Shown here: positions 1-38,191 of the stretch, one piece after another | Layout: the number at the start of each line of letters is the position of its first letter | How positions within the stretch are numbered: position 1 is the stretch's first letter | Virus record (IMG/VR): IMGVR_UViG_2778261450_000003 | Coordinates: 1 to 38,191 of that record | DNA: 38,191 nucleotides | Source of the DNA: a virus | Lineage: Duplodnaviria > Heunggongvirae > Uroviricota > Caudoviricetes | Strand: one strand, 5' to 3' | Notes under the pieces: generated by a model | The model's input: the letters and a program-made list of their open reading frames with translations, nothing else | The model's database searches: none | What the model was told of the DNA's origin: nothing | Program-made: the position numbers and the translations under genes

Positions 1-573
1 TTACTTAGATATTATCCTTGATTCTTTCCGGGTGACATAAGTACAGTTTGAAGGAATTTCATCCATGATAAATGACATTGCCCCGATCTTGACATTATCT
101 CCAATTTTAAAACCAGAGCCCAGAATGAATGAGTGGGCGCCAATATCAACGTTATTGCCAATCGTTATTCTATCGTGTTCATTATCCGATTGACTACGAC
201 CAATGGTTGTATTTTGTCTGATAGTCAGATTTTCTCCAATGATTGCCGTACTGGTAACAACGATGCCCGTGTGATGGATAATTGTCAGACCCTTGCCAAC
301 GGTCAGCCCTAGACCAAGATCACAGCTGTATTCACTGAGTAATTTGCGGTTGATTTTCTTCGCTGCTTTTTTTGTATATTTCCCGCCATGGATAAACATT
401 TCATTTGCAAGTCTCCACCAGAAGATGTATTTTCTTGAGCGTGATCTCTTCTCTCTTAGTAGGCGATGAATTAAAAATCGATCGCGACGGATGACTTCAA
501 CTTTCCAGCATTCGAATAGATGTTTCGTATTACCAAATAATATAAAATAAAGAGCAAAAATATATTTAGTCAT
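1..573 (-). CDS. hexapeptide-repeat (left-handed beta-helix) acetyltransferase, serine/sugar O-acetyltransferase-like
   Basis: Complete 190-aa ORF (ATG 571-573, TAA 1-3); tandem hexapeptide motifs (IGENLTI, IGNNVDIG, IGDNVKIG); strongly AT-rich unlike the rest of the window. Confidence 0.6.
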   Translation of the reverse strand: MTKYIFALYFILFGNTKHLFECWKVEVIRRDRFLIHRLLREKRSRSRKYIFWWRLANEMFIHGGKYTKKAAKKINRKLLSEYSCDLGLGLTVGKGLTIIHHTGIVVTSTAIIGENLTIRQNTTIGRSQSDNEHDRITIGNNVDIGAHSFILGSGFKIGDNVKIGAMSFIMDEIPSNCTYVTRKESRIISK

Positions 574-771
574 ATAACTATCTTCTTTTTACCTACATTG
601 ATTCTTTGAAAATCGAATAGTGAAATGATAATTTCTTCTTATGAGTGGGCAAGGACGAGGTTTACATTTTTCCCCGTAGGATTTTCCACTCATATGTTAG
701 AAGATAGGGTGCCTTTACGACCTTACCTTAGCAACCGATTGACGGGGGATTGCTCCCCCGCCGCGGTTTCC

Positions 772-912
772 TTACTGTTTACACTGTAAGAACGCCGCAA
801 ACTCCGCTCCCCAAAAACTCATCCGTATCTCACACAGTGAACCGTGCAACATCCAGATGATGAGGATTGCCGTCACGCAGAACGTGATGGCTGTAAGCGA
901 TTTTTGCGACAT
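772..912 (-). CDS. Hok/Gef-family type I toxin (small membrane peptide)
   Basis: 46-aa ORF MSQKSLTAITFCVTAILIIWMLHGSLCEIRMSFWGAEFAAFLQCKQ with AAGGAG RBS 8 nt upstream; hydrophobic N-terminal TM, SLCEIR and E-x-AAF-x-x-C-K motifs as remembered for Hok/HokA; below the ORF-track size cutoff. Confidence 0.6.
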   Translation of the reverse strand: MSQKSLTAITFCVTAILIIWMLHGSLCEIRMSFWGAEFAAFLQCKQ

Positions 913-1175
913 AGCGCTTGCTCCTTTTTCGGGGAGGCGCTAACCTATCACTTGTCTAGGGTAGATGGTTAGGGCCTCGGTTAAACAAAAATGTTTTCCG
1001 GGGCCTTTCCACATCCGGCCTTCAGGTATTCCCTCCAGCCATCAGCCGAAAGGCACCCGCGCGAATTCTAGCCTGGTTTTTTCCCTTGTTTCAATCCGTT
1101 GAGGTTTGTCGGTCTTCTGATGTAAAATTCCCGACCTTATACATTATTCAGTCACGCATTTGATACATGCTTCCG

Positions 1176-1198
1176 CCGGCGTTCGCGCCGGTTTTTTT
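1176..1198 (+). terminator. intrinsic terminator (CCGGCG-UUCG-CGCCGG hairpin plus T7), possible 3' end of a Sok-like antisense RNA
   Basis: 6-bp GC stem with UUCG tetraloop followed by TTTTTTT on the + strand, about 260 nt upstream of the hok-like ORF in the mRNA sense. Confidence 0.4.
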
Positions 1199-1671
1199 CG
1201 CTCTGTTGCTGCGTAGATCGTCATGTGCGATCGAGGCGCGTTATTGATCCTTTTTTCAGTTTAATTTTGACTCTCAATTTTACGCAGGCCGCGCCGCGTC
1301 TGGCTTCGTTGTTTGACGATTTTTTGTCGCGATCCTTTTTGATCGTTTTTCGTCTCGCGCAAAGCATGAAAACTCTTTTAATATCATGCGGTTTCATTGC
1401 TCCTGCCATTTATGAGATCGTAAAAAACTCGCTGAAAACTGCAAAAAATTTCAAAGCGTGAAATTTCAGATCTTCGCTTTTCCCTCAGTCGCTGCGCGGG
1501 CTGGCGGTCATTTTTGCACGGCAGAAAACTGAAAAAGTGTTTCGACACAAAACCCGCGGGTTGGAGGGGGTAGCGCGGTTTACGTCACCTCACGCTTTAC
1601 GTCACACCGTTTACGCGGTGTGCGCATACAGCGCCAGAATGGCACGCAGAACGCATTAATCAGGTGGCAGA

Positions 1672-1699
1672 TATGAAAACGCACGACCGGAGCCGTGCG
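1672..1699 (-). terminator. candidate intrinsic terminator ending the tail operon
   Basis: CGCACG/CGTGCG stem with 8-nt loop, followed on the - strand by GUUUUCAU; lies 38 nt after the stop of the last tail gene. Confidence 0.4.
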
Positions 1700-1736
1700 T
1701 TGCGTGATGGGCGTTTATGGGGGGGATGCCCGGTGA

Positions 1737-3434
1737 TCAGGCGATAAGGTCACCGTATTTTTCGCGCAGGCTCGTAGCCTGTTTGGCGTCTGCGGCAAGT
1801 TCGCTGCTGTTTGTTGGTGCGCCGGTGTTGCTGTGGGTGTGGTTTGCAGTGTGTGTGGCCAGCAACTGAACCAGATCCAGAATATCAATCAACAACGTCA
1901 GCAGATTAAGTCCGGATTTTTCCCGTGAGCCACCGCGACCAATAAATACTGTCGGGGCTGTAAACTCCAGACCACCGTCCGCCCGGCATGTTCTGCGGCC
2001 TCCCACGTTTTCAGTAAGGTCGCGCTCAATCGTGGATGTCGCCCCTTTGAGTTTAGTCAGCAAATCCTGCGCTACCATCTGGATATGCTCACCGGCTGCG
2101 ATCGCATAATGACCAGTAGTAATGTGTTCTGTCTGGCCTGTCATCAGCTTGCTGGTTCCCAGAACGCTGGTTATGTCGTTTGCCTGTACTGTTGTTGTTC
2201 TGGTTGTTGTTGTGCGTTCTTCCTGATCGCTGTTAATGGTTCGTCTGGCTGAATGCTCCCTGATTTGCTGATCGGTTTCTCTGTGCCAGCTTCCGTCAGT
2301 CGTGACGCGCTGAAACACTTCTGCGCGCTGTTGCTGCAGCTGTTCGCCGGGCTTTACATCAGGCAGGTTATGGCCAGCGGGTAAGATTTGCCTGATAACG
2401 GGTTTGTCCGGACGTCCTTCAATGTTGGATATTTCCACGATGGTGCCTGCCGGTGGGTAGGCAAAACATCCCGCCTCACTGCCAGCCATGGGGACGGGGA
2501 GCGGTACTGCCGGGTAAACGGGCGTGTCGCTTTTATCGTTGCCGTTCTCATCAAGCAACTGCACATCGACGGCGTAGCGTGGGCGGAAACTGTCGGCCAC
2601 GTCGCCCAGGGTGGTGGGCTCCGTTGGCGCAATGACGCGCGCCAGCCGGGTATGTAGCGTACCGCTGGCCAGTTCCGGGAACTGTGTTTCCATTTGTCTG
2701 CGTAATGGTGATTTGGAAACAGGGGTACCCGTGGCGGTAAGGCGCTCCCATGTCAGGGTCATTTTCTCGTTGTTGAGGGCTACACGGGTAATGCGCCCGG
2801 CCGGTAGGTTCACGCCCGGTCGCACAGTTTCCATAAACATGATGTCGATGCTGTTTCCGCCGCTTTGCCCGAGTGTGTACTGTTGCGGAATATCCGGCAT
2901 TGTAATACTGGCAAATCGTGAATCAGCTGCGCTTCCCACAAATACAGAACCGTCCGGCATAGGGTGCCAGACGTAATCGCTGATACTGAATGCTCGCCCC
3001 AGTTGGCTGAGCAGTTGTGCTCCGCTGCCGCTGTGGGTGATGTAGGGAGTTGGTATACTGGCATAATCCGCATCCGGAGTGATAAAAACGATACCGCTTT
3101 GTCGCCCCAGATTATCGAGTACCCCCCGCAACGTCGGGTGTTGCATGGAGCAAGGGAAATCAAAATCCAGCACAGCAGCCGCTTCACGAATAAAAAGGCG
3201 ACGTGAGCCATTTTCAGCAGGTTGATCGCGCTCAATGTAGCCGGAGAAATAGCGCCATGCTTCACCGTCACGGCCGAGATCAATTTGTACCATTGCGCCG
3301 GCAAGGCTGTGTTCGGGTGACAGATTGTTAACAGAAATGAAGCCACGACCGGCAGCATTCAGGGTAAGAACAAGGCTTATATCGGCAATTTCCACCCGTT
3401 CGCCATTAATCATGCAGCGTTGTATCAATTTCAT
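1737..3434 (-). CDS. baseplate hub / central spike protein (gpD+gpV-like, VgrG-like architecture)
   Basis: 565-aa ORF, last gene of the tail operon with ATGA overlap to the upstream gene; mid-region resembles the gp5/gpV OB-fold (PMAGSEAGCFAYPPAGTIVEISNIEGRPDKPVI) and the C-terminus carries an HTANHTHSNTG motif like the His-rich spike apex; assignment from memory. Confidence 0.5.
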   Translation of the reverse strand: MKLIQRCMINGERVEIADISLVLTLNAAGRGFISVNNLSPEHSLAGAMVQIDLGRDGEAWRYFSGYIERDQPAENGSRRLFIREAAAVLDFDFPCSMQHPTLRGVLDNLGRQSGIVFITPDADYASIPTPYITHSGSGAQLLSQLGRAFSISDYVWHPMPDGSVFVGSAADSRFASITMPDIPQQYTLGQSGGNSIDIMFMETVRPGVNLPAGRITRVALNNEKMTLTWERLTATGTPVSKSPLRRQMETQFPELASGTLHTRLARVIAPTEPTTLGDVADSFRPRYAVDVQLLDENGNDKSDTPVYPAVPLPVPMAGSEAGCFAYPPAGTIVEISNIEGRPDKPVIRQILPAGHNLPDVKPGEQLQQQRAEVFQRVTTDGSWHRETDQQIREHSARRTINSDQEERTTTTRTTTVQANDITSVLGTSKLMTGQTEHITTGHYAIAAGEHIQMVAQDLLTKLKGATSTIERDLTENVGGRRTCRADGGLEFTAPTVFIGRGGSREKSGLNLLTLLIDILDLVQLLATHTANHTHSNTGAPTNSSELAADAKQATSLREKYGDLIA

Positions 3435-4006
3435 GTTTTCCCTTCCTCTTTCACGCTCCCGATGCCAACAGCATCCAGACCAGAGCCAACGGCATCATTG
3501 ATTTTTTTCCAGAACGAACTTTGCGTATTCATGCCTTTGTCTGGTACCTGTTCGCTGCCATTCTGGGTCTGCTGTCTGGCGATGGTTTTCTGCGAACCGC
3601 TGCGTGCGGATGCTTTCTCTGGCACGCTTAATTTTTCCCTGAGAGTAAAGGTGATCTGCCAGTGCATTTTTCCCTGTTGTTCCGTGGCATCAATGCCACC
3701 AGAAAACACCCCCTGTCGCATATTGATTGCCTTCGCGGTAGCGTTAGCAATGCGATATGTTTTTTTAGCACCGTTGCTTTCTGTTGCCTCCGCAAGCTGA
3801 AAAATACGGGTCAGAATAGCTTCATCGTTAAAATCAATAACCCCCGACACGCGCAGCTCTTTAGCCTTGTTTCCCTGCTGGGCGCTCGTGGTGCTGGTTG
3901 ACTGTCCGGACATATCTTTGTCCGGTAGTTGCATGGTGGCGCTGACGGTGATGTTACGCAGCAGAATGGCTTCCCCGTCAAGCGCAAGGACAATCATCTG
4001 GGTCAT
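3431..4006 (-). CDS. hypothetical protein in tail operon (possible tail/baseplate component)
   Basis: 191-aa ORF with AGGGAA RBS; ATGA-coupled to the hub/spike gene; no motif recognised. Confidence 0.35.
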   Translation of the reverse strand: MTQMIVLALDGEAILLRNITVSATMQLPDKDMSGQSTSTTSAQQGNKAKELRVSGVIDFNDEAILTRIFQLAEATESNGAKKTYRIANATAKAINMRQGVFSGGIDATEQQGKMHWQITFTLREKLSVPEKASARSGSQKTIARQQTQNGSEQVPDKGMNTQSSFWKKINDAVGSGLDAVGIGSVKEEGKT

Positions 4007-4691
4007 GTAGTGCTTCCCTTAGTGATGAGAGATTATCGCCGACGAACAGCATCACAGCTGTAAAAACCCACTCGGGGTGTGGGATGTTTTTTTGTATCAG
4101 CACTGCAGCCTGGCTAAGGGCTCCCTTGTAGCAAAAGCGCCACACCGGGCAAACTTTTTGCCGGAGTGCGGCCTGCTGATCAGCGATTTCCTGTAAGGCT
4201 TTATCTCTCGCATTCATGAACTGATGCAGCGATGATGACAATGTTTCCGGTGATGTGGCGGCAGGAGTGGCTGCCTGTGCAATGGTTGCTGCCAGCGACA
4301 TGCTGCGAGTGGTCTGTGTCGACAGCATTATCGGTTCCGGAAGTGATGTTGCCGGTCTGGCGGGGATTTGCATTCTGCTGATGGCCAGTGAAAGTTGACT
4401 GGAAATCATGCGGGACATTCGCCCCACCTCTGGCAATGGAAATGCGTCTGAAAATTGCCTGGCGAGTGATAAAAACTCGCCAGCAGAAGGAGCGCAAAAC
4501 AACAGCGCCACAATGTCTTTTTCTGTGCTTTCTTTCAGGTAGGGTAAAAGTGCAGATACAGCATTTTCGGGGCTGAGATAACGCCCCGATGGTTTGATGT
4601 TTCCGGTATTTTCTGACCACGGATGAAGACAAACCACAGAACATTTAATGTTTATGGCAGACGGACGTAAAATTACCTCTTTCCATTTCAT
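3978..4691 (-). CDS. hypothetical Cys-rich protein in tail operon
   Basis: 237-aa ORF whose ATG overlaps the stop of the upstream tail-fibre chaperone (ATGA); Cys pairs near both termini (CSVVC, CPVWRFC, DCPCA) and a Ser/Thr/Ala-rich middle; no family recognised. Confidence 0.35.
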   Translation of the reverse strand: MKWKEVILRPSAINIKCSVVCLHPWSENTGNIKPSGRYLSPENAVSALLPYLKESTEKDIVALLFCAPSAGEFLSLARQFSDAFPLPEVGRMSRMISSQLSLAISRMQIPARPATSLPEPIMLSTQTTRSMSLAATIAQAATPAATSPETLSSSLHQFMNARDKALQEIADQQAALRQKVCPVWRFCYKGALSQAAVLIQKNIPHPEWVFTAVMLFVGDNLSSLREALHDPDDCPCA

Positions 4692-5260
4692 TCTGCTTTG
4701 CCCACCTGAAATGCCCTAATTGCAGCAATGTTATTCAGTGTGGCCAGCGTGTTTTTCATCTCACGCTGGCGCAGGTAAATCTCATCGTTGCGTGCAGCCT
4801 GAGCCTGCACCATTGCCGTAAGTAGTTCTTCCAGCTTTTGTTGTGACAATTTAATTTGTTGGTTATTTGCATCACTCCATACTGTGGCATTGTGTGCCAC
4901 ACCAGATTTTGCTGCCATCACTGCCGGGAATAAGCGTTCCAGTGAGGATTTTCCTCCATTCCATGTGCTGCTGTTCCATTCGAATGTGAACGGCTGCGCC
5001 TCCTGTTCTGTTCGCCAGCGCCTGATTTCCTCTTTTTTCAGTTCTTTTTCTTTGTCCAGCATCTCTGCTGTTACAGTGAAGGGGATGATTTCACCAAACT
5101 CACCGCTCATCAGTGTTCCCCATACCCGCTGGCCTGATGCAGCAGAATCATTTTCCACTGCACGATAAGGAATATAATCAGCCCGCCCTTCAAACAACAC
5201 TTCACAGGAAACAGACCCGTCTTCCAGGTATTTCATCGCCTTTATGTCGATTATTTTCAT
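4688..5260 (-). CDS. tail fibre assembly chaperone (second copy, divergent type)
   Basis: 190 aa from the ATG at 5260, which overlaps the fibre-2 stop (TAATG); position directly after a tail fibre gene; weaker similarity to classical Tfa than the first copy. Confidence 0.45.
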   Translation of the reverse strand: MKIIDIKAMKYLEDGSVSCEVLFEGRADYIPYRAVENDSAASGQRVWGTLMSGEFGEIIPFTVTAEMLDKEKELKKEEIRRWRTEQEAQPFTFEWNSSTWNGGKSSLERLFPAVMAAKSGVAHNATVWSDANNQQIKLSQQKLEELLTAMVQAQAARNDEIYLRQREMKNTLATLNNIAAIRAFQVGKAE

Positions 5261-7299
5261 TATTCTGCCCTCATCACCAGGCAAATCCACCAGGCATTGG
5301 CTTTATTCCCACAGTTCAGACTCTGACTGGAGCCATTCAGAATAAAATAGGACCCCGGCAATAACCCGTACATCATCGATACGTTGTAAACCGATGCCGC
5401 TGCGCACGGATTACCATTGTTCTCAAACATAAGCGATACATGCCGTAACTTTTCGCCTGATATCCTGTCCCCACGCTTATGTGAGGCAAGGTCAGCGACA
5501 GATATTGCTGCCAGTGTGACTCCGTCAATCCCCGGGTTTCCCCAGAAGTCAGCAGAGCGTAATCCCTTCGCGCTGAGATTTCCCCAGCCAGCCAGACCGG
5601 CTCCGGCACTGGTCCATTTCAGCCAGTTGATAAACATTTCTCCCTTCTTACTCATGAAAATAATGAGCTTGTCTGCACGCGATTGCGAAGACGAGGAGGC
5701 TGTATCCGGAATAATAATTTCAACAATCCCTTCCAGACGATTTTCCTTGTCAATAATCTGAGGCGCGCTATATGAAGTACCGTCTCCTACCGCATACCGG
5801 CCCGGTGGTGTAGTGGATACCCAGGAAATAAAATCAGCAGGGCCGTTTTCTCCCCTGAAAATGACTTTGTCTTCATGTCGGTAATATCCTCCATATCCCA
5901 GCGTCCCCGGAATGGCCACCACGCCTTCGCTGCGGTCATAAATATTATTCTGTGGCACCACAGTGTCTGACCTTTCCAGCTCAAGCACTCTGCGCATATC
6001 TTCCGGTGTGGCCTGTGCCAGCAGTGAACGGGCTTCTGGCGTCAACCGTGTCAGCGATGCGTTCCCGTCCGAATCAAAGTACAGAAGATTATCTGCCTGA
6101 GCGTTTAACCTGCTGATGGCGGTTAAAACATCACTAAGTGGCTGTTTGCCTGCAAGCGCGTTAGTGACCGTCGTTGCAAAATTCGGGTCACTGCCCAGCG
6201 CCGCTGCCAGCTCATTCAGTGTGTCAAGGGCTTCCGGAGATGAGCCAACCAGTGCAGCGAGCAGTTTGCGGACAAACGCCGCGTTCGCCATCTCCAGCCC
6301 GACCGCATCATCCGGTGGGGTTGGTGTGGTTGGCGTACCGGTGAACGCCGGGCTGTTCAGCGGCGCGCGGGTTTCAATCAGCGCCCTGAGTGAAGCCTCG
6401 TTGACTTTCAGGTTTTCCCAGCCAGTCAGCAATCCATTTCCTGTACTCCAGTAACGGTTGTAATAAATATCACCGTTAATGCCATAGAAAATAATGGCCT
6501 TTGCTGTATGTGGTGGCAGAGGTGTGGAGCGTTCTGCTTCCAGCCAGCGGATACTTATCATCCCCCGGAAGGCGATGCCGGGAAGTACTCCGCTTCCCCC
6601 CTCCACATAATATTCTCCGGGTTCCACACATCTTACCCATGCCAGCAAATCAGCCTCGTTGTTAAACCTGACAGCATCACCCGGAATAAAAATATGACCA
6701 AAACCAAATGCGCCCGGTATCGCCAGACAACCTTCAGTCCGGTCTCGAATATCACCCTGTGGCTCCATTATGGCTGAAACTTTCAGTCCCAGATTGTCGC
6801 GGGATTCCTGTTGCGCCTCTTCGCCTTCTGCTGCAATTTCTGACAGGTGATTAGGAGTTTTCAGTGCTGTTTTCAGCTCCGGAGTGATATCCACCTGCCA
6901 GCTCTGGGGAGGGACGCTGATTTGCGCGGACTGAGCAATGCCTCTGTAGGTGATTGTAAAATTGCGGACGAGTGACTCACCTGTCGTTTTCTGTCTGACG
7001 GGAGTTTTTATTACGCCGCATAACGTTCCACTGGCCTGATGGATGAGACAAATCCAGTCATAACTGAAAACACAGTCATCAGGAACAACGGCGCTGCACA
7101 CAATAGTGTCCTGGCTTAACTGGCCACAGGTCAGTTCATTCACAGCGTATGTGATTCTGTCTTCCGGAACGGTATTGTCTTCGCGCGTTGGTTCCCGCTC
7201 CATCAGGGCAAAAATAATAGCGTCAGGGCGTGCAGGTAAATTACTGGCAGTGCATTCAGCAACCCACTTTTCAAATGCTTTTGTTAACAGTGCGCTCAT
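5260..7299 (-). CDS. tail fibre protein 2
   Basis: 679-aa ORF; N-terminal ~150 aa homologous to the N-terminus of the fibre at 7860-9560 (PARPD, SG-LC-I, TP motifs); contains an internal ~110-aa duplication (DRTEG...GWENL / DRSEG...GWGNL). Confidence 0.6.
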   Translation of the reverse strand: MSALLTKAFEKWVAECTASNLPARPDAIIFALMEREPTREDNTVPEDRITYAVNELTCGQLSQDTIVCSAVVPDDCVFSYDWICLIHQASGTLCGVIKTPVRQKTTGESLVRNFTITYRGIAQSAQISVPPQSWQVDITPELKTALKTPNHLSEIAAEGEEAQQESRDNLGLKVSAIMEPQGDIRDRTEGCLAIPGAFGFGHIFIPGDAVRFNNEADLLAWVRCVEPGEYYVEGGSGVLPGIAFRGMISIRWLEAERSTPLPPHTAKAIIFYGINGDIYYNRYWSTGNGLLTGWENLKVNEASLRALIETRAPLNSPAFTGTPTTPTPPDDAVGLEMANAAFVRKLLAALVGSSPEALDTLNELAAALGSDPNFATTVTNALAGKQPLSDVLTAISRLNAQADNLLYFDSDGNASLTRLTPEARSLLAQATPEDMRRVLELERSDTVVPQNNIYDRSEGVVAIPGTLGYGGYYRHEDKVIFRGENGPADFISWVSTTPPGRYAVGDGTSYSAPQIIDKENRLEGIVEIIIPDTASSSSQSRADKLIIFMSKKGEMFINWLKWTSAGAGLAGWGNLSAKGLRSADFWGNPGIDGVTLAAISVADLASHKRGDRISGEKLRHVSLMFENNGNPCAAASVYNVSMMYGLLPGSYFILNGSSQSLNCGNKANAWWICLVMRAE

Positions 7300-7305
7300 T
7301 ACTTC

Positions 7306-7857
7306 TTAATTCTCGCTAATGTTCTGCGGTAATTCTGGCCATACAATCGCGGCATACGATGCTTTATCTGTAACCTGGCTGAATGTCATCTCTCGTAACT
7401 TTTTTGTATAAATACGGCAGGCTTTCAGTTTTTCCCTGTCTTCGTCGCTGATTAATCCCAGCAGCAGGTCTTTTTCCCACTCGCAGGTCATGATGCTGGA
7501 CTGTTTTAACAGGGCATCACGCTCGTCTTCTGCTTTTAATTTGTAATCGAAGACAAATTCATCATTGCGGTAAAACCAGTAACCCGGTGCAGTGATGCGG
7601 CGGTTAGCGGTAATATCCGGAACTTCAATAACACTGGCATTACGGGGTTCAATGCCTGTCATATCCTTACCGACCCACACCACGCGCCCGTCCCCGGTGT
7701 AAACCATTTTTATTGTGTCGCTGGCAAAGTTCTTCTGTTCTTCATACCAGTTTTTGTCGTCTTCCGAAAAAAGCCAGGTGACACCATATTGTTTTGTCAT
7801 CTGATATTGTTCTGCGGTTTTCGGATTGCCCGCAGTAATATTTTTTAAATGCAACAT
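7306..7857 (-). CDS. tail fibre assembly protein (Tfa/gpG-like)
   Basis: 183-aa ORF immediately after fibre 1; C-terminal region (DEDREKLKACRIYTKKLREM...WPELP) resembles conserved Tfa C-termini. Confidence 0.6.
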   Translation of the reverse strand: MLHLKNITAGNPKTAEQYQMTKQYGVTWLFSEDDKNWYEEQKNFASDTIKMVYTGDGRVVWVGKDMTGIEPRNASVIEVPDITANRRITAPGYWFYRNDEFVFDYKLKAEDERDALLKQSSIMTCEWEKDLLLGLISDEDREKLKACRIYTKKLREMTFSQVTDKASYAAIVWPELPQNISEN

Positions 7858-7859
7858 TA

Positions 7860-9560
7860 TTAAACACTCGCCACGTTATACCAGGTGCCGTTAATCAGTT
7901 TCTGAAGCGGTCGGTAATACACGCCGCCGATGTTATCTGCCGAATTACTTCCGGTTTCCTGCACATTAATACCAGATAATCCATGGCCTGAAGGTGAGCG
8001 AAATGTCCAGGATATCTGGTTACCTCCCGGGTTGTAATACATTTCGGAACCATAACGCACATCCTGCACGCCGCCTGTTTTGGTCTGGTAACGGGCATCA
8101 AAGTTTCCGTAGTCTGACGGTGTTACCCGCCCGGTAACGTTTACAGGTTTATTACTCTGAATGCTGCCACTCTGAAAACGCAACACATGCACGCTATTGG
8201 CATAAACATCCAGCAGGCCATCACCATTCTGTTTCAGGCCGGTATCGTTATCCCCGAAAGCAATTGAGTTTCCGCCCAGCGCATTCTGAACGCCGATACC
8301 CAACGCACCGTTAACTTTCGAACCACCGCCAACAGATACTGCGTGTAACATGGAAACTTCACCCGTCCGCAAATTAATAGTGAACGGACGCAGGGGGCCA
8401 ATATCGCCATTCTCGCCCTGACCTTCACTGGTAGGGATAAGGTGCAGGCACTCTTCCGAACGACGAAAAATCAGGCCAAAAGCTTCGTTGAAAATCCTCA
8501 GTGCATTAACACCACGGATTTTCAGCTCCCCGGTCATGGTGTCGCCGTCGCGCTCAACAGCGTCTTTTGCTTTATCCATTGCGGCTTTTACTGCCTTTGA
8601 TGTGGCGGCGCGGTCTTCTGCGTCGCTGTCGGTGGAGTTGCTGTACTGCGCAAAGCCTTTCTCCTGCAGTGTTGCGTCCGGATGATGGCGGGATTTTTCG
8701 TGCTCTGCCAGTGCATTGCTTTGTTCTTCGTCGGGTGTCTCCGGGCGCAGGTCCTGTGGGCCGTCTCCTGTCATTTTTGCAAGTGGCGCGACAAAGTGTC
8801 GGAAGCCGTTACCGTCTGTATAAGACGCATGTTCCTGGCGGGCGCAGAACGTAAAAACGGTATTCCATTCGCCAGTAACAAATCCCTGCCAGCTTGCATC
8901 AATCCAGAGGGTATCCCCGACCGCAGCCGGCAGGCTGTAAGGTTCGCGCAGACTGACGCGCAGACCTCCCACATAACCCACGCCGGCGGCAACAGTAGCG
9001 GTACCGTCCTGATAGCTGACCTGAAAACCATCCCCCAGAAAGGCGGCTTCACCGTAGTGATCAAACGCCAGCAGCCGGCGGGCCTCATCCATTCCTGCAA
9101 GGCGTGCAGTGAAATCAATCTGCCAGACATCAGCGCTGACATCGATATGCATTGCTGCGGCTGCGCCGTCAAACTCCATGGAAAATGTGCGGATCAGGTT
9201 GTTTCCCTGCACGCCGTTCGCTGTTTTAATTTTTTGCTGACGAGGTGTGTGTGCAATCATGCAGAGCACGCCGCTTTCTTCGTTCAGCAGACCGATCCAG
9301 TTGTATTCGAAGTCGCCGACTGTCGTGTCCAGAATGATGGAAAACGCGGTCGCGTTCGGCGACAGGAGGCCGTACTGGGTGACCGGCGCACGATACTGAA
9401 TCATGGATTCATCAGGGAGTATCTCATCGCGGGGGATCTCTGCGGATTCATCCTGTCCCGGAATATATGCAAAAACAAATGTATCCGGGCGCGCAGGTTT
9501 TCCACTGATGATTTGATTTGCGCACCAGTGTTCGTACTGTTCAGTAATAATCGTGCTCAT
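7860..9560 (-). CDS. tail fibre protein 1
   Basis: 566-aa ORF, ATGA-coupled to the upstream baseplate gene; shares its N-terminal domain with fibre 2; Gly-rich C-terminal region. Confidence 0.6.
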   Translation of the reverse strand: MSTIITEQYEHWCANQIISGKPARPDTFVFAYIPGQDESAEIPRDEILPDESMIQYRAPVTQYGLLSPNATAFSIILDTTVGDFEYNWIGLLNEESGVLCMIAHTPRQQKIKTANGVQGNNLIRTFSMEFDGAAAAMHIDVSADVWQIDFTARLAGMDEARRLLAFDHYGEAAFLGDGFQVSYQDGTATVAAGVGYVGGLRVSLREPYSLPAAVGDTLWIDASWQGFVTGEWNTVFTFCARQEHASYTDGNGFRHFVAPLAKMTGDGPQDLRPETPDEEQSNALAEHEKSRHHPDATLQEKGFAQYSNSTDSDAEDRAATSKAVKAAMDKAKDAVERDGDTMTGELKIRGVNALRIFNEAFGLIFRRSEECLHLIPTSEGQGENGDIGPLRPFTINLRTGEVSMLHAVSVGGGSKVNGALGIGVQNALGGNSIAFGDNDTGLKQNGDGLLDVYANSVHVLRFQSGSIQSNKPVNVTGRVTPSDYGNFDARYQTKTGGVQDVRYGSEMYYNPGGNQISWTFRSPSGHGLSGINVQETGSNSADNIGGVYYRPLQKLINGTWYNVASV

Positions 9561-10192
9561 GCTTCATCTGCCTGTAATGTGTAATGTTCCACGGACAGGC
9601 CGTAATGTCCTGCCTGTAGCGAAGCGGTTAACCAGATGGTGTCCTTTCTCACCGTTGCTTCTGCTGTGTGATACCTGTAATGGCCATCAAATGTGCCGGC
9701 TGTCAGCCGGGCAGTGGTTGTATTGATTACCTGAAAGAAATAGCGCCTGCAGGTACGACCATACTGGCGCACGAGCTGCATCATCAGCGCGTTGTTTTCA
9801 CTTAACTGGGTGTCATTAATGCGCAGTAAAATAACGTCCCAGTCATGCTGCAGTTGCCGTTCCAGTGTTTTAACGTCTCCCACACCAAGACGCTTAAAGA
9901 TGCGTTCGAAGCCGGCGCGTTCACCAGAGTCCTGAGCGTTAATAAACGCGTGTTTCACTCTTAAGCGAAATAACGAAACCGGCTCACCTTTAAATCGGGT
10001 GATATTGCGCTGATAAGCCAGCAGGTTAAGTAAAGGCTCTGCGCAGGTGTCGACATCAATCTGCTGTAGTGGCCACGTCAGCCAGCTGTATACCTTTTCC
10101 CAGTAGCGATGCGATGAATGTGCCAGCGTTAACGGCTCGCCTTTATTCATCCAGGTGGGGAGCGGGAATTCAGGGATCTCCGGAAGTTTCAC
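9557..10192 (-). CDS. baseplate/tail protein (P2 gpI-like position)
   Basis: 211-aa ORF between the J-like gene and the tail fibre; GTG start overlaps the J-like stop (alternative ATG at 10150); assignment mainly positional. Confidence 0.45.
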   Translation of the reverse strand: MKLPEIPEFPLPTWMNKGEPLTLAHSSHRYWEKVYSWLTWPLQQIDVDTCAEPLLNLLAYQRNITRFKGEPVSLFRLRVKHAFINAQDSGERAGFERIFKRLGVGDVKTLERQLQHDWDVILLRINDTQLSENNALMMQLVRQYGRTCRRYFFQVINTTTARLTAGTFDGHYRYHTAEATVRKDTIWLTASLQAGHYGLSVEHYTLQADEA

Positions 10193-11373
10193 GCGCTCAC
10201 CTCCACAGTAAGGGATTCCAGACGGGGAACAGCCAGATCACTGAGAATATCCGGAAGAGAAAATGTAACCGACTCCACCTGTGGAAATACCTGGTGGATC
10301 TCTTCGCCCAGTCTGGACATGCTGAAACGGCTGTACGGCCATGTTTTCTGAACGTCATAATCGCTGTTTTCGCGAAATGCACAGCGAACCAGATTTTCCA
10401 CATTGCGCAATAACGTCTGAATTTCCTCATCGCTGAGGTTCAGCGTTGCATACAACCAGAGTGTCACGGTCAGGGGGTGGCGTGTTTCAGGCATGGAAAA
10501 ACAGCGCAGATCATCACCGTGTCCGTGATGACCTTCATCGTTAATGAATGCGTTTACTGCATCAACGAACGGTTCGGATGCGATGCCGGTATCCAGCAGA
10601 ATGTAAGCATTTGCTGTGCCGGGGCCGCGTGGTGCGTCATGCAGAAAATAGATGCGGTCGGCACTGATACCTGCAACGCCGGCAATTAATCCCCGGTAAA
10701 CAGCATCGGTGTGATAAGCGCCGGCAAGATTAAACTGATTGCGGACACGATCACGCAACTCGTCATCGCTTTCTTCGTTGGCACCCGGTGTGGTCAGCCA
10801 GTTTTCATCGTTCTCAACGCCGGCAATACCATCAATCGCCACCGGAAGGATGCGGTAATATCCCGGCGCAAGGTTAAAGCCGGCTCCGGCCTGTTCCGCA
10901 GAAACATCGATGTTCATGCTGAGTGTTCCTGCCGGAATAACGGTATCCCTGACAACGGTCAGCGTATAAATCACGCCGTTAATGCGTTCTGTCTGAATCT
11001 GCGTACCGGCCGACACGGTAACTGCGCGATCAATGTCGTTTTTGGTGAAACGAATCACGCCGGCTGCGTGCGTGGCTGCCTTGCGTTGCAGGTTTACCGC
11101 CCAGGCAAAAACATCAACGAATACACCGCTGGCATCAGCCAGAAACAGGTTTTTCATCACCACATTAACCAGCGCATCTTTCAGCCACATCACGGGTTTT
11201 GTGGTGATGGCTGTAATCAGTCGCCAGAACGGCGACATGCGGGAAGTGTTGGTGATAAGCCCTTCGTCTTTGACAATGGCTTCAAATTCAGCGCGAGTCT
11301 GTTCTTCGGTTACCGGCATGCCATTATCAGCCAGAATGCGCTCGTAATCTGCGGTAGGTTTGCCGTTAATCAT
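10189..11373 (-). CDS. baseplate J-like protein
   Basis: About 394 aa (ATG at 11373; ORF track begins one codon earlier at TTG); size and position after the W-like gene match Baseplate_J-family proteins. Confidence 0.55.
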   Translation of the reverse strand: MINGKPTADYERILADNGMPVTEEQTRAEFEAIVKDEGLITNTSRMSPFWRLITAITTKPVMWLKDALVNVVMKNLFLADASGVFVDVFAWAVNLQRKAATHAAGVIRFTKNDIDRAVTVSAGTQIQTERINGVIYTLTVVRDTVIPAGTLSMNIDVSAEQAGAGFNLAPGYYRILPVAIDGIAGVENDENWLTTPGANEESDDELRDRVRNQFNLAGAYHTDAVYRGLIAGVAGISADRIYFLHDAPRGPGTANAYILLDTGIASEPFVDAVNAFINDEGHHGHGDDLRCFSMPETRHPLTVTLWLYATLNLSDEEIQTLLRNVENLVRCAFRENSDYDVQKTWPYSRFSMSRLGEEIHQVFPQVESVTFSLPDILSDLAVPRLESLTVEVSA

Positions 11374-11716
11374 CAAGAGATACCGTAAAAGTCAGGGGTT
11401 CAAAAAAATCTTCGGTGTGGGCGCTAATCAGCAGGCGACCAGAAAGCGGGGTTTCTTCTGTCACACTGACCGTGCCAGGTGTGATGCGCTCATCATCTTC
11501 AATCAGCAGTGTCATCTGCATCATGATGTCGGCACGAAGCGTCGGGCTTTTTTCAGCCAGCAGGCGCGTTGCCAGTCCGCTCTCAATGATGGCGTGCTGG
11601 CAGTCCTGGGCAATACTTTCCCTGTTGTTGCATAACACCGGCTCACTGGCGCTGTTCAGCGTGAGATTGCGACCGGTGATGAGCAAATCAATGTAAAGCG
11701 GTTTATCAGTATGCAT
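11366..11716 (-). CDS. baseplate wedge protein (gpW/gp25-like, positional)
   Basis: 116 aa from the internal ATG at 11716 (the track's longer ORF would overlap the tape measure by ~150 nt); sits between tape measure and J-like gene. Confidence 0.4.
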   Translation of the reverse strand: MHTDKPLYIDLLITGRNLTLNSASEPVLCNNRESIAQDCQHAIIESGLATRLLAEKSPTLRADIMMQMTLLIEDDERITPGTVSVTEETPLSGRLLISAHTEDFFEPLTFTVSLDD

Positions 11717-13802
11717 GCAGCTCCATCCACTCGTTAAGACGGGCAGGGGATGGATCCTGCACATTGACGTTAACCACACGACGGGAGTTGTCGATGGTGG
11801 TCTGGTTTTCGCTGTTGTTCTGCATCTCTGCCGCAATGCCGCCCGGTCCCGCACTGATGGCTTTACCGCCGGTTAATACGGAGCCTTCGCCACTTCCTGT
11901 GCTTTCCGGTGTGTCGATATTGACGCCGGGGATCATGTTGAGCTTGCCTACAATCCAGCCCCATGAATCACTGAAGGACTGTTTCACCAGTTCCCAGAGG
12001 TTACTGAAAATGTTCAGGATGCCGCCGGCGATATCCTTCAGGGCGTCCAGAGGTGAATGCGTGGAAAAATAGTTAACCAGTGCATTCCAGCCGTCCTGAA
12101 TTGTGTTCCATGCATTGCTGAACCATGCCCCCATACTGCCGACCATTTCAGCCACCCACTGAAAGGCGGCGGTATCCATCAGCGCGGCTTTAATCTCATC
12201 CCAGCGGGTGATCAGGAAATAAATGCCCACGCCCAGCGCAGCCAGTGCCAGGATGATTAATGTGATGGGGCTGAAAAGTAACTGTGTTGCAATTGCAGCT
12301 CCGCTGGTGACTGCGGTGTAGATTTTCATTGCTATGCCGGCGGCACCCAGCGCAACAGAATAAAGCCAGAGTCCGGCGCGCTGTAATTTCAGCAGCGCCA
12401 GCTGAATTTTTGCTTTGACGTTGTATGTTCCCATAGCAATGGACATGGCCAGATACAGCGCCCTGACCGTTCGGGCAACTACAGTGAACGCCCACATGGT
12501 AGCCGTCAGTGTGCGTTTCAGCAGAATGAGGATCTTCAGCGGCGCAACGGCTGCCAGCCAGACCAGCCGCAGTCCTGTCCAGACAAACTTCGCCACACCC
12601 ACCATAATGTTGACAACGGCACCCACTGCGGCAATGCCCAGCAGGGCGGCAGACAGTAAACCAATGGCCCGTGTGATATTGGGATACAGACGTAGCCAGG
12701 TAACAAAGGATTTACCGCCTTCGTTGCTTTTCTGGATAAACGGGTACAGAACAGGCAGCAACTGCGTGCCGATTTCGATGCGAATGCCGTTAATAATTGC
12801 GGCGGCCTGTTCCCATGGATCAGCCATGGCCTGCGCCATTTCGACAGCCTTATCCATACCTTTGATATTGCCCAGCGTGGCGATATTCTTTTCAAGTCCG
12901 CCAATGTCCGCATTGAGTAATTTAATCATGGCCACAGCTTCATCGGAGCCAAAGGCGCTTTTCAGCAAATCGGAATCAGCCACTTTTGACAGATCACCAA
13001 ATTTACCCCTGATAAGTTTCATGATCTCGACAACACTTTTCATCGTGCCGTCTTTATTCACGAAATTAAGCCCCAGCTTTTTCTGGGCGCTGCCTACTGC
13101 GGCAAGAAATGCCTTGTATTTTGTCCCGGCTTCGCTGCCACTCATGGTTGCCTGCAGTTGTCCCAGCACGGCGAACTGTTCAGCCGCATCAATACCGGCC
13201 GCTTTTGCACTGGCACCCAGCGTGGTGAACGCTGCTGACATGTTATCGCCGGTTGTTTTAAACATTTGCACGGCGGTGGCGGTTTGCCCGGCGACCTGCT
13301 CCACCCATTTGCTTTTTCCCATGGCATCAGCCTGGTCTTTAAAGATGCCGTACATGGTGCCCATGTAGGCGGTAATGGTCTGGCTGCTGGATTTGGTTGC
13401 TGCTGCCACCGTTGCTGATGCGGTGGTGAAGCGGGACAGCTCATCGTCAGTTAACCCGGCAATGGCTGACTGGATGTCGTAAGAAGCACGCACAAAATCC
13501 TGCGCAGCCCCGCCGTATTCCATAGTGAAATCAACGGCGGCGCGGCTGAGTTTACGCAATCCGGACTCTGCGACGCCCAGTGATTTCACCTCACCGAGCG
13601 CCCTGTCCATTTCAATGGCTGGCATCAGTGCCCCCTGAATGGCTGCTCCCACTCCCCAGAGCGCAGCGCCTCCGGTAGCAATGTCCCGAAAGGCTCCCCG
13701 ACTTGTTGCAGCAAATCCCTGAACCTGTCGCCCGGCTGCACGCAACGGCCTTGTCAGGCGGTCTGTCAGTTCAAGAAGTAATTCAAGGCGCTGTTGTGAC
13801 AT
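11706..13802 (-). CDS. tail tape measure protein
   Basis: 698-aa ORF, Ala/Gly-rich with several hydrophobic segments, directly downstream of the chaperone frameshift pair; largest gene in the tail module. Confidence 0.8.
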   Translation of the reverse strand: MSQQRLELLLELTDRLTRPLRAAGRQVQGFAATSRGAFRDIATGGAALWGVGAAIQGALMPAIEMDRALGEVKSLGVAESGLRKLSRAAVDFTMEYGGAAQDFVRASYDIQSAIAGLTDDELSRFTTASATVAAATKSSSQTITAYMGTMYGIFKDQADAMGKSKWVEQVAGQTATAVQMFKTTGDNMSAAFTTLGASAKAAGIDAAEQFAVLGQLQATMSGSEAGTKYKAFLAAVGSAQKKLGLNFVNKDGTMKSVVEIMKLIRGKFGDLSKVADSDLLKSAFGSDEAVAMIKLLNADIGGLEKNIATLGNIKGMDKAVEMAQAMADPWEQAAAIINGIRIEIGTQLLPVLYPFIQKSNEGGKSFVTWLRLYPNITRAIGLLSAALLGIAAVGAVVNIMVGVAKFVWTGLRLVWLAAVAPLKILILLKRTLTATMWAFTVVARTVRALYLAMSIAMGTYNVKAKIQLALLKLQRAGLWLYSVALGAAGIAMKIYTAVTSGAAIATQLLFSPITLIILALAALGVGIYFLITRWDEIKAALMDTAAFQWVAEMVGSMGAWFSNAWNTIQDGWNALVNYFSTHSPLDALKDIAGGILNIFSNLWELVKQSFSDSWGWIVGKLNMIPGVNIDTPESTGSGEGSVLTGGKAISAGPGGIAAEMQNNSENQTTIDNSRRVVNVNVQDPSPARLNEWMELHAY

Positions 13803-14283
13803 TACGATCCCTTAAAAGCACGGATAATGCCGTTATTGACGGCGATGCTCATATTTTCCCAGTAGTGGTTATCCAGCCAGACGGCGGCAGCCAGTGACTG
13901 CGGCGAGTCATCCTCGCCGGGCAGCCAGTGGCGGCGCAGAATCAGCATCCGGGTAAGGTCATTGCGATCAATGGCCCCCAGATGGCTTTTTATTTTTTTA
14001 CGGTGATTTCCACTTCCGGCACAAACTCGTTATTCACGGCTGTTGCCAGGCTGGCCGGCATTCCTGGTTTTTCCAGCAACTGGTTCAGCAGATCGCGGTG
14101 CTCTTTAATCACGATACGGCGCAGGTAGTTTTTCAGCGGCGCGATTTTGTTATCCGGCATGAAGTCGTTCTGCAGGTCGTTGTAGGCTTTTACGGTCGGG
14201 ATAAACGTCAGTTCATGCTCGCCGACCTGTAAAGTGATGGTGTTCTCTGCGGTAGTCTGGGTGTTTTTATCGTTCATCATCAT
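13802..14283 (-). CDS. tail assembly chaperone -1 frameshift fusion product (E+E'-like)
   Basis: A -1 slip on the A7 run gives a 62-codon stop-free extension (IKSHLGAIDRNDLTRMLILRRHWLPGEDDSPQSLAAAVWLDNHYWENMSIAVNNGIIRAFKGS) whose TAA overlaps the tape-measure ATG (TAATG). Confidence 0.55.
13990..14283 (-). CDS. tail assembly chaperone (P2 gpE / lambda gpG analogue)
   Basis: 97-aa ORF between lysis genes and tape measure, ending ...VKK-stop on an A7 run. Confidence 0.6.
   Translation of the reverse strand: MMMNDKNTQTTAENTITLQVGEHELTFIPTVKAYNDLQNDFMPDNKIAPLKNYLRRIVIKEHRDLLNQLLEKPGMPASLATAVNNEFVPEVEITVKK
13993..13999 (-). other. candidate -1 programmed ribosomal frameshift slippery site (A AAA AAA)
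   Basis: Heptanucleotide A-run at the end of the chaperone ORF; the downstream -1 frame is open as far as the tape-measure start. Confidence 0.5.
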
Positions 14284-14347
14284 TTCCTTTTAAAGTCAAG
14301 AATAAGAGGGCTTAATAAGCCTGCAGGAAGGCTTATTAAGCGTAAAA

Positions 14348-14689
14348 TCAGCGCACGCCGTCGTGCTCAAGGCTGAAATGATTGCCATCCGGGCGGTTTT
14401 TAAAACGACCGCCCCATGCGCCACCAAGGGATTCCCAGTACTCGCCCAGCTCGCGGTAGGCCTCTGTGCGGGTCTGATATTCACCGTTAATAAACAGATT
14501 AAAATCCACGGCCAGCCGCTGGCAGTGCAGGCTGTTGGCAATGCCGGCTCCCTTTTGTGCGTTGAGTTTTGCCTGTTCTGGCGTGCGGTACGCCTCACCG
14601 AACGTCAGGCCATAACCGCGCTGATGGGCAAACTGGATGAGTTTTCCGATCATGACGGTAAATTGTTGTTGCTTATCGGAGAGTTTCAT
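14348..14689 (-). CDS. endolysin, peptidase M15-like (D-Ala-D-Ala carboxypeptidase/VanY-type fold)
   Basis: 113-aa ORF with AAGGAG RBS; motifs SLHCQRLAVD and DGNHFSLEH resemble M15 metal-binding H-x6-D and H-x-H signatures; adjacent to a holin-like gene. Confidence 0.6.
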   Translation of the reverse strand: MKLSDKQQQFTVMIGKLIQFAHQRGYGLTFGEAYRTPEQAKLNAQKGAGIANSLHCQRLAVDFNLFINGEYQTRTEAYRELGEYWESLGGAWGGRFKNRPDGNHFSLEHDGVR

Positions 14690-14793
14690 TTTTGCTCCTT
14701 ATGAGGTTGCTGAGGTTTGCGCAGCCAGTACCACAGTGCCCGGATAATTTTCCAGGCAATGGCGGCAGCTTTTTGTTCCCTGCGGGACAGCAT
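14686..14793 (-). CDS. small basic protein (35 aa) between holin and endolysin
   Basis: ORF MLSRREQKAAAIAWKIIRALWYWLRKPQQPHKEQK with AGAGGAG RBS; its TGA overlaps the endolysin ATG (ATGA); below the ORF-track cutoff. Confidence 0.35.
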   Translation of the reverse strand: MLSRREQKAAAIAWKIIRALWYWLRKPQQPHKEQK

Positions 14794-14798
14794 TGCTG

Positions 14799-15095
14799 TT
14801 ACTCCTCTTTGTTCTCTTTCTCGCCCAGCTTCCGGCGCATATGACGCAGGAAGATTTCAACAATCTGGTAACCGGCAACGCCCATTGCGGTGCCTGCGCC
14901 GGCAATGGCCAGTGGGTCAAGGTTCGGGTAGCGAACCAGCAGGGCAGCGGCAGAAACACCCAGCGCGCTCCCCAGCAGGGTTCGGCCCACAAACAACCGC
15001 AACGTAATCGGCTCTGCGCCAGCCAGCACCCGACTTGCGGCAGCGATTCCGCCCAGAATGCCCAGGGTGATAATGGTGCGCTCATGCTCCTGCAT
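14799..15095 (-). CDS. holin-like membrane protein
   Basis: 98-aa ORF with GGGGTGA RBS, three predicted hydrophobic helices and a highly charged C-terminus (RRKLGEKENKEE); next to the M15-type endolysin. Confidence 0.5.
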   Translation of the reverse strand: MQEHERTIITLGILGGIAAASRVLAGAEPITLRLFVGRTLLGSALGVSAAALLVRYPNLDPLAIAGAGTAMGVAGYQIVEIFLRHMRRKLGEKENKEE

Positions 15096-15098
15096 GGT

Positions 15099-15554
15099 TC
15101 ACCCCATCAGTCCGCGCACGTCGTTCTCTGAGAGAACGGGCACGCCGTTGATACGCACAAAGTCAGGGCTTGCCACCACGTACTTGATTTTGTGCGTGGT
15201 CAGATCTGCGCTCTCGGTGTCAATGCTTAACAGGCCGGAAAGCATCAGCTCACAACCGAAGGCTTCAACGCGGATTTCTTCGGTGCCCGTATTGGCGTAA
15301 AACACAAAATCCATTGGCGGCAGGTCACGCCACGATCCCGCCTGAGCAGCCACTTCCCCGAGCTGGTTAAAGCTGCGGGTACTCATTTCGATTTCACCTT
15401 CGGCACTGACAGGACCACGCAGTTTGCCGTCAGGGATGCCACGGGTTTTGGCAACGGCGCTTTCATCGCTGATGTCCAGTGAGATGCTTTTCACATGGAT
15501 ATCCGTTCCACCGATAAAAGTGTCAAACGCCATGCCATTAATGCGGGTCGTCAT
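15099..15554 (-). CDS. tail tube protein
   Basis: 151-aa ORF whose ATG overlaps the sheath stop (ATGA); size and position typical of contractile-tail tube proteins. Confidence 0.6.
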   Translation of the reverse strand: MTTRINGMAFDTFIGGTDIHVKSISLDISDESAVAKTRGIPDGKLRGPVSAEGEIEMSTRSFNQLGEVAAQAGSWRDLPPMDFVFYANTGTEEIRVEAFGCELMLSGLLSIDTESADLTTHKIKYVVASPDFVRINGVPVLSENDVRGLMG

Positions 15555-16699
15555 GCGTTTTCCTCCAGAGATTTATCCAGCTGAATGCCCACTTTGATGG
15601 TTTTGGGGCAGGCGTAAGGGCGGACAACAATGCTGATGCTGACCGTCTTTTCGTCCTGCCAGGTGATGGCCACATCGCCTTTTTGTGGCGATTTCACTTC
15701 GCCCGGAAAGGTGACACCGTTAATCTGCGTGGATTTCGCCATGGTACGCAGCGGGCGGGCAAACAGCGTTTCATGTGCGGCAATGCTGCCCGGTGTGCTG
15801 TTCAGTGAGCGATCGGCAATTTTGGGGATGGCCATCAGCCGTACGCGGCGCGCCACCTTATCAGCAATGCGGACATGTTCGATGACGTTGTAGTCCCCGC
15901 CTTCCACCTCAAGTGTCACGCCGTCGGCCCAGTAAAGGCCGTCATAGTCGGCATACCACATGGGCACGCTGTAGCGGGCGGTTGCCAGCGCCTGCAGGGT
16001 GGCGAGATCAATTGCCTGTCCCGCGCTGTCCTTCGGGCGCTCTGTGGTTTTCAGTGCGGACAGCGCCCCGGTTGCCACACGTGCCGGACTGTCAGCAATG
16101 GTGACGGCGCTGTTACACAGGCGACCAGCAAGAACACCCGGTTCAAATCCAAAAATCTCCGGAACCAGCATGACCTGCGGGGCTGCAATGCCTTTCTGTA
16201 GTGCGGTCAGTTCGGCAACGTATTCCGCCCAGGTTTTGCTGTTGTTGTTGGCGGCGATGGTCAGGATGAACCAGATGCGGCGCTGATATTTATTGATGAT
16301 GGTCTGACGTAACGCCTGTATGGCGTTGATATCATCCTTCGTGCTGACCGGTTCGGTGATCACCACGCCTTCAACTGAAACAGTTTCCTGAGCCGCCAGT
16401 ACGGCGTTCTGCCATGCCTGGCAGGCTGGCGTCGCTTCTTTGCCCCTGCCTGCTTCCGGCAGAACGGCAACATAGAAAAAGGCATTCTGTCCGGCATTGG
16501 TCAGTGCTGACTGAAGGAAATTCTTCAGCGGGCTGGCGTTCGTTCCCAGCAATTCATCCAGATTACTGTTGGCATTGACCGGCAGAACCTTACCTTTGTT
16601 GTTTTGTGCATTGCCCACAAACAGCAGTGTATTTTCCACGCCGTCCGGTGAACTGCTGAATGTGTTGTACTGTTCAATCGTGACAGATGGCCATGTCAT
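15551..16699 (-). CDS. tail sheath protein
   Basis: 382 aa from the ATG at 16699 (AGGAGA RBS); the track's upstream extension lacks an RBS; size and position before the tube gene. Confidence 0.7.
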   Translation of the reverse strand: MTWPSVTIEQYNTFSSSPDGVENTLLFVGNAQNNKGKVLPVNANSNLDELLGTNASPLKNFLQSALTNAGQNAFFYVAVLPEAGRGKEATPACQAWQNAVLAAQETVSVEGVVITEPVSTKDDINAIQALRQTIINKYQRRIWFILTIAANNNSKTWAEYVAELTALQKGIAAPQVMLVPEIFGFEPGVLAGRLCNSAVTIADSPARVATGALSALKTTERPKDSAGQAIDLATLQALATARYSVPMWYADYDGLYWADGVTLEVEGGDYNVIEHVRIADKVARRVRLMAIPKIADRSLNSTPGSIAAHETLFARPLRTMAKSTQINGVTFPGEVKSPQKGDVAITWQDEKTVSISIVVRPYACPKTIKVGIQLDKSLEENA

Positions 16700-16718
16700 G
16701 GTTTGTCTCCTGATTTTG

Positions 16719-17441
16719 TTATCTCGTGCCGCCGTAATGCAGGCTGCGCAGCTGCGCTTCCAGAATGCGGGTAAACTCTTCGCCGCTGGCACCGAGGAAT
16801 GCCCTGGCCGGAATGGTGATTTCCCAGGTGTTCCTTGCTTCTTTTCCTTTAAGGATGTTGATCACCGTACCTGCCTGTAGTCTGCTCATGTTTTCCATAA
16901 TCCATTTCAGGGATGGTTTCCGGTAATTTCTGCGGCCAGTTTTTTTGTTGACCGCTCCGGTTGGGGCGCGGAACCCCAGCGAAAGTAAGCGGTGAGCCTG
17001 CCGTCGCGTGGCTGGTTGTTCGCGCATGGTTTCCATTACGCCGGCACTCCACTTTCTGTTTCCTCTGTGGGTGATACGGGCTCCATTCTGCTGTATCTGA
17101 GCAACTGCCCCTGCGTGTGTGCGGGTGGCGTAATCCCCTCTTTTGAAATAGATGCGAACCGTTTTGCCGTTATTGTCAGCTCTGATGGCCATCAGTTTCG
17201 GCAGTCCCAGCAGCATTTTGTTTTTATGCCTGCCGCTGGCTTTATCCGGCCTTTTTCGTGGTGCCCATGCGGCCCCTTCCGGCGTTCGCTGTGATTTCAC
17301 ATTGCGCTTTGCTGCGGGGATCAAACCGTATTTCGCAATACGAACCAGCAGTTTTCTGGCCTTCGCCGGTGATAACTCAGCTTCGTTAATGGCGCGCAGC
17401 ACATCCCTGAGATGTGGCTGATTAAGGTTAAAATGAATCAT
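16719..17441 (-). CDS. phage virion morphogenesis / tail completion protein (gpS-like)
   Basis: 240 aa from the ATG at 17441, overlapping the upstream stop (ATGA); basic protein between R-like and sheath genes. Confidence 0.5.
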   Translation of the reverse strand: MIHFNLNQPHLRDVLRAINEAELSPAKARKLLVRIAKYGLIPAAKRNVKSQRTPEGAAWAPRKRPDKASGRHKNKMLLGLPKLMAIRADNNGKTVRIYFKRGDYATRTHAGAVAQIQQNGARITHRGNRKWSAGVMETMREQPATRRQAHRLLSLGFRAPTGAVNKKTGRRNYRKPSLKWIMENMSRLQAGTVINILKGKEARNTWEITIPARAFLGASGEEFTRILEAQLRSLHYGGTR

Positions 17442-17911
17442 GGCGTTACTTGGCAATGAAGCTGATGTGCCTGAGCCACCCAGATTTCAGGCTTTTCCAG
17501 CTGGTAACGTTTCCCGCCTCTGGGGATGGGGCCGTTTTCATCCTCAACTAGGGTGATGGGATCAACCAGCGGCAGACTGATTTCCAGCCATGCCACTTCA
17601 TTTTCATCATCCACTTCGACGTCAACGGCTGGCGCATCCGGTGCCAGGCGCTGGCGCAGGTCGCCGCCGTTGTCTGCCAGCCAGGCTTCAACCAGAGAAA
17701 ACACCAAATCTGGATTGAGCTGACGATAGGGCCATGCGTCCCATCGCAGAAAAGCCGTATATTTTCGGACCTGCGTACATAACTGCCCGTGCCCCAGCGA
17801 CTTCGTAAACGGAACGAGCGTGATGTCATCCATGTCACTGGTGAACGGAATGCGTGCGCGTGCCGGCAGATTGTTTTCAATGAATGCCGTCAGGCTGGCG
17901 AGTTGCGTCAT
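17438..17911 (-). CDS. tail completion protein (gpR-like, positional)
   Basis: 157-aa ORF with AAGGAA RBS directly after the head completion gene. Confidence 0.4.
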   Translation of the reverse strand: MTQLASLTAFIENNLPARARIPFTSDMDDITLVPFTKSLGHGQLCTQVRKYTAFLRWDAWPYRQLNPDLVFSLVEAWLADNGGDLRQRLAPDAPAVDVEVDDENEVAWLEISLPLVDPITLVEDENGPIPRGGKRYQLEKPEIWVAQAHQLHCQVTP

Positions 17912-17920
17912 ACCATTTCC

Positions 17921-18415
17921 TTAATCAATCAGCGCGATGGATGCACGCGGTCGGCCCAGCAGCGCCCGCACCGCCATGGCTGCTTCAGCCAGCAACGTCC
18001 GGCGGCTCTCGCTGGCTTCTGTTGATGACTGCGCCTCGCGCCGCCCCACGCTGGCAGATTCCGGCAAAAGATCGGCCTTTGCGCGGGCATACACAGCCTT
18101 GGTGTACAGTACTGTAATGTGGTTCTGCATCCGTTGAGGCTGTGCATCCGTGTTGCGCGGCTCTGGTTGCAACACTGTGTAACCCGGAATATCAGTGGCC
18201 CGGATGTAGCCCTGTTCCTGCCAGTATTCACGGCGTGCAGCCAGTTCAGTGTTAATCTCTGTTACCGCGCAAAGCAGCGCCGTCAGCACCGTTTCGTGTG
18301 ACGTGACGGCGGGGATGCTGCGGCTCTTTTCAAAATCGCCGGCATCAATATCCGGCCAGAATCCATCGCTCTGAATAATGGCCTGTTGATAGTGAATGCT
18401 TTTCCCGTCAAACAT
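17921..18415 (-). CDS. head completion/stabilisation protein (P2 gpL-like)
   Basis: 164 aa from the internal ATG at 18415; FWPDIDAGDF region resembles the gpL FWP motif; follows the small terminase gene. Confidence 0.6.
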   Translation of the reverse strand: MFDGKSIHYQQAIIQSDGFWPDIDAGDFEKSRSIPAVTSHETVLTALLCAVTEINTELAARREYWQEQGYIRATDIPGYTVLQPEPRNTDAQPQRMQNHITVLYTKAVYARAKADLLPESASVGRREAQSSTEASESRRTLLAEAAMAVRALLGRPRASIALID

Positions 18416-18513
18416 GCTCACTCCGGGGAAAGGCGGGCTGACCGGTTTCCGCAGTGTGCTGATGGCTTTTGCCGGCACACCTCCACCGCGCCCGCCCGGT
18501 TGTTGGGAGTCGT

Positions 18514-19224
18514 TTACGTGCCCTGCAACGCGCGCAGTCTTGCGGCAATGCGCTGGCGCAGGGTTTTCACCTGAATTTTGGGATGCAGCCAGGCAGCCCG
18601 TTCCAGGCACTGGTCGGCCTGTTGCAGTCTCTCCGGATCGTTAATTGCACTGGCCAGCGGTTTACCGTCATCGCCGCGCAGCAGCAGGACGCCTGCAAAG
18701 CGCCAGTAGCGGGCAGCAAGGCGTTCATTCACGCGCCATTTGTCACGGATTTTTTCAAACACCTGCTGAAAATATGGCGCGATACTGTTCCCGCGTTCAG
18801 CTTCGGTTTCTGCCCATTCAAGAATGAAATGGGCCACAAACGTTGGCAGCTCGCTTTTGAAGTTCTCCGGCGTCTTTTGCCCCTGCTCAATGGCAATGTC
18901 AGCCCACCGCAGCGCCATCTCAAACTGCCCGGTATCGAACAGCCAGATGATGCAGTACACCAGAATGGGATTCTGATAGACGCGTTCCCCCTCCAGATAA
19001 GCCTGTGCGTGTGGCAGCCAGCGGGGCAGCAGCGTGTTCCGTTTGAATTCCAGCTTGTCAGACAGCAGCTCCATGTTGTGCAGTTGTCTGATGTCGTTAT
19101 TCAGTGCCAGCAGCTTAATGTGCTGGCTCTCTGTACTGACGGCGCTCCCGTCCGTTCTGGTCATGAGTGCTGCACGGCGCTCATCCATCTGTCGGGCACG
19201 TTGTCGCTGCATTGGCGTTGGCAT
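18514..19224 (-). CDS. terminase small (endonuclease) subunit, P2 gpM-like
   Basis: 236-aa ORF after the capsid gene; LLPRWLPHA region resembles the LPFWLPW segment remembered for gpM. Confidence 0.65.
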   Translation of the reverse strand: MPTPMQRQRARQMDERRAALMTRTDGSAVSTESQHIKLLALNNDIRQLHNMELLSDKLEFKRNTLLPRWLPHAQAYLEGERVYQNPILVYCIIWLFDTGQFEMALRWADIAIEQGQKTPENFKSELPTFVAHFILEWAETEAERGNSIAPYFQQVFEKIRDKWRVNERLAARYWRFAGVLLLRGDDGKPLASAINDPERLQQADQCLERAAWLHPKIQVKTLRQRIAARLRALQGT

Positions 19225-19241
19225 ACCGCGCGCTCCGTTTA

Positions 19242-20255
19242 TCAGGCGATGGTTACCGCAGACTCATCCACGGCAGCATATAAATCCGGATCGCCCAGGG
19301 CGTAACCCTCATAACGCCAGTATGAGTTTTCGAACTGTTTGCGATCGCCCACATCTTCTGCCTTACGACGGCGGGACCCTTTCAGCGTCAGGATCTGCAG
19401 ATTTGGCAGCATGGTCACTACCATACGCTTGCCCGGCATAAACGGCGGAATGATGGCCTTGCGGCCTGCGATGTTCTTCGTCAGCAGCTGTGCGGCCACT
19501 TTTTCGGTAGGCTTGTCCTCTTTGTTGTAGAGGCGCAGTTCTTCAGCAGCCACAAGGTCTGCGCCAACCAGCACGGTAAGGCGAGGATCGTTGTGATACT
19601 GCGCCGGGATGTAAGTGCGGATCAGGTCTGAGGCCATAGCGTCAAGACCGACATAATCACCGCCTTCGCCCAGGGTAACGGCGTCCGTCAGAATACGGGA
19701 GGTATTGCCGGGCTGTTCTCCCCATTTTCTGGCGATTTCATGCCATCCGATGTTGACGTCTTCACCGTTCGGATTACTTTCAGGATCGGAGTTTTCTGCG
19801 GCTGTTTTACCGTTAAAGCCAATGCGCAGCATATCCAGCGCAAAGTTGGTGACGGCGGCGGAGTTCATCAGATTGAAAAATTCCTGCGGGCTGCCGGCAT
19901 TCGCCCAGATGGCGAGTTGTTCCCAGGTGATCACACAGCAGGAATCAGTTTCAACGAGTTTGAATTCGTTGCCTTTGATGCCCGAACCTTTGGCGAAACG
20001 ACCACTTTTCACGCGACCAGTGCGCAGCGTGGATTCGCCCACGGTGACGACCTGCCCCTGCGGGTGCGGAACATCCATGCAGGTGGTGAAATTCAGAAAC
20101 TCCGTGCTTTCCAGCAGGGCTTTACGCAGAGCAATACTGCGTGGCTCGGTCAGCGAAAAGAAACGATCGCTTGATTTCCCGCAGTCACTGAATGTTTTTT
20201 GCAGTTCGCTGATGTACTGATTAACCAGCTTTTGTGCTTCTGGTGTCATGTTCAT
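19242..20255 (-). CDS. major capsid protein, P2 gpN-like
   Basis: 337-aa ORF with GGAGAG RBS directly after the scaffold gene; O-N-M-L order as in P2. Confidence 0.75.
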   Translation of the reverse strand: MNMTPEAQKLVNQYISELQKTFSDCGKSSDRFFSLTEPRSIALRKALLESTEFLNFTTCMDVPHPQGQVVTVGESTLRTGRVKSGRFAKGSGIKGNEFKLVETDSCCVITWEQLAIWANAGSPQEFFNLMNSAAVTNFALDMLRIGFNGKTAAENSDPESNPNGEDVNIGWHEIARKWGEQPGNTSRILTDAVTLGEGGDYVGLDAMASDLIRTYIPAQYHNDPRLTVLVGADLVAAEELRLYNKEDKPTEKVAAQLLTKNIAGRKAIIPPFMPGKRMVVTMLPNLQILTLKGSRRRKAEDVGDRKQFENSYWRYEGYALGDPDLYAAVDESAVTIA

Positions 20256-20269
20256 TGCGTTCTCTCCGG

Positions 20270-21160
20270 TTACACCAGGTTAAAAGTTTCGCCACCGGCC
20301 GGATTGTTGCCCGGCAGCTTCGTGGCGTCCTTGCTGAGTTCAGCAAATGCGGTTTCCATACTGGTGACTTTCTCCGCGATGGCGTTCACCGTGGAGAACA
20401 GCTTTTCGCCCTGCTCGGTGGTCAGCGTGAAGGTTTTGTCGTCTTTGTTGTTCTGTTCTGCGTTGTCCTGCCCCTGATCGCCGGTGCTGCCTTCCGGCTT
20501 GTTATCACCGGTATCTTTCGGGGCATCCTTCGCGCTGAACTGCGCGACGTTTTCTTCCAGTTTGCCCAAGCGTTCGCCGGTTTTGTTGATGGCGTCCATC
20601 AACTGACCGAACTGTTTTTCGTTCATATCGTTTTCCTGTTTGTTGCGTCCCACGGAGAAAAGGCCGGAAAAGAAACTGCGTTTGGCCTGCTCGTCGTCAG
20701 ACTGCAGCGTGAAATTCAGTTCTTCTGCATTCCCCATGTGAATGGAGTCTCCCTGCGAAAATTGCAGGCGGGTGGTGTTGATGCTGGCCGGAGTGTCAGT
20801 TACAGCGATGCCGGATACAAAGAATTTGCCTGTTCCCAGGTAGTTTTCCTTTACCTCTATGGAGGTGAAAAGTTTTTGCCCGGCCTCGTTGGCTTCGGTC
20901 AGAAAGCGGTTGGGTATCAGGCGGGCTTTCAGTTGCACTTTATCACCGGCTTTTTCTGCCTTCAGTGCATCAACAAGACCATAGTTATTGGTGAAAGCAC
21001 GCCAGCCGGCGCTGGCATGAAACGGCCAGAGCATGGCAGTGTGTTCGTCCGGGTTATAAACCTCGGCGGCATCCGTCAGCCACTTTGGATCAATTTCCCG
21101 ACCGTCGATGGTGGGGCCTGAAGTGGCTACGACCACCCAGTCTGTTTTCAGTTTCGACAT
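20270..21160 (-). CDS. capsid scaffolding protein, P2 gpO-like
   Basis: 296-aa ORF with an acidic, coiled-coil-like C-terminal half; first gene of the - strand late operon, divergent from the terminase. Confidence 0.75.
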   Translation of the reverse strand: MSKLKTDWVVVATSGPTIDGREIDPKWLTDAAEVYNPDEHTAMLWPFHASAGWRAFTNNYGLVDALKAEKAGDKVQLKARLIPNRFLTEANEAGQKLFTSIEVKENYLGTGKFFVSGIAVTDTPASINTTRLQFSQGDSIHMGNAEELNFTLQSDDEQAKRSFFSGLFSVGRNKQENDMNEKQFGQLMDAINKTGERLGKLEENVAQFSAKDAPKDTGDNKPEGSTGDQGQDNAEQNNKDDKTFTLTTEQGEKLFSTVNAIAEKVTSMETAFAELSKDATKLPGNNPAGGETFNLV

Positions 21161-21242
21161 CTGAATTAACCCGCTGATAAAAATTAACTGAGCGTTATTT
21201 AAGTGGGAAATAAAAAAACCGTCACCTGATTAATTTCCGGTG

Positions 21243-21270
21243 TTTTCGGATATACGCATATATCCGAAAA
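21243..21270. promoter_or_regulatory. inverted repeat (12-bp arms TTTTCGGATATA / TATATCCGAAAA, 4-bp spacer) in the divergent late promoter region
   Basis: Perfect 12-bp arms between the scaffold and terminase start codons; a further CCGAAA copy follows. Confidence 0.4.
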
Positions 21271-21354
21271 ATACCGAAACGCGATATTCGTTTTTAAAAA
21301 GGCCTTTACTGAAAATGCATAAATTAAAATGGCATCAGCAGAGATTGATTATTT

Positions 21355-23142
21355 ATGGCGTACTCTGATGAAGTGATTGCTGCAGCAAAATCACTCTATC
21401 TGAAAAGGCACACCCCAAAAGAAATACAAAAGAAGCTCGGACTGAACAGCCCGCGAATTGTTTATTACTGGGCGACAAAGTTTGAGTGGTACACACAGCT
21501 TAATACTGAGGGCGTGGAGGATGTCATCGCCCGGCGTCTCGCTGTACTGGCGGAGCGTGACCATAAAACCCAGGAAGAGCACGATGAACTCGATCGCCTG
21601 ATTGGCCACCACGTCAAACTGATGTCGGTCAGGAACAAGCACACAGAACGAATGGCCGAGATAGAACGAATGGGGGCTGATATTCCCCGGTCTGGCCGTT
21701 ATGGAAAAGAAGAGCGCGGAGAAAAAGACGCGGATAAGAAAGAGCGTCGTCGTAAAGCTAATGATGTGTCAGGGCTGACAGCAGAGAGTTTTGAGCCGTT
21801 TACCAAAAAACTGTTCGCTTATCAGTTGCATCTGCGTGAAAACAAATTCCGTCGTGTACGCAACCTGCTTAAATCGCGCCAGATTGGGGCGACGTATTAC
21901 TTCGCGTTTGAGGCGTTCGAAGATGCGGTATTAACCGGCGACACACAGATATTTTTATCGGCATCAAAACGTCAGGCCGAAGTGTTCCGCACCTATATCG
22001 TTAAGATTGCACAGACGGAATTTGGCATTCCCATTAAAGGCAACCCGGTTAAGTTAAGTAATCTGGCTGAACTGTATTTTCTGGCGACCAACAGTAACAC
22101 GGCGCAGTCAAACAGCGGCCACCTGTACATTGACGAATATCTGTGGATCCCCGGCTTTCGTCGCCTCAATGAAGTGGCGTCCGGTATGGCCACCCACTCG
22201 CACTGGCGCATTACCTACTTCTCCACGCCGTCAACCAAAACCCATCAGGGCTATCCGTTCTGGTCTGGCGATGAATGGCGCAAAGGCGATCCGAAACGAA
22301 AAGGGGTTGAGTTTCCGTCCTTTGATGAGCTGCGCGATGGCGGGCGCGAATGCCCGGATGGCCAGTGGCGCTATGTGGTGACAATGGAAGATGCCATTGC
22401 CGGCGGCTTTAACCTTGCTGACATCAACGAACTGCGCGAGCGGTACAACGAAACAGCCTTCAATATGCTGTTTATGTGCGTGTTTGTGGATGACAAAGAG
22501 AGCGTCTTTAAATTCGATGACCTCGTGCGCTGTGGCGTTGATATCAGTACGTGGGAGGATTTTCACCCGGAAGATGCCATGCCATTTGGAAACCGTGAAG
22601 TGTGGGGCGGCTTTGACCCTGCGCGCTCCGGCGATAACGCCACGTTTGTGGTGCTGGCACCACCGCTGGTTGCGGCAGAACGATTCCGCGTGCTGGAAAA
22701 ACACCACTGGCGGAGTATGTCATTCCAGTTTATGGCAGAGCGTATCCGCAGCATTAAGGCGCGCTATAACATGACGTTTATCGGCATTGATGTTACCGGG
22801 CTTGGCTATGGTGTCTTTGAGCTGGTTCAGGGATTTGCCCGCCGTGAAACAGTGGCCATTCATTACAGTGTTGAATCCAAAAACCGCCTGGTGATGAAGA
22901 TGCTGGATCTGATTTACGCCAACCGTATTGAGTGGGATGAGGAAGCCACAGATATTCCGGCATCATTTCTGGCCATCCGTCAGGAATCCACCAACAGTGG
23001 CAATAAAGTTACTTTTACCGCTGAACGTAGCGAAGAAACCGGGCACGCTGACATCTTCTTTGCCATCGCCCATGCAGCAAGTAACGAACCCCTGAACTAT
23101 AAGCACAAGCGCAAATCAACATGGATCCTGCCAGATGAGTAA
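21355..23142 (+). CDS. terminase large (ATPase) subunit, P2 gpP-like
   Basis: 595-aa ORF divergent from the capsid operon and overlapping the portal gene start. Confidence 0.8.
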   Translation: MAYSDEVIAAAKSLYLKRHTPKEIQKKLGLNSPRIVYYWATKFEWYTQLNTEGVEDVIARRLAVLAERDHKTQEEHDELDRLIGHHVKLMSVRNKHTERMAEIERMGADIPRSGRYGKEERGEKDADKKERRRKANDVSGLTAESFEPFTKKLFAYQLHLRENKFRRVRNLLKSRQIGATYYFAFEAFEDAVLTGDTQIFLSASKRQAEVFRTYIVKIAQTEFGIPIKGNPVKLSNLAELYFLATNSNTAQSNSGHLYIDEYLWIPGFRRLNEVASGMATHSHWRITYFSTPSTKTHQGYPFWSGDEWRKGDPKRKGVEFPSFDELRDGGRECPDGQWRYVVTMEDAIAGGFNLADINELRERYNETAFNMLFMCVFVDDKESVFKFDDLVRCGVDISTWEDFHPEDAMPFGNREVWGGFDPARSGDNATFVVLAPPLVAAERFRVLEKHHWRSMSFQFMAERIRSIKARYNMTFIGIDVTGLGYGVFELVQGFARRETVAIHYSVESKNRLVMKMLDLIYANRIEWDEEATDIPASFLAIRQESTNSGNKVTFTAERSEETGHADIFFAIAHAASNEPLNYKHKRKSTWILPDE

Positions 23143-24169
23143 AAAGAAGAAATATTCTGTGACACACGATGCCGGAGCAAAAAAAACGGCCGGCAAAATG
23201 ACGTTTATTGAATTTGGTGACCCCGAACCGGTTGCTGCATGGGGCTGTTATTACGGCTCGCTGTGGGATGGTTATAACGGCTGGTACACGCCGCCCATTG
23301 AGCGCATGGATCTCGCCATGTTGTCCAATATCGCGCCGTATCACGGCGCAGTATTGCGTGCGCGCGTCAATATGATTATGCAGGGTTTTCGGGGCGGTGG
23401 GGGTATGACACACGCCGCCATGGCGGCAGCAGTGACCAATCTGCTGATATTCGGGGATATGGGGCTGCTTAAAGTACGTAACGGCTTCGGTCGGGTGGTG
23501 CGTCTGCATACGTTGCCTTCTCTGTATCTGCGGCGTAACAACGAGGGAGGCACGGTGATTGTGCAGGCGGCACTGGAAGATCTCGTGTATCCGCCAGGCG
23601 AAGTGGTGTTCGTGGCCATTTATGACCCGCAACAGCAGGTTTACGGTGTCCCGGATTATATCCACGGGATGGAATCCGCCATGCTGAATGTGGATGCCAC
23701 CCGCTTTCGCCGCAAGTATTACAAGAACGGCGCACACCTCGGTTATATCCTGTATTCCACTGACCCGGATATGACTCCCGAGCTCGAGGCGGAATTCCGT
23801 AAAAAGATAGAGGGGTCAAAAGGGGCGGGCAATTTTAAATCCATGTTCATCAATATACCGGGCGGAGACAAAGAAGGGGTTAAGGTGATTCCTATCGGGG
23901 ATTCAGGTACAAAAGATGAGTTCCTGAATATAAAAACCATCAGTGCTCAGGATCAGCTCGTGGCGCACCGTTTTCCACCCGGACTTGCCGGCATCATTCC
24001 CGCAAATACGGCCGGGCTTGGCGACCCACTTAAATCCCGCGAGGCATATTACAGGGATGAGGTTATTCCGATGCGCCGTCTGATTATGGAGGGGATCAAC
24101 AGTGACCCGGATATCAGGCGACTGGGGGAGGTGAAATTTATTCTTGAATTTAACGAATCCACGGAGTGA
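23135..24169 (+). CDS. portal (capsid vertex) protein, P2 gpQ-like
   Basis: 344-aa ORF, the length of P2 gpQ; overlaps the terminase 3' end by 8 nt. Confidence 0.8.
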   Translation: MSKKKKYSVTHDAGAKKTAGKMTFIEFGDPEPVAAWGCYYGSLWDGYNGWYTPPIERMDLAMLSNIAPYHGAVLRARVNMIMQGFRGGGGMTHAAMAAAVTNLLIFGDMGLLKVRNGFGRVVRLHTLPSLYLRRNNEGGTVIVQAALEDLVYPPGEVVFVAIYDPQQQVYGVPDYIHGMESAMLNVDATRFRRKYYKNGAHLGYILYSTDPDMTPELEAEFRKKIEGSKGAGNFKSMFINIPGGDKEGVKVIPIGDSGTKDEFLNIKTISAQDQLVAHRFPPGLAGIIPANTAGLGDPLKSREAYYRDEVIPMRRLIMEGINSDPDIRRLGEVKFILEFNESTE

Positions 24170-24234
24170 TGTGCGGTATGGGGAAAGAGCGGGTAAAATC
24201 GGCGGCAGTAAAACGCTGTTCCGGGAGGTGGAAA

Positions 24235-24492
24235 ATGCGCAGACAGAAAGCGCGATGTCATTGCTGCGGTGCACATGCAGTGATTGAGAAAACAGCCTGG
24301 AAAACCGATCAGTTTGCTGATGTGTATTACCGTTGCACCCGTCTCGAGTGCGGACATACCTGGGTGATGAATCTGACCTACTCGCACACACTGGTGCCCA
24401 GCGGGCTGGATAACGGTGTGTTAAAGCTGTTGATTGAACGGATGCGCCCGGAAGAAAAACAAATGGCGCTGGAATTGTTGCAAGCGGGTTAG
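24235..24492 (+). CDS. Ogr/Delta-family zinc-finger late-gene transcriptional activator
   Basis: 85 aa from the internal ATG at 24235 with GGGAGGTG RBS; C-x-CC ... C-x4-C pattern (CHCCGAHA ... CTRLEC) matching the Ogr Cys4 finger; the track's longer ORF overlaps the portal gene. Confidence 0.65.
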   Translation: MRRQKARCHCCGAHAVIEKTAWKTDQFADVYYRCTRLECGHTWVMNLTYSHTLVPSGLDNGVLKLLIERMRPEEKQMALELLQAG

Positions 24493-24735
24493 TGTTTTTT
24501 TTGGGGGGTAAGGTAGCGCCAACCTCTCAGCTGGCGTGGTTGGAGTCCCAGTCTAACGACGAAGTGACCAACTAGGCGGTATCAACTTTTTTTGGGAGCC
24601 GCCTCTGAATCCCCAAAATATTCAATACAGTCTGCAAGTGAAAAGTAACGTTTAATGAACTTAAATTCAACGATAACCGTATTTGCGATATGGGTTCACC
24701 TTGACTACAGCGACTGACGCGCTTCGCTTGTCCAA

Positions 24736-24780
24736 CCCGGAACGGGCGCACAAAGAATTTGCGCACCCGTTCCGGGTTTC
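24736..24780. terminator. strong bidirectional intrinsic terminator
   Basis: 11-bp GC-rich stem CCCGGAACGGG / CCCGTTCCGGG with a short loop, followed by TTT on the + strand; lies between the convergent ogr and the 95-aa gene. Confidence 0.6.
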
Positions 24781-24796
24781 ATTCCCTGATATTCAG

Positions 24797-25084
24797 TCAG
24801 CGTGGATAAATTAACTTGAATTTGAGGAAGTTTTGTTTAATCCAGTCTTTAACATTTTCCCTTCCCTGAATACCTGATGGTAAGTGTTCGTGAATCATCC
24901 ATTCAACAATGAGTTTTTCTTTCAGGGTGTATGCCTTAAAGGAATTAAGCATATTTAGTACTTCATAACCTTCTTTGCGGCTAAACCGATGGCGGTCAGC
25001 AGCGGTTTTCGTGGGATCATCTCCTGGCAAAGCAGTCCAACTGTAATCGTCATAAAATAAATCGCTTCTTTTGATATCGGTCAT
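24797..25084 (-). CDS. hypothetical protein, second gene of a two-gene accessory cassette (AT-rich)
   Basis: 95-aa ORF with AAAGGA RBS; markedly AT-rich relative to the prophage; followed by the strong terminator; no family recognised. Confidence 0.5.
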   Translation of the reverse strand: MTDIKRSDLFYDDYSWTALPGDDPTKTAADRHRFSRKEGYEVLNMLNSFKAYTLKEKLIVEWMIHEHLPSGIQGRENVKDWIKQNFLKFKLIYPR

Positions 25085-25149
25085 TTGATTATCCTTTCAG
25101 AAGAACCACCTCGCCAACCATTGTTGAGGTGGTGAAAAAGCAAAAATCG

Positions 25150-25428
25150 TTACGCAGCTTTGAGCAGAGCGCTGCTCATTGCATAGTCGTACCCAAGCAT
25201 GTATGCCTCAAAGGCATCTTTATGTCTGACTGTGCCAGCCTGGCTATATGGAATATTTGCCAGGAAGGAATCATCTTTTGCTTTAGGAATACCGATCATT
25301 GCATGAAGTACACCAAGCTCGTATGCGCAGGCTGCGCAGCGGTGGCGGCCTGTTTGCTCTTGGTTATCGGGAAGGTGTGAGTATTGGGGGTTGTATCGGT
25401 GGGAATTTTTACAAATCTTTATACCCAT
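25150..25428 (-). CDS. hypothetical protein, first gene of the two-gene accessory cassette
   Basis: 92-aa ORF with a CAAC motif; preceded by a ~170-nt structured leader. Confidence 0.5.
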   Translation of the reverse strand: MGIKICKNSHRYNPQYSHLPDNQEQTGRHRCAACAYELGVLHAMIGIPKAKDDSFLANIPYSQAGTVRHKDAFEAYMLGYDYAMSSALLKAA

Positions 25429-25599
25429 ATTTGATTTACCTCAATAAAATGAGGTGTTCACCTTTACATGGGCACACACAGAAAATACGATTCTGGCGAG
25501 CTCAAGAGGTAGATGACACCTCGTTTTCTTTGGCGCCCCGATAGTTACCGCTATTGGGGCGTTTTCCTATGCATGACACACAAACAAAGTGGTCATATC

Positions 25600-25640
25600 G
25601 TGATCGATCCTACAAAATCCCACACAGCTGTCAAGGGTAT
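25600..25640 (-). promoter_or_regulatory. candidate sigma70 promoter (TTGACA-N16-TAGGAT) for the two-gene cassette
   Basis: Perfect -35 hexamer on the - strand at 25629-25634 with a TAGGAT -10-like hexamer 16 bp downstream; nested palindromes lie just upstream at 25651-25693. Confidence 0.3.
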
Positions 25641-25737
25641 TGATCGTTTTAATCGATAGATAAATCAATATCTATCTGTTTAACAGATCGATTATTAAGG
25701 TAAGCATGGGGGCACCCCATAAAAGGTGTTTTATAGG

Positions 25738-26052
25738 TTATTCTGGAAAAAACGCCTGAATATTCTTTTTCACCTGCTGCATAGGGTGGGCGCTGGCTGT
25801 TGCTGGTTGCGCCTGTTTTTCAGGCTGCACTGGCAGCGATGTCATCCGTATTTCGTCTTCTGACCATTCTGCCAGCGAATACGCCAGTGCGGGGGCACGT
25901 TTTATGAGTGCCAGTCCAGCCAGAAAGGCCGCGCGTTGTGCGCGGCTGCGTTCCGAGGCTGGCAGGCTGTCGAGGTAATTGCACGCCTCCTGTTCACTCT
26001 TGACGGCGGCTGGCTTCAGATAGAAACTTATCCGTCTGGTTGGTGACGTCAT
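25738..26052 (-). CDS. parR: ParR/StbB-like centromere-binding partition protein
   Basis: 104 aa from the ATG at 26052 with AAGGAG RBS, 4 nt after the parM stop; DSLPASERSRAQRAAFLAGLAL closely resembles the R1 ParR region DSIPQGERSRLNRAALTAGLAL (from memory). Confidence 0.7.
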   Translation of the reverse strand: MTSPTRRISFYLKPAAVKSEQEACNYLDSLPASERSRAQRAAFLAGLALIKRAPALAYSLAEWSEDEIRMTSLPVQPEKQAQPATASAHPMQQVKKNIQAFFPE

Positions 26053-26056
26053 TGGT

Positions 26057-27016
26057 TTACTCCTTGTCCATTGCGTACAGCCCATTAACCAGAGCAAACT
26101 GTGGCACCCCGTCCGCGATGAAAGTCGCATTAACTCCGCAGGCTTCGCGGATAGCGGGTGCCACAATATCAGCCCCTCCACCGACAACCATCACCCGTCC
26201 GTACCCCGAAAAACCAGCCAGCGCACGGATCACACGTTGTTTCAGTGTTTCTTCCTTTTCATGAATAACCGCCATCAGGTTGGCGTAATGCGCGTCATTG
26301 TGAATGTGCTGGCGCAGCCAGGCTTCATCGTGGCGATGTTCGATAATGGTATTGGCGATGTGGTGACTGGTGCGCATACCGTTAGTGGCCATCACCGACA
26401 GTACAGCATCGGCCATCAGAGAAACGCCTACGTGTGGATCGCAAAACACCTGGCTGATACCTGCCAGTTGTCCCTGAACCTTTGCCACATCCAGCGTGGT
26501 TCCGCCTAAATCAACAATAAGCAGGGATTCAAACGGACTCATGTCAGCCAGCGCCTTAAAGCCTGCCGGAATGGATTCAGGCATAACCCGCACGTTACGG
26601 ATAGTGAATGCTTTGCCGTTCTGGTACTCCACCGGGCGCATGACGTTCGCTTTTTTTCGGTTGATGTTTGCCATGTCCGGCTGTGCGTTTGTGTCGAAAT
26701 ATTCGCTCAGTGGCAGGGTGACAACCACATCCACTTCCTGTGGCGTGATGCCTGATTTGACCAGTGCGTGATGAATGGCAATGACATTCACATCACTGTA
26801 CTGGTATTGCGTGTCGGTCGTCTGGACAAAGCGATCGCTGACCGGATCAAAACCATAGCGCACGCTATCAAGCATGTAGTTCGCGGGCTGCATGCCACCG
26901 AACGGCGCAGACCATTCCGACTTGAAGCTGTTCGGGCTGATGGCGTTGCGGCGTTCGCTGTTCTCAGTCCATGCCAGCTTGATGTTGGTTGAGCCGTCGT
27001 CGATGTAAATTTTCAT
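26057..27016 (-). CDS. parM: ParM/StbA actin-like plasmid segregation ATPase
   Basis: 319-aa ORF with AAGGAA RBS; N-terminus MKIYIDDGSTNIKLAW...ISPNSFK...YQYSDVNVIAIHHAL matches remembered R1 ParM (MLVFIDDGSTNIKLQW...ISPNSFK...WQYSDVNVVAVHHAL). Confidence 0.85.
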   Translation of the reverse strand: MKIYIDDGSTNIKLAWTENSERRNAISPNSFKSEWSAPFGGMQPANYMLDSVRYGFDPVSDRFVQTTDTQYQYSDVNVIAIHHALVKSGITPQEVDVVVTLPLSEYFDTNAQPDMANINRKKANVMRPVEYQNGKAFTIRNVRVMPESIPAGFKALADMSPFESLLIVDLGGTTLDVAKVQGQLAGISQVFCDPHVGVSLMADAVLSVMATNGMRTSHHIANTIIEHRHDEAWLRQHIHNDAHYANLMAVIHEKEETLKQRVIRALAGFSGYGRVMVVGGGADIVAPAIREACGVNATFIADGVPQFALVNGLYAMDKE

Positions 27017-27051
27017 GTCGATTTTCCTTATGTTGATTAATTAATCGTTTA

Positions 27052-27142
27052 CGGGATTCTGAAATCCCGCTTTTGCCTGTTTTGTGCGCGCTTCATATAT
27101 CGCGGCACGTTTTTTGCTCATTTACGGGATTTGTGAATCCCG
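27052..27142. promoter_or_regulatory. two copies of the palindrome CGGGATT-N4-AATCCCG flanking the parM promoter (candidate parC operator/centromere)
   Basis: Copies at 27052-27069 and 27125-27142, each preceded by TTTACG, centres 73 bp apart; the second lies in the 3' end of the replication gene. Confidence 0.4.
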
Positions 27143-29915
27143 TTTCTGTCTGTTTTTTGTTTCCACTGGTCAGGCCACCCCGCAGCAGGTCTGCTTTGCG
27201 GCGGGCGCGTTCAGTGGTTTCACTGATTCTCTGTGCGTGCTCTGCGTCGCGGATGGCGCGCAGCATGTCAGAAAGCACGGTAACGGGTGTTTTCATGGTG
27301 TTCTGGTCCTGCTGAAGTGTGGATGCCAGGCGTGCGGCGGCTTCAGGGTCTGATGCCCCCAGCTGTTCCAGATAGCTGGCGACCGGGTTATGGCGGATCT
27401 CCGTGCTGCTTACGCCGTGATTACGGCTCAGGCGTTGCCAGAGCTGCGTGATTCGGCTGTCCGGGCGGGTATCCGGTTTGCGTACAATTTCAAATCCCTG
27501 CGGTGCAATGATGCTGCCGTCAACGTACAGACTGCCGCCCCGTAACAGGTGCTGCATCTGCTGTTCACCAATATGCAGGCCGAGAGATTCGGCAGACTCC
27601 CGCCATTCTTTAGCGAGTAACTCGTGGTTATCAGGCAAAGGCTGTGGCTGTTTGCGGCTCTGTGTCCAGTTCTGCATTTCATCACTGCTGTTTTTGGCCT
27701 GTTTGTCACGCAGCGAACGCATCAGCGCCCGGCGTTCGTGCCGTTTCAGTGAGCGCATCCATTCATTCACTTCAATGCCGTCAGGAAGCTGCGGCCACGG
27801 TGCTGGCCGTTCTTCCGGCTGTTCTGTCCCGTTGTTGTCCGTTTCCTGTACACGGGGACAGTTATTGCCACGAGTCCAAGGGGCGGCAGGGCCGCCCTGA
27901 AGGTCAAAACCATTTTCGCGGGCGCTGTCTTCCGCTTCCGGTTTACGTCTTACCAGCTTCCAGTTATCCGGATGTGTGCACACACGGGAAGACTCCCCGA
28001 TGAGCGGCGACCAGATCCCGTAAATCTGTACGCTCTGTTCGCCGTAATCGTTCAGCTCATCTGCGAGGTCGTAGGCCGTGCGAATCAGGTAGTCTTTGCG
28101 TGGAACAAGTACGCCGCCCTGTTTCTCTATGTAGGAGGCAAAACACCCGGCATCAGCGGCAGCGAGTACCGCATCCATTGCGTCATTTTCCAGACGTTGT
28201 GGTCCCTGTGGGTTGCGGGCCATCTGACAGGCAAGGCGGCGCAGTTCACGCCACACCTGACGGGAGGGGATGCCAAAGAACTGGAACTGGCGGACCCGGT
28301 GAAGGCGCGCCCAGCCGATGGCGCGCTCCACGCTTTCTGCCATCGTCTTTCCTGATTCGTCGTCGATGCGCGGTTTGCCTGTTTTCGGGTCAATGCCATC
28401 CACGGCGTGGCTGTCCAGGTTCTTTCCGATGTAGGTGGCGATGTAGCTGGTCGGCGTACCTTTCGAACCGTCGACGTACTCTGCCTTAAAGCGCGGAGTT
28501 ATGTCATTACCCAGCTCGTGGCGGTCTTCGCGAATGGCAATATCACGGGTGATGTCCACGATGCTGTCGATTTCTTCAGGATGTGCAAAGACCATCATGT
28601 GCCAGTGCACGGTGCCGTCATGGTGAGGCTCCACCGTGCGAATGCCATACCAGCGCAGACCGTCGCGGTTCAGTTTTTTGCGGACCGCCTTAAAAAACGT
28701 GTTAACCAGGTAATCGCTGGAATCGCGCATGGTGGCCCCGTTCCATTTGGGGTTAGGGTGACCGTTCTCCGTTGTTGCGTGGTACTTCGAAGGGGTGGTG
28801 ACAGTCAGAAACACCGCTCTGTCGCCACGGGCTTCGGCCAGAAGCTCCAGCCCCTTCATGGTGGCCATCATTTCTGCCTTACGGTGAACCGGGTTACTTA
28901 CTCCCGCGTAATACACTGTCTCGAGATCAATCGTGAACCCGTCTTCGTTTTCCAGCATGAAACTTTTCAGGAAATCGCGTGTTTTCTCGCGCTGTGCGCG
29001 AAACTCGCTTAACGCGTTCTGGCTCAGATAGGGCGATGTTTTTCTGGAAACCAGACAGGCGGCGCGGAGTTGTTCTTCTCTCCACTCGCAACGTAACAGC
29101 CACAGTTTGCGTTTCCACCATTCCGCACAGGTCAGGCGAAGGATTGCTCCCGGCAGCAGCTCCGTGTCCGGTTCGTTCCTCCGGTCTTTGTCTGTTGTCA
29201 GTGCTTCATAATGCGGAGGCATGGCGTGCAGGTGTAACGCCATGCGGGCCAGCATCTGATACGCCTTCAGCGTTACATCCATGGTCAGCTCGCCATCAGT
29301 CGCACCAAAGCCATCGCAGAGCTTTTCGAAGGTGCTGCTGAACATCGCCGCCGTCATGGTGGCCAGCGTCTGTATCTGGTGTTTGTTGAGCTGCGGCAGG
29401 TAAAGCAAATCGTCCAGGCGTTCGCGTCCGGCAAGGGAGCGATAACCCGGTGTCAGCCAGCGTCCGTCAGTGCGATCCAGACGTTCGAATATTTTGCGCA
29501 GGGTTCCGCGTGCATAGCGTTCCGCCTGCCAGCTCTTTTTGCCTTTCCGGCGATCGGCTTCCTGTTTTTTGCGCAGGAAGGAGAGGTGGCGAATAAGCGG
29601 ATCGCGCAGATAGGATGGCAGCAGGCGCAGCGAGGCCATGGCTTCATCCACCGCGCCGCGTGCCTGTTTTCTGGCTTCTCTGGCCAGTGTGATGGTTTTG
29701 TCCTGTTTTTCCTGTGCGTCCAGGCTTTTATTAATCAGGTTGCCCAGCGGTGTGGCGGAGAACGCCGCATCAGCTATTTCCTGGCGGCGCTCGTTCTCTT
29801 CCCGGTAGGCATCCAGCCAGGAGGAAAGCGCGGATTCAGGAGCGGGGATCCCCGTTCCTTCACGCCCCACTGCGTGGCGCGGTTGTTGCCAGTCCCTGAT
29901 GTACTCTGCCGTCAT
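27093..29915 (-). CDS. replication initiation endonuclease, P2 gpA-like
   Basis: 940-aa ORF, the largest early gene; contains HHDGTVHWHMMVF, resembling HUH rolling-circle endonuclease metal-binding motifs; position upstream of the late region as in P2. Confidence 0.75.
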   Translation of the reverse strand: MTAEYIRDWQQPRHAVGREGTGIPAPESALSSWLDAYREENERRQEIADAAFSATPLGNLINKSLDAQEKQDKTITLAREARKQARGAVDEAMASLRLLPSYLRDPLIRHLSFLRKKQEADRRKGKKSWQAERYARGTLRKIFERLDRTDGRWLTPGYRSLAGRERLDDLLYLPQLNKHQIQTLATMTAAMFSSTFEKLCDGFGATDGELTMDVTLKAYQMLARMALHLHAMPPHYEALTTDKDRRNEPDTELLPGAILRLTCAEWWKRKLWLLRCEWREEQLRAACLVSRKTSPYLSQNALSEFRAQREKTRDFLKSFMLENEDGFTIDLETVYYAGVSNPVHRKAEMMATMKGLELLAEARGDRAVFLTVTTPSKYHATTENGHPNPKWNGATMRDSSDYLVNTFFKAVRKKLNRDGLRWYGIRTVEPHHDGTVHWHMMVFAHPEEIDSIVDITRDIAIREDRHELGNDITPRFKAEYVDGSKGTPTSYIATYIGKNLDSHAVDGIDPKTGKPRIDDESGKTMAESVERAIGWARLHRVRQFQFFGIPSRQVWRELRRLACQMARNPQGPQRLENDAMDAVLAAADAGCFASYIEKQGGVLVPRKDYLIRTAYDLADELNDYGEQSVQIYGIWSPLIGESSRVCTHPDNWKLVRRKPEAEDSARENGFDLQGGPAAPWTRGNNCPRVQETDNNGTEQPEERPAPWPQLPDGIEVNEWMRSLKRHERRALMRSLRDKQAKNSSDEMQNWTQSRKQPQPLPDNHELLAKEWRESAESLGLHIGEQQMQHLLRGGSLYVDGSIIAPQGFEIVRKPDTRPDSRITQLWQRLSRNHGVSSTEIRHNPVASYLEQLGASDPEAAARLASTLQQDQNTMKTPVTVLSDMLRAIRDAEHAQRISETTERARRKADLLRGGLTSGNKKQTETGFTNPVNEQKTCRDI

Positions 29916-29921
29916 AGTGAT

Positions 29922-30287
29922 TTACTTCGTCATGCCATTCAGGGTGTCGCGGCAGACGGCAGCCAGCCGCTGAATCTCCAGCGCAGTGTCTTCTGTGTCG
30001 GCATGGTGGTGTGTGATGCGGATGCTGTCGGCAATCACATCGACGATCGCAGAGGATGGGCGCTGGTAAATGCCAATAACGGACGGGGTGCCACCTTCAA
30101 TGCGGTAAAGCCTGTAATTTCCCTCGTGGCTGTCAATCATGTAGCGACCATCAATAACAATCTTTCCGTCAGCGAGCTGCGGTACAGGCAGGGATTTCAG
30201 GTACATGTCATAACGTTCACGCACGCGAACGGCAAGATCACGCTCTGTGTTGAGCAGGTATTCAAGAAAGTCGTTGGCGAGAATCAT
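29922..30287 (-). CDS. hypothetical early protein
   Basis: 121-aa ORF with AAGAGGA RBS immediately upstream of the replication gene. Confidence 0.45.
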   Translation of the reverse strand: MILANDFLEYLLNTERDLAVRVRERYDMYLKSLPVPQLADGKIVIDGRYMIDSHEGNYRLYRIEGGTPSVIGIYQRPSSAIVDVIADSIRITHHHADTEDTALEIQRLAAVCRDTLNGMTK

Positions 30288-30359
30288 TGCGGCAATCCTC
30301 TTGTTACAGATGTGCGAAGGCCTCCCGCCGCAAGGTGCAGGAAAGGCCCGGAACAGGAA

Positions 30360-30590
30360 TTAATGGAGTTTGTTTTGCTGCTGGATGAGATCCTGAAGAG
30401 ACAGGAGGTCTTCCGCCAGATAGCTGAATACAGCGGCGCAGTAGTCGGCTGAAATAGTACTGTTGAGCCTGTGCAATGCGTTGGATTGCATGATAAAGGC
30501 GATGTGTGCAGCGCGGGTGAGTCTGCGGTCGATTTCAGTCTGGATGTGGCGACGCTCCGCGATAGCGCGGTGCTGTTTGCGGTTTGCCAT
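30360..30590 (-). CDS. hypothetical small early protein
   Basis: 76-aa ORF with AGAGG RBS. Confidence 0.4.
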   Translation of the reverse strand: MANRKQHRAIAERRHIQTEIDRRLTRAAHIAFIMQSNALHRLNSTISADYCAAVFSYLAEDLLSLQDLIQQQNKLH

Positions 30591-30957
30591 GATATGTGGC
30601 CTCTTGTAGTAAGTTGTGAAAACTCACCATCCAGAGCTGCGAAACTGTGGGTGGCGAGACGTACGAGGTTCGCAGTACCGGCTACAAGAGATCCCGGCCC
30701 GACCGAAGTCGGCCCCGTACGCCCCGCCATAATTCTGACGCGAAAAAAACGTGGCAATACAGTACACACAAAAAAACCGCTGGCGCGGTTGTGCGCTCTT
30801 GTAGTCAGCAGGCTGCGAAACCCGGCACCCGTTTTATGAGGTGCAGCGAAAATGTAACCTGACTGATTGCGGCATGGCAAGCGGTTTTTTTGTGAGAACG
30901 GCATACTAAAAAATCCTGATACTGCTCCGGCCAGCGGTTTGCACTGGCCGGGTGTCA

Positions 30958-31788
30958 TTACTTCACGGGAACGAACGGAACAGCGGTGTTACTGGTCATG
31001 TATTGCGGCAGCGTGCCGTTCCATTTGTTGATCGCTTCCAGCTCCATAACGCCGGGATTCTGGCGCAGAGCTTCGCCGCGTAAACGAATGGCGTCGGCTT
31101 CAGCCTGGGCTTTTGTGCGAATGGCATCGGCCTGTCCGGCAGCTTCTGCGCGCAACATGTTGGCTTCTGCTTCGCGTTGCTTGACTTCCTGTTCGCGTTG
31201 CAGGGTTTTCTGGTTTGCCGTGACTTTGGCGTTAATGCTGTCGATAACGGTTGGCGGATATTCCGGTTTACCGACATAAGAGAGGCTCATGACCTGAATA
31301 CCGATGGGGGTCATCTCTTCCTGAATATCTTTAAGTGCTGAATCCAGCAGTTCAGACTTACCACCGTCGATAAACTTATCGGTGGTCATTTTGCTGGCCA
31401 GTCGGTTGAGTGCATCGGCGATCTTCTGGCGCAGGTCAGTGTCGGTAATGTCGTCCACGCCTTTGCGGTAGGTCTGAAACACCGTGGTAACTTTGGATGG
31501 ATCAACTTTGTAGGCCACGCCGATGTGATAGCCGATGGTTGTGCCGTCACTCATCTGGAAGTTGAACGGCTCATCGTAAGTCTTCATTTGTTTGAAGGTC
31601 GGGAAGATGTAAACCTCTGTATTCCAGCCTGTCCAGTAGCGGCCAACGCCAACCACTTCACCGACGCCTTTGTCGTCGCCCAGTTTGTTGACTTTGATGC
31701 CCACATTACCTGGCTCAACGCGATCGCAACCAACCAGCAGGATGGCGGCAAAAAGCGGGAGAATCTGAAAGAGTTTGAATTTCTTCAT
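30958..31788 (-). CDS. SPFH/band-7 (stomatin-prohibitin-like) lipoprotein
   Basis: 276-aa ORF; N-terminal signal with lipobox LLVGC; central SPFH-like region and Ala/Glu/Arg-rich coiled-coil C-terminus typical of band-7 proteins. Confidence 0.7.
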   Translation of the reverse strand: MKKFKLFQILPLFAAILLVGCDRVEPGNVGIKVNKLGDDKGVGEVVGVGRYWTGWNTEVYIFPTFKQMKTYDEPFNFQMSDGTTIGYHIGVAYKVDPSKVTTVFQTYRKGVDDITDTDLRQKIADALNRLASKMTTDKFIDGGKSELLDSALKDIQEEMTPIGIQVMSLSYVGKPEYPPTVIDSINAKVTANQKTLQREQEVKQREAEANMLRAEAAGQADAIRTKAQAEADAIRLRGEALRQNPGVMELEAINKWNGTLPQYMTSNTAVPFVPVK

Positions 31789-31988
31789 TGTTTGATTTCC
31801 TTGATGTACTTACTGAAAAGGCGAACAACGCCTGCCGGGTACAGCATGGCAATGAAAATTCCCAGCAATACCAGGAAGGAGCTGTCTGATGAAATCATTC
31901 GGGGGAGTAGTCCTGCATACAGAATGAGAGAGACGAGGACGCATACCAGCGCCCACATGTATGCGCGAAACCAGGTCTTTTTGTTCAT
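31785..31988 (-). CDS. small two-helix membrane protein coupled to the SPFH gene
   Basis: 67-aa ORF with two hydrophobic segments; its stop overlaps the SPFH ATG (ATGA). Confidence 0.5.
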   Translation of the reverse strand: MNKKTWFRAYMWALVCVLVSLILYAGLLPRMISSDSSFLVLLGIFIAMLYPAGVVRLFSKYIKEIKQ

Positions 31989-31999
31989 ATCGCGGTCCT

Positions 32000-32299
32000 T
32001 TACTGGTTAAGGAAAAAATCGAAAACGTTGTCGATGCGTTGCAGCAGCTCCTGCTGCATTGCTTCCGGCGTTTCTGATTCACCTGGTGACTCCAGCGTCG
32101 CGCAAAAATCCTTGATTTCATGATGGAGTGTCAGACGAATGGCAGGAGCCATGGTTCTGGCGTGCTCCAGCTCATCCAGCAGTGCCAGCACGGCAGATGG
32201 CGAGAGCATTGCGCGAAACGCCAGTAATTTTTGATGCGTTGCCATTCGTTGCAGGTCAGTCGCCAGTTCGCGTAGTTCCTGGTGGTTGATGGTGCTCAT
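32000..32299 (-). CDS. hypothetical early protein
   Basis: 99-aa ORF in the early operon; no family recognised. Confidence 0.4.
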   Translation of the reverse strand: MSTINHQELRELATDLQRMATHQKLLAFRAMLSPSAVLALLDELEHARTMAPAIRLTLHHEIKDFCATLESPGESETPEAMQQELLQRIDNVFDFFLNQ

Positions 32300-32541
32300 G
32301 CTCTGGCTTCCTTCAGTAGCTGGTTAAACAAGTGAGTAAGCGGGTTGCCACACCCGAACTGCATCGGGTTTACCTGGTAAGAAAAGCGACCACCTGTTTT
32401 GCGCTCTTTTCTTATGACTGAACCGCTGCGCCAGAGTCGGCGTAACTCCGCATTAATGGCTGTGGTTGGGGTATTCAGTGCTGCGGCGATTTCTCCACCG
32501 CTACAACCCGGATTGGCGGCGATGTAGTCCAGAATGGTCAT
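32296..32541 (-). CDS. small winged-helix-like DNA-binding protein (putative)
   Basis: 81-aa ORF; GCSGGEIAAALNTPTTAINAELRRLWRSGSV resembles an HTH/winged-helix recognition unit; overlaps neighbours by 4 nt. Confidence 0.4.
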   Translation of the reverse strand: MTILDYIAANPGCSGGEIAAALNTPTTAINAELRRLWRSGSVIRKERKTGGRFSYQVNPMQFGCGNPLTHLFNQLLKEARA

Positions 32542-32741
32542 CTGCGTGACTCCTGTACCAGTCTGATAAGATTCACCTGCACCACGTTGGTGGCGCAGAA
32601 GTAAGTGTCGTCAGTGAGATAAATGTGATGCGCGTCAGGTTGCGAACGGTGACGGTCGATCGTTTTAATCAGCCGTTCGTCAACTTCGTATTCACGCCCT
32701 CTGGAGGTGAAACGAATGACGGAAAAACGCTTAATTGCCAT
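32538..32741 (-). CDS. hypothetical small protein
   Basis: 67-aa ORF overlapping the downstream gene by 4 nt. Confidence 0.35.
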   Translation of the reverse strand: MAIKRFSVIRFTSRGREYEVDERLIKTIDRHRSQPDAHHIYLTDDTYFCATNVVQVNLIRLVQESRR

Positions 32742-32764
32742 TGCGCCCCCTTTGTCCAGTAACC

Positions 32765-33175
32765 CTATGCGTTAAATACGGTGTGTTGGGCGTCATCAAT
32801 GAATGCAACTTGAGAGCGCTCTATCAGGCGGAGATTTGTCAGAATCTCTGATTCCCTTATGGGGTGAGGAGTGATCAGGTATTTATCCTGTAATCCGGCG
32901 ATAATGGTGTATCGCTGTAGCTCCGAGCCAATTGTGTAAATAAGGCGTCCGGTGTTAGACAAATCCAGTCCGGTGACTGGTTGTGTTCTGAGAACCGCCA
33001 GTTCAGCATCCTGTTTTGCGATAATTTCGGCTGCTTCTGCCGTGACTCTTGCGACTATCAGTGTGTGGGTTGCGACGTCCATATGTGCATTTGCCACGGC
33101 TTTTTTCGCTACTTCGTTTTCTGTCTTTGAAATTTCTTTCAGTGCTCTGATGATACCTTCTTCTTTTGCGTGCAT
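32765..33175 (-). CDS. hypothetical early protein
   Basis: 136-aa ORF; no family recognised. Confidence 0.4.
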   Translation of the reverse strand: MHAKEEGIIRALKEISKTENEVAKKAVANAHMDVATHTLIVARVTAEAAEIIAKQDAELAVLRTQPVTGLDLSNTGRLIYTIGSELQRYTIIAGLQDKYLITPHPIRESEILTNLRLIERSQVAFIDDAQHTVFNA

Positions 33176-33268
33176 TTTTGTATCTCCGTTATTTGCGTGT
33201 GCGAATACCCCCGTTAATACGGATGGTTTTCACGTTTTCTTATTTAATTTGATGTTTTATTTGTATCG

Positions 33269-33382
33269 TTATTCACCAGTGAAAAAGCGTTCAATCTTTT
33301 TTACTGAATGAATAATTCGCATAATCCCAATGGCGCAGGCCACCGAAATAATCAGAACAAGCCATGAGATAAATATACTCAT
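33269..33382 (-). CDS. small hydrophobic peptide (37 aa, single predicted TM)
   Basis: ORF MSIFISWLVLIISVACAIGIMRIIHSVKKIERFFTGE; ATG overlaps the stop of the 80-aa gene (ATGA); below the ORF-track cutoff. Confidence 0.3.
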   Translation of the reverse strand: MSIFISWLVLIISVACAIGIMRIIHSVKKIERFFTGE

Positions 33383-33621
33383 GCAATATTCCCCAGCTTA
33401 TACGGTTCAATATGTTCCCCGCATTCTGCGGCACAGATCAGCTCGGAAAGTTCGTTAAGTGCATCCAGATCATCAGCGTAAAAAGCCACGTCATACAGAC
33501 TCCGGATTGCCCTGGTCAATGAGTCACGGGCTGCACGTTCAGCATGAGCGCCTGATGCACTTAAGCGAAAATAAAAACGCTCAAGTGCTTTATTAATGAG
33601 AGTTTTATATTCTTTGCCCAT
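33379..33621 (-). CDS. hypothetical small protein
   Basis: 80-aa ORF in the early operon. Confidence 0.4.
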   Translation of the reverse strand: MGKEYKTLINKALERFYFRLSASGAHAERAARDSLTRAIRSLYDVAFYADDLDALNELSELICAAECGEHIEPYKLGNIA

Positions 33622-33632
33622 CGCAACGCCCT

Positions 33633-33911
33633 TTAATCTGCTTTCTGAATTTCAGCTTCTGAATCCATACAAATAATTTCGATATAGGGTTCATCGCCAT
33701 TAACCTGACGTGCCTTTTCAGCTTCGCTAATGATTTCTCGTACGGTCTGGTACGGAAGCTCCACAGTCAGGCGCGTACCGTTCAGATAAACGTAAGTAGC
33801 TGCGTTTTTTTCGGATGGAACAACTCCGTCAATGGCTGATGCGCGTAATAACAGTTCACCGCGAAAATCAATAAAACGGATAAATACACCTTGTGCATGC
33901 TCTTTGGTCAT
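33633..33911 (-). CDS. hypothetical small protein
   Basis: 92 aa from the internal ATG at 33911 with AGGTG RBS (the track's ORF starts upstream on TTG). Confidence 0.4.
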   Translation of the reverse strand: MTKEHAQGVFIRFIDFRGELLLRASAIDGVVPSEKNAATYVYLNGTRLTVELPYQTVREIISEAEKARQVNGDEPYIEIICMDSEAEIQKAD

Positions 33912-33921
33912 AAAGCACCTG

Positions 33922-34272
33922 TTATAAATCAGCCTGTTTAATAAAACTTTGCCCGCGAAGCAGACGATCAACCGTGCGAAGTGCTTCGTATAATGTGAAA
34001 TCCTGCCCGAACTGATTGTCGCCGTTGCTCAGTGCAAAAATGCGGTTTCCGGTAAATGGGTTGCGCTGGCATCTGTGGACCACGATTCCAGCCTTCTCAA
34101 TCAGCCAGGTGTGCTCGCCGATTTGTTTTACAGCGTGGCCATCCGGTGTTGCGTGTGTTTCGCTCAGGCTATAGCGAGAGCTGCTGCGTGATGCACTGGT
34201 GGCGAAACGGTTAGCATGACGTTCCGCCCCGTTGCGGAATCGCTGCCGTGAAGAATTACGTCGTTGCTTCAT
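33922..34272 (-). CDS. hypothetical basic protein
   Basis: 116 aa from the internal ATG at 34272; the start is uncertain. Confidence 0.35.
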   Translation of the reverse strand: MKQRRNSSRQRFRNGAERHANRFATSASRSSSRYSLSETHATPDGHAVKQIGEHTWLIEKAGIVVHRCQRNPFTGNRIFALSNGDNQFGQDFTLYEALRTVDRLLRGQSFIKQADL

Positions 34273-34414
34273 ACAAAAAATATCCTGCTGCTGTTGCGAA
34301 TTTGTGCCGGGTTTTAGCCATGCCCGGCGCATGGTTTTGTGGTATTTTTCCACCGCCCGCAGTCTTGAAGGGGCTGTAAAGGGCGCGTGTTCAACCAACC
34401 ACAAAGGAATAAAT

Positions 34415-34597
34415 ATGTCCTATGATAAAAAGGTTACTGATGCGCTAAATGCGGCAATTTCTGTGTTAGGGGAAGCGCCGATCAATCCTCCGAATAAAGG
34501 GGAGCCATCAAAAACCATTCGTCAGCTCGCGAATGACTTGCGTACTCTTGCGTTAAGAAAATATCCTCAGGCAAGTACATGGATTCTTCCTGAGTGA
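34415..34597 (+). CDS. hypothetical small protein on the opposite strand inside the early operon
   Basis: 60 aa from the ATG at 34415 with AGGA RBS; AT-rich; convergent with the 85-aa gene with abutting stops. Confidence 0.35.
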   Translation: MSYDKKVTDALNAAISVLGEAPINPPNKGEPSKTIRQLANDLRTLALRKYPQASTWILPE

Positions 34598-34855
34598 TTA
34601 TTTAACTCCAGTGCCGGAGATTTTCTCTGGCACATTTCCGACCTCAATAACCATGTTGTCACTGCTTAAAATTTGTCGATAAAGTTCAAAGACTTCTTTG
34701 ACGGGGAAACGGAGCGCAACGCCGTATATTGGTTCTAAAATCATTCCAATAGTTTCTTTGATGCCATCTCGACAAAAATGGCCGTATTCATCGTCAGGAT
34801 GCCGAGTGATATCTTTCAAATCTTCGCCATTCTGAAGCTTTGATTTTAATGCCAT
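34598..34855 (-). CDS. hypothetical small protein (AT-rich)
   Basis: 85-aa ORF; its ATG overlaps the stop of an upstream 51-aa ORF. Confidence 0.45.
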   Translation of the reverse strand: MALKSKLQNGEDLKDITRHPDDEYGHFCRDGIKETIGMILEPIYGVALRFPVKEVFELYRQILSSDNMVIEVGNVPEKISGTGVK

Positions 34856-35010
34856 CAGGCCAGCGAACGTTCTGTGTAATTCGTGGTAGTCAACGCTGAT
34901 TTCGACCTGCGGCTTACCTGGAAAAACGAGTAAAACCTTCTGGTGTGGTTTTCGTTTTTCAGGGTTTCTAGTCGTTCCAGTAGCGCTTTATCTGTGCTAT
35001 CAGTATTCAT
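34855..35010 (-). CDS. possible small ORF (51 aa) between the Cox-like gene and the 85-aa gene
   Basis: ORF MNTDSTDKALLERLETLKNENHTRRFYSFFQVSRRSKSALTTTNYTERSLA starting 2 nt after the Cox-like stop and ending TGATG-coupled to the next gene; weak RBS. Confidence 0.25.
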   Translation of the reverse strand: MNTDSTDKALLERLETLKNENHTRRFYSFFQVSRRSKSALTTTNYTERSLA

Positions 35011-35012
35011 GT

Positions 35013-35474
35013 TTATAGCCCTGCCTGCAGTGCACTGATGCTATTGCGTTTTAGAACCCGATGCTCTTTACCGGTTGTGCGGCGATAAGTCTTCTTGTCA
35101 CGCATCAGACGATCAATGTAGTGTTTTTCTTCTGGAGTGATGAGAGCGCGGCAATGAGCAACAGCTTTCCAGTATTCTTGCAACATGATGAAGCGTTTAG
35201 GGCGCTTTGACCCGGGCATGCCTTCTCTATGAACTGGCACCTGCGCACGATCCATCAGGTTGCGCACCGATTTGAGGGTACGACCAGTTAGATAAGCAAA
35301 CTCTTCCGGAGTGGCGAAGATTTGTTTTTGTAGCTCTTCCAGGCTGATGTCTCTGATGCGCGCAGCTTGTGTTTCTGTCATTTTGCAGGTACGCAGAGCT
35401 CGTCCGTTGTCTAGCGGGAACTGACGTAAAAAATGAGTTTCCATATTTAATTCGTTTTCTCGCATTTCTTTCAT
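35013..35474 (-). CDS. Cox-like early regulator with N-terminal extension
   Basis: 153 aa from the ATG at 35474 (GGAG RBS); C-terminal half (TPEEFAYLTGRTLKSVRNLMDRAQVPV...W) resembles P2 Cox (QEFAKLIGKSTGAVRRMIDKGKLPV...W); divergent from the repressor gene. Confidence 0.5.
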   Translation of the reverse strand: MKEMRENELNMETHFLRQFPLDNGRALRTCKMTETQAARIRDISLEELQKQIFATPEEFAYLTGRTLKSVRNLMDRAQVPVHREGMPGSKRPKRFIMLQEYWKAVAHCRALITPEEKHYIDRLMRDKKTYRRTTGKEHRVLKRNSISALQAGL

Positions 35475-35598
35475 TTGATAAACTCCACTGCTTGAGGCTT
35501 GTTGAGGCATGTTTAGCCCAGCAAGCTCTTGGTGTTATGAGCGGTCAACGCCGCTTGCGAGTGTCAATTGATGTATACAATGAGAGATCTGACATATT

Positions 35599-35898
35599 AT
35601 GTCAATACCACTACATGAAAAACTACAGTTAATCCGAGATTCAGAACGCCTTAAATCTAAGCAAGTTGCTGATTTGATTGGTGTAAATTATGGTACGTAC
35701 AACGGTTATGAGTTAGGCAAGGCGAAAATGTCATTGGAGGCTGCGATCAAACTCTTTGGTCATCCCCGTTTCCATAAGTATCAAGATTGGTTCATGTATG
35801 ACCGTATAGACCCTAGCCGAGGTCAGATCGCCCCGGCTCTTGCACACACTGGGCCAGAGACAACACAATCTGGCCCCTCCGGGAAACAGATTGGTTAA
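35599..35898 (+). CDS. immunity repressor, P2 C-like
   Basis: 99-aa ORF; ADLIGVNYGT...YQDWFM...RGQIAPALAHTGPETTQSGPSGKQIG matches remembered P2 C (ADLTGVPYGT...TLWFM...SGQIAPALAHFGQNETTSPHSGQKTG); directly upstream of the integrase. Confidence 0.75.
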   Translation: MSIPLHEKLQLIRDSERLKSKQVADLIGVNYGTYNGYELGKAKMSLEAAIKLFGHPRFHKYQDWFMYDRIDPSRGQIAPALAHTGPETTQSGPSGKQIG

Positions 35899-35967
35899 CG
35901 CTTTATAAACATTACATTTTCACCATTTGTTTTCAGGATGGTGAACTGACTGTTGGAGGGACTTCTT

Positions 35968-36990
35968 GTGTCTGTTAAGAAGCTCGAAGATGGTCGCTAT
36001 GAAGTGGATGTAAGGCCGCGCGGGCGCGACGGAAAGCGTATCCGGCGGAAGTTTGAGAGAAAAGCGGAGGCGCATGCTTTTGAACGAAGCATCATTGCAA
36101 AGTATCAGAACCATGACTACCTGAGTCGTCCTGCAGACAAGCGGCGACTGAGTGAGTTTATCGCTTTGTGGTGGCAGCTCATTGGACGTAATAAGAACTA
36201 CGCTAATCGTAGGCTTAGTGCGTTAAGCTGTATTTGCCAGGATATGGGGGATCCCATGATTTACCAGATTGATGGTCGATGCCTTATCGAATACCGGGCA
36301 TATAGATTGGGGCAAGGTATAAAGGCTTCAACGATTAACCATGATCTTTTTGCTCTGAGCGGTATGTTTAAGGCGATGGCTGAGATCGATGAGTTTCATG
36401 GGGATAATCCTGTAGAGGCAATATCTGCTTTAAAAGAGCCAAAAACTGAGATGTCTTACTTTACCGAGTCTGAGGTTAAGCGGTTATTATCCTTATGCAC
36501 TGGTGATTATTTCCGGATTGCTGTTCTCTTGCTTGCAACTGGTGCGAGGTGGGGTGAGGCTTATCAGCTCAAAGCGGAAAATATTGTGGGTGATAGGGTG
36601 ATATTTACGCTTACAAAAAATGGCGAGCGACGAGTTGTTCCCATTTCAGAGGAGGTTGTAAATATTGTAAGGCATCGAGAATCTGGTCGACTTTTTCGTG
36701 TGAGTTACAAAACTTTTCGTTTAAAAATGAAAGAGGCAAAACCTAATTTACCTGATGGTCAGGCAGCTCATGCATTGCGTCATACGTTTGCTACTCATTT
36801 TATGATGAAGGGCGGGAATATAATTGCGTTACAAAGAATTCTTGGTCACGCAGATATTTCACAAACAATGACATATGCTCATTTTGCACCTGATTATTTA
36901 TTGGATGCAGTGAATTATAATCCTCTTGTGGGAATGTCCACATTGTGTCCACACTTTGGAGGCAAAGTGGGGATTTTAGAGGGTAGTTAA
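35968..36990 (+). CDS. int: tyrosine integrase, P2 Int-like
   Basis: About 340 aa from the GTG at 35968 (GGAGGG RBS; the track's ORF starts at TTG 35953); N-terminus KKLEDGRYEVDVRPRGRDGKRIRRKF and C-terminal HALRHTFATHF...LGH...TMTYAH catalytic region match P2 Int. Confidence 0.85.
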   Translation: MSVKKLEDGRYEVDVRPRGRDGKRIRRKFERKAEAHAFERSIIAKYQNHDYLSRPADKRRLSEFIALWWQLIGRNKNYANRRLSALSCICQDMGDPMIYQIDGRCLIEYRAYRLGQGIKASTINHDLFALSGMFKAMAEIDEFHGDNPVEAISALKEPKTEMSYFTESEVKRLLSLCTGDYFRIAVLLLATGARWGEAYQLKAENIVGDRVIFTLTKNGERRVVPISEEVVNIVRHRESGRLFRVSYKTFRLKMKEAKPNLPDGQAAHALRHTFATHFMMKGGNIIALQRILGHADISQTMTYAHFAPDYLLDAVNYNPLVGMSTLCPHFGGKVGILEGS

Positions 36991-37258
36991 GTCTGTAAAA
37001 TGTTGAATTGGCGCAGTATGTTACGGTACTGCGCCTATTGAGATCCTCCCAGCAAGGGGAAGGTCAAGAAATTAATAAACCAGGCGAGTAAAAGTCCGTA
37101 AAGATTAAAAAATTGGCTCAATTTGCATCAGGATTAGACATTTATCTCTTTGTTTTCCTGAAGTTAAGTTGCGGGTGCTAAGTTAAATCAAGATGCCTGA
37201 AAATCGGCACCGGGGTGAGGAATTACCTCCCGCATCTATAAAAAGGAGTTAACAAAAG

Positions 37259-38191
37259 ATGTTAGATGCAAACAAATTACAGCAGGCAGTGGATCAGGCT
37301 TACACCCAATTTCACTCACTTAACGGCGGACAAAATGCCGACTACATTCCCTTTCTGGCGAATGTACCTAGTCAACTGGCAGCAGTGGCTATTGTGACCT
37401 GCGATGGCAACATCTATCGCGCGGGTGATAGTGATTACCGCTTTGCGCTGGAATCCATCTCGAAAGTCTGTACGTTAGCCCTTGCGTTAGAGGATGTCGG
37501 CCCGCAGGCGGTACAGGACAAAATTGGCGCTGACCCGACCGGATTGCCCTTTAACTCAGTTATCGCCTTAGAGTTGCATGGCGGCAAACCGCTTTCGCCA
37601 CTGGTAAATGCTGGCGCCATTGCCACCACCAGCCTGATTAACGCTGAAAATGTTGAACAACGCTGGCAGCGAATTTTACATATCCAACAGCAACTGGCTG
37701 GTGAGCAGGTAGCGCTCTCTGACGAAGTCAACCAGTCGGAACAAACAACCAACTTCCATAACCGGGCCATTGCCTGGCTGCTGTACTCCGCCGAATATCT
37801 CTATTGTGATGCAATGGAAGCCTGTGACGTGTACACCCGTCAGTGCTCCACGCTCCTCAATACTGTTGAACTGGCAACACTTGGCGCGACGCTGGCGGCG
37901 GGGGGTGTGAATCCGCTGACGCATGAACGCGTTCTTCAGGCCGACAACGTGCCGTACATTCTGGCCGAAATGATGATGGAAGGGCTGTATGGTCGCTCCG
38001 GTGACTGGGCGTATCGCGTTGGTTTACCGGGCAAAAGCGGTGTAGGTGGCGGTATTCTGGCGGTCGTCCCTGGCGTGATGGGAATTGCCGCGTTCTCACC
38101 ACCGCTGGACGAAGAAGGCAACAGTGTTCGCGGTCAAAAAATGGTGGCATCGGTCGCTAAGCAACTCGGCTATAACGTGTTTAAGGGCTGA
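37259..38191 (+). CDS. glsA: glutaminase A (acid-activated glutaminase)
   Basis: 310-aa ORF ending at the window edge, matching remembered E. coli GlsA/YbaS almost throughout (MLDANKLQQAVDQAYTQFHSLNGGQNADYIPFLANVP ... VASVAKQLGYNVFKG). Confidence 0.9.
   Translation: MLDANKLQQAVDQAYTQFHSLNGGQNADYIPFLANVPSQLAAVAIVTCDGNIYRAGDSDYRFALESISKVCTLALALEDVGPQAVQDKIGADPTGLPFNSVIALELHGGKPLSPLVNAGAIATTSLINAENVEQRWQRILHIQQQLAGEQVALSDEVNQSEQTTNFHNRAIAWLLYSAEYLYCDAMEACDVYTRQCSTLLNTVELATLGATLAAGGVNPLTHERVLQADNVPYILAEMMMEGLYGRSGDWAYRVGLPGKSGVGGGILAVVPGVMGIAAFSPPLDEEGNSVRGQKMVASVAKQLGYNVFKG

Follow-up and report, generated by a model that had tools for sequence, protein, structure and literature searches.

A probable hok/sok-type toxin–antitoxin cassette carried as accessory cargo by a P2-like Escherichia coli prophage

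Results

The region studied here is, with high probability, a type I toxin–antitoxin cassette of the hok/sok type, which an integrated P2-like Escherichia coli prophage carries as accessory cargo close to its tail genes and which would act by the mechanism proposed below. The window, i.e. the whole stretch of DNA that was analysed, has a length of 38,191 nucleotides (IMG/VR record IMGVR_UViG_2778261450_000003, positions 1 to 38,191). An initial annotation had described a hok-like type I toxin locus here, and the core of that reading was right, based on the protein models, a match of the leader to an RNA family model (below its gathering score), the fold-back of the mRNA and the literature on the identical peptide. 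Family membership, RNA architecture, conservation, mobility and prophage location were established in this analysis.

The hok coding sequence is found at 912..772 on the minus strand and encodes a peptide of 46 amino acids, MSQKSLTAITFCVTAILIIWMLHGSLCEIRMSFWGAEFAAFLQCKQ. An AGGAG can be read about 8 nt 5' of the ATG, the N-terminal segment of the product is hydrophobic, and the motifs SLCEIR and AAFLQCK are present. The Pfam model HOK_GEF (PF01848) matched the peptide with 29.9 bits (E 4.1e-7), residues 7–44 aligning to model positions 5–42 of 42, which is above the curated gathering cutoff of 22 bits. PHROG 251 matched with 80.6 bits (E 1.3e-22), and in NCBIfam the HokA and Hok family models both matched sub-threshold. 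The RefSeq protein WP_000078916.1 ('Hok/Gef family protein'), which occurs in several E. coli genomes and on one plasmid, is identical to the peptide. The 46-aa ORF with a strong ribosome binding site (RBS) and Hok/Gef hallmarks, as initially annotated, was thereby confirmed at these coordinates, and as the alignment to Hok models scored above the cutoff, the lack of significant similarity that had been named as counter-evidence did not occur. PHROG 251 belongs to the 'moron' category and is labelled 'MokW-like host killing', a label that is a name only. The literature search found no paper mentioning WP_000078916.1 or the 'MokW-like' label.

Among 24 relatives, L26-C27-E28 and C44 were invariant or nearly so. 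These residues align with HokA and HokC, and the conserved positions agree with the list of a Hok survey. The peptide is kept in E. coli, Shigella, Salmonella and Klebsiella, and the version in the window is the commonest one among the copies. Copies that encode the identical protein vary synonymously, and codons 34–44 were free of any nucleotide variation, synonymous changes included, in the copies compared. Judged from its sequence, we consider the ORF at 912..772 (minus strand) to be a real member of the Hok/Gef toxin family; the toxicity of the identical peptide is reported in the literature.

Next to the toxin gene, the elements of a structured hok mRNA were identified. A sigma-70-like promoter is predicted at 1094..1065 on the minus strand (TTGAAA, an 18-nt spacer and TAGAAT; 10 of 12 positions in the promoter scan) and would put the transcription start at G1058. 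The same version of the promoter is also present in the IncI1 plasmid copies, and the P88 and Stx phage copies differ upstream. We aligned the locus across eight phage, plasmid and chromosome contexts, including phage P88, a Citrobacter Xuanwuvirus, an Stx phage, IncI1 and IncF plasmids and another E. coli prophage. The homology starts with GGGTGCC at 1058 and stops with GGCACCC(TA) at about 705, and outside this unit the flanks are either unrelated or belong to two promoter versions. From these limits a full-length hok mRNA of about 352 nt is predicted at 1058..707 on the minus strand, the 3' end being approximate and possibly reaching to about 699. As the limits of homology coincide with the predicted transcript ends, the mobile unit appears to be the ~352-nt hok transcript itself. 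The terminator scan gave no intrinsic terminator for the hok mRNA on the minus strand, and its 3' end was therefore derived from the end of homology only.

The Rfam model RF01794 ('sok') gave a match along the whole model (positions 1–157; E 1.6e-8) to 1058..899 on the minus strand, with 46.3 bits, which is below the gathering score of 59; relatives scored 31–44 bits. As a control, the same model was run on K-12, where it matched the hokC leader in the mRNA sense with 118 bits, with the annotated sokC inside the match on the opposite strand. Based on this control, the match in the window corresponds to the hok leader, with +1 of the mRNA at 1058.

The 352-nt hok RNA had a minimum free energy (MFE) of −157 kcal/mol in comparison to −114 ± 5.5 kcal/mol for shuffled sequences (z −7.8). 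A tac-like element at the 5' end, GGGUGCCUUUCGGCU (1058..1044, minus strand), is predicted to pair in the MFE structure with an fbi-like fold-back element at the 3' end, GUCGUAAAGGCACCC (721..707, minus strand). In the MFE and centroid structures nt 1–15 form 15 pairs with nt ~337–352, with one base bulged on the 3' side. Such a fold-back of the 5' and 3' ends is the defining trait of hok mRNAs, and the corresponding elements in R1 are known as tac and fbi. Nucleotides 1–9 were invariant and GGCAYCC was kept in all of the 33 unique hok mRNAs that were compared. In the RNAalifold consensus of the same 33 mRNAs the 5' element is paired differently: columns 1–14 pair with columns 47–60, the internal sequence GGAAAGGCCCC, so that a ucb-like partner, GUGGAAAGGCCCC, is predicted at 1012..999 (minus strand). 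The consensus fold thus points to an alternative partner that would compete with the 3' element for pairing with the 5' end. All the alternative pairs are invariant, so covariation speaks neither for nor against them and the support comes from conservation and energy.

Two further hairpins were predicted in the mRNA. The hok Shine–Dalgarno sequence would be sequestered in a hairpin at 940..913 (minus strand; GCGCCUCC...GGAGCAAGCGC) that is found in the MFE and centroid structures and partly in the consensus fold, in which the hok start region pairs with codons ~38–44. A stable hairpin just 3' of the hok stop codon, CGGGGGAGCAAUCCCCCG (760..743, minus strand), carries compensatory changes in two stem pairs (GC to AU in four sequences; AU to CG or GC in two).

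On the plus strand, a Sok-like antisense RNA of about 60 nt is predicted at 954–1014, with a single-stranded 5' tail, a hairpin at 971–1007 and a short U tail. Its ends were mapped from the annotated K-12 sokC (59 nt) via the shared Rfam leader model and pairwise alignment. Three different versions of the sequence occur, and each retains the hairpin. Indels shift the register of the upper stem between variants, and for this reason folds of the single sequences and a test of strand asymmetry were used instead of column-wise covariation counts. In all 15 variants the hairpin was more stable on the plus strand than on the mRNA strand, by 5–14 kcal/mol. This advantage is due to G·U pairs and speaks for selection acting on the antisense RNA. 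Only three U's come after the hairpin. The Sok-like antisense RNA of the initial annotation is thus supported as a prediction, by the mapping from sokC and by the strand-specific hairpin. A sok promoter, which had been suggested as something to look for, is predicted from the position of the sokC-mapped start at 918–946 on the plus strand (TTGCTC, a 17-nt spacer and TAACCT). On the complementary strand neither hexamer varies among the 33 sequences; however, the hexamers are weak in comparison to the consensus and were missed by the promoter scan, as they fall below its threshold.

A mok frame overlapping hok had likewise been proposed as a check. In the window, no ORF overlapping the hok start was found in any of the three frames with ATG, GTG or TTG as start codon. 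The mok-like frame is interrupted by a TGA at mRNA positions 35–37 and by a TAG at positions 101–103. Two short leader ORFs are present on the minus strand, ATG45..TAG119 (1014..940; 24 codons, in frame with hok) and GTG47..TAG103 (1012..956; 18 codons), neither of which overlaps hok. The TAG at positions 117–119, which separates the ATG45 ORF from hok, is invariant. Both are putative remnants of a mok-like frame. In 65 of the 93 related loci (33 of the 53 distinct leaders) an overlapping ORF of 60–87 codons starts from ATG17, ATG45 or GTG47. The copy on pETEC-2265 is an example of a relative whose mok-like ORF is intact. It is missing in the other 28 loci, which have 20 distinct leader variants and include the window, P88, an Stx phage and IncI1 plasmids. 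In R1, translation of hok depends on translation of mok. With the overlapping frame missing, hok in the window might therefore be poorly translated or untranslated, and the translatability of this copy is uncertain. The UAG at positions 117–119 directly adjoins the base of the RBS-sequestering hairpin, so that a ribosome terminating there could still open this hairpin.

A hairpin with a UUCG loop that resembles an intrinsic terminator (GCCGGCG-TTCG-CGCCGG followed by seven T's) was found by the terminator scan at 1175–1199 on the plus strand. The initial annotation had reported such a terminator in the presumed leader of hok, as would be expected for Sok. The hairpin exists, but it lies at least 117 nt upstream of the hok transcription start, beyond the hok promoter, and thus neither within the leader (1058..913) nor as the homologous terminator of Sok. 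In 13 of 15 IMG/VR contigs it is located 112 nt from the 5' end of the hok mRNA, and in the other two the 5'-end marker was unmatched. It is kept in E. coli SC418 and STEC313. A sister prophage in which a YafO cargo replaces hok is without it, and so are the copies of the module in P88, Stx phages and plasmids. As these modules are without it, the hairpin cannot belong to the core of the system; from the sequences compared, its association with the cassette appears to be restricted to this prophage type and it stands outside the hok/sok core. Most economically it could be a backstop or insulator against rightward transcription running antisense into the tail operon.

A promoter-like site that is divergent from the hok promoter is present at 1099–1128 on the plus strand (TTGAGG, an 18-nt spacer and TAAAAT; 9 of 12 in the scan), and was kept in 13 of 15 sister contigs. 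Speculatively, this site and the UUCG terminator would together give a transcript of about 65 nt at ~1135–1199 (plus strand). Rfam gave no match for this candidate RNA, and its fold is weak (z −2.0). We also considered it as a second regulator of hok and rejected this, since its best duplex with the hok mRNA (−25.3 kcal/mol) was equalled by 28% of shuffled sequences.

The window represents E. coli chromosome with a P2-like prophage, as seen from the genes for gpA, terminase, portal, tape measure, baseplate and integrase, and glsA is found to the right. One copy of a 28-bp direct repeat, CCAGCAAGGGGAAGGTCAAGAAATTAAT, is at 37049–37076 of the window. In a near-identical genome the other copy adjoins copA, 688 bp to the left of window position 1. 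This att repeat brackets the prophage, so that hok and a low-GC acetyltransferase gene lie inside the att-bounded element. The locus had initially been placed beside the left end of the prophage; it is instead about 1.5 kb inside, in the cargo region. The question of whether it is host DNA, phage cargo or plasmid backbone is thereby answered in favour of phage cargo, in the form of a mobile module that is also present in other phages and plasmids.

At the position of hok a sister prophage carries genes for a YafO-family toxin and a nuclease, and the order hok–spacer–baseplate gene recurs elsewhere on the chromosome, where the cargo to its left differs. Of 5426 complete E. coli genomes, 1683 contain the module, as do 198 phage records and 35 plasmids, and 310 IMG/VR stretches encode a relative. 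Stx phages carry a copy of the same module adjoining lom. A scan of genome contigs gave six loci. Three of them are in assemblies labelled Planococcaceae MAG, Vagococcus and Xanthomonas pisi, with near-identical enterobacterial sequence, and these copies are likely contamination and not a sign of a wide host range. PADLOC gave no match for Hok or its neighbours.

Discussion

The layout described above is that of R1 hok/mok/sok (parB) and K-12 hokC/mokC/sokC. These systems have in common with the window a small membrane toxin and a long structured leader, as well as the 5'–3' fold-back, the alternative pairing of the 5' end, a cis-antisense RNA of about 60 nt encoded within the leader, and the overlap of the sok promoter with the RBS region of hok. 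The peptide in the window is shorter, with 46 amino acids in comparison to 50–52 in R1 and hokC, and is 28% identical to HokC and 43% to HokA. Its leader matched the Rfam model with 46 bits, below the gathering cutoff, in comparison to 118 bits for hokC, and the mok overlap of the R1/hokC type is missing. The mok-like frame of the relatives starts at AUG45 or GUG47, where the segment complementary to Sok has its 3' end, whereas in hokC the start of mokC adjoins the 5' end of sokC. HokA of K-12 (NCBIfam NF007290) scored best among the named equivalogs and is the nearest of the K-12 paralogues. Orthology to HokA was rejected, as NF007290 gave 34 bits against an equivalog cutoff of 89.

The peptide is identical, residue for residue, to 72_1621, which belongs together with 72_1589 to cluster 72 in the catalogue of Hok homologs of Escalera-Maurer et al. 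(bioRxiv 10.1101/2025.08.07.668861). In that work hok was about four-fold enriched in prophages and not enriched near defence systems; taken together with the PADLOC result, a role in defence is unsupported. The authors found 42 of 45 tested homologs to be toxic, and 72_1621 is not one of the three named non-toxic exceptions. According to their Table S2 it is in a high-abundance cluster and was cloned as LRP137 for an arabinose-induced toxicity assay. As that study dealt with the coding sequence only and left Mok, Sok and the mRNA structure unanalysed, the transcript architecture, the position of Sok and the status of mok are additional here, although unsurprising. A prophage-borne hok/sok cassette is likewise known from the Stx2 prophage Sp5. 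Takada et al. (2021, PMC8621323) showed that hokW-sokW is a working type I toxin–antitoxin system there which, once the prophage is induced, assists in lysis and in the release of phage. With 51 amino acids (MKQQKAM...VDYESEK), HokW represents another paralogue. The locus in the window was rejected as a copy of hokW-sokW, since the primer-derived termini of HokW and the entry 35_712 put HokW in cluster 35 together with HokD, and the peptide of the window is in cluster 72.

In the proposed mechanism, the sigma-70 promoter (1094..1065, minus strand) would give an hok mRNA of ~352 nt (1058..~707). At full length this mRNA would be translationally inert, with its 5' and 3' ends paired and the hok RBS held in a local hairpin. 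The Sok-like RNA (~954–1014, plus strand) would be transcribed from a promoter overlapping the hok RBS region and would be fully complementary to leader nt ~45–105, thus covering the leader starts AUG45 and GUG47. By analogy with R1 hok/sok, the fold-back element would be lost by slow trimming from the 3' end, leaving the 5' end to pair with its internal partner and the leader to open. When Sok is present it would bind the open leader, and cleavage of the duplex by RNase III would prevent production of the toxin. Once the short-lived Sok is gone, ribosomes would translate the leader and then hok, and the 46-aa Hok would insert in the inner membrane and kill or arrest the cell. For the copy in the window we infer the transcript ends, the expression and instability of Sok, the 3' processing and the translatability of hok. 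Likely roles of the cassette are stabilisation of the prophage or plasmid, or help with phage exclusion or lysis.

The interrupted leader frame also allows a less favourable interpretation, in which the locus is a silenced or attenuated relic. The RNA elements and the Hok ORF would then be intact, the mok-like frame would stop short of hok, Hok would never be translated and the locus would hitch-hike with the prophage. The two stops at mRNA positions 35–37 and 101–103, the lack of any ORF overlapping the hok start, the retention of such an ORF in 65 of 93 loci and the requirement of mok translation for hok translation that is reported for R1 would all agree with this. We nevertheless consider it unlikely, since the 28 of 93 loci without the overlapping ORF have 20 distinct leader variants, P88, Stx phage and IncI1 plasmid copies among them, and the overlap-free state is therefore widespread and persistent and not a one-off lesion. 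Also the Hok peptide is identical to the commonest version, the promoter and the RBS are intact, as are the fold-back elements and the hairpin of Sok, and a ribosome terminating at the stop of the 24-codon ORF could open the RBS hairpin at whose foot it would stand. A variant of the hok/sok reading, to which we give a small but appreciable chance, is that the cluster 72 lineage may work without an overlapping mok. Either AUG45..UAG119 or GUG47..UAG103 would then gate hok, and the ~65-nt RNA at ~1135–1199 would be a separate sRNA. As the start of the leader ORF would lie under the 3' part of Sok and its stop at the foot of the RBS-hiding hairpin, this would be a non-overlapping variant of the mok–hok coupling in which unmasking depends on termination.

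It seems highly improbable that the UUCG hairpin at 1175–1199 terminates Sok, which would make Sok a transcript of about 245 nt across the hok promoter. The strand would be the right one and the hairpin comes after the predicted sok promoter, some read-through is plausible with three U's only after the Sok hairpin, and in this prophage type the UUCG hairpin is always found with hok and is gone where hok is replaced. However, the 59-nt sokC maps to ~954–1014 of the window, the terminator homologous to that of sokC is the conserved hairpin at 971–1007 that is favoured on the plus strand, and the module in P88-like phages, Stx phages and plasmids stops at about 1082, without the UUCG hairpin. As the latter also lies beyond the hok promoter and outside the leader, it was rejected as the Sok terminator or a part of the leader. 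A chance open frame between genes, encoding nothing functional, might be suspected from a length of only 46 codons, a size that gene finders often skip. This has a negligible probability and is already refuted by the matches in three independent family libraries, the conservation of the protein in E. coli, Shigella, Salmonella and Klebsiella, synonymous variation among identical-protein copies, and the conserved RNA architecture around it; in addition, the identical peptide 72_1621 was reported in a toxicity assay, outside the named non-toxic exceptions.

Taken as a hok/sok-type system, the locus is an ordinary and already catalogued cassette that is carried as prophage cargo, and only small details of it are new. 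The enrichment of hok in prophages and the toxicity assay of the identical peptide are already published, and the value of the present analysis is mainly a correct annotation. The small conserved promoter–terminator unit that adjoins the cassette is an unexplained lead for specialists. About 30% of the sampled copies, the window included, are without a mok frame that reaches into hok, and it may be asked by what route, if any, hok is translated in them. For the family, the finding adds a further prophage type to those that carry cluster 72, a very common mobile hok/sok module, in their accessory-gene slot.

Results and discussion

Comparison of the window with the sister prophage of E. coli EC42405 (L096) revealed that the hok end of the prophage differs in gene content between the two. 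In positions 1-2500 of L096 a YafO-family toxin, a hypothetical protein and an ATP-dependent nuclease replace hok (912..772, minus strand) and the acetyltransferase gene of the window, and homology picks up again at about window position 1224. As judged from the sequences, the hok end of the prophage is a site at which cargo genes are exchanged. The acetyltransferase, a hexapeptide-repeat protein encoded at 1-573 (minus strand) inside the prophage and directly downstream of hok, has a low GC content (36-41%) and is probably a further cargo gene. It resembles serine O-acetyltransferase/EpsC (NCBIfam) and PHROG 2154, and is possibly involved in surface-polysaccharide modification.

Within hok, codons 34-44 (window 781-813; WGAEFAAFLQC) showed no nucleotide variation at all, including synonymous changes, in 33 distinct relatives, and in the consensus fold they form base pairs with the start region of hok. 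Together, this invariance and pairing argue for a constraint at the RNA level on top of the coding constraint. Divergent from the hok promoter, a promoter-like site (TTGAGG, an 18-nt spacer and TAAAAT) is followed by a UUCG terminator (1099-1199, plus strand), and the two outline a possible sRNA of about 65 nt. Among the 15 IMG/VR contigs of the same prophage type, the terminator was found in all and the promoter-like site was kept in 13. The candidate sRNA had no match in Rfam, and no evident target for it was detected in the hok mRNA.

The adjoining stretch of about 540 bp (1200-1736) has no annotated gene. Only 50 of the 5426 E. coli genomes contained it, and no phage record did. Short repeats were detected in it, namely three copies of GATCCTTTTT and two copies of CGSTTTACGTCAC, the latter 17 nt apart at 1576-1605. 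The stretch may have a role in regulation of the adjacent tail/baseplate operon.

Near-identical (72-98%) copies of the enterobacterial hok locus were also found in assemblies labelled as a Planococcaceae MAG, Vagococcus sp. and Xanthomonas pisi (L009, L010 and L013), which most likely reflect assembly contamination and not the true host range. Dozens of predicted IMG/VR viral contigs of about 35 kb (L018 and many others) terminate exactly 3 nt past the hok stop codon. The programs that call prophage boundaries evidently cut at hok, and hok is therefore routinely the final gene in predictions of P88-like prophages.

The prophage is bracketed by a 28-bp att direct repeat, CCAGCAAGGGGAAGGTCAAGAAATTAAT, at window 37049-37076 and at 4734-4761 of L001, a near-identical genome that extends further to the left; this left copy lies outside the window, 688 bp to the left of where it starts. 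The repeat is located in the copA upstream region, and we take it to be similar to the CueR operator. If this likeness is true, copA and glsA flank the prophage, which duplicates a segment of the copA control region.

Rfam matches above the gathering score were obtained at 30647-30844 (minus strand) for C4 antisense RNA (81 bits) and isrK (67 bits). The two matches adjoin each other inside one ORF with a weak Ash-family match, and the region adjoins an SPFH/Band 7 gene (30958-31788). The region has the appearance of an immunity RNA module of the P1/P7 type, here carried by a P2-like prophage. Two further genes of this integrated prophage (25738-27016, minus strand) code for ParM (StbA), an actin-like protein for segregation, and for a partner similar to StbB/ParR. 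Together with hok/sok, this pair matches the two classical stability functions of plasmid R1, which hints at a plasmid-like stage or phage-plasmid ancestry of the prophage.

Follow-up and report, generated by a model that had tools for sequence, protein, structure and literature searches.

The DNA analyzed here (the window, 38,191 nucleotides) is an Escherichia coli prophage of the HP1 subgroup of the Peduoviridae. It carries the P2-type head genes for the gpO scaffold, gpM, and gpL; the ORFs expected to be gpN, gpP, and gpQ were matched by size and position only. Its tail and lysis genes encode the gpR and gpS completion proteins, a tube protein of the HP1-Orf24 family, a sheath (a DUF2586 ORF, by our own annotation), a tail assembly chaperone, a tape measure, a holin, and an M15 endolysin. 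The tape measure gene is followed by the genes of a DUF2590 protein, the counterpart of the gpW-like sheath initiator (PMC10612066 Table S1), a Baseplate_J protein, and a Tail_P2_I protein, and then by the fibres (Table 1). The late operon closes with three genes that are, by sequence alignment, homologues of orf33, orf34, and orf35 of phage HP1, and whose products are called ORF33, ORF34, and ORF35 below. The 1.26-kb interval holding the first two was found in 48 of 5,426 complete E. coli genomes with 80–99.9% identity, and the PGAP product name of the 191-aa protein in those genomes is "baseplate complex protein." The phage collection yielded no megablast match to the region. Variable cargo is located beyond orf35 and consists of a Hok/Gef gene and a low-GC acetyltransferase gene, in place of which relatives carry the genes of a Com protein and a DNA methyltransferase. 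The other variable part is the second cassette of fibre and chaperone genes, which precedes orf33 and, among the E. coli relatives, is different or disrupted.

Table 1. Genes and gene junctions around the end of the late operon and their positions in the window.
Feature	Position	Strand	Assignment or basis
First tail fibre	9560..7860	-	
Assembly protein of first fibre	7857..7306	-	
Second tail fibre	7299..5260	-	
DUF4376 tail-fibre assembly protein, second fibre cassette	4688..5290	-	Pfam DUF4376, E = 2.1e-12; PHROG 1141
ATGA overlap, second fibre chaperone stop/orf33 start	4688..4691	-	Sequence read directly
orf33-family gene, 237 aa, 25.9 kDa, pI 8.2	3978..4691	-	Conserved HP1-lineage tail-module protein, possibly a baseplate/hub accessory component
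29-nt overlap, orf33 stop/orf34 start, holding the orf34 Shine-Dalgarno context (translational coupling)	3978..4006	-	Sequence read directly
orf34-family gene, 191 aa, 20.6 kDa, pI 9.2	3431..4006	-	Tube-fold baseplate protein, probable tube initiator
ATGA overlap, orf34 stop/orf35 start	3431..3434	-	Sequence read directly
orf35-family gene, 565 aa	1737..3434	-	Probable fusion of hub (gpD-like N-terminal part) and spike (gpV/VgrG-like OB domain, beta-helix); closes the coupled cassette
Hok/Gef gene	912..775		Variable cargo
Hexapeptide acetyltransferase gene, low GC	573..1		Variable cargo

The original prediction had placed two coupled genes between the fibre chaperone and the hub/spike gene, and its gene boundaries, ATGA junctions, and 29-nt overlap all agree exactly with the sequence. 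The Shine-Dalgarno sequence of orf34, AAGGGAAG, lies 6 nt ahead of the ATG. The orf33/orf34 overlap is 29 nt in most of 80 IMG/VR loci and 35, 22, 14, 13, or 4 nt in other lineages, and an 11-nt gap also occurs. The 4-nt overlap of orf34 and orf35 is annotated likewise in HP1, the Yersinia phage, Kappa, and phiO18P. We considered whether the 29-nt overlap might host a programmed frameshift and rejected this: the frame of orf34 is +1 to that of orf33, and the overlaps of differing length or phase and the gap in other lineages oppose it as well. Among diverged E. coli copies, dN/dS was 0.09–0.31 for ORF33, 0.04–0.11 for ORF34, and 0.05–0.11 for the 565-aa gene, and full-length homologues of ORF33 and ORF34 reach down to ~25% identity. 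These ratios show purifying selection on each of the three genes, and orf33 and orf34 are genuine genes. The GC content of orf33 and orf34 (0.50–0.51) equals that of the neighboring tail genes, as does that of orf35.

The two families are not new; both have been catalogued since they were first seen in the HP1 genome, and that of the 191-aa protein is represented in Pfam and named by PGAP. Aligned over nearly the full length, the products of the E. coli prophage are 25% (ORF33), 47% (ORF34), and 38% (ORF35) identical to those of HP1 (UniProt P51737–P51739), in which the three genes likewise close the late operon in this order, behind the tail-fibre chaperone gene and with overlapping stops and starts. 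ORF33 is the fastest-evolving protein of the tail module, since ORF34, ORF35, the tape measure, and the W-, J-, and I-like proteins are 38–57% identical to their HP1 counterparts. This prophage differs from HP1 by an additional, second cassette of fibre and chaperone genes further upstream. Homologues of the same cassette are found in K139/Kappa, phiO18P, ESSI-2, vB_YenM_324 (Yersinia), phi3, and ACA1, and the ORF33 versions of Vibrio, Aeromonas, and Pseudomonas have an N-terminal extension of ~45–65 aa. In Pseudomonas phi3, the orf33 homologue exists but was left unannotated. The hub and spike appear to be fused here as in HP1, whereas they are encoded by two separate genes in Pseudoalteromonas ACA1 and Pseudomonas phi3. 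We built HMMs for the orf33 and orf34 families and scanned 80 IMG/VR loci, which had been found via the orf34 profile, together with six phages (HP1, vB_YenM_324, Kappa/K139, phiO18P, ACA1, and phi3). In this comparison across related prophages, which had been proposed for the interval, all 86 of 86 loci have an orf33-family ORF immediately ahead of the one of the orf34 family, and the loci range from Haemophilus to Vibrio, Pseudomonas, and Pseudoalteromonas.

ORF34 matched Pfam PF25759 (HP1_ORF34, baseplate complex protein) with 180.8 bits against a cut-off of 27 (E = 2.5e-53), its residues 2–175 being aligned with positions 2–177 of the 180 in the profile, and this family was carried by all of 73 ORF34 homologues; there was no NCBIfam match. 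In the AlphaFold2 model, based on 49 homologues, the core is a beta-sandwich plus helix (residues ~50–125, pLDDT > 90), and the low-confidence parts are a long hairpin loop (33–45) and a C-terminal tail with helices 128–137 and 162–179. The fold of the model is that of tail tubes (Hcp/gp19-like), and its closest structural matches belong, like P2 gpU, to the ripcord and tube-initiator class. The view that neither protein looks structural was therefore wrong for the 191-aa protein. The sequence conservation of ORF34 includes its N-terminus (MTQMIVLALDG) and its C-terminal helix, which lies past a variable low-complexity linker. In P2, six copies of gpU sit on the gpD hub trimer, and the gpU C-terminal helix touches the wedge triplex (P2 cryo-EM preprint). 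Because ORF34 is modeled with a tail-tube fold and a gpU-like C-terminal helix, and because a dedicated tube protein is already encoded beside the sheath gene in this module, we assign ORF34 as a probable tube initiator, a functional analogue of P2 gpU and the pyocin R2 ripcord. At the sequence level, ORF34 had no match to the gpU family PF06995 at E ≤ 0.1, hhalign of its profile against P2 gpU gave a non-significant probability of 0.2%, and a published HHpred match of the family to gpU was described as "uncertain" with 15% identity (PMC10612066). The orf34 homologue of ACA1 was not detected by virion mass spectrometry (PMC10612066).

ORF35 matched PHROG 2258 ("baseplate protein," E = 4.8e-232), and its residues 310–460 gave sub-threshold matches to Phage_base_V, gp5_C, and VgrG. 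Hhalign of the ORF35 profile against single P2 gpD and gpV sequences was not significant. HP1 orf35 is reportedly a fusion of gpD and gpV homologues, an architecture that is supported by HHpred results in the same study (PMC10612066 Table S1 footnote).

ORF33 aligned over its full length with HP1 orf33 and with PHROGs 1677 and 31292 (E = 4e-40 and 1.3e-73, respectively), and it belongs to no Pfam, NCBIfam, or PADLOC family; a Pfam scan of 62 family members at E ≤ 10 gave no consistent family. A profile search of 1.84 billion cluster representatives found 279 relatives only. The 150 of them that were listed are all stand-alone proteins of up to ~325 aa with no fusions, the shorter ones probably being fragments, and the named family members belong to Gammaproteobacteria. 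The AlphaFold2 model (pLDDT 85.7, pTM 0.80) is an alpha/beta domain whose strands come from the two ends of the protein, with helices inserted at ~87–177. The structural comparison suggested earlier found the ripcord and initiator proteins for ORF34; the ORF33 model has no structural relative and no likeness to the proteins of solved baseplates, and Foldseek against BFVD found nothing. When PDB chains were searched with ORF33, ORF34, and ORF35, by sequence and by profile, no meaningful match and no HP1-type baseplate structure came up. The best-conserved positions of ORF33 (W3, P24, L39, A44, L52, R94, L155, and L221) are mostly hydrophobic or structural. The protein had been called Cys-rich, which is numerically correct (seven Cys, 3.0%), but none of these residues reaches 60% conservation across the family. 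The codons of C234 and C236 fall in the 29-nt overlap, which doubles as coding sequence for the conserved ORF34 N-terminus, and we infer that this coding constraint explains their conservation. A Cys/His metal site (C17, C21, H23, and C66) was also considered and rejected, because these residues are not conserved outside the enterobacterial members.

The sole experimental datum that we found in the literature on the function or virion proteomics of HP1 orf33 and orf34 is the mass spectrometry of ACA1 virions, in which gp46, the orf33 homologue, was seen with two spectra, 6% coverage, and a normalized count of 0.09 in a preparation partly contaminated with cellular material (Hwang et al., 2023, PMC10612066). 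This count is within the range of those of gpJ (0.05), gpV (0.06), gpD (0.19), and gpI (0.23) in the same data (PMC10612066). In the record of the Yersinia phage, the homologue is annotated as "structural protein," a record name only.

The P2 baseplate is composed of the gpD hub (three copies), the gpU initiator (six), the LysM glue protein gpX (six), wedges of two gpJ and one gpI, gpW, and the gpV spike (P2 cryo-EM preprint). All of these components but gpX have identifiable counterparts in the HP1 type. No LysM or gpX-like ORF was found among the late genes of the window, and tblastn of P2 gpX, gpU, gpD, gpV, and gpW against the window gave no match. ORF33 itself does not belong with the LysM glue proteins: it has no LysM fold, and hhalign against gpX was not significant. 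The earlier proposal that the two proteins may be the missing gpU- and gpX-type components is borne out insofar as both are encoded by tail genes and the 191-aa protein has a tube fold in its model; ORF34 does not resemble gpU in sequence, and ORF33 resembles gpX neither in sequence nor in fold.

Taking these results together, we consider it likely that the locus is an ordinary HP1-type contractile-tail module in which orf33, orf34, and orf35 form a conserved, coupled cassette at the end of the late operon that is neither a moron nor a defence locus. The cassette would encode the central part of the baseplate. ORF34 would form a hexameric ring on the trimeric hub and nucleate tube polymerization in the manner of P2 gpU and the pyocin R2 ripcord, and its C-terminal helix on the flexible linker probably reaches the wedge. 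ORF33 may be a low-copy virion protein at the interface of the hub and initiator with the wedge, and may there fill the role of the glue protein gpX. This guess was made because the gpX slot is empty, orf33 is the only conserved tail-module gene of the HP1 lineage without an assigned part, and its neighborhood is like that of the glue gene in pyocin R2. We somewhat favor a structural role of some kind for ORF33; the narrower proposal, that it is a structurally novel baseplate family limited to HP1-type tails and replacing the LysM glue (gpX/gp53/Afp7-C) at the hub-wedge interface, is reached by elimination and is rather less likely than not.

ORF33 could instead be a non-structural assembly factor for the complex of hub, spike, and tube initiator, with a role like that of T4 gp51, and be retained in the virion only adventitiously or not at all, ORF34 still being the initiator. 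We regard this, the main rival, as rather doubtful, although several observations agree with it: the lack of likeness to any solved-baseplate protein, the fastest evolution in the module with a higher dN/dS, the tight coupling of orf33 translation to orf34 and orf35, and an ACA1 signal of just two spectra from a contaminated preparation. On the other hand, the level of the homologue in ACA1 virions resembles that of bona fide low-copy baseplate proteins, the Yersinia phage record names it a structural protein (a record annotation), and HP1-type phages have no glue equivalent, which something must supply. An enzyme or ejected effector carried on the tail (e.g., a protein resembling an Ntn-hydrolase or a protease, with the cell envelope as its target) is unlikely for ORF33, because none of the candidate catalytic residues is invariant in the family at large.

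The original prediction also placed the two genes in a slot like the P2 Z/fun cargo position, and on such a reading they would be accessory cargo (a moron, lysogenic conversion genes, or defence genes). Their site after the fibre chaperone does recall the P2 G-Z/fun junction, and ORF33 has no Pfam family, but P2 Z/fun is encoded on the other strand, is non-essential, and varies in its presence, whereas orf33 and orf34 are co-oriented, coupled, and universal, so that the likeness is one of superficial position only. The adjacency of the pair in every HP1-type locus scanned across several genera, the ATGA and 29-nt coupling that places it inside the late operon, a GC content the same as that of tail genes, and the lack of any PADLOC match to the defence families that had been proposed for comparison all argue against cargo; ORF34 has a tube fold in its model, and the actual variable cargo sits elsewhere. 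We therefore think this reading very improbable. Some GenBank and UniRef records name ORF34 homologues "nucleoid DNA-binding protein" or "adenine glycosylase," and ORF34 is basic. These names are backed by no family model, however, and with a predicted tail-tube fold and a gene fixed beside the hub gene, a DNA-interacting ORF34 can hardly be credited; the names look like propagated mis-annotation.

In our opinion, orf33 and orf34 should be labeled as core tail/baseplate genes of HP1-type prophages, not as cargo or as genes of DNA-binding proteins or glycosylases, and "tube initiator with a tube fold" is a suitable annotation for the orf34 product. The remaining interest lies in ORF33, which is universally conserved and confidently modeled, is an orphan in structure, and comes from a tail lineage without the LysM glue of P2, pyocins, T4, and eCIS. 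If ORF33 does replace the glue, at least one part of the "minimal conserved baseplate" has been exchanged for a non-homologous protein. Placing ORF33 would finish the parts list of the second major tail type of the Peduoviridae and test the replaceability of the baseplate core.

Among known systems, we liken ORF34 to the class comprising P2 gpU, the pyocin R2 ripcord PA0626, Pam3 gp17, Pa193 gp38 and gp39, the N-domain of Mu gp43, and T4 gp48/gp54. It differs from the eCIS initiators in having no LysM domain, and from the ripcord/gpU class in gene order, the wedge and fibre genes standing between orf34 and the gene of the tape measure. As for ORF33, the glue gene of pyocin R2 (PA0627) lies between the ripcord and hub genes, a neighborhood like that of orf33, and the low copy number expected of P2 gpX fits the level of the orf33 homologue in the ACA1 mass spectrometry. 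ORF33 (237 aa) is nevertheless three to four times larger than gpX (67 aa), and where gpX has a LysM fold, the ORF33 model shows an alpha/beta domain interrupted by helices.

Among the E. coli relatives, the variable slot is the second tail-fibre and chaperone cassette, which lies upstream of orf33 (the 237-aa gene of the coupled orf33-34-35 set). Some of these relatives carry other fibre genes substituted in this slot, in MB07081 it is broken up by a shikimate-transporter fragment, and in strain 58-3 it is cut off by IS1. The remnant in strain 58-3, flanked by glsA and copA, consists only of the fibre gene together with orf33-35, hok, and the gene for the acetyltransferase. The site of true accessory cargo is the prophage end past the hub/spike gene, where the window carries a hexapeptide-repeat acetyltransferase and Hok/Gef, and where relatives have Hok/Gef, Com, and a DNA methyltransferase in place of this set.

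Homologues of orf33 are present without annotation in the RefSeq record of Pseudomonas phage phi3, and were skipped by PGAP in E. coli STEC719, in which a 276-nt opposite-strand ORF was annotated within the gene instead. The homologue of orf34 (the 191-aa gene) is labelled "nucleoid DNA-binding protein" in phi3 and "adenine glycosylase" in Yersinia phage vB_YenM_324 and Salinivibrio SMHB1, neither of which is backed by any family model or fold result.

Features of the window and related loci (L-numbers)
Feature	Locus	Position	Strand	Remark
Second fibre/chaperone slot	window	4688-7299	-	
Second fibre/chaperone slot	L001	14358-15869		
Second fibre/chaperone slot	L009	5989-8232		
Second fibre/chaperone slot	L011	6024-7964		
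orf33-family gene	phi3 (L006, NC_030940)	2584-3504	+	
orf33 homologue	STEC719 (L012)	3242-3955		intact, no internal stop
Hexapeptide-repeat acetyltransferase	window	1-573	-	GC 0.38; "serine acetyltransferase" in one relative
Hok/Gef toxin ORF	window	775-912	-	98% identity to annotated Hok/Gef of L010
Ogr/Delta zinc-finger late activator	window	24166-24492	+	adjoins portal gene end
Plasmid_stab_B-family protein	window	25738-26187	-	early region
DUF6890 ORF	window	13802-13948	-	48 aa; between tail assembly chaperone (13990..14283) and tape-measure gene

The stop of the DUF6890 ORF overlaps the start of the tape-measure gene. Because this ORF occupies the same place as E', the frameshift extension of the chaperone gpE in P2, it may extend the tail assembly chaperone by frameshifting instead of being a gene of its own.

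Follow-up and report, generated by a model that had tools for sequence, protein, structure and literature searches.

Does a prophage whose baseplate operon holds two tail fibre genes, each followed by a chaperone gene of its own, display both fibres on one virion, or is one of them switched, mounted elsewhere or silent? This question is raised by the 38,191-nucleotide stretch of DNA analysed here (the window), which is apparently a complete HP1-like prophage of Escherichia coli with a P2-family capsid, of the Peduoviridae type. The answer we favour, to which we give a probability of about 0.7, is that the baseplate operon encodes two complete fibre and chaperone pairs, and that both fibres are displayed at once and provide two specificities.

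Gene content of the fibre locus

The four open reading frames were found where the original prediction had placed them, all on the minus strand (Table 1). The genes downstream of chaperone 2 were recognised through Pfam (HP1_ORF34, 2.5e-53), PHROG (phrog_2258, baseplate protein) and BLASTP matches to HP1 and SI7, and the two fibre pairs therefore lie within the baseplate operon. Gene junctions in the fibre/chaperone operon either overlap or leave gaps of 2–6 nt; the start of fibre 1 and the stop of gpI, for instance, share 4 nt, and 6 nt separate tail fibre assembly protein 1 (T1) from fibre 2. In the case of chaperone 2, the most likely start is the ATG at 5260, which has a GAGGG Shine-Dalgarno sequence and overlaps the fibre 2 stop in a TAATG, while a GTG at 5290 is the less likely choice. 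No convincing candidate for an internal terminator or promoter was seen between the fibre and chaperone genes, and we infer that they are co-transcribed.

Table 1. Coordinates of the baseplate, fibre and chaperone features of the window.
Feature	Position	Strand	Description
gpI-like baseplate wedge protein	9557..10192	-	211 aa; Pfam Tail_P2_I; presumed tether for fibre adaptors
Fibre 1	7860..9560	-	566 aa; PF12571 (2e-29), PF03406, gp37_trimer
Tail fibre assembly protein 1 (T1)	7306..7857	-	183 aa; Mu U / lambda Tfa type; phrog_136
Fibre 2	5260..7299	-	679 aa; divergent PF12571 adaptor (6e-9), knob D1, linker, knob D2, tip
Fibre 2 adaptor domain	6850..7299	-	aa 1-150; paralogue of fibre 1 adaptor
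Fibre 2 repeat copy D1	6409..6810	-	aa 164-297; knob-like domain
Fibre 2 linker module	6004..6384	-	aa ~306-432; SPAFTGTPT...LNELAAALG fibre motif
Fibre 2 repeat copy D2	5575..6003	-	aa 433-575; 33% identity to D1
Fibre 2 C-terminal tip	5263..5574	-	aa 576-679; presumed receptor-binding and chaperone-binding end
Chaperone 2	4688..5260	-	190 aa from ATG at 5260; DUF4376 type
Downstream backbone baseplate genes	1737..4691	-	three HP1 orf33-, orf34-, orf35-like genes
HP1 orf33-like	3978-4691	-	237 aa
HP1 orf34-like	3431-4006	-	191 aa
HP1 orf35-like	1737-3434	-	565 aa

The backbone of this operon follows the order shared by Haemophilus phage HP1 (orf27-35) and Salmonella phage SI7 (gp16-24), namely tape measure, DUF2590, baseplate J, gpI, fibre, assembly protein, orf33, orf34 and orf35. 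Identity to SI7 is 59% for gpJ, 52% for gpI, 51% for orf34 and 48% for orf35, and the window's gpI shares 48–52% identity with HP1 orf30 and SI7 gp19. HP1 and SI7, however, carry a single fibre pair, whereas in the window a second pair is inserted after the assembly protein, and two tandem PF12571 fibres occur in none of the 78 HP1-like records that the phage collection contains.

Fibre 1 is, as judged from its sequence, the canonical fibre of the HP1-like lineage and the orthologue of the HP1/SI7 fibre, with 44% identity to SI7 gp20 over aa 1-354 and 36% to HP1 orf31. Its PF12571 adaptor spans aa 3-157 (about nt 9081-9560) and scores 102.9 bits against a cut-off of 23, while its distal receptor-binding part (aa ~294-566) resembles fibre S of phage Mu (PDB 5yvq_A, E 2.6e-19). 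T1, which carries a Caudo_TAP domain (PF02413, 4.8e-21), likewise matches the Mu chaperone U, solved in complex with its fibre (PDB 5yvq_B, E 4e-36). As the single fibre of HP1 and of SI7 is thus the counterpart of fibre 1, the fibre 2 pair is the addition.

Origin of the second fibre and its chaperone

The two fibres can be aligned over their first ~217 residues with 30% identity (E 7e-22), the first ~35 residues being the most alike, and the fibre 2 adaptor also scores above the Pfam PF12571 cut-off (36.4 bits against 23), which places both proteins by domain and gene position with the PF12571 tail-collar fibres, the type of P2 gpH, Mu S and R-pyocin Prf15. The proposed shared N-terminal domain is thus significant on pairwise alignment, and the distal regions, predicted to be unrelated, indeed showed no significant similarity. 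The fibre 2 adaptor has at most 25–31% identity to any fibre of sequenced phages.

The remainder of fibre 2 points to a different source. The distal ~70% of the protein (~510 aa) is 45–60% identical to prophage fibres of ~1030 aa that begin with a PF08400 domain, as lambda-type Stf does; in our Pfam search fibre 2 lacked this domain and had PF12571 in its place. Its tip has homologues at the ends of PF08400 fibres whose genes likewise precede a DUF4376 gene, aa 307-442 match many PHROG tail-fibre families, and the linker matches 'tail collar fibers gp4' (PDB 9d93, E 9e-10 over aa 341-403). Single-chain structure prediction of fibre 2 reached moderate confidence only. Members of the fibre 2 family, as a side observation, are widely mislabelled 'shikimate transporter' and are sometimes split into pseudogenes in RefSeq.

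The internal duplication claimed for fibre 2 stood in part. A repeat does exist, with aa 164-297 and 433-575 sharing 33% identity over 144 aa (E 5e-17) and a Smith-Waterman score of 160 against 33.9 ± 5.5 for shuffled sequences (z = 22.9), and both copies extend slightly beyond the predicted 6412-6744 and 5578-5937. No repeat was found at the DNA level within the gene, which makes it an old one, and members of the prophage fibre family carry three such knob-like domains. The repeat is, on these comparisons, a knob-like module inherited from that side-tail-fibre family rather than a recent duplication arisen in the fibre 2 gene itself.

Among the closest known systems are the second-fibre cassettes of Mu/phiP27-like E. 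coli prophages, represented by tail1-4 of Escherichia phage Rac-SA53, gp67-70 of the 'Actinobacillus' phage vB_Apl-pPE4 and the context of protein P0088. They share the four-gene layout of the window, which consists of a fibre with a Mu-S-like tip, a Caudo_TAP protein, a knob-repeat fibre and a DUF4376 protein. Chaperone 2 is 53–57% identical to the protein that follows the second fibre in pPE4 and Rac-SA53, the distal part of the fibre reaches ~47%, and stretches of the DNA match at 83–89%. Their two fibres, however, have unrelated N-termini, the second being of the lambda-Stf type (PF08400), whereas the two adaptors of the window are paralogous PF12571 domains; their backbone differs as well, as gpJ and gpI have no detectable similarity to those of the window. 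The knob domains of T4 gp34, phage K gp144 and the fibre of R2 pyocin also belong with the closest known systems.

Both fibres had been predicted to precede a chaperone of their own on the same strand, and this was borne out by chaperones of the PF02413 and PF14301 types. The two chaperones are unrelated to each other. Chaperone 2 matches PF14301 (1.9e-12, 48 bits against a cut-off of 25) and phrog_1141, and it co-varies with the D2/tip module of fibre 2, being present only in loci that have this module and absent elsewhere; the pairing of such a tip with DUF4376 recurs in other prophages. These data support the prediction that chaperone 2 is the cognate chaperone of the fibre 2 tip. Experiments on distant relatives of chaperone 2, encoded by Alteromonas phages and by a Campylobacter prophage, have shown that DUF4376 proteins are needed there as fibre chaperones (PMC10579305, PMC7882524).

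On the favoured reading, fibre 2 and its DUF4376 chaperone are an extra cassette inserted between T1 and the orf33-35 baseplate genes; the fibre 2 adaptor has diverged from its fibre 1 paralogue, and the distal part was grafted from the side-tail-fibre family that provides the second fibre of Mu/phiP27-like E. coli prophages.

Selection, retention and the search for a switch

Whether the second pair is still functional is a fair question, as the RefSeq annotation of strain EC42405 reports fibre 2 as two 'pseudo' fragments, and a second fibre of just 285 aa, with an unassigned 352-aa open reading frame behind it, is encoded in E. albertii and in one viral contig. Such findings could indicate a decaying or silent remnant of recombination that contributes nothing to the virion. 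The fibre 2 reading frame is, however, intact in EC42405, and the full protein is annotated in another genome; the RefSeq split is an annotation artefact. The length of 679 aa is common to 69 identical database members and to an 81%-identical homologue, against which fibre 2 has a dN/dS of 0.16 with a dS of 0.82. Chaperone 2 has a dN/dS of 0.19, and every subdomain has a value of at most 0.22, that of the fibre 2 tip being 0.08. Because the reading frame is intact and dN/dS is low, we rejected fibre 2 as a pseudogene. These substitution patterns indicate that fibre 2 is under purifying selection and functional; with the second pair also conserved across the lineage, as described below, the idea of a silent remnant is largely refuted, and we consider it hardly credible.

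Each of the 14 related loci from IMG/VR and E. albertii that extended far enough has both fibres, as does every lineage member with a gpI at least 78% identical to that of the window; among the 80 gpI-containing viral contigs compared, two fibres were seen only at or above this same identity. Of 5426 complete E. coli genomes, 47 carry the backbone and 49 the fibre 2 adaptor, which puts the lineage at ~1%, and a one-genome-per-species search with the orf34-like protein returned a single locus, in E. albertii. Fibre 2 is hypervariable at its distal end and ranges from 285 to 842 aa across the lineage. The arrangement is real and conserved in this lineage, and among phages known to have several fibres it is a rather ordinary variant. 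We found no earlier description of it for HP1-like or phiP27-like prophages in the literature searched.

Phage Mu provides the obvious precedent for two specificities in one genome. Mu S and U are homologous to the distal part of fibre 1 and to T1, and the invertible segments of Mu, P1 and e14, like the window, hold two alternative receptor specificities per genome. In Mu, however, a constant N-terminal part is joined to either of two inverted alternative C-terminal parts by the Gin invertase, and one is expressed at a time; in the window, by contrast, both fibre genes are complete and co-oriented, and there is neither an invertase nor a crossover repeat. In agreement with the prediction that no invertase is nearby, a tblastn search of the whole 38 kb window with a Gin-like serine recombinase query gave no match (best E value 2.3), and the genes adjoining the fibre cassette are baseplate genes. 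The only inverted repeats were short (16–27 nt) and imperfect (74–90% complementary), none of them bracketing the fibre-chaperone cassette at gene boundaries, and neither inverted crossover repeats nor alternative fibre ends in opposite orientation were found. Slipped-strand or slippery repeat tracts were likewise absent, and a crude YxDD motif scan gave no obvious diversity-generating reverse transcriptase. Judged by its sequence, the fibre locus does not qualify as an invertible host-range segment of the Mu G, P1 C or e14 P kind; two complete co-oriented fibre genes in a structural operon are instead a feature shared with two-fibre phages such as Sf14. The proposal that the two fibres are expressed together rather than by inversion is therefore supported in silico by the single strand, the tight packing and the lack of a switch.

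Proposed display of two fibres on one baseplate

All genes of the operon would be translated from one late transcript, and with one transcript and nothing to switch, the virion is expected to carry both fibre types. Both fibres would then be assembled on one baseplate, probably through the C-terminal tether of gpI, as gpH is in P2, and would recognise different receptors. It is the structure of the operon, together with the strict co-retention of the two pairs, that suggests simultaneous display. A precedent for the outcome exists in the Shigella phage Sf14 (Mooglevirus), a myovirus with two adjacent fibre genes and a simple Mu-like baseplate on which both fibre sets were seen by cryo-EM (PMC11821841); Sf14 is lytic, unrelated in sequence as far as compared, and has no chaperone genes for its fibres.

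The P2 model is also where the difficulty lies. In P2, the C-terminus of gpI holds the gpH adaptor and there is one gpI tether per wedge (preprint), and two related adaptors might compete for one docking site on a P2-type baseplate. If so, both fibres would be made and would compete for six gpI sites, leaving each particle with a random mixture or mostly one type, a form of bet-hedging across the burst. The homology of the two PF12571 adaptors, closest over the first ~35 residues, is compatible with such competition. The window's gpI has a 55-aa C-terminal tail in which a repeat-like motif, (R/W)LTA(G/S)xxxGHY, occurs twice, but tail architecture does not correlate cleanly with the number of fibres, as repeat-like tails of 41–67 aa are also seen in single-fibre relatives. 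Against competition, the two paralogous adaptors have stayed distinct across the lineage, at ~30% identity and with no homogenisation, both fibre genes are always retained, and two full sets of fibres fit on the simple baseplate of Sf14. We consider competition unlikely, though the likeliest of the rival readings.

Branched fibre systems are known in the T5-like phages DT57C and DT571-2, and in podoviruses with two tailspikes. Fibre 2 could by analogy be mounted off the baseplate, as a branch of fibre 1 or of a different virion protein, for example the variable orf33-like 237-aa protein. It fits this idea that the fibre 2 adaptor varies more across the lineage (65–100% conserved) than the fibre 1 adaptor (91–100%), and that from locus to locus its degree of identity goes roughly in step with that of the 237-aa protein next to it (77–99%). 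Physical linkage and recombination, however, would explain this covariation equally well, PF12571 serves P2, Mu and R-pyocins as the adaptor to the baseplate, and the 237-aa protein has homologues in single-fibre phages. We hold attachment off the baseplate to be very improbable.

A more specific form of the display of both fibres on one baseplate, which we put forward tentatively and hold to be less likely than not, is that duplication of the adaptor created a two-fibre baseplate of the P2/HP1 type. Each of the six wedges would carry a primary fibre and a plug-in fibre, and the tail of gpI would act as a double tether. The resulting twelve fibres per particle would set such a virion apart from one in which the adaptors compete. 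The second adaptor may then be a universal socket for distal modules swapped from unrelated prophages, which would explain why fibre 2 varies so widely in length, with or without a chaperone, in near-identical prophages.

Gene transfer between E. coli lineages is driven by the hosts that temperate phages can infect, and phages and tailocins are retargeted mainly by exchanging their fibres. In the lineage described here, nature provides a case in which a minimal baseplate of a contractile tail has retained its conserved fibre and gained a second, freely exchangeable one on a paralogous adaptor. It raises the structural question of how two fibres are accommodated when each wedge offers a single gpI tether. 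If both fibres are indeed mounted, the second adaptor would offer a socket for engineering dual-specificity particles of the P2, HP1 and R-pyocin types.

Two fibre/chaperone pairs and the internal repeat of fibre 2

In the ORF listing of the window, from which gene positions were taken, all genes of the fibre region lie tightly packed on the minus strand, and Pfam, which was used to assign domains, places baseplate J, DUF2590 and tape measure genes upstream of the gene for the gpI-like baseplate wedge protein. As originally predicted, the region holds two fibre/chaperone pairs with a common attachment domain, in that both fibres match PF12571 and their first ~217 residues are significantly similar by pairwise BLASTP (30% identity, E 7e-22). 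Nothing significant was found by BLASTP past these residues, in agreement with the claim that the distal parts are unrelated, and each fibre gene is indeed followed on the same strand by a chaperone gene of its own, with a Caudo_TAP protein (T1) after fibre 1 and a DUF4376 protein (chaperone 2) after fibre 2; these two proteins, when compared, proved unrelated.

Genes of the fibre region, with window coordinates
Feature	Coordinates	Strand	Domain or source
gpI-like protein	9557-10192	-	Pfam Tail_P2_I
Fibre 1, 566 aa	7860-9560	-	Pfam PF12571 (tail-collar fibre N-terminal) 2e-29; PF03406; weak gp37_trimer
T1, 183 aa	7306-7857	-	Pfam Caudo_TAP
Fibre 2, 679 aa	5260-7299	-	Pfam PF12571 6e-9, exceeds cut-off
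Chaperone 2, 190 aa counted from ATG at 5260	4688-5260	-	Pfam DUF4376
Further gene past chaperone 2	3978-4691	-	ORF listing
Further gene past chaperone 2, 191 aa	3431-4006	-	Pfam HP1_ORF34 baseplate protein
Further gene past chaperone 2	1737-3434	-	ORF listing

The first pair is of the Mu S/U type: in one and the same crystal structure, fibre S of Mu (5yvq_A, E 2.6e-19) matches the distal part of fibre 1 and Mu U (5yvq_B, E 4e-36) matches T1. A solved relative of fibre 2 was found for its linker only (9d93), and a search for structural matches to chaperone 2 returned no solved relative. In the Alteromonas phages V22 and A5, as in a prophage of Campylobacter, fibres are documented to require a DUF4376 protein as chaperone (PMC10579305, PMC7882524).

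The internal duplication predicted in fibre 2 is real and was correctly located, although its copies span slightly more than was proposed (6409-6810 and 5575-6003) and it did not arise in this gene. When the two halves were compared, residues 164-297 (D1) and 433-575 (D2) aligned (E 5e-17) with 33% of positions identical and a Smith-Waterman z of 22.9 relative to shuffled sequences, and a search for a repeat at the DNA level detected none, which makes the duplication old. In a database search, a large family of E. coli prophage fibres, ~1030 aa long and with PF08400 at the N-terminus, shared 45-60% identity with the distal ~70% of fibre 2. For this family, the consensus and comparison with prophage Rac-SA53 show three copies of the repeat domain and two of a SPAFTGTPT...LNELAAALG linker; the repeat is thus a family-wide module that fibre 2 inherited. 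The predicted model of the full distal part was of too low quality for Foldseek.

Integrity, selection and expression

In the RefSeq annotation of E. coli EC42405, whose prophage is near-identical, fibre 2 is broken into two fragments marked "pseudo", and "shikimate transporter" is the name given to one of them (NZ_CP043414.1 1352241-1353230). NCBI annotation gives this label to many members of the fibre 2 family, in what looks like a propagated naming error. The ORF is intact in EC42405, the gene is annotated as a 679-aa protein in another genome, and 69 database members are identical to it, while one homologue of equal length is 81% identical. Against the locus of this homologue, dN/dS was 0.16 for fibre 2 (dS 0.82) and 0.19 for chaperone 2, and within fibre 2 it was 0.10 in the adaptor, 0.17 in D1, 0.16 in the linker, 0.22 in D2 and 0.08 in the tip. 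Purifying selection acts on both genes. The expectation that neither fibre is a pseudogene, tested on fibre 2, was borne out by the intact ORF, the same-length homologues and this low ratio.

The absence of an invertase near the fibres was likewise confirmed, as tblastn with a Gin-like query (deemed adequate for any serine recombinase) gave no match in the 38 kb window, where the sole recombinase among the ORFs scanned is a tyrosine integrase distant from the fibres (35953-36990). Searches for meaningful inverted repeats in the window, for repeat tracts and homopolymers in the fibre genes and, by a crude motif scan, for a reverse-transcriptase-like ORF were all negative. The junctions are tight: 4-nt overlaps between gpI and fibre 1 and between chaperone 2 and the next gene, gaps of 2 nt (fibre 1/T1) and 6 nt (T1/fibre 2), and a TAATG overlap with a GAGGG Shine-Dalgarno between fibre 2 and chaperone 2. 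A consensus scan gave no promoter-like site on the minus strand, and the terminator-like hairpins that it gave were weak and lay within coding sequence. From all of these results, the natural reading is that the fibre genes would be co-transcribed and translationally coupled.

Conservation and origin of the second fibre

Both fibres were present in all 14 loci that, anchored on the orf34-like protein, extended far enough. Across loci, the adaptor of fibre 1 is 91-100% identical to that of the window and the adaptor of fibre 2 65-100%, and the length of fibre 2 varies widely in the 14 loci (285, 350, 518, 544, 619, 645, 668, 679 and 842 aa) and in two shorter ones (419 and 648 aa). A DUF4376 gene follows fibre 2 in some loci only, exactly those with the D2/tip module. 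With gpI as anchor in 80 viral contigs, two PF12571 fibres occurred in all lineage members (gpI identity of 78% or more) whose contigs reached far enough downstream, and in none of the 57 more distant HP1-like contigs; in the phage collection, none of 78 HP1-like records showed tandem PF12571 fibres. Among 5426 complete E. coli genomes, 47 carry the backbone and 49 the fibre 2 adaptor.

In loci L005 (E. albertii, 7307-9247) and L023 the second fibre measures only 285 aa. The ORF behind it, 352 aa long, starts with TTG and matches no Pfam family, and the arrangement could represent a fibre in two pieces or a gene that was disrupted. The second fibres of L024 and L026 (842 aa, 6754-9282) and of L014 (619 aa, 6809-8668) have distal parts dissimilar to that of the window and no chaperone gene downstream, and are possibly self-folding, tailspike-like proteins.

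The window is a prophage that combines a P2-family head module and gpA replication gene with an HP1-type tail module; five complete E. coli genomes are 99.9% identical to it over the fibre region, and a search of the phage collection gave no backbone relative. HP1 and Salmonella phage SI7 share its order of tape measure, DUF2590, J, I, fibre, assembly protein, orf33, orf34 and orf35, but have one fibre pair instead of two. Over residues 1-354, fibre 1 and the SI7 fibre share 44% identity, and the identity of fibre 1 to HP1 orf31 is 36%. Fibre 2 matches these fibres by its adaptor only (25-30%); hence fibre 1 is ancestral and the second pair an addition. In phages vB_Apl-pPE4 and Rac-SA53, and around a typical PF08400 homologue, the genes likewise run from a fibre with a Mu-S-like tip through Caudo_TAP and a knob-repeat PF08400 fibre to DUF4376, downstream of genes for an unrelated baseplate J and for a 208-aa protein; two tandem pairs are thus common in E. 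coli prophages. What is peculiar to the window lineage is that the second fibre carries its distal part on an adaptor paralogous to that of fibre 1. The fibre genes of vB_Apl-pPE4 (PP818812.1) are 89% identical in DNA to those of E. coli prophages and its layout is that of Rac-SA53; its recorded host, Actinobacillus pleuropneumoniae, may deserve checking.

Elsewhere in the window, a full-length ParM-type actin-like segregation protein (26057-27016; StbA_N and ParM C-terminal domains, E 1e-68 to 1e-80) adjoins gpA within this integrated prophage and hints at a plasmid-like maintenance option. Just past the last baseplate gene, ~702-1086 matches, at 92-94% identity, the "MokW-like host killing" loci (hok/mok-type toxin) present in numerous P2-like and Stx phages, and a HOK_GEF gene is called at the equivalent position of a related locus. 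The early region encodes an SPFH/Band 7 protein (30958-31788), and genes for a hexapeptide-repeat transferase and a glutaminase lie at the ends of the window (1-573, 37259-38191). The neighbours of the EC42405 prophage at its tail end are a YafO toxin, an ATP-dependent nuclease and raiA, hence a different flank there.

Possible docking of two fibres on one baseplate

According to a 2026 preprint, every wedge of the P2 baseplate holds a single gpI, and the flexible C-terminus of this protein enters the adaptor of the fibre gpH. In the window, the C-terminal 55 aa of the gpI-like protein (9557-9721) follow a conserved YGRTCRRY core and contain two similar segments, RLTAGTFDGHYRY and WLTASLQAGHYGL, where HP1 gpI has one. 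This tail may be a double tether that binds both adaptors; comparison of gpI tails, however, does not discriminate, because long repeat-like tails also occur in other, single-fibre relatives. Alternatively, the two adaptors may compete for the tail, or fibre 2 may dock elsewhere. In phage Sf14, a simple Mu-like baseplate carries two fibre sets (PMC11821841). The best-supported reading remains that both fibres would be made constitutively from one late operon and assembled on one baseplate, and sequence analysis, within its reach, supports the original interpretation of two specificities expressed together rather than switched by inversion. The window lineage has a real, lineage-conserved two-fibre system, which would join the phages already known to carry more than a single receptor-binding protein, its main points of interest being the paralogy of the adaptors and the hypervariable second fibre slot.

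Follow-up and report, generated by a model that had tools for sequence, protein, structure and literature searches.

The DNA analysed here, a viral stretch of 38,191 nucleotides that is called the window at its full length, contains a tail module with genes for the sheath, tube, holin, endolysin, chaperone and tape measure. The minus-strand order is tube, holin, M15 endolysin, chaperone, a chaperone extension and tape measure. The tail tube gene (15099..15554, minus strand), a member of the HP1 Orf24 family, is recognized by Pfam PF10772 (E 1e-50), and a cassette of holin (PF04550) and M15 peptidase (PF13539) genes separates it from the chaperone, as it does in HP1. The tail tape measure gene (11706..13802, minus strand), encoding 698 aa, is identified by Pfam PF10145 (E 7.5e-29) as well as by PGAP, and its product is the presumed client of the chaperone. 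Between the tube and tape measure genes, immediately upstream of the latter, the chaperone and its extension are found in overlapping frames. All features of this locus lie on the minus strand, which the sequence-only reading of the same DNA had left unstated.

The chaperone gene and its −1 frame extension

The tail assembly chaperone ORF occupies 13990..14283 in the 0 frame, as given by the list of open reading frames and by Pfam, where PF10963 (Phage_TAC_10) matches residues 16-97 (E 6e-26, 90.8 bits) over its full 82-position model and above its gathering threshold of 25.7 bits. Counted from the first of three ATGs (14283), the protein has 97 aa; from the third (14277), where PGAP starts it, it has 95 aa, and the spacing of this ATG to an AAGGAA Shine-Dalgarno sequence is better than that of the first. 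The 3′ end of the ORF reads ATC ACC GTA AAA AAA TAA. Its run of seven A’s (13999..13993) begins at the third base of the Val codon, so that it is read in the 0 frame as A AAA AAA. This is a canonical X XXY YYZ heptamer (13993..13999) and the proposed site of a −1 slip of tRNA-Lys. Directly 3′ of the heptamer stands the 0-frame stop TAA (13990..13992), which may contribute as a “shifty stop”.

After a −1 slip the first codon would be ATA, and the frame stays free of stops for 63 sense codons (13805..13993; IKSHLG...AFKGS), whose translation is IKSHLGAIDRNDLTRMLILRRHWLPGEDDSPQSLAAAVWLDNHYWENMSIAVNNGIIRAFKGS. This feature is supported by the open frame, gap-free alignments, pN/pS and a switch in column entropy. 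The extension ends at a TAA (13802..13804) whose last A is the A of the tape measure ATG (TAATG), the stop at 13804..13802 and the start at 13802..13800 having one base in common. The predicted fusion of chaperone and extension has 160 aa (158 aa from ATG 14277), with the junction peptide ...ITVKKIKSHLGAID.... The sequence-only reading had described a chaperone ORF ending on A7, a stop-free −1 frame and an overlap of the TAA with the tape measure start, all of which the sequence bears out; its count of 62 codons has to be raised to 63. The arrangement itself, with A7 at the chaperone end, an open −1 frame and TAATG, is thus confirmed as real.

Within the fusion, residues 116-159 (13808..13939, minus strand) match Pfam PF21830 (DUF6890) across the full 44-position model, with E 5e-23 and 81.1 bits for the whole fusion and E 8e-24 and 83.6 bits for the extension alone (hmmscan), against a gathering threshold of 23.6 bits. 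No Pfam match beyond PF10963 and PF21830 was obtained at E <= 0.01 for the fusion or E <= 1 for the extension. The PHROG to which the extension belongs, 7050, is labelled “unknown function”. We propose DUF6890 as the equivalent of the lambda T domain and of P2 E′; this tube-recruiting role is assigned by position and analogy only, with the tube protein as the putative binding partner. AlphaFold2 on the 160-aa fusion with a 17-row alignment gave an unusable model (mean pLDDT 39, pTM 0.25), and a profile search against PDB sequences returned one marginal match, 3fgx “RBSTP2171” (E 0.037).

Existing annotation treats the locus differently. A 100% identical prophage is present in E. coli A36, where PGAP names the ORF “putative phage tail assembly chaperone” and starts a separate 48-aa “DUF6890 family protein” at an internal ATG (13946..13948, minus strand), which is probably not a genuine start. 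RefSeq/PGAP and several GenBank records likewise place two separate genes here, and a slippage join is absent from every GenBank relative examined. It had been anticipated that the locus would otherwise be annotated as a short ORF and an unexplained gap, and this is largely how it stands: a 95-aa chaperone and a detached 48-aa protein in PGAP, with no join between them.

Conservation and coding constraint in two frames

Within the window alone, the combination of A7 and an open frame is not remarkable and does not exceed chance. Runs of A7 number 19, compared with 12.7 +/- 4.7 expected, and of the positions in neighbouring genes, 9.7% are followed by an open −1 frame of at least 63 codons. The significance of the site comes from homology (PF21830, E 5e-23) and from conservation in relatives. 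These were assembled as 123 loci with both parts, which reduce to 80 distinct junctions, all from HP1-like Peduoviridae of at least nine host genera; the loci were drawn from IMG/VR contigs, from Edwardsiella and E. albertii genomes, and from the genomes of phages HP1, K139, F108, phiO18P, phi3, SI7, ESSI2, YenM_324, yong1, PY3 and SMHB1. Their hosts range from Haemophilus to Pseudomonas.

DUF6890-like sequence in the −1 frame of the chaperone, together with an in-phase A AAA AAN heptamer, is present at 123 of 123 loci. A lack of conservation of the extension frame in related phages had been named, together with an undetectable fusion peptide, as what would speak against the sequence-only reading, and the frame proved conserved throughout. 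The six leading A’s are invariant in 80/80 junctions, even where a change would be synonymous, at the third bases of the Val/Leu and first Lys codons; they are followed by C in 58/80 junctions and by G in 2/80. For 19 relatives the fusion can be aligned gap-free through the junction, at identities to the window fusion down to 34%. Among 15 annotated relatives, the stop of the extension lies anywhere from 4 nt inside the tape measure gene to 27 nt ahead of its start.

Coding constraint changes frame at the heptamer. Upstream of it, column entropy peaks at the 0-frame wobble position (1.54, compared with 0.94 and 0.62), and downstream it peaks at the −1-frame wobble position (1.48, compared with 0.81 and 0.73). 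Over the first 30 extension codons, pN/pS lies between 0.19 and 0.70 in the −1 frame and exceeds 1.5 in the others, which supports purifying selection on the −1 extension at the sequence level. An open −1 frame that arose by chance and yields no expressed product would account for the ordinary frequency of A7 and for the fact that about 10% of neighbouring −1 positions are open for 63 codons or more. It can practically be dismissed, as the Pfam match at E 5e-23, the purifying selection and the recurrence of the arrangement at 123/123 loci in effect refute it.

The PGAP annotation embodies another possibility, namely two independent genes, with a 95-aa chaperone and a 48-aa DUF6890 protein initiated separately at ATG 13948, and no recoding. 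In its favour, the ATG is present in the window, and PGAP and several GenBank records annotate the locus in this way. Such a stand-alone product would begin MLILRR and would be without IKSHLGAIDRNDLTR. No Shine-Dalgarno sequence is visible upstream of ATG 13948, however, and the Met is not conserved: in 60 of the 80 distinct junctions, extension codons 1 to 30 include no ATG. Constraint in the −1 frame moreover reaches into the 15 codons between the heptamer and ATG 13948, which hold a conserved A-I-x-x-N motif, and in eight relatives (HP1, YenM_324, K139, P05B, PY3, PfPro, SMHB1 and Vibrio phage 1.202.O) nothing at all is annotated at the extension. We therefore regard separate initiation as very improbable.

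None of the 80 junctions has an ATG, GTG or TTG in the −1 frame between the upstream stop and the slip site, and in 18/80 this frame becomes open no more than 3 codons ahead of the codon read after the slip. In most relatives, then, the extension is without an initiation codon of its own, in line with the frameshift interpretation offered earlier. On the sequence evidence, the best reading is that the extension is synthesized solely as the C-terminal part of the chaperone fusion. Among 151 representative clusters, matches are to the chaperone only or to DUF6890 only; none is a natural in-frame fusion over the full length, as would be expected if both products are needed.

Proposed frameshift and its possible signals

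These observations are very probably explained by programmed −1 ribosomal frameshifting: the locus belongs to an HP1-like (Peduoviridae) prophage of E. coli, and its tail assembly chaperone gene would yield, besides the short protein, a fusion of 158-160 aa. The sequence-only reading had called the site a programmed −1 frameshift in the tail chaperone, with which the location, the in-phase heptamer, the conserved extension and the periodicity switch all agree. Most ribosomes would make the 95-97-aa chaperone and stop at the TAA abutting the heptamer, while a minority would slip back one base on A AAA AAA, read ATA and 62 further −1 codons, and complete a 158-160-aa fusion with a C-terminal DUF6890 domain that ends at the tape measure start. 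By analogy with lambda gpG/gpGT and P2 gpE/gpE+E′, the common N-terminal part would coat the tape measure protein, and the extension may recruit the tail tube protein of the HP1 Orf24 family. The proportion of short and long product would follow from the frequency of slipping. What the sequences show is the anatomy of the site, its conservation, the constraint on both frames and the missing signals for separate initiation; a ribosomal slip, its efficiency, the binding targets of the two domains and the need of tail assembly for both products are inferred. One point against the proposal is that, as known from dnaX studies, A AAA AAA shifts less readily in E. coli than A AAA AAG does.

The same fusion would result if RNA polymerase added one A on the A7 tract, the A8 message then encoding it by standard translation. 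The window indeed has a homopolymer of seven A’s, an A8 message yields exactly the predicted fusion, and A8 occurs in the DNA of three public assemblies, where it encodes the exact 158-aa fusion; the A tract is thus prone to indels at some level, although in ERR13763688 and ERR13669336 the A8 may be either a true allele or a homopolymer error. Tracts of six A’s, however, are too short for appreciable polymerase slippage, and six is all that is present before C in 58/80 relatives and before G in 2/80. The run also keeps an invariant register to the 0 frame, a property that matters to ribosomes and not to polymerase. Transcriptional slippage is accordingly very improbable.

A variant within the ribosomal explanation is that only one tRNA, the P-site tRNA-Lys on the final AAA codon, moves back by a base during the slow decoding of the stop in the A site, with release factor competition setting the ratio; the predicted protein is the same as for a tandem slip. 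The stop adjoins the heptamer in 121/123 loci, and the two exceptions, both Pseudomonas phages, have 7 more codons and carry A AAA AAG, the most slippery bacterial heptamer. This pattern speaks for such a shifty stop. The full X XXY YYZ motif of six A’s and N is nevertheless invariant, though a P-site-only slip needs just four A’s, and the adjacent stop may merely mark the chaperone end. We hold this variant to be rather unlikely, and a programmed −1 slip on the whole heptamer remains the preferred reading.

Elements that might stimulate frameshifting were sought around the heptamer. In the window, an RNA stem-loop is predicted at 13944..13987 (minus strand), 5 nt after the heptamer; it is a possible frameshift stimulator for which no family-wide conservation could be shown. 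A 93-nt fold of the window sequence has −38.6 kcal/mol (z −3.4), and the 52-nt downstream segment has −19.5 kcal/mol (z −2.9). Across 29 diverse junctions, RNAalifold predicted no consensus structure. When downstream segments of the family were folded, their z-scores were not significantly different from those of an upstream control (p = 0.10). An 8-bp stem that recurs in several lineages was specified by hand; across the family it is paired in 56% of cases, and its covariation is modest. Nothing in Rfam matched 13700..14400 at E <= 1. A conserved wobble-position G 12 nt upstream, which creates GGA(A/G), was considered as a Shine-Dalgarno-like stimulator and left unsupported, since CTG/GTG codon preference accounts for the conserved G equally well. 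Neither a conserved stimulatory RNA structure nor a Shine-Dalgarno-like element could be demonstrated across relatives.

As a tentative idea, the lysine heptamer and the abutting stop may together form the conserved signal, and DUF6890 may be a “T-like” domain that recruits the tube, the third of its kind and without sequence relationship to lambda T or P2 E′. The only lineage without an adjacent stop has switched to A AAA AAG, the strongest bacterial heptamer. If the composite signal is true, termination competition, not RNA structure, would set the short/long chaperone ratio in a myovirus clade. The heptamers of the family, which have A, C or G at Z and the adjacent stop present or absent, constitute a natural set in which the tuning of frameshift efficiency can be studied.

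Relation to HP1, lambda, P2 and dnaX

The true homologues of the locus are HP1 orf26 and the unannotated −1 frame before orf27, together with their counterparts in HP2, F108, K139, phiO18P, ESSI-2, YenM_324, SI7 and phi3. In this group, tblastn aligns 89-96% of the fusion, spread over two frames, with 35-52% identity. The group has the order tube, lysis genes, chaperone and tape measure, the A AAA AAN heptamer and a DUF6890-like extension of 60-64 codons, all as in the window. Most relatives, however, carry A AAA AAC where the window has A AAA AAA, the Pseudomonas members carry A AAA AAG with 7 further 0-frame codons, and spanin genes found between endolysin and chaperone in the relatives are missing in the window.

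The records of the HP1 group annotate a frameshift in no case: a frameshifted tail chaperone is a textbook phage trick that annotation pipelines have missed in this group. RefSeq/PGAP, the GenBank records examined, PHROGs (1214, 7050) and Pfam treat the extension as a separate small protein, as a protein of unknown function or as nothing, and these annotations call for correction. DUF6890 is here assigned as a frameshift-encoded C-terminal extension of PF10963 chaperones across HP1-like Peduoviridae, on the strength of the comparative sequence data. The assignment would add one more unrelated protein pair to those with the G/GT expression strategy, and it leaves the current understanding of phage tail assembly unchanged. 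Our literature search, outside which the surveys of Xu 2004 and Christie 2002 fell, found nothing specific to a frameshift in the HP1-like clade.

The chaperone gene of phage lambda, like that of the window, lies between the major tail and tape measure genes, and the expression logic proposed for the window is that of lambda gpG/gpGT. Lambda is a siphovirus with the slip site G GGA AAG, and its T domain is larger than the 63-aa extension of the window. The lambda G/T Pfam families were matched neither by the whole fusion (E <= 0.01) nor by the extension alone (E <= 1). In lambda gpG/gpGT, a low-frequency −1 shift close to the 3′ end of the chaperone gene appends a domain with which the major tail protein is bound (Levin 1993; Xu, Hendrix and Duda 2004, 2013, 2014; reviewed in PMC5009743), and −1 frameshifting between tube and tape measure genes is widely conserved in long-tailed phages (PMC5009743).

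In phage P2, also of the Peduoviridae, a −1 slip at TTTTTTG (T TTT TTG) yields E with 91 aa and E+E′ with 142 aa (PMC3091744, citing Christie 2002). The P2 pair is likewise immediately upstream of the tape measure gene, with the extension end overlapping the tape measure start, and its sizes of 91/142 aa compare with 95-97/158-160 aa in the window. In P2, in contrast, slipping takes place on a run of T’s that lies 6 codons ahead of the E stop, whereas the A run of the window abuts the stop, and the P2 tube gene FII is adjacent, whereas a lysis cassette separates tube and chaperone in the window. P2 E+E′ combines PF10109 (Phage_TAC_7) with PF06528 (Phage_P2_GpE), and the window fusion combines PF10963 with PF21830; hmmscan found the P2 families in P2 E+E′ and not in the window fusion. 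An hhalign comparison of a 13-member fusion profile with P2 E+E′ gave a probability of 0.2%. The sequence-only reading had invoked the conserved arrangement of lambda G/GT and P2 E/E′ and proposed an alignment of the extension to E′ or T-domain sequences. The arrangement is indeed analogous, but homology does not hold, given the different Pfam families and the hhalign result, and the comparison by Pfam and by hhalign against P2 E+E′ revealed no sequence relationship for the extension.

The E. coli dnaX site (A AAA AAG) resembles that of the window in its lysine-codon heptamer and shift-prone tRNA-Lys, and the Pseudomonas members of the family carry the identical heptamer. It depends on an upstream Shine-Dalgarno-like element and a strong downstream hairpin, whereas no conserved stimulator was found in the window family. 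The dnaX shift leads to a truncated product, whereas the shift proposed for the window would extend the protein.

The chaperone gene, its heptamer and the extension

All genes concerned lie on the minus strand. The putative tail assembly chaperone ORF (14283..13990, −) opens with three consecutive ATGs, the first of which gives a product of 97 aa; PGAP starts at the third (14277), whose spacing from an AAGGAA Shine-Dalgarno sequence is better and which gives 95 aa. The ORF ends ...GAA ATC ACC GTA AAA AAA TAA, and because the first A of its A7 run (13999..13993, −) is base 3 of the Val codon, the run is read in the 0 frame as A AAA AAA, a canonical X XXY YYZ slippery heptamer directly abutted by the stop. 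The −1 frame, which at the junction reads CGT AAA AAA ATA AAA AGC ..., is open for 63 sense codons past the heptamer (IKSHLGAIDRNDLTRMLILRRHWLPGEDDSPQSLAAAVWLDNHYWENMSIAVNNGIIRAFKGS) and terminates at a TAA (13804..13802, −) that shares its final A with the start of the tape-measure ATG (TAATG). A sequence-only reading had claimed a programmed −1 frameshift here (13802-14283); the A7 run with its phase and the TAATG overlap are borne out, and the description is right overall once the strand is given as minus and its 62 stop-free codons are corrected to 63.

The Pfam families recognised are PF10963 (Phage_TAC_10; E 6e-26) in the 0-frame product and PF21830 (DUF6890, "unknown function"; E 5e-23) in the −1 extension. 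The following gene encodes a PF10145 tape-measure protein, and the genes upstream encode an M15 endolysin, a holin, an HP1 Orf24-family tube protein and a DUF2586 sheath. Among named phages, the closest belong to the HP1-like branch of the Peduoviridae. An E. coli A36 prophage is 100% identical to the window over this stretch, and near-identical copies are present in 42 of 5,426 complete E. coli genomes. PGAP annotates the A36 prophage with a chaperone and a separate 48-aa "DUF6890 family protein" from an internal ATG (13948), and with no ribosomal slippage. Within the window alone, the pattern is not more than chance would give, as A7 runs number 19 (12.7 ± 4.7 expected) and the −1 frame is open for at least 63 codons at 9.7% of positions in neighbouring genes; support for the predicted feature comes from homology and comparison.

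Conservation and coding signal across relatives

A tblastn search of GenBank phages with the predicted fusion of chaperone and extension matched 76 records, 64 of which cover at least 80% of it as two pieces in two frames. Fourteen diverse records were inspected (HP1, K139, F108, phiO18P, P05B, phi3, PfPro, SI7, ESSI2_ev239, YenM_324, yong1, 1.202.O, PY3 and SMHB1). In all of them, the chaperone ends at, or 7 codons past, an in-phase A AAA AAN, and the −1 frame stays open 55-64 codons beyond the chaperone stop (a 60-64-codon extension from the heptamer) and codes for a DUF6890-like product; its end falls between 4 nt past the tape-measure start and 27 nt short of it. The +1 frame mostly closes within a few codons, and none of the 14 records carries an annotated slippage join.

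Addition of IMG/VR and genome loci brought the set to 124 loci, 123 with both parts, representing 80 distinct junctions. Conservation of the extension frame in related phages, on which the earlier claim had been made to depend, was found throughout: the extension is in the −1 frame, and the heptamer is an in-phase A AAA AAN, in 123/123 loci. Among the distinct junctions the six A's never vary, not even where the third base of the Val/Leu codon or of the first Lys codon could change synonymously; 58 junctions have C as the Z base, 20 have A and 2 have G. Fusions built by a slip at the heptamer align without gaps across the junction. A stop codon adjoins the heptamer in 121 of 123 loci, the exceptions being two Pseudomonas phages with A AAA AAG. 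These phages, phi3 and UFJF_PfPro (loci L039 and L043, ~1755-1785), are the only ones whose 0 frame runs 7 codons past the heptamer and the only ones with this dnaX-type heptamer; four representative proteins (P0039, P0058, P0067 and P0173) likewise run on past ...VKK, suggesting that heptamer strength is traded off against having a stop next to it. In K139, orf30 (L034 1216-1794, NC_003313) is annotated as a 192-aa chaperone with an N-terminal extension overlapping the preceding lysis gene, and the alignment places the real start (MTKPVF...) ~105 codons further in.

Upstream of the heptamer, column entropy peaks at the wobble phase of the 0 frame (1.54 vs 0.94 and 0.62), and downstream at that of the −1 frame (1.48 vs 0.81 and 0.73), the switch starting directly past the heptamer and well upstream of PGAP's ATG. 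Against five relatives, the −1 frame has a pN/pS of 0.19-0.70 over the opening 30 codons of the extension, compared with >1.5 for either of the other frames; the pattern is reversed in the last 20 chaperone codons. No ATG, GTG or TTG lies in the −1 frame between the upstream stop and the slip site in any of the 80 junctions, and in 18 of them this frame begins just three codons ahead of the one read after the slip. An ATG is absent from the first 30 extension codons in 60/80, and no Shine-Dalgarno sequence precedes ATG 13948, so that, together with the coding signal, independent initiation is not a conserved route to the DUF6890 domain.

Probable mode of slippage, candidate stimulators and the search for natural fusions

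A programmed −1 ribosomal frameshift in the chaperone gene, giving a short chaperone and a long fusion, is very probably the explanation. In its most economical form, the tRNA pair, Lys-Lys in the window, would slip −1 in tandem on A AAA AAN and yield ...EITVKK-IKSHLG... at low frequency. The near-universal stop next to the heptamer speaks for a P-site-only slip with that stop in the A site, which predicts the same protein and, as a variant within the ribosomal explanation rather than an addition to it, is rather improbable. This protein would likewise result from transcriptional slippage on the A tract, which is very unlikely because the tract is only six A's long in most relatives and keeps an invariant phase.

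A predicted stem-loop (13987..13944, −) begins 5 nt past the heptamer in the window, where the 52-nt downstream segment folds at −19.5 kcal/mol (z −2.9; z −3.4 in a 93-nt context). Across the family no consensus structure was found downstream of the heptamer, folding z-scores do not differ from the upstream control, and there is no Rfam match; by these measures no stimulatory element is established. Phage tail frameshift sites seldom have a structure downstream, and that of P2 has none (PMC3091744). A G at the wobble position 12 nt upstream of the heptamer, found in 81% of distinct junctions, gives GGA(A/G) 9-10 nt before it (window ~14011-14007), a spacing resembling that of the dnaX Shine-Dalgarno-like stimulator; CTG/GTG codon preference could explain this G equally well.

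When 1.84 billion representative proteins were scanned in full with HMMER, 151 matched, and these are chaperone-only (~85-100 aa) or DUF6890-only (~45-62 aa) except for tandem-duplicated chaperones and fragments. None of the 151 is a genuine full-length in-frame fusion, which fits a putative need for both short and long product. Two PF10963-like domains stand in tandem in one ORF in P0033 (182 aa, ending ...VLKK plus 5 residues), P0057 (188 aa, ...VSVKK) and P0142 (211 aa, ...TAKK plus 15 residues). A 96-aa protein of Salmonella enterica serovar Montevideo (P0005) was rejected as a natural full-length fusion and looks like a decayed prophage allele: an in-frame deletion, which apparently arose by recombination between two LRR-coding stretches, joins chaperone residues 1-55 (...NYLRR) to a DUF6890 part (HWLPGEDD...).

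The exact 158-aa predicted fusion (P0178) comes, in the protein collection, only from three Logan assemblies. In both contigs inspected (L126 and L127, 3001-3477; ERR13763688 and ERR13669336), A8 replaces the A7 of window 13993-13999 and joins chaperone and DUF6890 in frame to exactly this product. L126 has a second homopolymer indel, T7 to T8, truncating a DUF2590 gene, and IMG/VR contigs have A8 at the slip site in 0 cases and A7 in 21. The A8 assemblies reflect sequencing error in a homopolymer or else a rare slipped-strand mutant with the long product alone, and count neither for nor against recoding.

Known systems, annotation and neighbouring genes

The chaperone frameshift strategy is textbook knowledge (Levin 1993; Christie 2002; Xu 2004). 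Both lambda products, gpG and gpGT, bind the tape-measure protein through their G part, and gpGT adds a T domain, encoded in the −1 frame, that attaches to the major tail protein; tail assembly depends critically on the ~30:1 ratio, and the shift is 2-3 times as frequent in P2-type phages (PMC5009743). P2 shifts at TTTTTTG to make a 91-aa E and a 142-aa E+E' (PMC3091744; P2 record). The window agrees in product sizes, in gene position and in the way the end of the extension meets the tape-measure start, and by analogy its chaperone and extension may function as in lambda and P2. P2 E+E' matches PF10109 and PF06528, whereas the window fusion matches only PF10963 and PF21830, and profile-profile comparison with P2 E+E' gives a probability of 0.2%. 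The G/GT and E/E' arrangement put forward from sequence alone thus holds in how the element works and not in sequence membership, which lies with neither; its true family, judged by homology, is the HP1 orf26 group. A PDB sequence search gave a marginal match at best, and an AlphaFold model of the fusion was set aside for its poor quality.

PHROGs 1214 and 7050, the two halves, are both entered as "unknown function", and a relative described in a 2024 genome paper is still given a chaperone plus a separate hypothetical protein. The literature searched, outside which lie two key surveys that may list HP1, makes no mention of this clade's frameshift or of DUF6890. The value of the analysis is mainly corrective, in that DUF6890 is placed as the predicted frameshift extension of PF10963 chaperones; the relatives also offer a natural series of heptamers and stops for recoding studies.

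A perfect 13-bp inverted repeat (14310-14341, −; GCTTAATAAGCC...GGCTTATTAAGC) lies in the interval that separates the M15 endolysin stop (14348) from the chaperone start; it is followed by a pyrimidine-rich tail and scored terminator-like. Spanin genes occupy this interval in HP1, ESSI2, YenM_324 and SI7 and are absent from the window, where the spacing is only 64 nt; the repeat region may be a deletion scar, or an attenuator before the chaperone and tape-measure genes. In the window, 109 nt (14690-14798, −) separate the holin gene (15095..14799) from the endolysin gene (14689..14348), two genes that overlap in ESSI2_ev239 and YenM_324; Logan gene calls place a 35-aa ORF in this gap (L126 2485-2592).

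Follow-up and report, generated by a model that had tools for sequence, protein, structure and literature searches.

A candidate disruptin-like peptide gene in the spanin-less lysis cassette of an HP1-type prophage of E. coli

How does a phage of a Gram-negative host complete lysis when it carries no spanin? The question is raised by the 38,191-nt stretch of DNA analysed here (the window), in which a 35-codon ORF lies between the holin and endolysin genes and no spanin genes accompany them. Spanins, which act by fusing membranes, require an anchor in the inner membrane and a lipoprotein anchor in the outer one. Phages of Gram-negative hosts without a recognisable spanin have been put at about 15% (bioRxiv 10.1101/515445) and 13% (PMC12819732), i.e. 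about one in seven. In the literature that we located on spanin-less lysis, the sole alternative cited is gp28 of phiKT, and according to a 2026 paper it is still unsettled whether disruptins are encoded by phages without spanins, the genes in question being hard to predict (PMC12819732).

The lysis cassette and its place in the late operon

The element is an HP1-type (Peduoviridae) temperate myovirus prophage in E. coli, present in 42 of 5,426 complete E. coli genomes. On the minus strand throughout, the tube gene, holin, 35-codon ORF, M15 endolysin and tail chaperone follow one another in that order (Table 1). An earlier note on this DNA had placed the three lysis ORFs between tube and chaperone, and all three were recovered where it had put them. 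The matches of holin and endolysin are far above chance, and the small ORF is backed by comparative data. The tube gene, as the upstream neighbour, anchors the cassette in the late tail operon.

Table 1. Features of the lysis cassette and its neighbours in window coordinates.
Feature	Position	Strand	Basis or remark
Tail tube/tail protein (HP1 Orf24 family)	15099..15554	-	PF10772 E 1.1e-50; phrog_1182 1.1e-65
Holin, 98 aa, Phage holin family 2	14799..15095	-	PF04550 E 5.5e-28; phrog_175 holin 1.2e-32
Shine-Dalgarno GAGGAG of the small ORF	14802..14807	-	in the 3'-terminal codons of the holin; spacing to the ATG 8 nt
35-aa ORF, cationic (+7) Trp-rich predicted amphipathic helix; candidate disruptin-like peptide	14686..14793	-	conserved in relatives
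Shine-Dalgarno AAGGAG of the endolysin	14695..14700	-	read from the sequence; inside the 3'-terminal codons of the small ORF
M15-family (LAS-type) metallopeptidase endolysin, 113 aa	14348..14689	-	PF13539 E 4.1e-11; phrog_1768 9.5e-15
Conserved 13-bp hairpin, then CCUCUUAUUCUU	14310..14341	-	sits where relatives carry spanin genes
Tail assembly chaperone Phage_TAC_10	13990..14283	-	PF10963 E 1.6e-26; downstream neighbour

The lysis genes of P2 are located between its head-completion and tail-completion genes, and measured against P2 the position of the present cassette had been taken as anomalous. This view has to be abandoned: HP1 and the more closely related SI7 and YenM324 carry their lysis genes in the same slot between tube and chaperone, and the placement is therefore the norm of the family. 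In the window the corresponding head- and tail-completion genes are direct neighbours, and no lysis gene separates them. The late-operon order of sheath, tube, holin, endolysin, chaperone and tape measure is common to HP1, SI7 (Salmonella, Irrigatiovirus), vB_YenM_324 (Yersinia) and ESSI-2 (Cronobacter), and in phage HP1 the genes run tail sheath, orf24, hol, lys, Rz-like orf25, orf26 and orf27. With SI7 and YenM324 the window has in common, in addition, the family of the holin and the M15 endolysin (75-79% amino-acid identity), and at the nucleotide level about 73-75% identity that is confined to the endolysin gene. This gene is also the one stretch with nucleotide similarity, of about 75%, to SI7- and ESSI-2-type phages. 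In the spanin-bearing HP1-type phages the holin overlaps the endolysin, behind which come an Rz-like i-spanin and a lipoprotein o-spanin, whereas the window has a hairpin spacer in place of the spanin segment and the 35-codon gene between holin and endolysin. The cassette thus has the position of an HP1-type late-operon cassette but not the Rz-like spanin after the endolysin, as merely 64 nt separate the latter from the chaperone.

The holin belongs to PF04550 (Phage_holin_3_2) with a score of 97.7 bits against a cutoff of 25. It has hydrophobic segments (Kyte-Doolittle maximum 1.75, residues 8-26) and a charged C-terminal tail (RHMRRKLGEKENKEE). The holin of phiKT, gp29, aligns to it with 28% identity over 86 aa (pairwise E 1e-11) and is a homologue. 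Other cassettes with PF04550 holins (L032, L062 and similar loci) contain a lysozyme and spanins and are uninformative on the peptide. The endolysin scores 43.7 bits against a cutoff of 25 for PF13539 (Peptidase_M15_4) and also matches the endolysin family phrog_465. Its residues S53-L-H55...A60-V-D62 and H104-F-S-L-E-H108 align, weakly (E 0.14), with 8q2g_A, an L-alanyl-D-glutamate endopeptidase. The Pfam score and the zinc-ligand motifs, SxHxxxxAxD plus a C-terminal His, mark it as a predicted M15 enzyme; with neither a signal nor a SAR segment (Kyte-Doolittle maximum 0.7), it is predicted to be cytoplasmic.

Spanin-less and spanin-bearing relatives

The absence of a recognisable Rz/Rz1 pair, observed before for the cassette, extends to the rest of the prophage by tblastn, lipobox and PHROG scans. 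A tblastn search with about 40 Rz-like proteins of relatives against the 38-kb window gave a best E of 0.086, and the sole lipobox among all window ORFs in every frame was at 23015-23167, antisense to the terminase/portal genes. Embedded frames, which had been proposed as a possible hiding place, were checked as well: a 128-aa frame (14699-15085), a 100-aa frame (14296-14598) and three antisense ORFs had no family match, and the PHROG scan of these five returned no lysis family. An 'LPTAC' in the ORF at 14296-14598 was considered as a lipobox and rejected as a lipoprotein signal because a charged, non-hydrophobic N-terminus precedes it. The window therefore contains neither a recognisable two-component spanin (Rz/Rz1) nor a unimolecular one of the T1 gp11 type, there being no credible lipobox ORF and no Cys in the peptide. 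PHROG scans of 20 other window proteins likewise gave no lysis family, and no known RNA family was matched in the cassette.

We compared 69 related loci by the gap between holin and endolysin (gap1) and that between endolysin and chaperone (gap2). In 28 of them, the window type included, gap1 measures 106-118 nt and contains a small ORF, while gap2 measures 64-93 nt and contains the hairpin only. In the other 41 the holin overlaps the endolysin by 4-14 nt, and gap2, at 428-491 nt, contains Rz-type spanin genes. The two layouts are mutually exclusive across the 69 loci. The gap2 ORFs of the spanin-bearing loci match the Rz-like spanin family phrog_1152 (1e-28 to 4e-38), and 32 of the 41 have an overlapping ORF with an o-spanin C-terminal motif, the lipobox of which is LSGC, LSAC or MSGC in 31 and TSGC in SI7. 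The spanin-less loci are a single clade, with tubes at least 83% identical to that of the window; the tubes of spanin-bearing loci with an M15 endolysin are 44-55% identical to it. Because of this single clade, the perfect anticorrelation of spanin and peptide counts as one evolutionary event and not as 28. The comparison suggests that the two-component spanin was lost in this sub-lineage and replaced by a short hairpin, and that a small gene appeared between holin and endolysin.

The hairpin that follows the endolysin is the first-listed terminator-like site between 11.5 and 19.5 kb and has the longest stem there (13 pairs), with a fold z-score of -3.55. Across lineages 96% of the cells are paired, and four of the 13 pairs show compensatory changes. 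It is predicted to be terminator-like or RNA-stabilising.

The 35-codon ORF and its peptide

Is the small ORF a gene? It translates as MLSRREQKAAAIAWKIIRALWYWLRKPQQPHKEQK, and the strong ribosome-binding site ascribed to it in the earlier note can be read directly as GAGGAG (Table 1). Its TGA shares the ATGA at 14686-14689 with the endolysin ATG, an overlap of 4 nt. In other lineages the overlap of stop and endolysin start is retained at 1 nt (L009) and 14 nt (L097), and the Shine-Dalgarno reads GGAGGA before GTG (L031) or GAAGGA before ATG (L097). The ORF was found in all 28 spanin-less relatives and in three further contexts, with 13 protein variants among the loci. The window lineage has 27 distinct full-length alleles, all with a net charge of +6 to +10, and the exact peptide is present on at least 1000 contigs, labelled 'hypothetical protein' in some records. 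No family in Pfam, PHROG or NCBIfam matched the peptide. A tblastn search of 50,697 phage records gave no match, so that no cultured phage in this collection carries the ORF, and a profile search of 1.84 billion representatives returned only members in the same context and spurious repeat proteins. Scanning species-representative genomes with a holin profile gave only five loci, from E. albertii (same layout) and Acinetobacter (unrelated cassettes).

Production of a peptide-endolysin fusion by programmed frameshifting was considered and rejected, as overlap and frame vary between lineages (4, 1 and 14 nt) and no slippery site is conserved. Such a fusion product would be a natural endolysin with a permeabilising N-terminus.

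Alternatively, the ORF might not be a functional gene at all: the content of the 109-nt spacer would be limited to the ribosome-binding site of the endolysin, possibly with an RNA structure, and the frame would be open by chance. In the genomes inspected the ORF has no RefSeq/PGAP annotation, the spacer folds somewhat better than shuffled sequences (z -2.5), the Shine-Dalgarno of the endolysin constrains the C-terminal codons of the ORF, and variable sites are distributed 7/9/10 over the codon positions, without a third-position excess (p 0.76). We nevertheless regard this explanation as very improbable. The ORF stays open in four diverged lineages, each with its own Shine-Dalgarno, start codon and stop overlapping the endolysin ATG, although the spacer DNA has diverged far beyond the flanking genes (73-94% identity for the latter, about 25-74% for the peptide, the most diverged peptides being only 24-34% identical). 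Indels are mostly in frame (-1, -3 and +3 codons), the exceptions being two single-copy frameshift alleles; rare early-stop alleles occur too, and among the natural forms are truncated ones of 27 and 33 aa and a variant of 41 aa. In the substitution counts, 12 synonymous changes stand against 14 non-synonymous ones (12/26 against 21% expected, p 0.004), and the same test in the other two frames gives 7/19 and 9/17, an excess being found in the small-ORF frame only. The pN/pS ratio is 0.11-0.41 for the pairs with most differences. Charge, Trp content and amphipathic pattern are conserved, and the spanin-bearing relatives need no spacer. Judged by these patterns, the 35-codon ORF behaves as a real, conserved gene. 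The peptide evolves 3-4 times faster than the neighbouring genes, and since this fast evolution comes without a third-position excess, part of its variation could reflect relaxed constraint.

AlphaFold2 predicts the peptide as a single helix of residues 4-25, with a pLDDT of 89 for residues 11-20. One arc of the helix is hydrophobic (I12, W23, I16, A9, L20, A13, L24, I17, A10, W21 and W14), the other cationic (R25, R18, Y22, K15, K26 and K8). The hydrophobic moment is 0.61-0.69 in three lineages (0.62 for the window peptide); compared with shuffled sequences, p is about 0.04 in each, so that amphipathicity is only moderately significant per lineage. Aliphatic positions exchange only with aliphatic residues, A10S in one allele being the sole exception, and position 22 on the polar face is Y, H or R, with C in one allele. 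The window peptide has no membrane span (Kyte-Doolittle maximum 1.06), no signal and no cysteine. What is conserved is charge, amphipathicity and Trp and not a specific interaction surface, a pattern typical of lipid-directed peptides. A likeness to cationic amphipathic, Trp/Arg-rich antimicrobial peptides is seen in the Trp residues at the polar/apolar interface. Compared with human LL-37, the peptide is of similar length (35 vs. 37 aa) and charge (+7 vs. +6) and would differ in being phage-encoded, in acting from inside the cell and in its weaker amphipathicity (0.62 vs. 0.89).

A disruptin-like reading and its alternatives

The small ORF had been suggested to be a lysis regulator. This is possible but is not the best reading, because the ORF is restricted to cassettes from which the spanin genes have gone and its product has the physical make-up of a cationic, amphipathic peptide that acts on membranes. 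Together these point to a disruptor of the outer membrane in place of the spanin. By analogy with phiKT gp28, and not by homology, we give about an even chance to the hypothesis that the peptide is a disruptin-like protein of this kind. Disruptin gp28 has 56 aa, a charge of +7, an amphipathic helix and no signal (bioRxiv 10.1101/515445), and it complements a lambda spanin defect (bioRxiv 10.1101/515445, Holt et al.; Holt et al. 2022 in PMC12819732). Like gp28, the window peptide is small, carries +7, is predicted to form an amphipathic α-helix without signal or membrane span, and has its gene immediately between those for holin and endolysin in a phage without spanins, with a homologous PF04550 partner holin. 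It has the attributes of a disruptin in size (<80 aa), charge and helix and in context, i.e. a lysis cassette of a spanin-less phage of a Gram-negative host. On the other hand, the window peptide has 35 aa and one Trp/Arg-rich helix, while gp28 has 56 aa and matches phrog_35982; the gene order is holin-peptide-endolysin in the window and endolysin-peptide-holin in phiKT; and the window is a temperate HP1-type myovirus, phiKT a virulent podovirus. No sequence homology to gp28 was found (hhalign probability 0.2%; phrog_35982 not matched), which places the peptide, as far as these comparisons go, outside the gp28 sequence family and makes the link to gp28 one of analogy only. As the class is defined by function, the lack of homology does not exclude the peptide from it.

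We propose that the PF04550 holin would build up in the inner membrane and trigger, and that its holes would let out the signal-less M15 endolysin, which would then cut the peptidoglycan. The co-translated 35-residue peptide would be released too and would reach the periplasm. There the peptide, of net charge +7, whose helix 4-25 presents Ile, Leu, Ala and Trp on one face and Lys and Arg on the other, would bind the inner, phospholipid leaflet of the outer membrane. By disrupting this membrane it would stand in for the absent spanin, just as gp28, to which it is unrelated, does in coliphage phiKT. The step would presumably be the same third and last one of Gram-negative lysis that is served by lambda Rz/Rz1 and T1 gp11, from the same cassette; unlike spanins, the peptide has no cysteine, lipobox or membrane span and is too short to span the periplasm. 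Besides the gene identities, synteny, spanin absence, ORF conservation and physical character of the peptide set out above, the proposal involves three elements that we infer: translation of the peptide, its action on the outer membrane and its sufficiency for that step.

Could the peptide instead act on the timing of lysis, as a modulator of holin or endolysin, in a prophage that has no outer-membrane step and leaves the bursting of the envelope to shear or turgor? Examples of such a modulator would be a cytoplasmic antiholin-like factor acting on the holin tail or inner membrane, or an endolysin cofactor. The ORF lies between the two genes and is translationally coupled to the endolysin, and without an export signal its product would start out in the cytoplasm beside the charged C-terminal tail of the holin. 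Small lysis factors acting at the level of the holin are known, e.g. the 65-aa Lcc6 of LambdaSo (bioRxiv 10.1101/2024.01.23.576932), and the anticorrelation with spanins, as a single event, could be coincidental linkage. We consider this role unlikely. None of the 41 spanin-bearing relatives, with homologous holins and endolysins, has a gene at this position, where holin and endolysin overlap, and the pair evidently needs no such factor. Moreover, Lcc6-type and classical antiholins are membrane-spanning and the peptide is not, and the conservation of charge, amphipathicity and Trp in place of a specific interaction surface speaks against a modulator as well. As the peptide has neither a span nor similarity to the holin, it belongs to none of the membrane-spanning antiholin types (dual-start product, P2 LysA, LambdaSo Lcc6). 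The sequence is compatible with a soluble factor of the T4 RIII type that would bind a domain of the holin.

Disruption of the outer membrane might also come from another source, either an unrecognised window protein or non-canonical spanin, or the spanins of other prophages of the host acting in trans. Several window proteins match only PHROGs of 'unknown function', and lambdoid prophages equipped with Rz/Rz1 are usually present in E. coli genomes. This source appears quite improbable to us. The search with Rz-like proteins described above found no convincing candidate in the 38 kb, no gene block has a lipobox ORF on its coding strand, and the genes of unknown function belong to the early/regulatory region or are interspersed with tail genes, outside the lysis cassette. 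The spanins of unrelated, repressed prophages would not be expected to be expressed during induction of the present one.

What would the disruptin-like reading mean? The candidate was chosen by comparative anatomy and not by a noisy filter for size and charge. Spanins without the peptide are the state of close relatives that share this holin and endolysin, the peptide without a spanin that of the window lineage. The host is E. coli, where lambda Rz/Rz1 complementation is routine, and the assays used for disruptins comprise this complementation, membrane association and the antibacterial activity of a synthetic peptide (bioRxiv 10.1101/515445). If the reading is wrong, what is left is an HP1-type lysis module of the ordinary kind plus one small gene in need of an explanation. 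We tentatively put forward, at slightly less than an even chance, that the peptide founds a second family of disruptins, unrelated in sequence to the first, in which a single-helix Trp/Arg peptide alone replaces a two-component spanin. With the same reserve, the locus may be seen as a natural module swap, in which a peptide gene and a hairpin took the place of the spanin genes within an otherwise syntenic holin-endolysin cassette. If so, the locus would supply a phage lysis protein of very small size and a natural peptide of the Trp/Arg antimicrobial type available in dozens of natural alleles, and it would provide a search rule for other spanin-less phages, namely to look for a small coupled ORF inside a cassette whose spanin slot has been lost.

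Position and gene content of the lysis cassette

The cassette belongs to an E. coli prophage that encodes an integrase, Cox, replication functions, a P2-type capsid, portal and terminase and an HP1-type tail, and that occurs in 42 of 5,426 complete E. coli genomes as well as in E. albertii; the cassette is 99.6% identical to that of E. coli SC418. Its coordinates and description in the earlier note were correct. A GAGGAG motif, read from the sequence, lies 8 nt 5' of the small-ORF ATG, while the TGA of this ORF overlaps the endolysin ATG and the endolysin AAGGAG falls within the last small-ORF codons.

Features of the tail and lysis region and of other elements discussed in the text
Feature	Position	Strand	Family or remark
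Sheath gene	15551-16792	minus	DUF2586
Tube/tail protein	15099-15554	minus	HP1 Orf24 family, E 1.1e-50
Holin, 98 aa	14799-15095	minus	PF04550, E 5.5e-28
Small ORF, 35 codons	14686-14793	minus	
M15_4 metallopeptidase (endolysin), 113 aa	14348-14689	minus	E 4.1e-11
Hairpin	14310-14341	minus	minus-strand transcript
Spacer, 64 nt	14284-14347	minus	between endolysin and chaperone
Tail assembly chaperone	13990-14283	minus	PF10963
Chaperone 3' end	13990-14001	minus	ACC GUA AAA AAA UAA
DUF6890 ORF	13802-14031	minus	follows chaperone; -1 frame open from about 14031
Tape measure		minus	follows DUF6890
ParM-type ATPase and partition protein	25738-27016	minus	
C4 antisense RNA	30647-30734	minus	Rfam, 81 bits
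isrK Hfq-binding RNA	30770-30844	minus	Rfam, 67 bits
Regulator-like ORF, 224 aa	30284-30958		

The earlier note had measured the position of the cassette against P2, which is the wrong yardstick. In Haemophilus phage HP1 the order is sheath, orf24, hol, lys, Rz-like orf25, orf26 and orf27, and in the closer phages Salmonella SI7 (Irrigatiovirus) and Yersinia vB_YenM_324 it is tube, holin, endolysin, spanin(s) and chaperone. The position is therefore the group norm, and both it and the cassette are ordinary for HP1-type phages. The SxH...AxD and HxxxEH motifs of the endolysin align with those of the L-alanyl-D-glutamate endopeptidase structure 8q2g, although the match is weak (E 0.14); the enzyme has no N-terminal hydrophobic segment and therefore depends on the holin.

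Downstream, DUF6890 is a separate CDS of 48 aa in the RefSeq annotation. Judged from the 3' end of the chaperone gene and the -1 frame, which is open from about 14031, DUF6890 is most likely a frameshift extension of the chaperone and not a separate gene. The A AAA AAA motif suggests a programmed -1 frameshift by which DUF6890 would be fused to the chaperone, in the manner of P2 E/E' and lambda G/GT.

Elsewhere in this integrated P2/HP1-type prophage, a ParM-type segregation ATPase and a partition protein are encoded, which hints at plasmid-prophage ancestry or an alternative lifestyle. In the early/regulatory region, matches to C4 antisense RNA and isrK, both above the Rfam gathering score, lie inside or beside a regulator-like ORF.

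Spanin-bearing and spanin-less loci

That no spanin pair could be recognised is borne out for the whole window. A tblastn search with about 40 Rz-like proteins of relatives and HP1 orf25 gave nothing below E 0.086, a lipoprotein-signal scan of every start codon in the six frames returned a single ORF, antisense to the terminase/portal genes, and PHROG scans of 20 further window proteins found no lysis family. The embedded spanin frames for which the earlier note had proposed a search were sought in five embedded or antisense cassette ORFs, and the PHROG scan again found no lysis family.

The holin served to gather related loci from IMG/VR, from E. coli genomes and from phage records, and the holin, M15 endolysin and chaperone were located in each. 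The 69 loci with all three genes split into two exclusive layouts. In the spanin-bearing layout (n = 41), holin and endolysin overlap by 4-14 nt and 428-491 nt separate endolysin and chaperone; in the window-type layout (n = 28), a holin-endolysin gap of 106-118 nt holds the small ORF and only 64-93 nt precede the chaperone. Proteins from the pre-chaperone stretch of the spanin-bearing loci match phrog_1152 "Rz-like spanin" (1e-28 to 4e-38), and 32 of these 41 loci carry an o-spanin C-terminal motif in an overlapping ORF, with a lipobox of consensus LSGC, LSAC or MSGC in 31 and TSGC in SI7. Small ORF and spanins never occur together in the 69 loci, and none lacks both.

SI7- and ESSI-2-type phages resemble the window at the nucleotide level (about 75%) only over a stretch that coincides almost exactly with the endolysin ORF, and the cassette is therefore a mosaic around a shared endolysin. 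The tube proteins of spanin-less loci share at least 83% identity with that of the window, vs. 44-55% for spanin-bearing loci with an M15 endolysin. The spanin-less loci are one clade, so that the perfect anticorrelation represents one evolutionary swap rather than many. In four Acinetobacter loci (L034-L037), a holin of this family (40-42% identity) precedes a lysozyme-type endolysin, and no obvious spanin pair lies downstream; they are further spanin-less cassettes on a PF04550 holin.

The exact place of the relatives' spanin genes is occupied by a perfect 13-bp hairpin (stem arms GCUUAAUAAGCCU and AGGCUUAUUAAGC) in the spacer, with a U-rich tract (CCUCUUAUUCUU) on its 3' side. It is the first-listed terminator-like site in the late region, has the longest stem there (13 pairs) and folds with a z-score of -3.55. 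All spanin-less lineages keep it: 96% of cells are paired, and 4 of the 13 pairs have changed on both sides (compensatory). The window contains one copy, and the phage collection gave no match. The hairpin may reduce transcription of the chaperone and tape-measure genes, or may make the mRNA upstream of it more stable.

The small ORF and its predicted peptide

An ATG or GTG ORF is present in the holin-endolysin gap of all 28 spanin-less loci, which encode 13 protein variants of 27-41 aa and net charge +6 to +10; searches of protein collections yielded additional peptides. At least 1000 contigs encode the window peptide without change, some labelling it "hypothetical protein", and RefSeq/PGAP leaves the ORF unannotated in the genomes inspected. 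The four small-ORF lineages, i.e. the window type (MLSRREQKAAAIAWKIIRALWYWLRKPQQPHKEQK), L097 (MKLTDRQQKRAAIAWKILRTLWRWLCKPQKTSKDKNETL), E7-1N7 (MNTTDRQWRVIATLWRYGQALWRLWKKLRNSNRRE) and L031 (MTGKKASPGILSGMRQFAVKVWQLLRSLQKLRNSMNGKTRP), align with Trp-14, Leu-20 and Lys-26 invariant and KLRNS common to E7-1N7 and L031. Each has a properly spaced Shine-Dalgarno site and a stop codon overlapping the endolysin start, the overlaps differing among them (4, 14, 1 and 4 nt).

Across lineages, identity to the window drops from 93 to 73% in the flanking proteins and from 74% to about 25% in the peptide. Indels are mostly in frame (-1, -3 and +3 codons), early stops in two alleles remove no more than the C-terminal tail (182 contigs carry the 33-aa allele), and the two frameshift alleles are each single-copy. 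In the window lineage, the pairs with most differences have a pN/pS of 0.11-0.41, and synonymous changes make up 12 of the 26 at single sites, where 21% would be expected (p 0.004); the same count gives 7/19 and 9/17 in the other two frames. The selection signal read from these alleles is real but modest, as expected for a short peptide under compositional constraint. The small ORF is also a local divergence hotspot relative to its flanking genes at four related loci (L022, L097, L098, L009): synonymous and non-synonymous differences are 2-3 times those in the adjacent holin and endolysin (in L022, pS is 0.41 vs. 0.12-0.16), and amino-acid identity declines 3-4 times faster.

The AlphaFold2 model, computed from a 16-sequence alignment, consists of one helix (residues 4-25) and an unstructured Pro/Gln-rich tail (mean pLDDT 75; 89 over residues 11-20). 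On a helical wheel of residues 9-26, I12, W23, I16, A9, L20, A13, L24, I17, A10, W21 and W14 form a hydrophobic arc and R25, R18, Y22, K15, K26 and K8 a cationic one. In three lineages the hydrophobic moment reaches a maximum of 0.61-0.69, which about 4% of shuffled sequences surpass in each case, compared to 0.68 for the phiKT peptide gp28 and 0.89 for LL-37. Throughout 27 full-length alleles the net charge is +6 to +10, aliphatic positions exchange only for aliphatic residues (sole exception A10S, in one allele), and the most polymorphic site is Tyr-22 on the polar face (Y, H or R; C in one allele). The peptide lacks cysteine and a signal peptide, and none of its segments is sufficiently hydrophobic to cross a membrane; Pfam, PHROG and NCBIfam searches returned no family, and a literature search found no description of it.

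A candidate outer-membrane disruptor

The point of interest is that, as the compared loci read, the spanin module is replaced by a conserved, predicted 35-residue cationic helix. By analogy with phiKT, we consider the chances about even that this peptide is a disruptin-type outer-membrane disruptor: the holin would open holes in the inner membrane, the endolysin would cleave the wall, and the small cationic amphipathic peptide would break the outer membrane from within. The phiKT disruptin gp28 (56 aa, +7, predicted amphipathic helix without localisation signal) complements lambda spanin mutants and acts like LL-37 (bioRxiv 10.1101/515445). Its gene lies between those of the endolysin gp27 and the holin gp29, the latter homologous to the window holin (28% identity over 86 aa, E 1e-11). 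The two peptides are unrelated in sequence, however, and their likeness is physico-chemical only.

A peptide encoded between holin and endolysin could instead modulate one of these proteins, which we regard as unlikely. An unrecognised or trans-acting outer-membrane factor appears improbable. The variable sites of the ORF show no third-position excess (7/9/10), which counts against a gene and would suit a non-functional spacer ORF; set beside the synonymous excess and the retained ribosome-binding sites, such a spacer is hardly to be expected. These four readings leave a small part of the probability unassigned.

According to a 2026 paper (PMC12819732), the prediction of disruptins is difficult and their presence in spanin-less phages is still an open question. 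Read as a disruptin-type system, the cassette offers a well-defined candidate, readily put to the test, for a second type of peptide that disrupts the outer membrane.

Follow-up and report, generated by a model that had tools for sequence, protein, structure and literature searches.

Two small genes lie end to end in the variable slot of a P2-type prophage. Do they form a single self-contained system, and is that system a defence? The first-pass annotation of the window (the whole 38,191-nt stretch) proposed as much, reading the locus as a two-gene cassette active in phage defence or in the manner of a toxin–antitoxin pair. We prefer another reading and hold it at roughly even confidence: two independently mobile morons would be stacked in the gpA-to-portal hotspot, the first an RNA-gated module resembling a type I toxin–antitoxin system and the second unrelated to it.

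The cargo slot and its two proteins

The window is a P88-like (Xuanwuvirus) P2-type prophage. Its cargo had been assigned to the equivalent of the P2 tin/old position, and the assignment holds: the interval between gpA/ParMR and Ogr/portal is the published gpA–gpQ hotspot, which in P2 is a hotspot for defence genes (Rousset et al. 2022, PMC9122126). The cargo here lies downstream of ParMR. That the cargo is variable is also borne out, as the slot is filled by other genes in P88 and in strain K_EC180. The cassette itself is rare, being found in 7 of 5426 complete E. coli genomes. The interval contains the following features:

24734–24778, no strand: backbone boundary hairpin (arms of 21 bp), outside the cargo on its Ogr/cos side
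24797–25084, minus strand: gene 2, 95 aa, PHROG 33929 (a function-unknown family)
25105–25133, minus strand: hairpin followed by TCTTCT, a putative weak terminator of the gene 1 unit, from an inverted-repeat match
25150–25428, minus strand: gene 1, 92 aa, PHROG 3941 (a function-unknown family)

Both reading frames first noted at these positions are real genes under purifying selection, with dN/dS values against diverged relatives of 0.03 for gene 1 and 0.12–0.30 for gene 2. The downstream gene had been described as AT-rich, and its GC content is indeed 38.9%, compared with 47.7% for gene 1 and 52–57% for gpA, ParM, and portal. Neither protein matches any core P2 protein, and synteny shows that the content of the slot differs between relatives. 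The cassette had also been given a strong terminator at 24736–24780. A hairpin is present there, but it has no proper T-run on either strand, and we do not call it a terminator. Nor does it belong to the cassette; it is a backbone element, 100% identical in at least 36 E. coli genomes, and it adjoins the different cargo of K_EC180 as well.

Searches with both proteins returned no match in Pfam or NCBIfam, no match among solved and viral predicted folds, and nothing meaningful in profile searches against PDB sequences. In PADLOC-DB 2.0, which includes Old, the Tin-locus systems, and PARIS, no family was found for either protein at E ≤ 1. A literature search by accession and topic gave no description of either protein or of an antisense RNA. 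Because neither protein matches PADLOC models or known folds, it is location that points to a possible defence function for the cassette.

By sequence comparison, gene 1 belongs to a widespread family without earlier description, comprising more than 1300 protein clusters (1322), the commonest form of which is present in ~3% of complete E. coli genomes. The protein has invariant Cys6, His10, Cys31, and Cys34 residues (a CHCC, zinc-type arrangement), a SQAGxVRHK motif, and many invariant basic residues. It is soluble and basic (GRAVY −0.39, pI 8.5, maximum Kyte-Doolittle(19) value 1.08), and the predicted model (pLDDT 82) consists of a zinc knuckle and three helices. We consider that it is probably nucleic-acid-binding. 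A Foldseek search of BFVD gave no match at E ≤ 0.001, and a Pfam search found no Ant, Bro-N, or KilAC domain. Homology to ribosome modulation factor (PF04957) was considered and rejected, as only 11–17 residues (an AxxxGYxxG helix) align and not both helices; the best E value is 0.0018, at 18.8 bits with a gathering threshold of 27.9, and the hhalign probability is 2.9%. The gene 2 protein is predicted to be helical (pLDDT 88) and belongs to a family of 532 representatives.

The two genes are independent

The distributions of the two genes are independent of one another, and the notion of a self-contained two-gene system does not survive this comparison. In more than 75 of 80 IMG/VR loci, gene 1 is present and gene 2 is not, and these phage loci span at least three architectures. 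Gene 1 stands alone in the same slot of phage 520873, between cI and N of a P22-like phage, and between Q and the lysis genes of a lambdoid Providencia phage. Gene 2, in turn, is found without gene 1 in the P2-like hotspots of Pectobacterium and Dickeya and in chromosomal islands, and gene 1 is absent from every gene 2 locus outside one E. coli/Citrobacter lineage. The pair is confined to that lineage (loci L001, L002, L018, L019–L022, and L109). Within it, gene 2 alleles have been swapped while gene 1 stayed nearly identical, and no fusion of the two genes occurs among the 532 gene 2 representatives.

The 8-bp hairpin described between the genes is real, with 13-nt arms and eight perfect pairs. 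In the Citrobacter variant (L022/L109), the sequence is different but the same hairpin is formed and is followed by TTTTCT, a compensatory replacement, and canonical terminators are found at the corresponding place in other phages. As a terminator-like hairpin closes the gene 1 unit, transcription would have to read through it to reach gene 2. A separate promoter for gene 2 was considered and rejected, since the only match (25117–25088) would start transcription inside the start codon.

This dependence on one promoter common to both genes speaks for joint action as a two-gene defence or toxin–antitoxin cassette. Gene 2 starts 12–20 nt past the gene 1 hairpin, which leaves no room for a promoter, and the pair has been kept in P88-like prophages of both E. 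coli and Citrobacter despite gene 2 identities of 67–84%. Gene 2 has drifted to 67% identity without losing its place after gene 1, and a functional link therefore retains some plausibility. Set against the many loci in which either gene lives without the other, the hairpin between them, the exchange of alleles, and the absence of fusions, however, we regard joint action as quite unlikely. The best reading of gene 2, from its genomic neighbors, is as a separate defence-island passenger: elsewhere it lies beside GajA/GajB (Gabija), IetA/IetS, SIR2, restriction-modification genes, PDC-S25, and PDC-S52. There was something to the description of the locus as toxin–antitoxin-like, but the partner of gene 1 appears to be a cis-antisense small RNA in its own leader and not gene 2.

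A conserved leader and a predicted antisense RNA

Upstream of gene 1, the predicted elements are as follows:

25429–25600, minus strand: structured 5′ leader of the gene 1 mRNA, ~172 nt, with the same architecture in 22 diverged leaders
25438–25456, minus strand: hairpin sequestering the ribosome-binding site, ACCTCA-TTTTA-TTGAGGT by sequence, with the Shine-Dalgarno GAGGT at 25442–25438
25463–25491, plus strand: predicted antisense promoter, TTTACA-N17-TACGAT, with the −35 element and T1, A2, and T6 of the −10 element invariant
25498–25566, plus strand: predicted cis-antisense small RNA, ~69–70 nt, complementary to approximately +35 to +103 of the gene 1 mRNA
25516–25522, minus strand: GAGGTGT, a candidate "anti-anti-SD" inside the antisense-covered stretch, from the minimum-energy fold
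25532–25565, plus strand: predicted terminator hairpin of the small RNA (stem 25532–25562) followed by TTTT, from covariation
25607–25634, minus strand: predicted sense σ70-type promoter of gene 1, with transcription predicted to start near 25600
25639–25692, no strand: nested palindromes, a possible operator, upstream of the sense promoter

The sense promoter (TTGACA-N16-TAGGAT), the leader of ~170 nt, and the nested palindromes had all been noted before, and each is confirmed. The promoter is the best match in the region (10/12) and is conserved in diverged relatives, in which the equivalent sites read TTGACA-16-TAAGAT, TTGAAG-17-TAGGAT, and TTGATC-17-TATAAT; the count of promoter-like sites there does not by itself exceed chance (4 found, with 2.3 ± 1.5 expected). 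The palindromes are unique in sequence within the window. Both of the diverged gene 1 modules found in P88-like phages have them, and they belong to the module in P88-type phages only. They are not a partition centromere, because they are absent from P88, which retains ParMR. LexA control was likewise set aside, as the window sequence, CTGT-N3-ACAG, does not constitute a LexA box and the perfect CTGT-N8-ACAG of one relative (L060) is not conserved.

The leader is more conserved than the synonymous sites of the coding sequence that it precedes, with identities of 92–96% (92% between the window and the Citrobacter-type variant) compared with 62% at synonymous/third codon positions of the adjacent gene. 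An alignment of the 22 diverged leaders has 15 invariant columns, and nine of these are the antisense TTTACA and TA...T at a spacing of exactly 17 nt. This antisense promoter is kept in relatives whose proteins are 45% identical. A GC-rich hairpin occupies the same position in every lineage, with its U-run on the antisense side, and in the most distant members the hairpin is a canonical terminator with TTTTTT. The helix of this terminator covaries: 88.6% of cells are paired, as against 65% in shuffles, and double changes number 55 as against 19, with none of 500 shuffles scoring as high. There are 26 G-U pairs on the antisense strand but 8 on the sense strand. A covariance model built on the element has a single match in the 38-kb window, at 25495–25570 on the plus strand (E = 2.3e-9). 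At every locus, 12 outside its training among them, it finds exactly one match, which in each case lies antisense to the cargo gene. A tRNA scan gave no match. From these sequence data, gene 1 is predicted to be accompanied by a conserved leader encoding its own antisense RNA, its leaderless distant homologues aside, and we infer that the small RNA is actually made.

Could the conserved elements instead belong to the sense mRNA? GUAAAG and the hairpin might serve as a protein-binding or processing site, or as a 5′ stabilizer, in an ordinary structured leader that has no antisense RNA. The sense mRNA necessarily contains the complementary hairpin, and its stability is similar in several lineages. 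The invariant positions, however, are exactly those of a σ70 promoter on the opposite strand (TTTACA, 17 nt, TAnnnT), all lineages have the U-run on the antisense side, the distant ones in canonical form, and the 24–26 G-U pairs would become A-C mismatches on the sense strand. We therefore think a leader without antisense RNA very improbable.

The leader is also portable. Among 22 exact matches to its motif, 21 are followed by gene 1 at a distance of 76–88 nt, and in nine loci the same leader precedes a gene for a Bro-N domain protein. Since Bro-N is typical of annotated antirepressors, this alternative cargo raises the possibility that gene 1 encodes not a toxin but a small antirepressor or other developmental regulator. 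An immI-like antisense RNA would then silence it in the lysogen, in the way that sar (P22) and c4 (P1) silence Ant. Rfam searches of the window and ten relatives gave no family at threshold; the best resemblance is to sar itself (RF00262), and the small RNA terminator hairpin has the identical GUUACCGC loop. That match, however, scores 25.5 bits with a gathering threshold of 43 and covers model positions 35–62 of 68, the hairpin only. The antirepressor Tum of phage 186, which lies at the equivalent genome end, would also fit. On the other side, gene 1 resembles no known antirepressor in sequence or fold, and its family is distributed over P2-, P22-, and lambda-like phages with unrelated repressors as well as over non-phage islands and restriction-modification operons. 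Furthermore, Bro-N/KilA-N proteins in the cI–N slot can be abortive-infection proteins, as is BstA. An antirepressor thus seems unlikely to us.

Some distant homologues of gene 1 lack the leader and lie inside Dam-type restriction-modification operons, a setting that a regulator fits at least as well as a toxin. The leaders themselves are 5.7-fold enriched in GATC (14.2 per kb, as against 2.5 per kb elsewhere in these loci), and the sites keep conserved positions within both promoters or beside them. It is conceivable, then, that gene 1 encodes a DNA-binding factor tied to GATC (Dam) methylation and that the module is switched by hemimethylated or unmethylated DNA. Two unrelated distant homologues embedded in operons with D12-class methyltransferases, together with the zinc-type motif and basic residues of the protein, would suit such a role. 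The window lineage has nevertheless lost two GATC sites near the antisense promoter, only two restriction-modification contexts are found among the >1300 clusters, and the leaders are related by descent, so that the enrichment does not represent independent events. We accordingly see only a small chance of a methylation-tied factor and return to the preferred reading, that of an RNA-gated module.

How might antisense pairing act on translation? The span of the small RNA does not overlap the ribosome-binding site of gene 1 and ends ~65 nt upstream of the start codon. Hairpins at the ribosome-binding site are predicted in all lineages, with differing sequences. In the window, an inverted repeat is predicted to pair 25443–25457 with 25516–25530, and blocking the stretch covered by the antisense RNA lowers the predicted unpaired fraction of the Shine-Dalgarno region from 0.55 to 0.24. 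Such remote closing of the ribosome-binding site is not predicted consistently in lineages other than that of the window; a general mechanism in which the antisense RNA closes the site was therefore set aside, as the fold prediction holds for the window lineage only.

Proposed mechanism and relation to known systems

In the mechanism that we propose, module 1 (approximately 25105–25692) forms a self-contained unit gated by RNA. Its strong sense promoter would drive the gene 1 mRNA with its 172-nt leader, and a convergent promoter within the leader would yield an antisense RNA of ~69 nt with full complementarity to the leader's 5′ part. The hairpin beside the start codon would sequester the ribosome-binding site of gene 1. 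In the fold predicted for the window, the upstream GAGGTGT would compete for the anti-SD sequence and free the ribosome-binding site, and antisense pairing would remove this competitor, allowing the site to close. Because pairing would close the site, the gene 1 protein would be made only when the antisense RNA drops relative to the mRNA. The long sense–antisense duplex should also invite cleavage by RNase III. Module 1 could then work like a type I toxin–antitoxin system, an abortive-infection system, or the P22 sar–ant switch, to the benefit of the lysogen, and its product would be harmful or strongly regulatory. We infer the direction of regulation, any toxicity, and any role in phage exclusion; gene 1 does sit in classical lysogen-expressed defence slots, namely the P2 gpA–Q hotspot (PMC9122126) and the cI–N slot. 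As for module 2, gene 2 would have landed past the leaky terminator of module 1 and be expressed by read-through.

A bolder version is possible, although we consider it doubtful. Module 1 would represent a large new family of RNA-gated modules in Enterobacterales prophages and islands, with a soluble zinc-binding effector and with both convergent promoters reading Dam methylation. Release would follow when foreign or replicating DNA, or a shut-off of transcription, upsets the RNA balance. In that case the module would be a type I toxin or abortive-infection switch of a new class, and gene 2 another new small factor, one recurring near Gabija, IetAS, SIR2, and restriction-modification systems.

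The P2 hotspot has already yielded new antiviral systems, and the small orphan genes that it contains are usually skipped. Here, a supposed two-gene cassette is resolved into its actual units. The gene 1 module brings with it an unannotated predicted small RNA and a portable, "tight-off" leader. If the gene 1 protein is toxic or phage-excluding, then type I-like RNA gating extends to a non-membrane zinc protein and the compact leader could be used as a silencing part. The 95-aa product of gene 2 is well conserved, its gene turns up repeatedly beside known defence systems, and it merits a phenotype screen of its own.

Overall, the locus combines features of several known systems. Like the P2 tin/old locus, the cargo lies between replication gene A and portal/cos, differs in content among close relatives, is low in GC, and has its own promoter, but neither protein is similar to Tin, Old, or any PADLOC system, and in this phage lineage the interval also holds the ParMR partition module. 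Gene 1, or its Bro-N alternative, occupies the cI–N slot of P22-like phages in the manner of BstA and Rex, to which it has no homology; the cI–N slot of lambdoid prophages is that used by BstA (bioRxiv 10.1101/2020.07.13.199331). Lysogens express BstA at a high level from the promoter that it shares with the repressor; gene 1, by contrast, is served by a promoter of its own and a predicted antisense brake. As with P22 immI sar/ant (RF00262) and P1 c4/ant, an antisense RNA of ~69 nt is predicted to be made convergently inside the leader of a gene that would have to be kept off in the lysogen, its terminator hairpin equals that of sar in length as well as in loop, and the leader sometimes carries a gene of antirepressor type (Bro-N). 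In contrast, sar covers the ribosome-binding site of ant and the small RNA of the window (25498–25566) does not reach the Shine-Dalgarno sequence (25438–25442); gene 1 is unrelated to Ant and has no arc or mnt partners. The type I toxin–antitoxin systems compared here were hok/sok, ldr/rdl, tisB/istR-1, and zorO/orzO and the non-membrane symE/symR and ralR/ralA. Module 1 resembles them in being a self-contained promoter-to-terminator unit on a mobile element, with one small protein gene behind a long, structured 5′ leader whose predicted hairpin may occlude the ribosome-binding site, and in its predicted antisense RNA, a short transcript from a constitutive promoter that would pair with this leader. 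Although fully cis-encoded, its RNA leaves the ribosome-binding site uncovered and matches no Rfam antitoxin family, and the gene 1 protein is homologous to no known type I toxin. Most of those toxins, with SymE and RalR as exceptions, are small hydrophobic membrane peptides, whereas gene 1 encodes a soluble, basic, zinc-type protein of 92 aa.

A variable cargo slot in a P88-group prophage

The window is a prophage of P2 type and belongs to the P88 group (Xuanwuvirus, Peduoviridae). Its gpA-to-portal stretch corresponds to a hotspot for cargo genes that has been described for P2-like phages and in which P2 itself carries old and tin (PMC9122126).

Features of the window discussed here
21355-23142 (+): large terminase gene
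23135-24169 (+): portal gene
24166-24492 (+): Ogr/Delta zinc-finger gene
24797-25084 (-): gene 2, 95 aa
25150-25428 (-): gene 1, 92 aa
25463-25491 (+): predicted antisense promoter, TTTACA-N17-TACGAT
25738-26052 (-): ParR (Plasmid_stab_B), as annotated in relatives
26057-27016 (-): ParM
27093-29915 (-): replication endonuclease gpA

The cargo interval found by the first-pass annotation is real, variable, and, as stated there, unexplained. The slot between ParR and a large hairpin holds a ClpX-type zinc-finger protein and a hypothetical protein in P88, an Rrf2 regulator and another 95-aa protein in K_EC180, and a gene 1 homologue only in phage 520873. Of 5426 complete E. coli genomes, 7 carry the window-type cassette and 166 carry the 520873-type gene 1 module. 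An IS1 element lies within the latter module in E. coli CH4793 (NZ_CM166350.1, 1996472-1997819, hit H60). A ClpX-type C4 zinc-finger protein of ~110 aa recurs in the hotspot of two different P2-like lineages (L106:2848-3180, P88; L004:4847-5173, Pectobacterium; L-numbers denote homologous loci compared with the window), and one copy sits immediately upstream of Dam and gene 2. The mechanically called ParR ORF spans 25738-26187 (-; 149 aa, TTG start) and overlaps the end of ParM; in relatives, ParR is annotated with a length of 104 aa (25738-26052). The Pfam match begins at residue 51. The Ogr/Delta-type ORF 24166-24492 (+) overlaps the portal stop codon, has a shorter start (85 aa) in the annotation of relatives, and has no annotated counterpart at this place in some of them, such as SW070912.

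Most cassette features claimed earlier were found: the promoter TTGACA-N16-TAGGAT (25634-25607), nested palindromes (25639-25692), an intergenic hairpin (25105-25133), and low GC content (38.9% in gene 2 and 47.7% in gene 1 versus 52-57% in neighboring backbone genes). The two ORFs are present and both are real genes, because they are under purifying selection (dN/dS of 0.03 for gene 1 and 0.12-0.30 for gene 2, taken at saturated or high dS). As for the "strong terminator," a large hairpin does exist (24734-24778), but it is without a proper T-run and was not called as a terminator. It lies, with 21-bp arms, inside a 66-bp stretch (24714-24779) that is 100% identical in at least 36 complete E. 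coli genomes, and it adjoins quite different cargo in strain K_EC180; by these comparisons, the hairpin is assigned to the backbone and not to the cargo. The 66-bp stretch could mark a boundary, act as a terminator, or belong to the cos region. Nearby, positions 24500-24730 are probably the cos region of the phage. A GAGGCGG-like motif and T/A runs occur in this non-coding sequence between Ogr and the hairpin.

Independence of the two genes

A self-contained two-gene system had been proposed, and this proposal is not upheld. In tblastn comparisons across all fetched loci, gene 2 adjoins gene 1 in the closest gene 1 lineage and in no other (E. coli L001, L002, and L018; IMG/VR L019-L022; Citrobacter L109); elsewhere, each gene is found alone. 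Gene 1 occurs without gene 2 in the cI-N interval of a P22-like Salmonella phage, on the opposite strand in the Q-to-lysis-genes interval of a Providencia lambdoid phage, in ~37 P88-like slots, and in a small Klebsiella integrative island. Gene 2 without gene 1 is the final gene before portal in Pectobacterium and Dickeya P2-like prophages, where it is preceded by a ClpX-zinc-finger gene and Dam or by IetA/IetS. It also occurs alone in chromosomal islands, with GajA/GajB, PDC-S52, a type II restriction-modification system, AbiJ, a SIR2 candidate (PDC-S25), and a patatin-like protein as neighbors. Across the four E. coli copies of the paired lineage, identity is 97-99% for gene 1 with its leader, whereas gene 2 has had its 3' half exchanged. 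Sequence comparison supports well a reading of the interval as an RNA-gated single-gene module, an independent defense-island-associated passenger gene, and a backbone hairpin. The toxin-antitoxin-like flavor of the earlier idea is retained, but the unit structure differs from that proposed.

For the gene 2 family, word search gave 41 clusters and a full HMMER search gave 532 representatives at 50% identity; nearly all are 90-105 aa long and stand-alone. Conservation is strong, at 55-60% identity from E. coli to Pseudomonas and Janthinobacterium. The confident model (pLDDT 88) has an extended N-terminal segment with DYSWTAVPGDDPTKT followed by three helices, and a fold search with it gave no match. 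Three representatives are fused to DUF4332/helix-hairpin-helix domains, which hints at a DNA-related role. No conserved element was found upstream of gene 2, and in the window the gene is reachable solely via read-through of the gene 1 hairpin.

The gene 1 family is large and undescribed. A profile search returned 1322 clusters, all of 81-92 aa, stand-alone, and named "hypothetical" throughout Enterobacterales; no Pfam domain was found in any of them, nor were relatives found in sequence/profile or fold searches. The protein is soluble and basic as computed from sequence. Its invariant residues are C6, H10, R11, L19, Q23, R28, H29, C31, C34, A35, S62, Q63, A64, R68, and H69. The AlphaFold model (pLDDT 82) places C31-x2-C34 at the start of the first helix and C6-x3-H10 in a knuckle at the N-terminus, and this cysteine/histidine set would form a treble-clef-like zinc site. 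An internal repeat (residues 31-45 and 64-81) carries an A(Y/F)xxGYxxG helix motif, with weak, sub-threshold matches to helix 1 of ribosome modulation factor (Pfam RMF).

A predicted antisense RNA in the gene 1 leader

A common leader layout was first apparent in four diverged loci, and a scan of IMG/VR gave 97 loci with 26 distinct leaders. When 22 leaders are aligned (54% mean column identity), 15 columns are invariant, and nine of them spell GTAAAG and A...TA on the sense strand. On the opposite strand, these nine are TTTACA and T1, A2, and T6 of a -10 element, with a spacing of always exactly 17 nt. Some 35-70 nt past this antisense promoter on its own strand, every lineage has a GC-rich hairpin, different in sequence, and then a U-rich run; relatives at 45% protein identity have canonical antisense terminators with TTTTTT. 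Compensatory changes were seen in seven of eight hairpin pairs (RNAalifold). In an alignment of 34 sequences, which was model-fitted and so favors the model somewhat, 88.6% of hairpin cells are paired (65% in shuffles) and 55 are altered on both sides (19 in shuffles), values matched by 0 of 500 shuffles; the covariation score is 0.64 versus at most 0.23 for slid registers. The hairpin has 26 G-U pairs on the antisense strand versus 8 on the sense strand, which argues that it is selected in the antisense transcript. A covariance model matches once per locus and always antisense to the cargo gene, as it does in 12 loci outside its training set; the single match in the window is at 25495-25570 (+; E = 2.3e-9). 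When the window is compared with the Citrobacter-type copy, identity is 62% at gene 1 third codon positions, 92% in the leader, and 96% in the sRNA stretch.

The whole gating scheme of sRNA, ribosome-binding site (RBS) hairpin, and remote switch is probable. The sense mRNA would start near 25600, and the predicted sRNA (25498-25566) would be complementary to about +35 to +103, ending ~65 nt short of the start codon. A hairpin that buries the Shine-Dalgarno (SD) sequence is present in all lineages, with the stems CCTCA/TGAGG, CACCTT/AAGGTG, CCTGT/ACAGG, and CTTTCT/AGAAGG. In the window, GAGGTGT (25522-25516), within the sRNA-covered stretch, is predicted from inverted repeats to pair with the anti-SD sequence, and blocking that stretch lowers the predicted unpaired RBS fraction from 0.55 to 0.24. 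This remote switch was not reproduced by fold prediction in all lineages; the general mechanism may be duplex-triggered cleavage or blocked ribosome standby binding.

The leaders of 24 gene 1 loci show a 5.7-fold enrichment in GATC (Dam) sites. These recur at conserved positions, namely within or upstream of the sense promoter, where antisense transcription would start, and in the spacer of the antisense promoter; in the window lineage, only those at the sense promoter remain (25602-25609 and 25642-25645). Some distant gene 1 homologues are leaderless and sit in operons. Two occur in Dam-type (D12 methyltransferase) restriction-modification operons (L098:1593-3252; L011:960-2839), one consisting of a D12 methyltransferase, a PD-(D/E)XK nuclease, and gene 1 and the other of gene 1, a D12 methyltransferase, and an N6_N4 methyltransferase, with a convergent MutH-like nuclease and HTH gene. 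Another has its start overlapped by a 129-aa ORF with RelB/ParE adjoining, and another lies downstream of a RelE-like/HTH pair. In locus L060, a perfect LexA-box-like CTGTAAAAAAATACAG precedes the sense -35 by ~60 nt. Imperfect forms (GTGT or ATGT ... ACAG) occur in related lineages, and none is present in the window.

Portability of the leader and a sub-threshold match to sar

An exact-motif scan found 22 loci, with gene 1 following at 76-88 nt in 21 of them. Together with two further scans, it revealed nine loci in which an equivalent leader precedes a 233-aa Bro-N domain gene (L116:2330-3285; L140, L146, L155, L162, L172, L173, L176, and L206). Because the Bro-N gene replaces gene 1 behind the same antisense-bearing leader, the leader is a portable regulatory cassette and, being carried before both genes, a putative general "keep-off" device for genes whose free expression a lysogen cannot afford. 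Such portability is compatible with either a toxin/abortive-infection effector or an antirepressor-type regulator and decides neither way.

No Rfam family matches the antisense sRNA or leader at threshold, and RefSeq holds no RNA annotation at the sRNA site. The best Rfam match is the P22 sar terminator hairpin (25.5 bits versus a threshold of 43), whose loop, GUUACCGC, is identical in the predicted antisense sRNA.

Follow-up and report, generated by a model that had tools for sequence, protein, structure and literature searches.

A type II ParM/ParR partition cassette with a candidate two-site centromere in an integrated P88-like prophage

Organisation of the par locus

The window analysed here, a stretch of 38,191 nt (IMG/VR record IMGVR_UViG_2778261450_000003), is a chromosomally integrated P2-like prophage of E. 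coli. On the right flank lies glsA, the gene for glutaminase A (E 4.9e-169), just outside an intact tyrosine integrase gene, and the closest relatives are chromosomal prophages. An initial reading of this DNA, made from the sequence only, had placed a ParM/ParR module with candidate parC sites between the replication gene and a variable accessory region, and our analysis confirmed this arrangement. All of the genes concerned lie on the minus strand. The first is gpA (27093–29915), which encodes the P2-type rolling-circle replication endonuclease (Pfam Phage_GPA, E 6.5e-130) and is located directly upstream of parM (26057–27016). The parM stop codon is followed after a gap of 4 nt by the ATG of parR (25738–26052). 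The variable accessory cassette (24797–25737) lies 3' of parR and contains two small ORFs (PHROG 3941 and 33929, function unassigned), an inverted repeat at 25639–25692 and a promoter-like site at 25634–25607. For most relatives, homology extends exactly as far as the parR stop codon and no farther. Consequently, the palindromes at 25639–25692, which the sequence-only reading had described as following parR, are present but belong to the variable cassette and fall outside the conserved par module. The same reading was right about the intact integrase; its hok-like toxin found no counterpart, as an Rfam search returned no match to any hok/sok family.

The ParM and ParR products

The parM gene encodes an intact actin-like partition ATPase of 319 residues that matches the Pfam StbA_N (E 2.6e-80) and ParM C-terminal (E 2e-68) domains as well as PHROG 691 ("partition protein"). 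As had been proposed, this product is readily recognisable against R1 ParM: it aligns over its full length with the R1 ParM structures (1mwk, E 3.6e-91) and shares ~46% identity with this protein in a MAFFT alignment. The ORF is full length and all the nucleotide-binding motifs (DDGST, PESIPAG, DLGGTTLD and GGGA) are intact here and invariant among phage-borne homologues. In a neighbour-joining tree, calculated without support values, the phage-borne ParMs separate from two plasmid clades, and the identity of plasmid ParMs reaches ~52% at most. With the nearest plasmid ParMs only ~50% identical, parM is no recent acquisition.

The parR product is a ribbon-helix-helix type centromere-binding adaptor of 104 residues (PHROG 2515). 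The adaptor assignment was borne out by a match to Pfam Plasmid_stab_B (PF10784, E 6e-26), accompanied by a weak match to pB171 ParR (2jd3, E 0.004), whereas the start codon had to be corrected to the ATG at 26052 rather than farther upstream, which defines the coordinates and length given here. Conservation among alleles and genera covers the N-terminal TRRISFYLKP as well as the C-terminal tail N-I-x-x-F-F-P; in its more general form, N-[IA]-x-x-[LF]-F-P, this tail also occurs in a genuine IncI-gamma/K1 plasmid ParR. The parR alleles fall into deeply diverged classes with a hypervariable linker, whereas parM is nearly uniform (dS ~0.9 versus ~0.13).

Integrated prophage or plasmid

The sequence-only reading had also raised the possibility that the element can be maintained as a plasmid or that the window is itself part of one. 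The latter is not supported, given glsA on the right flank beyond the intact integrase and the chromosomal location of the nearest relatives. Regarding the former, 5426 complete E. coli genomes contain 1431 copies of parM, of which 1429 are chromosomal and 2 plasmid-borne; together with the glsA-flanked chromosomal position of the window, this leaves the plasmid interpretation largely unsupported. Only seven PLSDB records contain parM, the four largest ranging from 272 kb to 1.4 Mb, and a 228-kb IncC plasmid, the only large one examined, contains an IS26-bounded, captured prophage fragment. A single hint of a free form of the phage comes from NZ_CP148288.1, a circular "plasmid" record of 34,461 bp that represents a complete P88-like phage with parMR and int; it is the only whole phage identified as a circular record.

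This record, a Plesiomonas relative on a phage-sized contig of 32,167 bp that ends 141 nt past int, and phage D6, which we take to be a P1-like phage-plasmid and which carries a ParM 47.5% identical to that of the window, would be in accordance with a facultative phage-plasmid, in which ParMRC would allow a P2-like phage, instead of integrating, to remain in the cell as a plasmid prophage of low copy number. The P2-like phage KS14 is indeed known as a plasmid prophage (PMC3091744). However, the 34.5-kb record has no plasmid replicon type in PLSDB and the only replication gene seen in the phage is the rolling-circle gpA, as opposed to KS14, in which RepB and ParA have taken the place of gpA. 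An excised or replicating phage also yields a circular phage-sized contig in long-read assembly. Given also the retention of intact integrase and Cox and the overwhelmingly chromosomal distribution of parM, we consider this explanation unlikely.

Candidate parC sites and expression signals

Upstream of parM we identified two exact copies of CGGGATT-N4-AATCCCG with a start-to-start distance of 73 bp, as originally reported. The proximal palindrome, CGGGATTCTGAAATCCCG (27052–27069), is located in the 76-nt gap between gpA and parM with its centre 44 nt before the parM ATG. The distal palindrome, CGGGATTTGTGAATCCCG (27125–27142), lies within the last codons of gpA and is therefore not intergenic. 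Each is embedded in a 42-nt direct repeat (27045–27086 and 27118–27159; 79% identical, spacing 73), and these two units, separated by a 31-nt stretch, make up a parC-like region spanning 27045–27159. The pattern has only these two matches in the 38 kb, even with 2 mismatches permitted, and two matches arose in 0 of 100 shuffles.

The pair was found in all 84 related loci examined and the 73-bp spacing was retained in 82 of these; such variation as there is concentrates in the central 4 nt and not in the arms. Plesiomonas and Hafnia phages, with ParM ~60% identical, carry (C)GGG-N10-CCC(G) twice, 72–73 bp apart, and share the ParR beta-strand motif RR(I/V)SFYL with the E. coli phage; in Plesiomonas the distal DNA motif is conserved, whereas the overlapping gpA amino-acid sequence is not. 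The Serratia/Enterobacter clade features a ParR N-terminus of NRKISFYL and another conserved inverted repeat. Based on this architecture, the palindrome pair is a candidate centromere, although with two sites only it may serve mainly as an operator.

The sequence-only reading had the palindromes flanking the parM promoter, but a sigma-70 consensus scan of the minus strand upstream of parM identified no site, and a lenient hexamer scan returned weak candidates only (at most 8/12 matches). One such candidate parM promoter (27036–27063, minus strand, 8/12) would combine a −35 element TTCAGA (27063–27058), a 16-nt spacer and a −10 element ATTAAT (27041–27036), with the −35 falling within the proximal palindrome; E. 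coli, Plesiomonas and Hafnia all retain the ATTAATCAA element. No terminator was predicted on the coding strand of the gpA–parM interval. As the scans revealed no convincing parM promoter, the timing of expression is a guess.

The palindromes could alternatively represent RNA hairpins or intrinsic terminators, or the operators of another phage regulator, situated near parM by chance. Both receive terminator-like scores on the plus strand, where a G+C stem precedes a T-rich tail, and there are just two of them, one in gpA coding sequence. Termination on the plus strand would, however, be antisense to parM and gpA, where no gene is evident, and Plesiomonas keeps only CGGG...CCCG (4-bp stem, 10-nt loop) of each site and yet its pairing and a 72-bp spacing. 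The near-invariant spacing, the preserved arms and, in the Serratia/Enterobacter clade, a site type that shifts along with the N-terminus of ParR likewise speak against this alternative, which we consider improbable.

Equally doubtful is a lysogen-expressed function directed at other DNA, such as interference with relatives or plasmids bearing matching sites (incompatibility or exclusion) or the positioning of a chromosomal locus. The cassette adjoins the P2 tin/old-type accessory hotspot, a site of exclusion genes; diverged parR classes with a hypervariable linker beside a uniform parM are sometimes seen at specificity determinants; and a weak autoregulated promoter over the proximal palindrome is possible. 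On the other hand, PADLOC returned no match, defence-like partner genes are not conserved with the module, and the palindromes do not co-vary with parR class, since two loci of different class (L001 and L002) have like sites. The DNA-reading N-terminus of ParR is moreover invariant across alleles, so that the divergence of parR does not lie in specificity.

Conservation and selection

P2-like prophages from five genera share the gene order gpA-parM-parR. This synteny was identified in E. coli, Salmonella and E. albertii, in the annotated Citrobacter phage phiSM record, and, with progressively lower ParM identity, in Plesiomonas (62%), Hafnia (61%), Serratia (57%) and Enterobacter (53%). Among complete E. 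coli genomes, ~24% contain parM. A coverage of at least 80% is reached by this gpA type in 1321 E. coli genomes and by parM in 1279, so that genomes with near-full-length parM are ~97% as many as those with this gpA type. Far from being an occasional plasmid insert, the par cassette is almost always present in the P88-like (Xuanwuvirus) lineage and is found also in relatives of four other genera. The lack of a partition system in P2-like phages, a premise of the sequence-only reading, accordingly holds for P2 and 186 and fails for the P88-like lineage and the four other genera.

Both genes are selectively maintained under purifying selection, with dN/dS values of 0.03–0.15 for parM and 0.2–0.47 for parR. 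All 80 IMG/VR loci have a full-length parM, but they are best-scoring matches and thus a sample biased toward intact copies; among the loci in which parR is readable to the stop codon, a single one lacks an intact gene. An internal stop interrupts parM in strain TUM9812, and truncated parM clusters comprise 414, 649 and 555 member sequences, compared with 1308 and 4287 in full-length clusters. Such common inactivated alleles show that a lysogen can do without parM, and overall selection could be weak too. A decaying, plasmid-derived passenger with no phage role, carried beside the accessory-gene hotspot, would fit the adjoining variable region, the frequent internal-stop and frameshift alleles of parM and the published phiSM annotation, in which the cassette appears as no more than a putative "fitness" gene, but is very unlikely in view of the low parM dN/dS, the position and synteny kept over five genera down to 53% ParM identity, the ratio of parM to gpA-type genomes, the conserved cis sites and spacing, and a distance from plasmid ParMs that speaks against recent capture.

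Proposed role of the cassette

We favour, with a probability of roughly 60%, a functional type II ParMRC segregation cassette that belongs to the P88-like backbone and acts on gpA-replicated phage circles, not on a stable plasmid prophage. Because the cassette comes directly after gpA, is read from that strand too and has no terminator predicted ahead of it, we infer that parMR is expressed together with the early/replication operon and that, once the phage has infected a cell or been excised, the cassette acts on the circular, extrachromosomal form of its genome during gpA replication. ParR dimers would bind both 18-bp palindromes via the N-terminal ribbon-helix-helix; the outer CGGG and CCCG are about one helical turn apart and the 73 bp between sites correspond to seven turns. 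The conserved C-terminal tail of ParR is expected to capture the ends of ParM-ATP filaments, and a filament growing between two ParR-parC complexes would push sister DNA circles apart. Monomer circles would in this way be separated and distributed, and their loss avoided in cells still dividing prior to integration or lysis, whereas the cassette would not sustain a stable plasmid prophage. Against the segregation cassette counts that the P2-type lytic cycle is short and high-copy, so that a low-copy partition machine would bring no obvious benefit.

Comparison with known partition systems

The same module is found in Escherichia phage P88, other Xuanwuvirus records and Citrobacter phage phiSM at 93–97% nucleotide identity, with nothing different in kind. 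The genes are already named in RefSeq ("plasmid segregation protein ParM", "plasmid partitioning/stability family protein") and PHROGs, and the window is another member of this P88-like module. The published P88 and phiSM papers include no analysis of the par cassette, and we found no functional study of it in the searchable literature.

R1-type ParMRC (the stbAB/parA locus) shares with the phage cassette the order parC-parM-parR, repeated sites upstream of parM, a full-length ParM at the identity given above with its motifs kept, and a ParR of the same Pfam family with a plasmid-type tail. It serves a theta-replicating low-copy plasmid, whereas the host element here is an integrating phage with rolling-circle replication. 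R1 parC consists of ten 11-bp direct iterons, in contrast to the candidate centromere described here, a pair of 18-bp palindromes with a 73-bp spacing, one of which overlaps the 3' end of gpA, and the phage ParM lineage stands apart from the plasmid clades.

KS14 of Burkholderia, a P2-like plasmid prophage with RepB and a type I ParA and no P2 gpA homologue listed (Lynch et al. 2010, PMC3091744), likewise combines P2-like virion genes with a partition function. It was recovered as a plasmid, whereas the phage described here is integrated, keeps gpA and the tyrosine integrase, and uses ParM/ParR.

SrpMRC of the SXT/R391 ICEs stabilises the element once it is excised and replicates as a rolling circle; its expression is confined to the activation programme of the element, and it is strictly conserved in this family (Carraro et al. 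2015, PMC4489591). As here, an actin-type partition system is carried by a normally integrated, integrase-keeping element with a rolling-circle initiator. SrpM and SrpR are, however, distant from R1 ParM and ParR, SrpR having no recognisable domain, whereas the phage genes are clear members of the ParM and ParR families. The host of SrpMRC is an ICE and not a phage, which normally kills the cell once activated, and its function has been demonstrated, whereas that of the P88-like cassette is predicted.

In prophage CGP3 of C. glutamicum, AlpAC links the circular phage DNA to filaments of an actin-like protein, and efficient replication depends on it; the adaptor of this AlpA/AlpC/alpS system binds sites upstream in its own operon, and alpAC is induced early on prophage excision (Donovan et al. 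2015, PMC4446434). An integrated prophage with an actin-like filament protein and an adaptor (co-transcribed in CGP3) is common to both cases. AlpAC differs in its actin-like family, its Gram-positive host and its gene order (alpAC, compared with parM before parR here), and its need in phage replication is established, whereas the role of the P88-like cassette is a prediction. In our reading, the P88-like cassette may be regarded as analogous to SrpMRC of the SXT/R391 ICEs and AlpAC of prophage CGP3.

An intact parM–parR gene pair of type II

The parM gene (26057–27016, minus strand) encodes a protein of 319 residues that contains both Pfam ParM domains (StbA_N, E = 2.6e-80; ParM C-terminal domain, E = 2e-68). 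The R1 ParM structures align with residues 1–316 (E = 3.6e-91), and R1 ParM shares 46% identity with the window protein in a multiple alignment. The nucleotide-binding motifs DDGST...K13, PESIPAG (which includes the catalytic glutamate), DLGGTTLD and GGGA are all present, and residues D6, D7, G8, S9, T10, K13, E147, D169–D176 and G279–A282 are invariant in all phage-borne ParM homologues aligned. As in type II partition systems, the protein is an actin-fold ATPase with intact phosphate-1, catalytic, phosphate-2 and adenosine motifs. The assignment made in the sequence-only reading, an actin-like ParM ATPase recognisable against R1 ParM, is confirmed by these motifs and by a reading frame that is full-length in the window.

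The adaptor gene parR (25738–26052, minus strand; 104 residues) lies directly 3′ of parM; it starts at 26052, 4 nt past the parM stop codon, and is a little shorter than the mechanical ORF. Its earlier recognition as a ParR adaptor is supported by a match to Pfam Plasmid_stab_B (E = 6e-26) and by a weak match of the N-terminal domain to the pB171 ParR structure 2jd3 (E = 0.004); this domain is predicted to adopt a ribbon-helix-helix fold. PHROGs labels both ParM and ParR as “partition protein”.

Pairwise dN/dS for parM is 0.03–0.15 between close alleles and approximately 0.12–0.15 in comparison with Hafnia and Serratia, and parR evolves faster than parM (0.2–0.47). The parR alleles fall into deeply diverged classes, with dS of approximately 0.9 between classes versus approximately 0.13 in the adjoining parM. 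In the 80 IMG/VR loci compared (L014–L093), most of this divergence falls within a hypervariable linker (around residues 66–95), and both the N-terminal TRRISFYLKP and the C-terminal tail N-I-x-x-(F/L/M)-F-P are invariant. Across alleles and genera the tail reads N-[IA]-x-x-[LF]-F-P, and the ParR of a genuine IncI-gamma/K1 plasmid ends with the same motif (...NNIKNLFPDDE). The tail of R1 ParR has an established role as the ParM-binding peptide, and the conserved tail fits this expected role as a putative ParM-binding peptide. Megablast homology to different relatives breaks within parR at positions 25855, 25907 and 25998.

All 80 IMG/VR loci, a sample biased towards intact copies, carry an intact parM, and parR is disrupted in just one of the loci that are readable to the parR stop codon. 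Inactivated parM alleles are not rare, being common in some E. coli lineages. The copy on the chromosome of E. coli TUM9812 (L094, 2160–3119) is a pseudogene with an internal stop, and the clusters P0006, P0009 and P0018, composed of C-terminally truncated ParM proteins of 188–261 residues, contain 414, 649 and 555 member sequences; the two main full-length clusters have 1308 and 4287 members. The TUM9812 stop and the size of the truncated clusters show that the lysogen clearly does not need parM.

Two palindromes upstream of parM as a candidate centromere

The two palindromes previously described upstream of parM were both verified as exact copies of CGGGATT-N4-AATCCCG, 73 bp apart from start to start. 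The proximal palindrome (27052–27069) is located in the 76-nt gap between gpA and parM, with its centre 44 nt before the parM ATG, and the distal palindrome (27125–27142) lies within the final codons of gpA; each is enclosed by a 42-nt direct repeat (79% identical). The 38 kb contain no other match even at two mismatches, and two copies arose in 0 of 100 dinucleotide-preserving shuffles. We rejected a longer iteron array built from degenerate half-sites, as none was found within one mismatch between 26900 and 27400; the relaxed pattern CGGGA-N8-TCCCG returned just one extra match, which corresponds to the chance level.

Both sites are present in 84 of 84 related loci, with the 73-bp spacing kept in 82, and variation in these loci affects mainly the central four bases and one inner arm position, leaving CGGGA...TCC(C/T)G in place. 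The Plesiomonas sites (GCGGGACAACAAAAACCCG and GCGGGACAACACTAACCCA) are 72 bp apart and those of Hafnia (tGGGATTGAGGAAACCCa and CGGGTTCATTAAATCCCa) approximately 72 bp apart; the feature common to E. coli, Plesiomonas and Hafnia is (C)GGG-N10-CCC(G), which occurs as two copies separated by seven helical turns. This DNA feature is kept even though the amino acids that gpA encodes across the distal site are completely different. ParR proteins of these three lineages have the beta-strand motif RR(I/V)SFYL in common. In the Serratia/Enterobacter clade, the N-terminal ParR motif is NRKISFYL (NRKISFYLKP) and a different conserved element is found upstream of parM, a candidate parC composed of inverted arms GGGAACGAAATAGAAAAAT 26–30 nt apart. 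The change of site coincides with the change of the ParR N-terminus, which indicates that the type of site tracks the type of adaptor. Taken together, these observations point to the palindromes as the probable cis site of the par module and a candidate centromere. This second type of candidate parC is positioned at 7887–7978 in L009 and 6884–6950 in L010 (Serratia and Enterobacter prophages), and Serratia also has two copies of ATTTCATGACC. The E. coli palindromes score as terminator-like on the plus strand; this was dismissed as the explanation of their conservation because the Plesiomonas sites form only a 4-bp stem.

The gene upstream of the module, gpA (27093–29915, minus strand), encodes a 940-residue P2-type replication endonuclease (Pfam Phage_GPA, E = 6.5e-130). 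parM lies directly 3′ of gpA on the same strand, and no terminator is predicted between them on the coding strand. The palindromes had been thought to flank the parM promoter; however, a promoter between the two sites could not be demonstrated in our scans. A strong sigma-70 promoter in this interval was rejected, given that the scans were negative and that the GATATAT element of the spacer is not conserved in the Salmonella allele. Only weak candidates were found, including one with its −35 element at 27063–27058, inside the proximal palindrome, and its −10 element at 27041–27036; an ATTAAT element at this −10 position is conserved in three genera. From the shared strand, the lack of a predicted terminator and the weakness of the promoters, we infer that parMR would be expressed with the early/replication operon, possibly with autoregulation by ParR.

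The module is a lineage-wide feature of P2-like prophages

The par region is 93–97% identical to that of Escherichia phage P88, other Xuanwuvirus records and Citrobacter phage phiSM, and these records already name the genes ParM or partition. We identified parM in approximately 24% of complete E. coli genomes (1292 of 5426; nearly full length in 1279), including ST131, O157:H7, O121 and O111 strains. The matching gpA type reaches a coverage of at least 80% in 1321 complete E. coli genomes. These numbers indicate that parM and its gpA type almost always occur together.

There are thousands of plasmid ParM proteins, none of them more than approximately 52% identical to the window ParM. The next-closest homologues, at 53–62% identity, are from Plesiomonas, Hafnia, Serratia and Enterobacter, and in all four genera the gene is part of a P2-like prophage with the order gpA–(0 to 2 small ORFs)–parM–parR–variable genes–(ogr)–portal. 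Phage-borne ParMs are placed apart from two plasmid clades in a neighbour-joining tree calculated without support values. Recent capture from a plasmid was rejected on the basis of the approximately 52% ceiling and because the PLSDB matches at 95–99% are solely records containing the phage. Two chromosomal homologues of approximately 49% identity turned out to lie outside phages: in Dickeya the gene is accompanied by TraG and TraU in an ICE-like setting, and the one in Mangrovibacter belongs to an integrated plasmid with Rep3 and ParAB. A single-protein pattern scan of genome contigs returned only three near-identical loci, and the distant relatives were found through protein search and contig look-ups.

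The module resides on the chromosome

The right flank of the window contains the integrase gene (35953–36990) followed by a glutaminase A gene (glsA, E = 4.9e-169). A chromosomal E. coli prophage with a 97.2% identical par region has matching gene sizes and a P2-like set composed of Cox, repressor, integrase, portal, terminase, scaffold, capsid and Ogr. The window prophage itself shows the Pfam Phage_GPA and Ogr_Delta families, an integrase and the P2 gene order, in accordance with P2-like temperate phages (Peduoviridae, P88-like/Xuanwuvirus). The window is a chromosomally integrated prophage and not a plasmid; the suggestion that it is itself part of a plasmid is contradicted by the chromosomal glsA flank.

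In the 5426 complete E. coli genomes, 1429 of the 1431 parM copies are chromosomal and two are on plasmids. PLSDB contains seven records of the module only, the four largest of which range from 272 kb to 1.4 Mb. NZ_CP148288.1 of E. coli Z1323PEC0009, a 34,461-bp circle corresponding to the whole phage, was deposited as a plasmid and has no PLSDB replicon type. The Plesiomonas contig WEKF01000002.1 (assembly GCA_009183595.1; 32,167 bp) likewise comprises a whole par-bearing P2-like phage and ends 141 nt past int; each of the two may represent an episome, a circle sequenced after excision or during replication, or a contig broken at att in the assembly. The one large plasmid that was inspected, pC-Ec2-KPC (NZ_MK439959.1), carries an IS26-bounded, rearranged P88-like fragment including gpA–parM–parR. 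This 228-kb conjugative IncC KPC plasmid gains a second, phage-derived ParMRC.

Two properties of phage-plasmids are therefore missing: extrachromosomal upkeep, given the glsA flank, the ratio of 1429 to 2 copies and a single phage-sized circle, and a plasmid-type initiator, the sole replication gene being the P2-type rolling-circle gpA. The sequence-only reading had taken the module, together with the integrase and the hok-like toxin, as a sign that the element can also be kept as a plasmid, which these data do not bear out. A stable plasmid prophage comparable to the P2-like Burkholderia phage KS14 would account for the single 34.5-kb circle and the phage-sized Plesiomonas contig, but we assign it a low probability because parM is distributed on chromosomes, integrase and Cox are retained and a plasmid-type initiator is missing. 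The hok-like toxin reported on the left flank was not recovered either: Rfam searches at gathering thresholds identified no hok/sok in the window; the only families recovered, C4 antisense RNA and isrK, map to other parts of it.

Neighbouring features of the prophage

A variable accessory cassette (24500–25737) lies between parR and ogr, at the position of the P2 tin/old hotspot, and in most E. coli relatives homology stops exactly at the parR stop codon. Two small minus-strand ORFs in this region (25150–25428 and 24797–25084) match the function-unknown families PHROG 3941 and PHROG 33929, with no Pfam or PADLOC match. The cassette also contains a plus-strand terminator-like hairpin (25534–25561) followed by TTTT, and an inverted repeat with 24-nt arms (25639–25692) just upstream of a promoter-like site (25634–25607, minus strand). 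The palindromes earlier noted after parR are thus present, but they belong to this cassette and not to the module; as it is absent from most relatives, they were rejected as a second centromere.

The Ogr/Delta-type zinc-finger activator gene (24166–24492, plus strand) directly follows the portal gene, as it also does in the Plesiomonas and Hafnia relatives; in P2 it is located beside the attachment site. Upstream of gpA, an SPFH/HflC-HflK-like lipoprotein gene (30958–31788, minus strand; 276 residues; PHROG 200, weak NCBIfam hflC/hflK) is unusual cargo that might modulate FtsH-dependent lysis–lysogeny control. The matches to C4 antisense RNA (30647–30734, minus strand, 81 bits) and to the Hfq-binding RNA isrK (30770–30844, minus strand, 67 bits), both at the Rfam gathering level, lie side by side within a mechanical 224-residue ORF (30284–30958) whose product matches PHROG transcription-regulator families. 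This pair may constitute an RNA-based immunity or antirepressor control element of the early region.

The tail region (1–21200) corresponds to that of locus L002, with DUF2586, DUF2590, tape-measure and chaperone genes, and is unlike the classical P2-type tail genes of the P88-like NZ_CP148288.1. This difference identifies the phage as a mosaic, in which a P88-like early/par region is combined with a tail module of another type. The left edge of the window cuts through a serine O-acetyltransferase-like gene (1–573).

Discussion

At the level of sequence, the prophage carries an intact ParM, an intact ParR whose DNA-reading and tail segments are conserved, and conserved paired upstream sites; all are under purifying selection and firmly linked to gpA, the gene with which this integrating phage replicates. 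Partition systems are usually taken as a plasmid signature. Here, what appears to be a complete ParMRC belongs to the conserved backbone of a phage lineage that integrates, and the presence of ParM/ParR alone is an unfit criterion for calling a contig a plasmid or phage-plasmid.

An exclusion or incompatibility role expressed in the lysogen could be proposed from the diversity of parR, the one observation in its favour; however, this diversity is localised to the linker and not to the DNA-reading segment. Identity as a defence system was rejected, as no PADLOC defence model matched ParM, ParR or the neighbouring small ORFs. A functionless passenger cassette conflicts with both the selection and the synteny data.

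We favour a role for parMR on the circular form of the phage. ParR would bind both palindromes, whose half-site centres, 11 bp apart, suit a pair of ribbon-helix-helix dimers, and the two ParR complexes would be positioned on the same DNA face. ParM-ATP filaments would then be captured by the ParR tails and push sister DNA molecules apart, with the extrachromosomal phage circle as the substrate. In P2-type phages, gpA-initiated rolling circles give rise to monomeric double-stranded circles. We also considered that P88-like phages pass through a facultative carrier state, in which the gpA replicon and the minimal two-site ParMRC maintain a low-copy circle that segregates in dividing cells before integration or after non-lytic excision, and regard this as rather unlikely. 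If true, P88-like phages would be integrase-bearing phage-plasmids of a new type, and ParM filaments would serve to organise phage replication by rolling circle in a Gram-negative host; demonstration of the carrier state or of such a filament role would raise the interest of the module. The candidate centromere is very small and tractable, with two palindromes within 91 bp in E. coli phages that are inducible and platable (P88 and phiSM).

The gene names were already known from RefSeq, GenBank phage records and PHROGs. In the published description of P88 the par genes go unmentioned (PMC5285337), the phiSM paper lists one par gene merely as a putative fitness factor (PMC6456863), and no study analysing ParM/ParR of P2-like phages emerged from our targeted full-text literature searches. 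The present analysis contributes four points: conservation of the cassette throughout the lineage, its counted chromosomal rather than plasmid location, a conserved minimal two-site centromere candidate with its apparent co-variation with ParR, and a proposed connection to the precedents of SrpMRC and AlpAC.

Among known systems, KS14 is a true P2-like plasmid prophage that has RepB instead of a gpA-type initiator; it carries RepB and ParA with no gpA homologue listed (PMC3091744), whereas the window phage has gpA and ParM/ParR. SrpMRC of SXT/R391 ICEs lowers the loss of the excised, rolling-circle-replicating element, and features a four-repeat centromere and expression on activation only (PMC4489591). 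In prophage CGP3, AlpAC anchors the circular phage DNA to actin-like filaments, and efficient CGP3 replication depends on it (PMC4446434). The P88-like phages present the same setting, an integrating element with conserved parMR, an integrase and a rolling-circle gpA, and by analogy parMR would act on the circular form. The pay-off may be either SrpMRC-like or AlpAC-like, both being compatible with the sequence. If the module works as proposed, the principle seen in SXT/R391 ICEs and CGP3, by which an integrating element actively segregates its short-lived circular form or positions it, would extend to the large P2-like family.
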